From: Candidatus Heimdallarchaeota archaeon
Lineage (GTDB): Archaea; Asgardarchaeota; Heimdallarchaeia; Hodarchaeales; Hodarchaeaceae
Assembly (NCBI GenBank): GCA_019057635.1
Contig: DXJL01000037.1
Span: forward strand, 1 to 18,419
Length of the DNA stretch: 18,419 nucleotides
Direction of reading: 5' to 3'
Shown here one piece after another: positions 1 through 18,419 of the stretch (within the stretch, counting starts at the first letter, position 1; every line of letters begins with the position of its first letter). A program made the position numbers and the translations under genes. The notes beneath the pieces are model-generated. The model was not told the origin of the DNA, made no database searches, and worked only from the letters and a program-made list of their open reading frames with translations.

Positions 1-156
1 AACAATGCGATCTTTACCCATCCCATGCCGATTGATAGGGGCCATGAAGTTTCAGATGACGTCGCTTCTGGTTCTCGATCCTGCATTTATGATGTTGCTG
101 AAAATCGTTTGCATGCCCAGAAGGCCATCATGGCGTTGACCATGGGTGGCTTTTGA
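1..156 (+). CDS. Ornithine carbamoyltransferase-like transcarbamylase, 3' end (5'-partial)
   Basis: Frame 1 reads NNAIFTHPMPIDRGHEVSDDVASGSRSCIYDVAENRLHAQKAIMALTMGGF*. H-x-x-P..RG.EV and AENRLHAQKA are the C-terminal motifs of the OTCase branch. Not in the ORF track because it is truncated by the window edge. Confidence 0.88.
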   Translation, partial: NNAIFTHPMPIDRGHEVSDDVASGSRSCIYDVAENRLHAQKAIMALTMGGF

Positions 157-175
157 TTTCCTTCTTTTTCTCTTT
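157..175 (+). terminator. Oligo-T/pyrimidine tract, putative archaeal-type intrinsic terminator
   Basis: TTTCCTTCTTTTTCTCTTT immediately after the TGA stop, with no strong hairpin. Confidence 0.5.
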
Positions 176-272
176 AAAATTTCTATAACTCATTAACACA
201 AAACAAAAAGAATTCTTCGGGTAAGCTAAATCTTTTATTCAAAATATTCCACGAAAGTGGTGAGTAAGGAAT

Positions 273-602
273 ATGATAATTTCACTAACTTGCCCTAAAT
301 GTAATAGTTCAAGAATAGCTGGTCCCCATAGAGTTCATGCAGATAGAGGTCATTCCAAGGTTGACCTTCCAGGTTTATCCACTGCGACATTAGAATCGTA
401 TAGTTGTGTTGATTGCGGATATACTGAATTTTATGTGGATCAAATGGGTAGACAGAATATAATAAATTCTGGTCGTTTCTTATCTCACCGTAAAGTTGAA
501 CCAGAAGCGAAAGTAGTTCAAGAGGATTATTGCTCTACCTGTGGAGCACTAGTAACAGGGAATACACTCTTCTGTGATAATTGTGGAAGCAAACTAGAAT
601 AA
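273..602 (+). CDS. Double zinc-ribbon protein
   Basis: Four CxxC pairs: CPKC...CVDCGYTEFY (DUF2082/zinc_ribbon_13-like) and C-terminal CSTCGA...FCDNCGSKL (zinc_ribbon_2-like). GGTGAG RBS-like motif upstream. Confidence 0.8.
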   Translation: MIISLTCPKCNSSRIAGPHRVHADRGHSKVDLPGLSTATLESYSCVDCGYTEFYVDQMGRQNIINSGRFLSHRKVEPEAKVVQEDYCSTCGALVTGNTLFCDNCGSKLE

Positions 603-674
603 TTTCGGATAATTCTAGTTCGGAAAAAGGACTAATCTAACCCGAAAAATGCTTTAGCACTTTTAATACCCCTT

Positions 675-1463
675 TCAATGATCGCCACGTCTTACAGGGT
701 ATAGTTGACTGAGATTGCTTTTAATTGCCCTTTCTGCTCGTGTTAGAAATGTAAAATTCTTTGTACGGGTTGCTTCAATTAAAAGTTGTGTATTCTCAAA
801 AATCACATTGTCCACAACTCCAGAAGGTTTTCCTGTACTTAATTGTGTAAAGGTTTGCCGAGCTTTGTCCACACCACTCGATATCAAATCACAGAGGATC
901 GCGCAGGCATAATTAGTTGCCGCATATTCAAAAAAGTTCAATTCAAGGTTCTTATTTCCTGCTTCGATATAATCTCGTCGTGATTCCTGAAAATGTATCC
1001 GCGTAAGGTCCTCTGTTGATTTCCATGGGGCAGTGGAGGCCGCGGGGGTTTTTTCAAGCATGTTTGAACCAAAACTTCTCATTCTTAATTCACTTTGAAT
1101 TTCATCAGTGATGGCTTCATCTCCAAAAATGTGTGAGGGACGTTCTTCAAATCGTGGTAATTTGCCAGAAAATGGCTTAGTATCTTGAAATGGTGGTGGT
1201 GGTAGTTCAGATGATTTCGATTGATCGAAGGGGGGAGGTGAAAACACTCTGGGAGGCCCAGGTAATTTTGGGGGGGATGAAAAGGAAGTTTTTTTTGGTT
1301 CTTGTGGTTGGGGTGGCCTTGAAAGATGGGAACTGTTTTTGGGTGAATTTGCATACAAATCTCCCAACACCTTTTGGAAGTTTTTATCCACTGTTTTAGA
1401 TAAATCGGGAGGTGTGGGTAATTCTTGTTTCTTTTTTTTCTTTTTTCTGAAACCCAAAGGCAA
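675..1463 (-). CDS. Hypothetical protein: polybasic N-terminus, Pro-rich linker, SNAP/TPR-like helical C-terminal domain. Probable true end at 632 after correcting a 1-bp insertion
   Basis: TTG start, MPLGFRKKKKKK, PP-rich region (LPTPP, SPPKLPGPP, FSPPPF, LPPPPF), then helical YIEAGNK...YACAILCDL...LLIEA. Removing base 694 extends the frame to PEDVAIIERGIKSAKAFFGLD*. Confidence 0.75.
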   Translation of the reverse strand: MPLGFRKKKKKKQELPTPPDLSKTVDKNFQKVLGDLYANSPKNSSHLSRPPQPQEPKKTSFSSPPKLPGPPRVFSPPPFDQSKSSELPPPPFQDTKPFSGKLPRFEERPSHIFGDEAITDEIQSELRMRSFGSNMLEKTPAASTAPWKSTEDLTRIHFQESRRDYIEAGNKNLELNFFEYAATNYACAILCDLISSGVDKARQTFTQLSTGKPSGVVDNVIFENTQLLIEATRTKNFTFLTRAERAIKSNLSQLYPVRRGDH

Positions 1464-1566
1464 TTTGATACCCCATCAGTGAATGGTGTTTAATTTTGTG
1501 CGCAGGGACTTACTTTTCTTGAGAAGGATCAGTCAATAAAATGGTAGATTCGGGATTTATAATGAT

Positions 1567-2157
1567 TTATATTCGGTTAAAAGCTTTTGAAGATAAATCG
1601 GTTATCCCTCTCTCATCCTTCAAATCTCCTCTAATTAAGTTTGATTCTTGTACCTTTTCTTGATTCTCTTTTTCTCCCACCTTTTTCAAGAATCCAGGAA
1701 TTATACTCCATTTCCAGTATTTAAAGTAGTCATCGAGCCATAAAATATTATTTTTATTGTCTGGTAGAAACCCTAAGTGTCCACCACATTTTTCTGTACA
1801 ATCGGAGTTTCCAAATCGTACAACAATCTCGAAATCAACATTTTTTGCGAAAATAGTCAAGTTCTGGCATTCAGTGCTTTGTTCATTAATATTAACATAT
1901 GCCCGATGGAGTATAACTGAGCTATGAGTTGTAAGATAATCGATGTGCCAAAATTTTTTCTTATTCGAATTAAAATGTCGTTTAAGACGATTTTTCAAAG
2001 AGGTAGCTGTACTTCCTTTTGCCGATCCAAAATACAAATAGACTCCAGGACTTATATTCCATTGCAAGCGTTTTACCTCTAATGAAATTTGTTGACAGAC
2101 TTCTAGTGCAAGAATATAGGTCCCTCGTAAATCTGAAAGGTGATCTATACTTTTCAA
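1567..2157 (-). CDS. DUF123 / GIY-YIG (Uri superfamily) nuclease
   Basis: GTYIL...PGVYLYFGSA...RLKRH...KKFWHIDYL...EC...FGNSDC...C.GHL match the DUF123 pattern. Confidence 0.85.
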   Translation of the reverse strand: MKSIDHLSDLRGTYILALEVCQQISLEVKRLQWNISPGVYLYFGSAKGSTATSLKNRLKRHFNSNKKKFWHIDYLTTHSSVILHRAYVNINEQSTECQNLTIFAKNVDFEIVVRFGNSDCTEKCGGHLGFLPDNKNNILWLDDYFKYWKWSIIPGFLKKVGEKENQEKVQESNLIRGDLKDERGITDLSSKAFNRI

Positions 2158-2246
2158 CCTTTATCTCCATCATTCAGGTTGTGACCTGTAAGTTTATAGC
2201 AATATCCTTTACGATGTTTAATCACTAAAATTTTGATGTTACTTTT

Positions 2247-3086
2247 ATGAGTGGTCGAGATAGTGTAAAAGCTTGGCAATTTCATCACCAAGAACAATTA
2301 AAATACCGTACTACTGGGTCTCCGACTTTTCGGGTGAAGTTTTATCATTATCCTTCTTATCGTCAAGAAGTAACACTTATCCAATCACCACCTGATTGCA
2401 AACTACAGCATAAAAAACTCAATTCATTCTTCATTTTTAATAGAAAAGTGCATTCACGTGGATCAATATCATTTGACAGAATAGTTCAAATAAAACCATT
2501 AAGCCAACGAATTTCTCTGCAAGATAATTGGGGGGAGATTTCTGAAATATCTTTGGAAGAAAGACAAAAGTACACCGAAAGCTCGCAATATTGGCCAGTC
2601 CAGAGTTCATTAATGGATGAGATTGTCAATAATAAATGGTTTTTAACAGAAAATATGAAGAATTGGGTTAAAAAGGCAAGTTTGTGTGTATTAGATACAA
2701 TAAAAGTCCGTGAAAATCAAGAGGAACGGCTCGGAGCACAACGAGCCTTAATCCATGGAATTGGAGATTGTGATGAATTTACAGATTTGTTTATCACTCT
2801 TGCCAGATTAAGAGGCATTCCTTCACGCCGATTAACAGGCTTTTATGTGACTGAGCATGGTAAGTCTGTAGAAGCTCATGCTTGGGCTGAAATATATTCT
2901 CCCACTCTATTTTGGATTCCTGTAGATTTAGCTTTGAATAACATTGGATTTCATAAAGAAAATTATGTTATACTGAAAATAGAAGAGTTTAATCCATCTC
3001 TTCCTGACTATCAAGTTAGAACAAGACATACGAGCCACGTGCAGCATGAGTGGATTCGTTTGCCCCCACAAGTAACTTCTATTTAA
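2247..3086 (+). CDS. Transglutaminase-like (Cys-His-Asp) domain protein
   Basis: GDCDEFTDLFITLARLRGIPSRRLTG, HAWAEIY and WIPVD motifs give an intact triad. No signal peptide seen. Confidence 0.88.
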   Translation: MSGRDSVKAWQFHHQEQLKYRTTGSPTFRVKFYHYPSYRQEVTLIQSPPDCKLQHKKLNSFFIFNRKVHSRGSISFDRIVQIKPLSQRISLQDNWGEISEISLEERQKYTESSQYWPVQSSLMDEIVNNKWFLTENMKNWVKKASLCVLDTIKVRENQEERLGAQRALIHGIGDCDEFTDLFITLARLRGIPSRRLTGFYVTEHGKSVEAHAWAEIYSPTLFWIPVDLALNNIGFHKENYVILKIEEFNPSLPDYQVRTRHTSHVQHEWIRLPPQVTSI

Positions 3087-3247
3087 GACAAAGAATCAAA
3101 TTACCTTATTAACATCGTGTCCTGTCAAGGAATGAGATTAACAATAGTTTGAATATGCTCATTTGAGTGGATTTTTCAAAGAGGTGGGCCCAATCTATAT
3201 ATCAAAATCAAACTAAGATCATTCAGAGAATTCAGAAGGCAAAATAA

Positions 3248-4318
3248 ATGAAGATTAGCATAGGAACAATTCCTGACAATGAGTTAAAGGAAAAATATGA
3301 ATCTGAGAAAACTTTGGAATTCGGAAAATATTTTACTGATCGTATGTTTAAAACTGACTTTAGTAATGGAAAGTGGGAGAATCCAAGAATTACTAAATAC
3401 GGTCCTCTTGCTTTAGAACCTTCTGCCATAGCTCTTCAGTACGGACAAACAATTTTTGAAGGTCAAAAAGCCTATCGGACAAAAGATGGAAAATTGAACC
3501 TCTTTAGGCCAGCCCTTAATATTAAACGCTTCAATAATTCAGCTAAACGAATGGCCATGCCAGAAATTGCTCCAGATATATATTTTGATGCCCTTAAAAC
3601 ACTTCTGGATTTAGAAAGAGATTGGGCACCAAAGAATGTTGGCTCTGCTCTTTATATCCGCCCCACCATGATAGGAACACAAGGAAGATTAGGAGTGGTT
3701 CCCTCCAATGCATATTTATTTTATATAATCCTTTCACCAGTCGGCCCGTACTTTCCAGAAGGATTTAAACCAATAAAAATCTGGGTAAGTGAACAATATA
3801 TCCGTGCAGCACCAGGTGGAACAGGATTTGCTAAAACTGGAGGAAATTATGCAGCGAGTTTGCTTATTGGACAAGAAGCGTTAGAGAAAGGTTACAGTCA
3901 AGTCTTGTGGCTAGATGCTATTCATAAGAAATATGTTGAAGAAGTTGGAGCAATGAATATCTTTTTCGTTTATAATGATACATTGTACACTGCTCCATTA
4001 GATAGTGGAACGATTCTACCTGGTTTGACTCGTGCAAGTGTTATTCAGATGGCAAAAGATTTCGGTTATTCCATCAAAGAAGAAGCTCTCTCAATGGATG
4101 AAATTGTAGACGGGATAAAGAATGGATCATTACAAGAATGCTTTGGGGCTGGAACAGCTGCAAGTATTGCCCCAGTAGGTTGCCTCCGTTATCAAGGTAA
4201 GGAGCATATTATTAATGACTTTCAAATTGGGGATATTACTCAGAAAATCTATGATCAATTAATTGGTATTCAATATAGTACAATTGAGGATCCATATGAG
4301 TGGATTGTTTCTGTTTGA
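3248..4318 (+). CDS. ilvE: Branched-chain amino acid aminotransferase (PLP fold IV)
   Basis: FGKYFTDRMF, LQYGQTIFEGQKAYR, LYIRP, AKTGGNYAAS (PLP lysine), EEVGAMNIFF, ILPGLTR, GAGTAA. Confidence 0.96.
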   Translation: MKISIGTIPDNELKEKYESEKTLEFGKYFTDRMFKTDFSNGKWENPRITKYGPLALEPSAIALQYGQTIFEGQKAYRTKDGKLNLFRPALNIKRFNNSAKRMAMPEIAPDIYFDALKTLLDLERDWAPKNVGSALYIRPTMIGTQGRLGVVPSNAYLFYIILSPVGPYFPEGFKPIKIWVSEQYIRAAPGGTGFAKTGGNYAASLLIGQEALEKGYSQVLWLDAIHKKYVEEVGAMNIFFVYNDTLYTAPLDSGTILPGLTRASVIQMAKDFGYSIKEEALSMDEIVDGIKNGSLQECFGAGTAASIAPVGCLRYQGKEHIINDFQIGDITQKIYDQLIGIQYSTIEDPYEWIVSV

Positions 4319-4488
4319 ATATATTGGGACGAACTTTAGGTATTCCTCTTCATAAAAACTTCATTTTGTCATTATCCCTAATAAAACTATGAATTGGCAA
4401 ATGTTGATCCATCATTGATCTAAGGCCCCATTTAAATAAATGAATTTGATGGCAAATTCTATATCCTTCCCGTGTACAGAGAGAGGAG

Positions 4489-4899
4489 CTATTTTTCCAG
4501 TTGGTTGAGTAGCTCATTACATAGCTTATCTGCTTTCTTAATCCATGAGTTTGTACGAGGAGCATGAGTAAATTTGACTGAAGAGAAGTATTTGATTTGT
4601 GTTATCACTTCACCGTACAGGGTTCTAAGATGAGGGCTATTGACATTATATTCCCCTTTTAGTTGCTTAATAACAAGTTCACTGTCGGAGAATAAGACAA
4701 TATTTTCCTTCGTGTATCCTTTTGCGACTTCCAAAGCCTTGATAATCGCTTGGTACTCTGCTTGGTTGTTTGTCTGATTTCCAAGGAAAAAATTACGTTT
4801 GTGAAGTATTTTTTCATTATGTACAAAGAGAAAGGCTGCCGCTGCAGGACCTGGATTCCCTCGAGCTGCTCCATCAGTATATATTGAAAAATCTTGCAT
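4489..4899 (-). CDS. rnhA: Ribonuclease HI (archaeal/actinobacterial RNase HI-like type)
   Basis: YTDGAARGNPGPA, TNNQAEY, SDSELVIKQLKGEY and ADKL carry the D-E-D-D acidic residues. Confidence 0.93.
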   Translation of the reverse strand: MQDFSIYTDGAARGNPGPAAAAFLFVHNEKILHKRNFFLGNQTNNQAEYQAIIKALEVAKGYTKENIVLFSDSELVIKQLKGEYNVNSPHLRTLYGEVITQIKYFSSVKFTHAPRTNSWIKKADKLCNELLNQLEK

Positions 4900-4901
4900 T
4901 G

Positions 4902-6284
4902 CTAATGTCCATAATTTAAATGATCTCTTTTTAGAAATTTTCCTTCATTGCTTTCACCGACAAATTCTCCGTCCTCACATAAAATTTTTCCCCTTAGAAT
5001 TGTATTAACGGGCCAAGCTGTGACCTTAAAATTAGTATATGAGTTCCAATCTATGTTATAATGTAGAATGTCTGGTGTGATAGTTTTTCTGACCGAAGGA
5101 TCAAAAATTACAAGATCAGCATCAGTACCAGTCTGTAATGATCCCTTTTGGGGATATAGGCCAAAAAGCTTGGCAGGATTTGTGGAGAGTAATTGCACAA
5201 GTCCAGGATAACTGATTTTTTTCGAATTAACAAGGAAATCATGAATGAGGGGAAGAGAAGTTTCGATACCCGGAATACCATTGGTTACTTGATGAAAAGG
5301 TAATTTACCACTTCCTTTCCTTTCTCGAGAGAATTCACAATGATCAGTGATTATAGTATCTATAATACCTGACTGGACCTGATTAATCAGTGCTTGTTGA
5401 TCTTTAGTATGCCTGAGAGGAGGAGACATGAGATTTAAGTATCCGTCGGGTGTAGTATATGCCTTTTCATTAAGTAGTAAATAATGAGGACAAGTTTCAC
5501 CCGTTACTCGAAGATTATTTTGCTTTGCCTGAGCTAGAAGGTCACCCCCTTCTTTGGTAGATATGTGTGCAATGTGCAGGTGAACCCCTGTTCGTCGTGC
5601 AAAAAGTATCACTCTTTGTATGGCTTCTTCTTCAGCCAGATGAGGACGGGAATGAGCATGGTATATCGGATCTTCTTTGTTATCTCGAATCAATTGTTCA
5701 CGATACGATTTAACCATAGAATTATTTTCACAATGGCCTATAACAAAGCCTCGATTTTTTCTGACTATTTTAAAGAACTGTACAAGCTCTGTATCAGTTA
5801 GATCAAGGTTCCTCCAATCATAAGTAGTGAAAAATTTAAAGCTCGTAACACCCCGTTTAATTAATTCAGGAATCTCATCAAGATATTCCAAATCTGTTTT
5901 AGAAACATGAAGACTATAATCAATAGCTACCTGACCATCTGCTGATTTCTTTCGGTCTAAGAATCCTTTAAGAGGTGACTCTCCCCTTGTTTGATCTGCG
6001 AAATCAATAATTGTTGTCACTCCCCCAAAGGCTGCAGCCTGAGTTCCTGAATTGAATGTATCGGTGGAGATGATTTTTCCGAGGTCTTGGAGTTGGAAAT
6101 GCACGTGTGTATCTACAATGCCTGGAAAAACTAATTTATTAGCAGCATCAATCACTTTCTCAGCCGAAACACTTTTATTACCTTGATAAATAGTAGAAAT
6201 CTTTTCTTCTGTAATTCCAAGGTTGGCATAATACATTCCATGACTATCTACGAGTGTTCCGTTCTTAATCAAGAGATCAAGCAT
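4902..6284 (-). CDS. hydA: Dihydropyrimidinase / D-hydantoinase (cyclic amidohydrolase)
   Basis: PGIVDTHVHF, AAAFGGVTTIIDF, SFKFF (carbamylated Lys), GHCEN, HIAHIS, GETCPHYL, MSPPLR, TDHC, NGIPGIET, NPAKLFGLYPQKG. Confidence 0.9.
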   Translation of the reverse strand: MLDLLIKNGTLVDSHGMYYANLGITEEKISTIYQGNKSVSAEKVIDAANKLVFPGIVDTHVHFQLQDLGKIISTDTFNSGTQAAAFGGVTTIIDFADQTRGESPLKGFLDRKKSADGQVAIDYSLHVSKTDLEYLDEIPELIKRGVTSFKFFTTYDWRNLDLTDTELVQFFKIVRKNRGFVIGHCENNSMVKSYREQLIRDNKEDPIYHAHSRPHLAEEEAIQRVILFARRTGVHLHIAHISTKEGGDLLAQAKQNNLRVTGETCPHYLLLNEKAYTTPDGYLNLMSPPLRHTKDQQALINQVQSGIIDTIITDHCEFSRERKGSGKLPFHQVTNGIPGIETSLPLIHDFLVNSKKISYPGLVQLLSTNPAKLFGLYPQKGSLQTGTDADLVIFDPSVRKTITPDILHYNIDWNSYTNFKVTAWPVNTILRGKILCEDGEFVGESNEGKFLKRDHLNYGH

Positions 6285-6482
6285 ATTAACTTCAACGCTT
6301 ACACCACATCCCTGATATCCCTATTAGATTTTTCTATTACTTTTAGTAAAAATTTCATTCTAACTCTCTTCATAATATTGATTACTAGCCTCTATCTTTT
6401 TCAATGTAAACTCAGAGGTAAAATTTGGAGTAGGATACTCTCACAAAGATCTAGCTAACCGTGAGAAGAAGTTGATCGATAG

Positions 6483-7961
6483 ATGAAGAGCATATTGGTA
6501 CGCACAAGATTGATGGTTCCCCTTTCAGACGCTTTAGGAAGAGAATCTCGAATTGAGGATGGATACATATTAACAGAGGGGAATCTGATTAAAGAAGTCG
6601 GAAAATTTAAACCAGATTCAATAGATGAGATCATAAGTAACTCTAACACTGATTTAATTGTAATAGGTGCCACCGATGGACAAATTACAAGCAGTAATGA
6701 TGTTCCCCAGATAAATGGAGTAGCCTTACCTGGATTTGTGAAAGCACATGGGCATGATCATGAATCTCCCCTCATAGGTATAGCAAAAGATGTTCCATTA
6801 ACTACATGGCTCGATGAAGCAGTAAATCACTTCACAGGATTTCTTCATGAAGAAGAAGAAGCATTAACTAAAAAGTTTGGACAGTCCCCATATTACCTTA
6901 CCTACTTAAAGGCACGTATAGATGATCTCCAACACGGGATCACGACTGCTTTGGTTCATCATTGTAATTTCAATAAGTATCATGTACCAGAACTGGTGGA
7001 GGCGAACCGAGATGCAAAAACTAAGATTACCATTGCAGTGGGATCACAAGATAGACATTATGACCCACGAATCCTTGATAAGCCTGCAAAAGTGGCAATT
7101 GAAAGAATGGATACACTCTTCGAGAAATTTACAAATGAACCCAATGTCCGAATAATTCCTGGTCCTGATCAATTCTTCTCAAACGGTCCAGAACTGCTCA
7201 AGCATTTAAAGATCTGGGCCAATAACCATCAAACGATGATTCACATTCATTCCAGTGAAGAATTTGCAACAACTCAATGGTTTACAAAAGAATATGGTTT
7301 AACACCTATCGAATATGCTCAATCAATTGGGTTTTTAGATGAAAATACATTTGTAGGACACCAAGTTCATAATTCCGAAAACGATTTGCAGATACTCGCA
7401 GAAACAAATACTGCAGTAGTTCATAACCCCTTAGCAAATACAATACTAGGTTCGGGAATGCCGCCATTGATAGAGTTTAAAAGTCGAAACATTCCTTTTG
7501 CTATATCCACTGATGGATCAGGGAGTGCAGATAACCAAAATATTATCAATGCCGCCCGTTTAGCAGCACAATATCAGAAAGCTTTTCATAAAAATGCAAC
7601 TTTGATGACAGCTCAAGATGTCTTAGAACGAATAACTATAATTCCCTCCCAGATTTTGAACTATAATACTGGCTCTTTGACTCCTGGAAAAAGTGCCGAT
7701 ATTATTGTAGTGGATCTATCTGTTCCCAACCTCACTCCTACTAGGAGTGATAACGTCGTGGAAAACTTAATTTGGGCTGCAAATGGAAATGAGATTAGCT
7801 ATGTCATTTCAAACGGTGAAGAAGTAGTAAATAATTATAAATTCGTGTATATTGATTTGAACACCGTGCTATCTCAGATCCAAGAACTATCTGAACTTTT
7901 TTATGCTTATAAAAAGCAAAAAACGGCTAGAAAAGCAACAGGTATAAGGGAAAGCGAATAA
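6483..7961 (+). CDS. Metal-dependent amidohydrolase, deaminase type (SsnA / MTA-SAH / guanine deaminase-like)
   Basis: PGFVKAHGH (HxH), HIHSSEE (HxxE), HQVH, HNPLAN..LGSG, STDGSGS, GSLTPGKSADIIVVD. Confidence 0.85.
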   Translation: MKSILVRTRLMVPLSDALGRESRIEDGYILTEGNLIKEVGKFKPDSIDEIISNSNTDLIVIGATDGQITSSNDVPQINGVALPGFVKAHGHDHESPLIGIAKDVPLTTWLDEAVNHFTGFLHEEEEALTKKFGQSPYYLTYLKARIDDLQHGITTALVHHCNFNKYHVPELVEANRDAKTKITIAVGSQDRHYDPRILDKPAKVAIERMDTLFEKFTNEPNVRIIPGPDQFFSNGPELLKHLKIWANNHQTMIHIHSSEEFATTQWFTKEYGLTPIEYAQSIGFLDENTFVGHQVHNSENDLQILAETNTAVVHNPLANTILGSGMPPLIEFKSRNIPFAISTDGSGSADNQNIINAARLAAQYQKAFHKNATLMTAQDVLERITIIPSQILNYNTGSLTPGKSADIIVVDLSVPNLTPTRSDNVVENLIWAANGNEISYVISNGEEVVNNYKFVYIDLNTVLSQIQELSELFYAYKKQKTARKATGIRESE

Positions 7962-8033
7962 TTATACTTTTTACACTTTTCATAAGAGTTAGCTTGGTTC
8001 CATAGGAATGAGTGGTTTAGTGACTGGAACTTC

Positions 8034-8080
8034 TATGAACAAATATGAAAGTATATATGAACATGTGAACTTTGTTCATA
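8034..8080. repeat. 10-bp perfect inverted repeat enclosing TGAAC-type direct repeats
   Basis: TATGAACAAA (8034-8043) and TTTGTTCATA (8071-8080), with TATGAAA, TATGAAC and TGTGAAC between them. Confidence 0.5.
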
Positions 8081-8696
8081 TGGTAAGATAATACCTAATT
8101 TGTACTAGATATGGTTATTCCGCATTTCTTGAAAGTAGATATGATTATTACATATAAAGTAATAAGAATTTTTGTGAATTATGCGATAATGGGTTTCAGA
8201 AATTATTTTCTTGTAATTTATAGCAAATTGCATTACTAGTCTCTTGTATAAGGCATGAGTTTGTTTAAGAATTAAGATTCTTCAATGATGGTAACTACTA
8301 CAATAATTAATTCAGTAATTCCCATTCTAAATTTAATATGATAATAAATTTGAGTAGATTTTCAATAGTTCAGCATGTCTCAAGCACGCATATTCCAGCT
8401 AGGTGATTTTATTCTTATCCTCAGACAGCTCTGCAGATTCTTATTCCTGAATCTCCAATAGTTAATCAGAGATTTGTACAAGTTTATTACTATAATTTTT
8501 GACGTTGCCGTTTCACCTGATTTCCAGAAAAATTCTTGACGACAATCAATAAAACTCAATGTTTCACAGAATGATAGTTTGAATAAAGGACTTCCATTAT
8601 TAGCGAGTAAATGAAATATATTTCAATTTATGTTCTTAGTTACGAAATGGATACGAATAAGTATATATTTTTGCCCAGAACCAATCTATATTCGTA

Positions 8697-8728
8697 TTCA
8701 AAATCCCAAAAATTTCTTGGATTTTGAA
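8697..8728. promoter_or_regulatory. Inverted repeat, candidate operator upstream of the membrane protein gene
   Basis: TTCAAAATCC-N12-GGATTTTGAA, ending 25 bp before the ATG at 8754. Confidence 0.45.
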
Positions 8729-8753
8729 AGAATAAAAGTAAACTGTGATAAAA

Positions 8754-9131
8754 ATGGCTGATTTAAAATTTATAGGAAGAATATTAGGTGTCATTGGCGG
8801 TATTCTCATGGTCGTCCTTGGCATTATAGTGATCCTTAATAATGTATTAGATGAAGCAGTTTATGCTCTTGATCAATTTGGATTTGATCTAGGTATGAAC
8901 TTCGTCGGTGATGCCGTAGGTGGAGATAATGCCTGGGTATTTGCTGCTGCACTCATGATTATTTTAGGTGTCGTCGCTATTTACGGATACCAACAACTCG
9001 CTGGTAGAGGTAAAGGCGATCTCTTAGTTTGGGGAATTATTTATATCGTGGTAGGTATTCTAGGCGCTGGCCTTGGTGGACTCTTAGTCCTAATTGGTGG
9101 AATTGTTCTCCTTCTTGACAATTTTCTCTAA
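8754..9131 (+). CDS. Small Gly-rich integral membrane protein (~4 TM), unknown function
   Basis: Hydrophobic segments rich in GxxxG (GVIGGILMVVLG, GILGAGLGGLLVLIGG). ATG at 8754 preferred over GTG at 8745 because the GTGAT there resembles an RBS. Confidence 0.8.
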   Translation: MADLKFIGRILGVIGGILMVVLGIIVILNNVLDEAVYALDQFGFDLGMNFVGDAVGGDNAWVFAAALMIILGVVAIYGYQQLAGRGKGDLLVWGIIYIVVGILGAGLGGLLVLIGGIVLLLDNFL

Positions 9132-9139
9132 ATTCACCA

Positions 9140-9156
9140 TTTTTTTCTTTTTTTTT
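9140..9156 (+). terminator. Oligo-T terminator
   Basis: TTTTTTTCTTTTTTTTT starting 8 bp after the stop codon. Confidence 0.6.
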
Positions 9157-9312
9157 ATCATTATTACTTCTTTTCCTGAAATACTCTAATTCTCTGAGTT
9201 TTTCCGAGAATTAAATCCCTCATTATGATACTGGTTCCTAAAAGCTAGTCACTTTAAGGGAACCTATTCTTGTTTTAAGTGCTTATTAGCAACGTAAAAA
9301 CTATAATAAACG

Positions 9313-10158
9313 ATGATAGATATGGATATTACAAACTTATTGAAAACTGGAATGTTATTTGGAGTATTACTGGGATTATTCTACGTGATTTCACTAGTCT
9401 TCAATGTCTCACCAATGGTATTCCTTATATTTTCGGCATTATTTGTCTTCTTATCTTACTGGTTTTCAGACTCAGTGGTTCTTAAGATGACAAGAGCCAC
9501 AGTTGTTGATGAACACCAGGCACCAGCGTTATACTCACGCGTTGCACGATTAGCTCAAAGTGCTGGTATCCCCCAACCTCGTATTGCTATTGTTAAGAAT
9601 CCGACTCCTAACGCATTTGCAACTGGCCGTTCCCCTGGAAAAGCTGTTATTGCTGTTCATACAGGCCTTTTGGAGATGATGTCGTCAGATGAATTGGATG
9701 GTGTTCTGGCTCATGAGCTAAGCCACGTTAAACATTGGGATACTCTGATTCAAACAATTGCTGCCATGTTTGCAACTGCCATCATGTTTGTCTCTCGTAT
9801 GGCAATTTGGTTTAGTTTTTCTGACAGGGAGAATAATGTAAATCCTATAGCTTTGTTGATCACTTGGATAGTTGCCCCTATGGCTGCCATCATGATACAA
9901 ATGGCAATTTCGCGAAGTCGAGAATTCGCTGCGGACCATGAAGCAGCAAAAATTACTGGCAATCCCGTTGGTTTAGCAAATGCCCTGAGGAAATTAGATT
10001 CCTATTCAAAATACTCCCCTAAGCGTGGACAACCTAGCCCAAGTTTAAGCCATCTTTATATTGCTAATCCTCTCTCTTCAAAGGGCTTTGCTGGGATGTT
10101 TTCGACTCATCCCCCTGTAGCAGATAGAATTTCACGACTTGAACAGATGAGCTATTAA
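9313..10158 (+). CDS. htpX: Zinc metalloprotease HtpX (M48 family)
   Basis: N-terminal TM segments, PNAFATGR, HELSH (HExxH), ISRSREFAAD, FSTHPP. The start could be the ATG at 9322. Confidence 0.96.
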   Translation: MIDMDITNLLKTGMLFGVLLGLFYVISLVFNVSPMVFLIFSALFVFLSYWFSDSVVLKMTRATVVDEHQAPALYSRVARLAQSAGIPQPRIAIVKNPTPNAFATGRSPGKAVIAVHTGLLEMMSSDELDGVLAHELSHVKHWDTLIQTIAAMFATAIMFVSRMAIWFSFSDRENNVNPIALLITWIVAPMAAIMIQMAISRSREFAADHEAAKITGNPVGLANALRKLDSYSKYSPKRGQPSPSLSHLYIANPLSSKGFAGMFSTHPPVADRISRLEQMSY

Positions 10159-10185
10159 TATTTCGAGTTAATTACTTAGGAGGGG

Positions 10186-10200
10186 TTTTTTCTTTTCTTT
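10186..10200 (+). terminator. Oligo-T terminator candidate
   Basis: TTTTTTCTTTTCTTT downstream of htpX. Confidence 0.45.
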
Positions 10201-10333
10201 ACTATAAACCTCTTTTCAGCGTAATTTTCTTATTTGGTTTAAATATCGACTTCTTTCGTGAAATGTTAATATTTCATATTTAATTTCCCCCCGAACGATT
10301 ATTCCCTGATCTTTTAACCAAATGTGATCATTA

Positions 10334-12442
10334 ATGGATATCATATATTCAAAACAAGAGATAGCTCATCTTCCTTATCGAAATAGTCGCTTAAGTCTTG
10401 AAAAACGTGTAGAAGATTTATTAAAACGACTTACTCTTGATGAAAAGATTCGATTACTCTCTGGTCACAGAATATTCAATACGGCACCAATTAGACGCTT
10501 GGGATTAGGCCGATTACGGATGACCGATGGTCCTTTTGGAGTAGCAATGCATTCCAGTGGACTCTCAAAAAACACTCGTTTTCCTAGTACTAAGGCGTTA
10601 GCAGCTAGTTGGAATCGTGCTTTAGCAAAAAGATTCGGAGTCGCAATTGCTGAGGAAGTGCGTGCTAATGGGAGGCACATGCTTCTTGCTCCTGGAATTA
10701 ATATAGATCGAACTCCATTAAACGGTCGAACATTCGAATATTTTGGAGAAGATCCATATCTAGTTAAGGAACTAGCAATTCCATTTGTTAGAGGAGTACA
10801 GAATCAGCAGGTTGGGGCCTGTATTAAGCATTTTGTTGCTAATAATCAGGAAATATTACGTAAAACGATAAGTGTCGAGATAGATGAACGGACACTCCAT
10901 GAAATATACTTAAGAGCATTTGAGGAAGTAGTTAAAGAAGCAGAACCGTTTTCTGTGATGACCTGCTACAATAGAATCAATGGGGTTTATGGCAGTGACA
11001 ATTCTTATCTCCTCAGGGAAACTCTCTTTGATAAATGGGGTTTTGAAGGCTTTATTGTATCTGATTGGGGGGCTACGGATCATAAAGAATTGACCACAAA
11101 ATCCTGTTTGAAAGCTGGATTATCGTTGGAAATGCCGTCAGGTAAAAAGTATAAACAAAATTTACTTGAAAAAGCTCTGTCAAGTGGTGAAATTAAAGAA
11201 GATTGGATTAACGATGCTGTTAGTCGACTACTCCTAGTCGCAGGGAAAACGGGTGTCCTTGATGACCCAGAAACCTTACCGAAAGGAGTAAAAAATTCTA
11301 TTGAACATCAATCACTGTCCCGAGAAATTGCAGAGGAAGGAATGGTTCTTTTGAAGAATGAAGGAATTCTACCATTAAAGCTGGATTCTATAAATTCTAT
11401 TGCAGTTTTGGGTCCAAATATGAATAAAAAGTTCGGGAAAATACTCTATGGAGGAAGCTCGGCCGTTAAAGCTCCTTACGAAATTACTCCAATTGAAGGG
11501 ATTAAAGAATTTTGCTCTAAGGATGTGAAATTAGTTCATGATCCTTCGGAAGCAGACGTGGTTCTCCTCTTTATGGGATTGAATCATAATAAAGACGGTG
11601 GTCGGAGAGATTTTGTTTCTGGCTTCTTTAAAAAACGAAAAAATGCGTTGATATATGGTCATGATTCCGAGGGTGCTGATCGAGCTCAGCTGGAGTTACC
11701 GCAATCTCAAGTTGACCTTATTAGGGATACAGTTAAGAAAAATCCAAATACAGTTGTTATCTTGATAAATGGAAGCCCTCTAGGGATGAAAGAATGGCTT
11801 AATGATGTTCCTGCGGTCTTAGAGGCATGGTATGGCGGAATGGAATCAGGAAATGCTATTGCAAATGTTCTATTTGGAGAAATTAACCCTTCTGGGAAAC
11901 TACCCATTACTTTTCCAGAACAATTAATAGATTCACCAGCTCACAAATCTCCGAAAACTTATCCTGGAGATTTAGATGATTTAAAGGTCTATTATGAAGA
12001 AGGAATTTATGTAGGCTATCGCCATTTCGAGAAATTTGAAATAGCTCCTCTTTTTCCATTTGGCTTTGGGTTGAGTTATACCACTTTCTCGTATGCCAAC
12101 TTATCACTCAATAAAAATAAGTTACAAAGCTTAGATGATACTTTTAATCTCTATGTAGATATTACAAATACTGGAGAGCGGTTTGGAGCAGAAATCGTTC
12201 AAGTATATGCCAATAGTTTAGAATCGAGTGTGGATCGTCCTCTCAAAGAACTAGTTGGTTTTGCAAAGGTAGAATTAAATTCCAAGGAAAAGAAAACAGT
12301 GCAAATTAGCATTAGAGGTAAAGATTTAGCTTATTATGATGTCATGACACATGATTGGAAACTCGATCCAGGAACAATTCGAATTTTGGTTGGAAGTTCA
12401 TCACAAGATATTCATTTAGAAACTGAGATTCATTTTTCTTGA
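10334..12442 (+). CDS. Glycoside hydrolase family 3 beta-glucosidase-like enzyme with C-terminal Fn3-like domain, cytoplasmic
   Basis: MTDGPFGV, LLAPGINIDR..GRTFEYFGEDP, CIKHF, VSDW (nucleophile Asp), SEGADR, NPSGKLPITFP, YEEGIYVGYR, FPFGFGLSYT. No signal peptide. Confidence 0.95.
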   Translation: MDIIYSKQEIAHLPYRNSRLSLEKRVEDLLKRLTLDEKIRLLSGHRIFNTAPIRRLGLGRLRMTDGPFGVAMHSSGLSKNTRFPSTKALAASWNRALAKRFGVAIAEEVRANGRHMLLAPGINIDRTPLNGRTFEYFGEDPYLVKELAIPFVRGVQNQQVGACIKHFVANNQEILRKTISVEIDERTLHEIYLRAFEEVVKEAEPFSVMTCYNRINGVYGSDNSYLLRETLFDKWGFEGFIVSDWGATDHKELTTKSCLKAGLSLEMPSGKKYKQNLLEKALSSGEIKEDWINDAVSRLLLVAGKTGVLDDPETLPKGVKNSIEHQSLSREIAEEGMVLLKNEGILPLKLDSINSIAVLGPNMNKKFGKILYGGSSAVKAPYEITPIEGIKEFCSKDVKLVHDPSEADVVLLFMGLNHNKDGGRRDFVSGFFKKRKNALIYGHDSEGADRAQLELPQSQVDLIRDTVKKNPNTVVILINGSPLGMKEWLNDVPAVLEAWYGGMESGNAIANVLFGEINPSGKLPITFPEQLIDSPAHKSPKTYPGDLDDLKVYYEEGIYVGYRHFEKFEIAPLFPFGFGLSYTTFSYANLSLNKNKLQSLDDTFNLYVDITNTGERFGAEIVQVYANSLESSVDRPLKELVGFAKVELNSKEKKTVQISIRGKDLAYYDVMTHDWKLDPGTIRILVGSSSQDIHLETEIHFS

Positions 12443-13602
12443 TACTCTATAAATTCAAATTGAATATTTCTTTTCTCTAACTCATCAATTAATGCACTTG
12501 TTGGAACATGCTCTTCACATTTGAGTACTCCATGTATTATAATTTTTCCATGTGCGATGAATTGACCAATAATGCTTGCTGGAAATGCAGTAGTTCGTGC
12601 CATGGCTGAAAATTCTGCTTTTGTATCATAGAGATCAATTAATTGATACACATGCGTTCTTACTTGGTTATTGATCTTTCCTAATATTGTTATTCGTGCT
12701 AATACTGCATCAGGTTGATTTTGGGGAAGATTTTTGACTAAGTAGTATTCTATGACTTCTCGTGGAGAAACTCCCGGATTTAGAGGAAAATCTTCACTTG
12801 ATAATAAACCAAATTCTTTTAGAAAGGAAAAAAATTGAGCATGGCCTGGGAACCTTATTGTTTTATAGGTTAATTGTTTAATACTTCCTTCAAAGATATC
12901 GGGAAGTGAAGATATACCGCCAGAGGTATTAAATGCTTCTAATTCTCCCCATGGTTTAGGAAAGCTTATCTTTTCTATATCGGTAAGAGAGGGGATATTT
13001 TTTAGTGTACCATCCTCGATTACTTTCGCATCCTCAAGATACTCATTTGTTAATCCTCGAATTGCAAAGACCTGTTGATAATTAAGAATCGTTTTTGGTT
13101 CCTGAGGTAATCCTCCCACACGTAGATGACATTCATCTAGTGAATCGAACTTTCTCATTCCATGAGCTGCCACAATATTGACCATCCCTGGTGCGAGTCC
13201 TAAATCAGGAATAATTGTAACTTCTGCTTTTTTTGCTTCTTTGTCCATAGTTTGCTGTTTTTGAACAACTGAAGGATTTCCTCCGAGATCAACGAAGCTA
13301 CAACTAGCCTCCATGCAAATTTTAGTCAAACCAAAATTGAACTTGTAATCAACCGCACCAAAAACTACTGCAATTTCATTTTCTATTAGTACTTGTTTCA
13401 GTTTTTGTTGATTTTTTTCATTTAAATCCAAATTTTCCACATGAAACCGTTTTTCAAAGTTCCTAAGCTTGATTTTTTGTTTTTCTCTCTGTTTAGGTTC
13501 TTTATCGAATCCATAAACCTGTGATGTAGGATCATACGTTAATAAATCATAACACAAAGCTGATCCCATAAGCCCAAGACCTAAAACTGCGTAATTTGGC
13601 AT
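12430..13602 (-). CDS. Saccharopine dehydrogenase-family oxidoreductase (lysine 6-dehydrogenase-like)
   Basis: GLGLMG Rossmann motif, FVDLGG, DLGLAPG, VGGLPQ, LEAFNTSGG, YKTIRFPGH, AMARTTAFP. Confidence 0.88.
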   Translation of the reverse strand: MPNYAVLGLGLMGSALCYDLLTYDPTSQVYGFDKEPKQREKQKIKLRNFEKRFHVENLDLNEKNQQKLKQVLIENEIAVVFGAVDYKFNFGLTKICMEASCSFVDLGGNPSVVQKQQTMDKEAKKAEVTIIPDLGLAPGMVNIVAAHGMRKFDSLDECHLRVGGLPQEPKTILNYQQVFAIRGLTNEYLEDAKVIEDGTLKNIPSLTDIEKISFPKPWGELEAFNTSGGISSLPDIFEGSIKQLTYKTIRFPGHAQFFSFLKEFGLLSSEDFPLNPGVSPREVIEYYLVKNLPQNQPDAVLARITILGKINNQVRTHVYQLIDLYDTKAEFSAMARTTAFPASIIGQFIAHGKIIIHGVLKCEEHVPTSALIDELEKRNIQFEFIEYQEK

Positions 13603-13721
13603 GTGTAAGTCAAAGAAGATTTAGTATTTTAGGATGCTACCTGTCATAAAAACCTAGTCTATGCACTATGTGAAGTAGAATCATGAAAAAAAGGATTAAA
13701 GGAAGTTTTCATGCTTATAGA

Positions 13722-14052
13722 ATGAGAAAAAAGGGCGAGATTTTTTTCTGCCATTGACACACAGATCTGGATAGATCTAGGTGACTGTATTATCTTTAAA
13801 CATGATAATTTTTTATTCAGATTTTGTAAAAGAAATAAAATTAGTAAAGACGGGTTATTAAAATTTTTTTACAAGACTAAACAAGATGTCGATGACTTAT
13901 ATCAAAGACTACAACAATGGACGGTATCTAAACCCGCTGAGAATGAAAAATATAATATTTACAACTTCTTTGCGACTGATCCCGAAGGGCGGGATTTGGA
14001 ATTTCAGACCTTTCTTCACGAAATTGACTTTAGCTGGGAAAACTATAGATAA
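13722..14052 (+). pseudogene. VOC / glyoxalase-bleomycin-resistance family pseudogene with disrupted 5' end
   Basis: Frame 1 is open from 13726 to 14052 with no usable start: ...IWIDLGDCIIFKHDNFLFRFC...FFYKTKQDVDDLYQRL...PAENEKYNIYNFFATDPEGRDLEFQTF. The ATG at 13722 (MRKKGEIFFCH*) is in another frame. Confidence 0.75.
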
Positions 14053-14098
14053 TAATTATTATATCGATCTTAGTTGTTGAAAAGGAGACTTTCTGAAG

Positions 14099-14743
14099 AT
14101 GGATGCAGAAGAAATCTATAAAGAAATGGCTGATTCCATTGTGAACCTTGATCAAGAAAAGGCACTGAAATTGGCAAATCAAGCATTGAATGAAGAAATG
14201 GATCTTTTGAAAGTGATCGAGAAAGGATTTGGGGAAGGCATTCGTAAAGTAGGGGATCTTTGGGACGATGGAGAATTCTTTCTTCCAGAATTAATGTCTG
14301 GAGCACAGATCATGGAAAAAGCGGTGGATGTTCTTACGCCAAAGCTGCAATCATCTGGATCAGAACGTCAATCATCAGGTAAAGTTCTCTTAGCTACAAT
14401 TGAAGGTGATATTCACTCCATTGGAAAAACTATTGTCGCCACTATGCTTCGAGCTAATGGATTTCAAGTTATTGACTTAGGCACCGATGTGAAAGCAGAA
14501 AAAATCGTTAATGTGGCAATCAATGCGAACGTAGATATCATTGGAGTTTCAACTCTGTTAACCACGACAATGTTAAATCAGAAAAAAGTAATCGAGATCT
14601 TAGAACAGAAAAATATTAGAAATAACTTCAAAGTGATATTTGGGGGTGCCCCTGTGACACAGGGTTGGGTAGACGAATGCCATGCTGATGGTTACGCAGA
14701 GAATGCAGTTGAATCTGTAAAATTAGCAAAAAGTTTGATGTAA
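14099..14743 (+). CDS. Corrinoid (B12-binding) protein, MttC/MtbC-like
   Basis: Cap domain (G..KVGDLWDDGEFFLPEL), EGDIHSIGK (DxHxxG), GVSTLLTTTM, FGGAPV. AAGGAG upstream. Confidence 0.95.
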   Translation: MDAEEIYKEMADSIVNLDQEKALKLANQALNEEMDLLKVIEKGFGEGIRKVGDLWDDGEFFLPELMSGAQIMEKAVDVLTPKLQSSGSERQSSGKVLLATIEGDIHSIGKTIVATMLRANGFQVIDLGTDVKAEKIVNVAINANVDIIGVSTLLTTTMLNQKKVIEILEQKNIRNNFKVIFGGAPVTQGWVDECHADGYAENAVESVKLAKSLM

Positions 14744-14778
14744 TCTGTGGTTATATGTTAGAATAAAGTGAGTTACTG

Positions 14779-15663
14779 ATGTCTTTCACACAATGGCTAG
14801 GTAATGAATCAAAGATTATTTTATTCGATGGAGCAATGGGTACACAATTAATGCAGCATAATTTAGATCCTGGTAAAATACCTGATTTGTTAAATATTGA
14901 AAACCCAGAAATTGTCAAGAATGTGTTAGCTAGTTATTATGATTCTGGTGCAGATATGGTTCAAACGTGTACTTTTAGTTCAAATTTAGTAAATTTAGAG
15001 AGACAGCATTTAAGTAATAGGTTACAGAAGATTAATCTTGAGGCACTAAGAAATATTAAAGATATTAAACCCTCAAGTGGAAAATTAATTGTGGGAGATA
15101 TAGGTCCATCTGGTGAGTTTAGGCCACCAGTTGGAGAAGCATCAGGGGATCAATGGAAAAATGGATTTCAACAACAAGCTGAAGTATTGGAGGCAGGCGT
15201 TGATTTGTGGCATATTGAGACGATGTCAGATCTTCAGGAAATGTCCGCCGCAATTCACGCAATAAAAGAAGTATCTCAGAAACCTATCATAGCCTCGATG
15301 ACGTACCGTAAAACAAAAACAAGGGGTTTTTTCACAATCATGGGAGATTCTTTAGAAACCTGTGTGAATACTCTGGAAAAGGAGAATGTTGACGTAATCG
15401 GTGCAAATTGCACCTTGGGCTCGGATCAAATGATAGAGCTTGCCAAAGAATTGGTGCAAATGACTGATAAACCAGTCTCTGTCAAACCCAATGCTGGACA
15501 ACCACGGTTAGAGGGAGGAAATACTGTTTATAATCAATCACCTGATGAGTTTGTGAATGATATAGAACAGATGATTAATCTTGGAGTGAAAATTGTGGGA
15601 GGTTGTTGTGGTACCACTCCAATTCATATTCAAAAGATGAGAATGTTAATTGACAATCGCTAG
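14779..15663 (+). CDS. Homocysteine S-methyltransferase family protein (stand-alone MetH Hcy-binding domain)
   Basis: FDGAMGTQL, GDIGPSG, IETMSD, GANC and GGCCGT (three Zn-ligand Cys), KPNAGQP. Confidence 0.94.
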   Translation: MSFTQWLGNESKIILFDGAMGTQLMQHNLDPGKIPDLLNIENPEIVKNVLASYYDSGADMVQTCTFSSNLVNLERQHLSNRLQKINLEALRNIKDIKPSSGKLIVGDIGPSGEFRPPVGEASGDQWKNGFQQQAEVLEAGVDLWHIETMSDLQEMSAAIHAIKEVSQKPIIASMTYRKTKTRGFFTIMGDSLETCVNTLEKENVDVIGANCTLGSDQMIELAKELVQMTDKPVSVKPNAGQPRLEGGNTVYNQSPDEFVNDIEQMINLGVKIVGGCCGTTPIHIQKMRMLIDNR

Positions 15664-15674
15664 GACGTGTATAA

Positions 15675-17099
15675 ATGGGAATATTAAGACCTAAAGTAGC
15701 ATTACTTAATGATGAATACAAGAAGAAAATTTTTGAGGAAGCCAAGCATATTCTTGAATCGCTAGGTGTTTTATTTGAAAATACTGATGCAGAAGCTCTT
15801 CTCAAGGAACAGGGAGTGCCTAATGATAACCATCGGTATTATATTCCCTCTGATTTAGTAGATAAGTGTCTTACCTCCCCACCTCATGAAATTACAATGT
15901 ATGATCGTGAAGGTAACGTTCATCTATCCCTCAAAGATGATAACATTCATTTTGACCCTGGATCTGCAGCTATATTCATTCTTGATGAAAACAGTGGACA
16001 AATAAGAGAACCTCTCCATCAAGATTTCATTCGTTTTACCAAAATTGTTGATCAATTATCAAATATTGATGCTCAGAGTACATCACTAGTATATTCTGAT
16101 GTCCCTAAAACTGCCCAAGATTGGCATCGTCTATATACGACTCTTAAATACGGTCACAAGCCCATTGTTACCGGCACGTTTCGCAAGGAGAGTTTTTCAA
16201 TAATGAATGAATTATTATTGACGTGTCGCACATCTGAAAAAGATTTAGCAGCTAAACCTCTTGCAATTTTTGATGCTTGTCCCTCACCACCACTTTCCTG
16301 GTCAGATCTAACAACACAGTCTGTTATTGACGCCGCTGAGAGAATGATACCCTCTGAATTTATCAGTATGCCAATGTCAGGAGCCAATGCACCAATAACA
16401 TTGATTGGTTCAATTACCCAACATTGTGCTGAATCACTAGCTGGAGTTGTAATTTCTCAATTAGCTAAAAAAGGAGCTCCAATTATTTGGGGAGGTTCCC
16501 CTGCGATAATGGACATGAAACATGGTACTACACCAATGGGAGCAATTGAAACAATGATGATTGACATTGGGGATGCTGAAATGGGTAAATATCTAAATTT
16601 GCCAACGCATGCCTATATGAGTCTGAGTGATGCCAAGATTCCTGATGCACAAGCTGGTTTAGAGGCTGGGATGGGTGCATTGTTAGCTGGATTAACCGGT
16701 ATTAACATGATTTCTGGTCCTGGAATGCTTGATTTTGAATCCTGTCAATCAATTGAAAAATTATTAATTGATAATGAGATCGCAGGTATGGTTAAACGAT
16801 TTCTTAAAGGTATACATGATTATGGGTCTCCCTTTGCTGAAGAAATACTAAAAGATTATGATAAAACCAATGAATTGTTGTCTCATCCATCAACCCTTCA
16901 ACTTTTCCGTAAAGAGCTATATTTACCTAGTCCTATCATTGCAAGGATGACTCGCGATGAATGGAAAAAAGCAGGTTCCCGTTCCTCCAGACAGAGAGCC
17001 AAAGAAGAAATTGAAGGACTTTTAGCTAAAGGCCCACCAAAAGCTCTGGATAGTTTAAAATCAACTGAATTGGATAAAATCTCCTCTAAATATTTATGA
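15675..17099 (+). CDS. mttB: Trimethylamine methyltransferase (MttB) superfamily, non-pyrrolysine member
   Basis: SPPL, MSGANAPITLIGSITQHCAESLAG, GAPIIWGG, MDMKHG..MGAIE, SDAKIPDAQAGLE, GPGMLD, EKLLIDNEI. No internal TAG. Confidence 0.93.
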   Translation: MGILRPKVALLNDEYKKKIFEEAKHILESLGVLFENTDAEALLKEQGVPNDNHRYYIPSDLVDKCLTSPPHEITMYDREGNVHLSLKDDNIHFDPGSAAIFILDENSGQIREPLHQDFIRFTKIVDQLSNIDAQSTSLVYSDVPKTAQDWHRLYTTLKYGHKPIVTGTFRKESFSIMNELLLTCRTSEKDLAAKPLAIFDACPSPPLSWSDLTTQSVIDAAERMIPSEFISMPMSGANAPITLIGSITQHCAESLAGVVISQLAKKGAPIIWGGSPAIMDMKHGTTPMGAIETMMIDIGDAEMGKYLNLPTHAYMSLSDAKIPDAQAGLEAGMGALLAGLTGINMISGPGMLDFESCQSIEKLLIDNEIAGMVKRFLKGIHDYGSPFAEEILKDYDKTNELLSHPSTLQLFRKELYLPSPIIARMTRDEWKKAGSRSSRQRAKEEIEGLLAKGPPKALDSLKSTELDKISSKYL

Positions 17100-17117
17100 T
17101 CATGATAAAAGAATTTT

Positions 17118-17786
17118 TTGGTTCCAATTTTGATTCATAGAAGAAATTATGAGGAAATCACGGTTCGGGAAAAAGATATAGTCTACTATCTGCAACGTAG
17201 CAACAAATCTTCTCATAACTCCTCTCAAAAAGTTCTTACACCAGATTTAAAGATGCAATTGGTTCGAATGGAAAGCATAGCAGTCACTTTATATGAGTCG
17301 AAAGGTATTTTCAAGATTTTTAAGGCTTCAAAACTCCCCTTTAGAGAATGTTTTGCTGAAGCTGAAAGAGTGGCATTGGCTATTGTAACAATTGGTAAAT
17401 CTCTACCTTTGGAAGCGAATAATCGAATGAAATCAGGAGAATATGTTGATGGCGTTATCTTAGATGCATTTGGATCTGCTGGTGTAGAACAAGTGGCTGA
17501 TCAGGTGAATCGTGAAATTGTTGATATCGTCAAAAGCCAAAATTTTGAGTATTCACAACGGTTTAGTCCAGGTTATTGTCAGTGGAATGTAAAGGATCAA
17601 GAATTAATTTTCCAAAACCTCCCTGGTGAAGATATTGGAGTATCTCTGACTGAAGGATATATGATGAAACCCATTAAATCAGTATCATTTGCTATTAACA
17701 TTGGGAAAAATATAAAGAAATCAAGATGGGAGACACGATGCAAGTCATGTGAGGAACGAGGGCAGTGTACTTATCGTATGCAATGA
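17118..17786 (+). CDS. Stand-alone B12-dependent methionine synthase activation (AdoMet-binding) domain protein
   Basis: IVTIG, LDAFGSAGVEQ, RFSPGY, IGVSLTEGYMMKPIKSVS and a C-terminal CxxCx5C. The TTG start is uncertain. Confidence 0.88.
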   Translation: MVPILIHRRNYEEITVREKDIVYYLQRSNKSSHNSSQKVLTPDLKMQLVRMESIAVTLYESKGIFKIFKASKLPFRECFAEAERVALAIVTIGKSLPLEANNRMKSGEYVDGVILDAFGSAGVEQVADQVNREIVDIVKSQNFEYSQRFSPGYCQWNVKDQELIFQNLPGEDIGVSLTEGYMMKPIKSVSFAINIGKNIKKSRWETRCKSCEERGQCTYRMQ

Positions 17787-17956
17787 GATATCCCAATTCA
17801 ATTAATAATTAGTTTATTACAAATCAATTCATTCTAGAATATTTAGTTTAACTTATCATACTAGAAAAATGAAATGCAACGATTCATCATTTAAGCAAAA
17901 ATAATAATCCGTAATTACTGTTCTAGTTTTATTTGGTTATCTCTTAGGTGAAAAAT

Positions 17957-18419
17957 GTGGACACTATTGATTCGTTGGAGACAATGTGTGATGTTTTAAT
18001 TATTGGATCGGGTATTGCTGGATTATCATTGGCATTAAAAGTGACATCCATTGGTAAAGTTATAGTCTTGACAAAAACGAATCTTATAGAATGCGCTACG
18101 ATCTTAGCACAAGCAGGTATTAGTGCAGCAATTTCTACAGATGATTCATTTGAAACCCATACTCAAGACACAGTAAATGTCGGAGATGGCCTATGTCATC
18201 TAGATGTTGTAAAAAAAATTGTATCAGCAGCTCCTGAACGTATTGAAGAACTTGTCAAATGGGGAGTTCAATTCTCCAAAAAGGACAATGATCACTATGA
18301 TCTAGGATTAGAGGGAGGGCATTCGCATCGTCAAATAGTCCATTCTAAGGACAGAACGGGGGCAGATATTCAAAATGCGCGTATCTCCCGAGTCTTAGAA
18401 GATCCTCAAATAACTGTAC
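17957..18419 (+). CDS. nadB: L-aspartate oxidase, 5' part (3'-partial)
   Basis: DVLIIGSGIAGLSLAL (FAD binding), AQAGISA, DDSFETHTQDT..GDGLC, LVKWGVQF, LEGGHSHRQIVHSKDRTG. AGGTGA RBS at 17946-17951 precedes GTG 17957. Not in the ORF track. Confidence 0.9.
   Translation, partial: MDTIDSLETMCDVLIIGSGIAGLSLALKVTSIGKVIVLTKTNLIECATILAQAGISAAISTDDSFETHTQDTVNVGDGLCHLDVVKKIVSAAPERIEELVKWGVQFSKKDNDHYDLGLEGGHSHRQIVHSKDRTGADIQNARISRVLEDPQITV

Follow-up and report, generated by a model that had tools for sequence, protein, structure and literature searches.

Results

Organization of the locus

The window, i.e., the whole stretch of 18,419 nt analysed here, contains an operon of four ORFs, all on the + strand and in the order corrinoid-hcy-mttB-activation, and their coordinates bear out the four co-oriented genes with gaps of 35, 11 and 18 bp that a sequence-only reading had described. 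As read from the sequence, positions 14046-14098 (+ strand) may be the promoter and ribosome-binding region of the operon, with an A/T-rich TATA-like stretch at 14046-14064 and AAGGAG at 14082-14087, 11 nt 5′ of the gene-1 ATG. That reading had also stated that the operon holds no pterin-binding, MtbA or RamA gene, and a Pfam search finds no pterin-binding, URO-D/MtbA or RamA gene within the whole window.

Identity of the encoded proteins

Gene 1 (14099-14743, + strand, 214 aa) encodes a corrinoid (cobamide-binding) protein of the MttC/MtmC type. Pfam detects B12-binding_2 (72.5 bits) and B12-binding (100 bits), and TIGR02370 exceeds its cut-off (218.4 vs 215.3 bits). The top PDB match is MttC (7xcn_M, 167 bits), with the B12 domain of MetH (1bmt) at 109 bits, and on these sequence matches the protein is nearer MttC than MetH. 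The cap and Rossmann domain with a DxHxxG motif that characterize B12 binding in MetH are both present, the His-on motif being DIHSIG at residue 104, and D104, H106, G109, S151, L153 and G182-G183 are invariant among 14 orthologues.

Gene 2 (14779-15663, + strand, 294 aa) encodes a stand-alone homocysteine S-methyltransferase resembling the Hcy module of MetH (S-methyl_trans, 221.8 bits) and is the sole S-methyl_trans gene found in a search of the host genome. Its top PDB match is the N-terminal half of Thermotoga maritima MetH (1q7m, 187 bits over residues 11-294), compared with 57.5 bits for HMT 5dml and 47.3 bits for BHMT 1umy; the NCBIfam models PRK07534 (179 bits) and PRK09485 (109 bits) both stay under cut-off. 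Cys211, Cys276 and Cys277 align with the GINC and GGCCG motifs of 1q7m, whose cysteines we take to be Zn ligands. The three residues are thus the putative Zn ligands of gene 2, as in a MetH Hcy module.

Gene 3 (15675-17099, + strand, 474 aa) belongs to the MttB superfamily (MTTB, PF06253, 243.9 bits; TIGR02369, 342 bits against a cut-off of 525) and is the only MTTB gene found in the host genome. It matches MtgB (2qne/9yce, 181 bits) and MttB (7xcl, 167 bits) in the PDB. The frame is open with no in-frame stop, and a CTG codon (Leu317) occupies the X (Pyl) position of the pyrrolysine-containing MttB 7xcl, so that the MTTB TIM-barrel domain is free of pyrrolysine. It is presumed to act as a methyl-donor:corrinoid methyltransferase. 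All 120 Asgard-type cluster representatives share S97, L317, S347 and E355, and 117 have H312. The available text of PMC13080624 gives Y97, R312, H348 and F356 as the glycine-betaine-binding residues of Desulfitobacterium hafniense MtgB, R312 being reportedly retained in other characterised quaternary-amine enzymes. In a pairwise HMMER alignment to 9yce these four positions are S97, H312, S347 and E355 in gene 3, i.e., none of the four is conserved. Since they are replaced by a conserved S/H/S/E set, the donor is probably not glycine betaine. The earlier proposal of a methylated amine is a guess from family membership; the donor is most likely a methylated onium compound.

Gene 4 (17118-17786, + strand, 222 aa, TTG start) is assigned as a stand-alone MetH activation domain protein (AdoMet-binding, reductive remethylation) from its family profile, predicted fold and motif. 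Met_synt_B12 falls just under its Pfam cut-off (24.7 bits vs 25, residues 146-190). A profile built from 25 homologues finds 1j6r, a stand-alone activation protein of T. maritima, with E 1.5e-8, and MetH chains with E 0.011-0.065. In a Foldseek search with the AlphaFold model (mean pLDDT 83.1), 1j6r again ranks top (E 6.1e-12, TMq 0.73, TMt 0.81), and all 19 matches at E ≤ 0.001 are MetH activation domains. RFSPGY at residue 148, an instance of the RxxxGY motif, is invariant in the 25-sequence alignment, as are the cysteines C154, C208, C211 and C217; 1j6r has Gly at the position of Cys154. Of the four module identities proposed earlier, those of genes 1-3 hold in the HMM check by Pfam that had been suggested, and that of gene 4 is confirmed by family profile and predicted fold only.

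Complex prediction for the corrinoid and gene-4 proteins scored 0.54 (best of three controls 0.00), which passes a mark that 58 of 80 solved complexes attain, as do 2 of 110 mismatched pairs. Passes of 0.60 or under, the range in which this score falls, comprise only 7 of the 80 solved complexes but both of the passing mismatched pairs. Contacts agreed to at least 87% between runs, with a partner pLDDT of at least 81. Because structures of the MetH B12 and activation domains together have been solved (1k7y, 8ssd), the pass may reflect structures already known to the predictor, and the predicted complex weakly favors the explanation preferred below.

Conservation of the gene cluster

The operon had been described as self-contained, and a survey of its conservation had been proposed. 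In the best 80 public loci in genome_contigs, with MttB identities to the window of 63-97%, the corrinoid-Hcy-MttB order is kept in 73; five are cut by contig ends and two are without the Hcy gene. These loci are labelled Hodarchaeota, Promethearchaeota/Lokiarchaeota, Hermod-, Thor- and Odinarchaeota, with the single exception of one labelled Nanopelagicaceae bacterium (L122), and the best 120 protein matches to MttB are Asgard-labelled where named. Linkage of gene 4 is another matter. It directly follows mttB in the subclade of the window (L013-L015, L051). Six of 12 larger loci, belonging to two sister families, instead have it between hcy and mttB, an independent re-arrangement that keeps the four genes together. 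Yet it is within 6 kb in only 3 of the 80 public loci. The four-gene unit consequently stands for this subclade and, reordered, for two sister families; it is the three-gene core corrinoid-Hcy-MttB that is conserved widely.

An MttB orthologue (E ≤ 1e-150) was present in 30 of 41 surveyed relatives and absent from 11. Among the 30 triad-bearing genomes, 15 encode gene 4 only, 11 RamA (PF14574) only and 4 both, with none having neither; among the 11 others gene 4 occurs in none and RamA in three. Since the 41 relatives are kin, only a few independent events lie behind these either/or counts. No RamA was found in a search of the host genome.

Genome context

The host genome, from an Asgard archaeon of the Hodarchaeales type, is 91.6% complete in 214 contigs. 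It had been suggested that MttB takes the place of the folate module and that the genome be checked for pterin-binding genes. The sole Pterin_bind protein found is dihydropteroate synthase (DHPS; TIGR01496, 204 bits vs a cut-off of 162.6), so that this 91.6%-complete genome, like the window, yields no pterin (methyl-tetrahydrofolate) module of the MetH kind; the genome search likewise found no MtgD-like pterin-binding gene and no MtrH. Together with the lack of a RamA hit in the same genome, this supports the suggested replacement. One Pterin_bind match is likewise found in each of the genus-mates (21/21), a second only in G005, while the sister family f4 carries second Pterin_bind and S-methyl_trans genes. 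Encoded elsewhere in the host genome are a SAH hydrolase and, unlinked to the operon, a distant MtaA-like URO-D protein (83 bits vs cut-offs of at least 235). CobS was not found in the host genome. We count both this result, which bears on cobamide supply, and the MtaA-like protein against the preferred explanation.

A check for metE had also been advised. In the nearest relative (97% MttB identity) a split MetE adjoins an MTHFR-like gene, and the host contig syntenic to that region ends ~4.3 kb short of the MetE place. As this place falls in an assembly gap here, absence of metE cannot be claimed, and the presence of a split MetE in the nearest relative means that the cassette cannot be taken for the sole methionine synthase here and need not be the main one. 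Eight of the 11 relatives without the cassette are also without PF01717, so methionine synthesis may be dispensable in the class.

Discussion

A candidate pterin-independent route to methionine

The four genes probably form a cobamide-dependent methyl-transfer chain that makes methionine with no pterin (folate or H4MPT) module, as far as can be judged from sequence and structure prediction. The pyrrolysine-free MttB homologue would bind the methyl donor and methylate Co(I) of the MttC-like corrinoid protein, from which the MetH-type Zn-Cys3 methyltransferase would move the methyl group on to homocysteine to form methionine and Co(I). The SAH hydrolase could supply the homocysteine. Cofactor oxidized to Co(II) would be repaired by the gene-4 protein through AdoMet-dependent reductive methylation, like the C-terminal domain of MetH, and in this lineage that protein would replace the ATP-dependent activator RamA. 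In the literature we found no biochemical, genetic or expression evidence for the cassette in any organism, and a search of RNA runs yielded none that contains the stretch.

The same chain could instead be mainly catabolic, demethylating a quaternary amine abundant in the environment to gain nitrogen, carbon or energy, with homocysteine a mere methyl sink and the methyl group leaving via methionine and AdoMet. This has precedent: the available text of PMC13080624 describes all characterised non-Pyl MttB members as catabolic, quaternary-amine methylotrophy has been inferred from Asgard MttB-like genes (PMC11291895, as far as its text was available), and in Ruegeria a single corrinoid protein works in catabolism as well as in methionine synthesis (PMC12478193). 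We nevertheless regard it as unlikely, given that homocysteine supply would cap flux, that the genome search found no THF or H4MPT methyltransferase through which methyl groups could reach C1 oxidation and that the window is without genes for further breakdown of the demethylated amine or a dedicated betaine/choline transporter. In 4 of 6 examined Loki-, Thor- and Hermod-type loci, moreover, the triad adjoins genes for histidyl-tRNA synthetase together with RidA or 2-oxoacid:ferredoxin oxidoreductase.

Rather less credence is due to a shared corrinoid protein as in MtgBCDE, where methyl-THF or methyl-H4MPT would enter via a pterin-type module encoded elsewhere or unrecognised, and MttB would be an optional extra donor. 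R. pomeroyi cannot make methionine without the pterin module MtgD, whose gene is unlinked to mtgE (PMC12478193, available text), the host genome is incomplete and fragmented to the extent given above, and family f4 has its second pair of genes; against this stand the DHPS-only result, the lack of an MtrH hit, the single Pterin_bind match of the genus-mates and an MttB gene fixed beside the Hcy gene in 73 of 80 loci. We consider it very improbable that the acceptor of the S-methyl_trans protein is some thiol or selenol distinct from homocysteine, or that a sulfonium donor (S-methylmethionine or AdoMet-like) methylates the corrinoid protein. The family does include BHMT and S-methylmethionine:homocysteine methyltransferases, and the sub-cut-off PRK07534 and PRK09485 scores are in keeping with that breadth, but gene 2 is far nearer, over its full length, to the MetH Hcy module than to HMT or BHMT and is linked to a MetH-type activation protein.

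Beyond the methionine-forming chain itself, a broader reading can be put forward, which we hold as doubtful when taken jointly: the triad would serve most Asgard archaea as their principal methionine synthase, independent of pterin, its donor class would be new to the MttB superfamily, as marked by the invariant S97/H312/S347/E355, and where RamA has been lost an AdoMet-type activator would take an electron directly from ferredoxin through a metal or Fe-S center at C154/C208/C211/C217.

Asgard archaea are the closest prokaryotic relatives of eukaryotes. If the methionine-forming chain is real, many of them make or regenerate methionine through a B12-dependent route that bypasses folate and methanopterin, and their C1 metabolism, B12 dependence and auxotrophies would be reconstructed differently from genomes. 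The annotation 'trimethylamine methyltransferase', read as a sign of methylotrophy, would need to change, and the substrate range known for the MttB superfamily would be altered too. That most triad-bearing relatives encode either the AdoMet-type activator or RamA offers a clean natural experiment on corrinoid-protein repair.

Comparison with known systems

Methionine is formed from homocysteine with no methyl-folate by BHMT, which differs in passing the methyl group of betaine directly to homocysteine, with no cobamide and no MttB-type donor module, and by core-MetE, where the methyl group comes from methylcobalamin but the enzyme has the MetE fold and again no MttB-type donor module is involved (PMC7005905, available text). 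The glycine betaine systems of D. hafniense (MtgB/MtgC/MtgA and RamA; PMC13080624), with which we group MtgB of Methanolobus vulcani (PMC6855144), are similar to the locus in that a pyrrolysine-free MttB-superfamily TIM-barrel enzyme, with Leu at the Pyl position as in gene 3, adjoins its cognate corrinoid protein. According to the available text they use a THF or CoM methyltransferase as acceptor and ATP-dependent RamA (PMC13080624), whereas the partner here is a homocysteine methyltransferase and the host genome search returned no RamA.

Another parallel is offered by Ruegeria pomeroyi (MtgBCDE) and Phaeobacter inhibens (split MetH), where each MetH module is a protein of its own and a single corrinoid protein is shared by MttB-family and homocysteine methyltransferases; the available text of Mausz et al. 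(2025; PMC12478193), which cites Price et al. (2018), proves genetically that methionine synthesis requires such a corrinoid protein. The Ruegeria system differs in routing the methyl group via H4F with its pterin-binding MtgD, in reactivation by RamA and DUF1638, in its scattered genes and in a CmuA-like MtgC (PMC12478193), as opposed to the MetH-type AdoMet domain and MttC-like corrinoid protein of the operon. T. maritima MetH (1q7m) and the separate TM0269 activation protein (1j6r) share with the operon the Hcy module, the activation fold and RxxxGY. The operon differs in its lack of a pterin domain, in a B12 module of the methylamine-corrinoid type, in having a separate gene for every module and in the C-terminal Cys motif of the gene-4 protein, unlike 1j6r.

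The closest precedent is bacterial. Williams et al. (2022, Environ Microbiol; PMC9324843) described, in the text available, the same four-gene cluster in Electryoneota and 'diverse bacteria' and proposed, as a hypothesis only, corrinoid-dependent methionine synthesis from an unknown methyl donor. The four-gene cassette idea is thus already known from bacteria, the novelty claimed for the operon falls away, and the operon is the Asgard case of it. Like that cassette, it clusters the same four protein families with an MttB homologue free of pyrrolysine. Unlike it, the order is corrinoid-hcy-mttB-activation instead of hcy-corrinoid-activation-mttB, the host is archaeal, and the bacterial genomes also carry full-length MetH. 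What is added here is the triad in 73 of the 80 best loci, the either/or pattern of gene 4 and RamA, the S/H/S/E signature and the metE caveat.

Composition and setting of the cassette

Four open reading frames on the forward strand of the window make up the cassette: a corrinoid protein (gene 1, 14099-14743), a homocysteine S-methyltransferase (gene 2, 14779-15663), an MTTB-family protein (gene 3, 15675-17099) and an activation-domain protein (gene 4, 17118-17786), with intergenic gaps of 35, 11 and 18 bp. This is a real, coherent and conserved cassette. The mechanism proposed for it, in which a methyl group would pass from a donor to the cobamide and on to homocysteine to yield methionine, is plausible. 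The sequence-only reading of this module as a corrinoid protein, a homocysteine methyltransferase, an MttB enzyme without pyrrolysine and a MetH activation domain is borne out by domain profiles, motifs and a fold match for gene 4. Gene 1 matches Pfam B12-binding_2 and B12-binding as well as TIGR02370 (above cut-off), and carries the motif DIHSIG. Its nearest match is MttC (7xcn_M), the corrinoid protein of the trimethylamine system, at 167 bits, the MetH B12 domain scoring 109 bits. Gene 2 (Pfam S-methyltransferase, 221.8 bits) aligns over its full length with the homocysteine module of Thermotoga maritima MetH (187 bits) with the three cysteines in register, while its matches to HMT (57.5 bits) and BHMT (47 bits) are far weaker.

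Gene 3 belongs to the MTTB family (Pfam, 243.9 bits). Its frame has no internal stop, and the pyrrolysine position of Pyl-MttB is occupied by Leu317 (CTG). The score against the Pyl-MttB equivalog model, 342 bits, lies below the cut-off of 525, and none of the NCBIfam models of characterised quaternary-amine enzymes matches the protein. An Rfam PYLIS_3 match within mttB (16623-16722, +; 47 bits vs a gathering score of 38) begins precisely at the Leu317 codon (CUG), where the model has UAG. We rejected it as an RNA element and attribute it to coding homology, since the pairs are poorly kept (two non-standard pairs in one helix) and the region folds no more stably than shuffled copies of it (z +0.80). 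Automatic annotation could, on the strength of this match, wrongly call a pyrrolysine gene here.

The window comes from a 3.19-Mb metagenome-assembled genome (214 contigs, 91.6% completeness, 3.2% contamination) whose nearest relatives in public records are labelled Candidatus Heimdallarchaeota archaeon B3_Heim and Candidatus Hodarchaeota/Hodarchaeales. Upstream of gene 1 lie about 500 bp with no listed ORF, containing an A/T-rich stretch, and AAGGAG stands 11 nt 5′ of the gene 1 ATG; downstream, an A/T-rich spacer of 161 bp separates gene 4 from a gene for L-aspartate oxidase. Just 5′ of the operon, 13726-14049 (+) holds 108 open codons ending in TAA with no ATG, GTG or TTG start, and is possibly a gene remnant. 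A likeness to the end of a glyoxalase-type protein was set aside, being one seen by eye for a stretch with no match in a Pfam search. Pfam also revealed no transporter or catabolic neighbour genes in the window. Elsewhere in it, a stand-alone RNase H/RVT_3-type protein (4489-4899, -) and a DUF123 protein (1567-2157, -) are encoded amid amidohydrolase, aminotransferase and transglutaminase-like genes (Pfam) with no relation to the cassette. DNA near-identical to 14000-17900 occurs in marine-sediment and cold-seep metagenome contigs of three studies (shares 0.91, 0.56 and 0.51), and the best-matching run may be the source sample; none of the runs listed as carrying this DNA was an RNA run.

The activation-domain protein

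Gene 4 alone scores weakly, with 24.7 bits against Pfam Met_synt_B12 (cut-off 25) and E 0.003 against 1j6r by phmmer. A profile of 25 homologues reaches E 1.5e-8 against the stand-alone T. maritima activation protein and 0.011-0.065 against MetH chains. The predicted fold points the same way: the AlphaFold model (pLDDT 83.1, pTM 0.81; residues 207-222 below 50) superposes on 1j6r with TM 0.73/0.81, and all 19 of its fold matches at E <= 0.001 are MetH activation domains. All 25 homologues in the family alignment keep RFSPGY unchanged.

Four cysteines (C154, C208, C211 and C217) are likewise invariant in the 25 homologues, the last three lying in the tail that AlphaFold leaves unplaced (pLDDT < 50). 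The family counts 7100 members at E <= 0.001, and among its 150 best cluster representatives 140 carry a C-terminal CxxCx(3-8)C, 58 with a Cys after PGY too; T. maritima TM0269 has Gly at the position of the first cysteine, C154. Together the four residues may bind a metal or an iron-sulfur centre through which electrons enter; we know of no description of this site. In one locus of a genus-mate (G006:C236:5000-12000) a gene 4 homologue adjoins two further genes, one for a second corrinoid protein and one for an MtmB-family protein resembling monomethylamine methyltransferase (326 bits), a context from which the activation protein may serve more than one corrinoid system.

Complex prediction weakly supports a complex of the corrinoid protein with the gene 4 protein. 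The pair scored 0.54, the best of three controls 0.00, with contacts agreeing to at least 87% between runs and partner pLDDT of at least 81. The mark used is reached by 58/80 solved complexes and 2/110 mismatches; only 7/80 solved complexes pass it with a score of 0.60 or under, as do both of the passing mismatches. MetH complexes of like kind are already solved, so the predictor may simply be reproducing them.

Conservation and the alternation with RamA

Within a set of 41 relatives (the genome of the window and 40 others), 30 have an MttB orthologue at E <= 1e-150. Gene 4 alone is present in 15 of these, RamA, the ATP-dependent activator, alone in 11 and both in four, and none has neither; in the 11 relatives without an MttB orthologue, gene 4 is found in 0 and RamA in three. 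The RamA-free part of the genus is exactly the subclade of the window (G000, the genome of the window, with G002, G004, G018 and G020). The counted genomes are kin, so few independent events lie behind these numbers. This either-or pattern newly supports the role proposed for gene 4.

A locus scan with one genome per species gave 443 loci encoding a relative, of which the best 80 were analysed. All but one of these (L122, Nanopelagicaceae bacterium) carry Asgard labels, with identities of 63-97%, and in the best 120 protein clusters (68-100% identity) the label is Asgard wherever one is named. The order corrinoid-hcy-mttB on the same strand is kept in 73/80 loci, five being cut at a contig end and two having no hcy gene; a gene 4 within 6 kb is seen at just 3/80. 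The conserved unit is thus the three-gene core, and the sequence-only reading of a self-contained four-gene operon holds only for the subclade of the window and, with the genes ordered differently, for two sister families. Gene 4 follows mttB in the subclade of the window and lies between hcy and mttB in the two sister families, one of which has an insertion of 3-4 kb there. The genes around the triad in loci of the Loki, Thor and Hermod types are of a housekeeping rather than a catabolic kind: histidyl-tRNA synthetase is a neighbour in 4/6, alongside RidA and 2-oxoacid:ferredoxin oxidoreductase genes.

The methyl donor

The methylated amine that had been proposed as donor is a conjecture drawn from family membership. 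Picking et al. (2026, PMC13080624) show that Desulfitobacterium hafniense MtgB binds glycine betaine by cation-pi contacts with Y97 and F356, while R312 and H348 bind its carboxylate, and they report R312 to be kept in MtcB, MtpB, MthB and MtyB. In a HMMER alignment to 9yce (chain index + 2 = residue number of the paper), MtgB Y97/R312/H348/F356 align with S97/H312/S347/E355 of gene 3, and none of the four is kept. S97, L317, S347 and E355 are invariant in 120 cluster representatives and H312 is present in 117, so the putative pocket is conserved but unlike that of MtgB. Glycine betaine was therefore rejected as the likely donor, and any other acidic betaine bound in the manner of MtgB is also unlikely. 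Use of trimethylamine by the MttB family is linked to pyrrolysine, and trimethylamine is not expected as a donor for gene 3, which has no pyrrolysine.

In RamA-type genus-mates without gene 4, an Ldh_2-family gene (Malate/L-lactate dehydrogenase; Pfam ~400 bits, with an NCBIfam sulfolactate-dehydrogenase-like match below cut-off) lies directly or one gene after mttB (L043:9377-10459, L042:6925-8010 and L045:10598-11689). The window has no such gene. Its position may hint at the substrate or may have no bearing on it.

Related genes elsewhere in the genome

No MTTB or S-methyl_trans gene besides those of the operon was found in the genome (91.6% complete). A genome-wide check for pterin-binding genes agrees with the folate-independent reading: only one Pterin_bind protein was found, a dihydropteroate synthase whose gene adjoins that of a CofE-like ligase. 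MtrH, RamA, a second Met_synt_B12, MTHFR and CobS were not found at this completeness. SAH hydrolase is encoded, and the gene for a distant MtaA-like URO-D protein adjoins a peptidase gene on another contig.

The check for metE returned no match to the PF01717 profile and none by tblastn with the split MetE and MTHFR-like proteins of the closest relative (G002, 97% MttB identity), but an absence cannot be claimed. In that relative a 224-aa Meth_synt_1 and a 423-aa Meth_synt_2 are encoded beside an MTHFR-like gene (G002:C87:108500-111200), and contig C136 of the present genome matches the flank of this locus and ends ~4.3 kb short of it; we therefore do not count the non-detection as absence. 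PF01717 matches occur in 11/30 triad-bearing relatives, mostly of the RamA type (9/11 RamA-only vs 1/15 gene-4-only).

Comparison with known systems

Literature on Asgard archaea with MttB, corrinoid, homocysteine or trimethylamine yielded no archaeal description of the cassette, and no experimental test of it was found. The Asgard papers searched take MttB-like genes as quaternary-amine methylotrophy and make no mention of the homocysteine gene (PMC11291895), and a mercury-methylation reading of MttB does not concern the cassette (PMC12484752). In Ruegeria, genetics proves that methionine synthesis needs a corrinoid protein which an MttB-family enzyme shares with a pterin module and a homocysteine module; the pterin module there is essential, and repair is carried out by RamA and DUF1638 proteins (Mausz et al., 2025, PMC12478193). 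This kind of cassette has already been described, and its novelty, as first supposed, does not stand: Williams et al. (2022, PMC9324843) found a cluster of the same four genes, with the same proposed function, in 'diverse bacteria' and Ca. Electryoneota; the host here is an Asgard archaeon. Points specific to this analysis are the either/or pattern with RamA, a conserved pocket that is apparently not of the betaine type, the cysteine motif in the activation protein and the MetE caveat.
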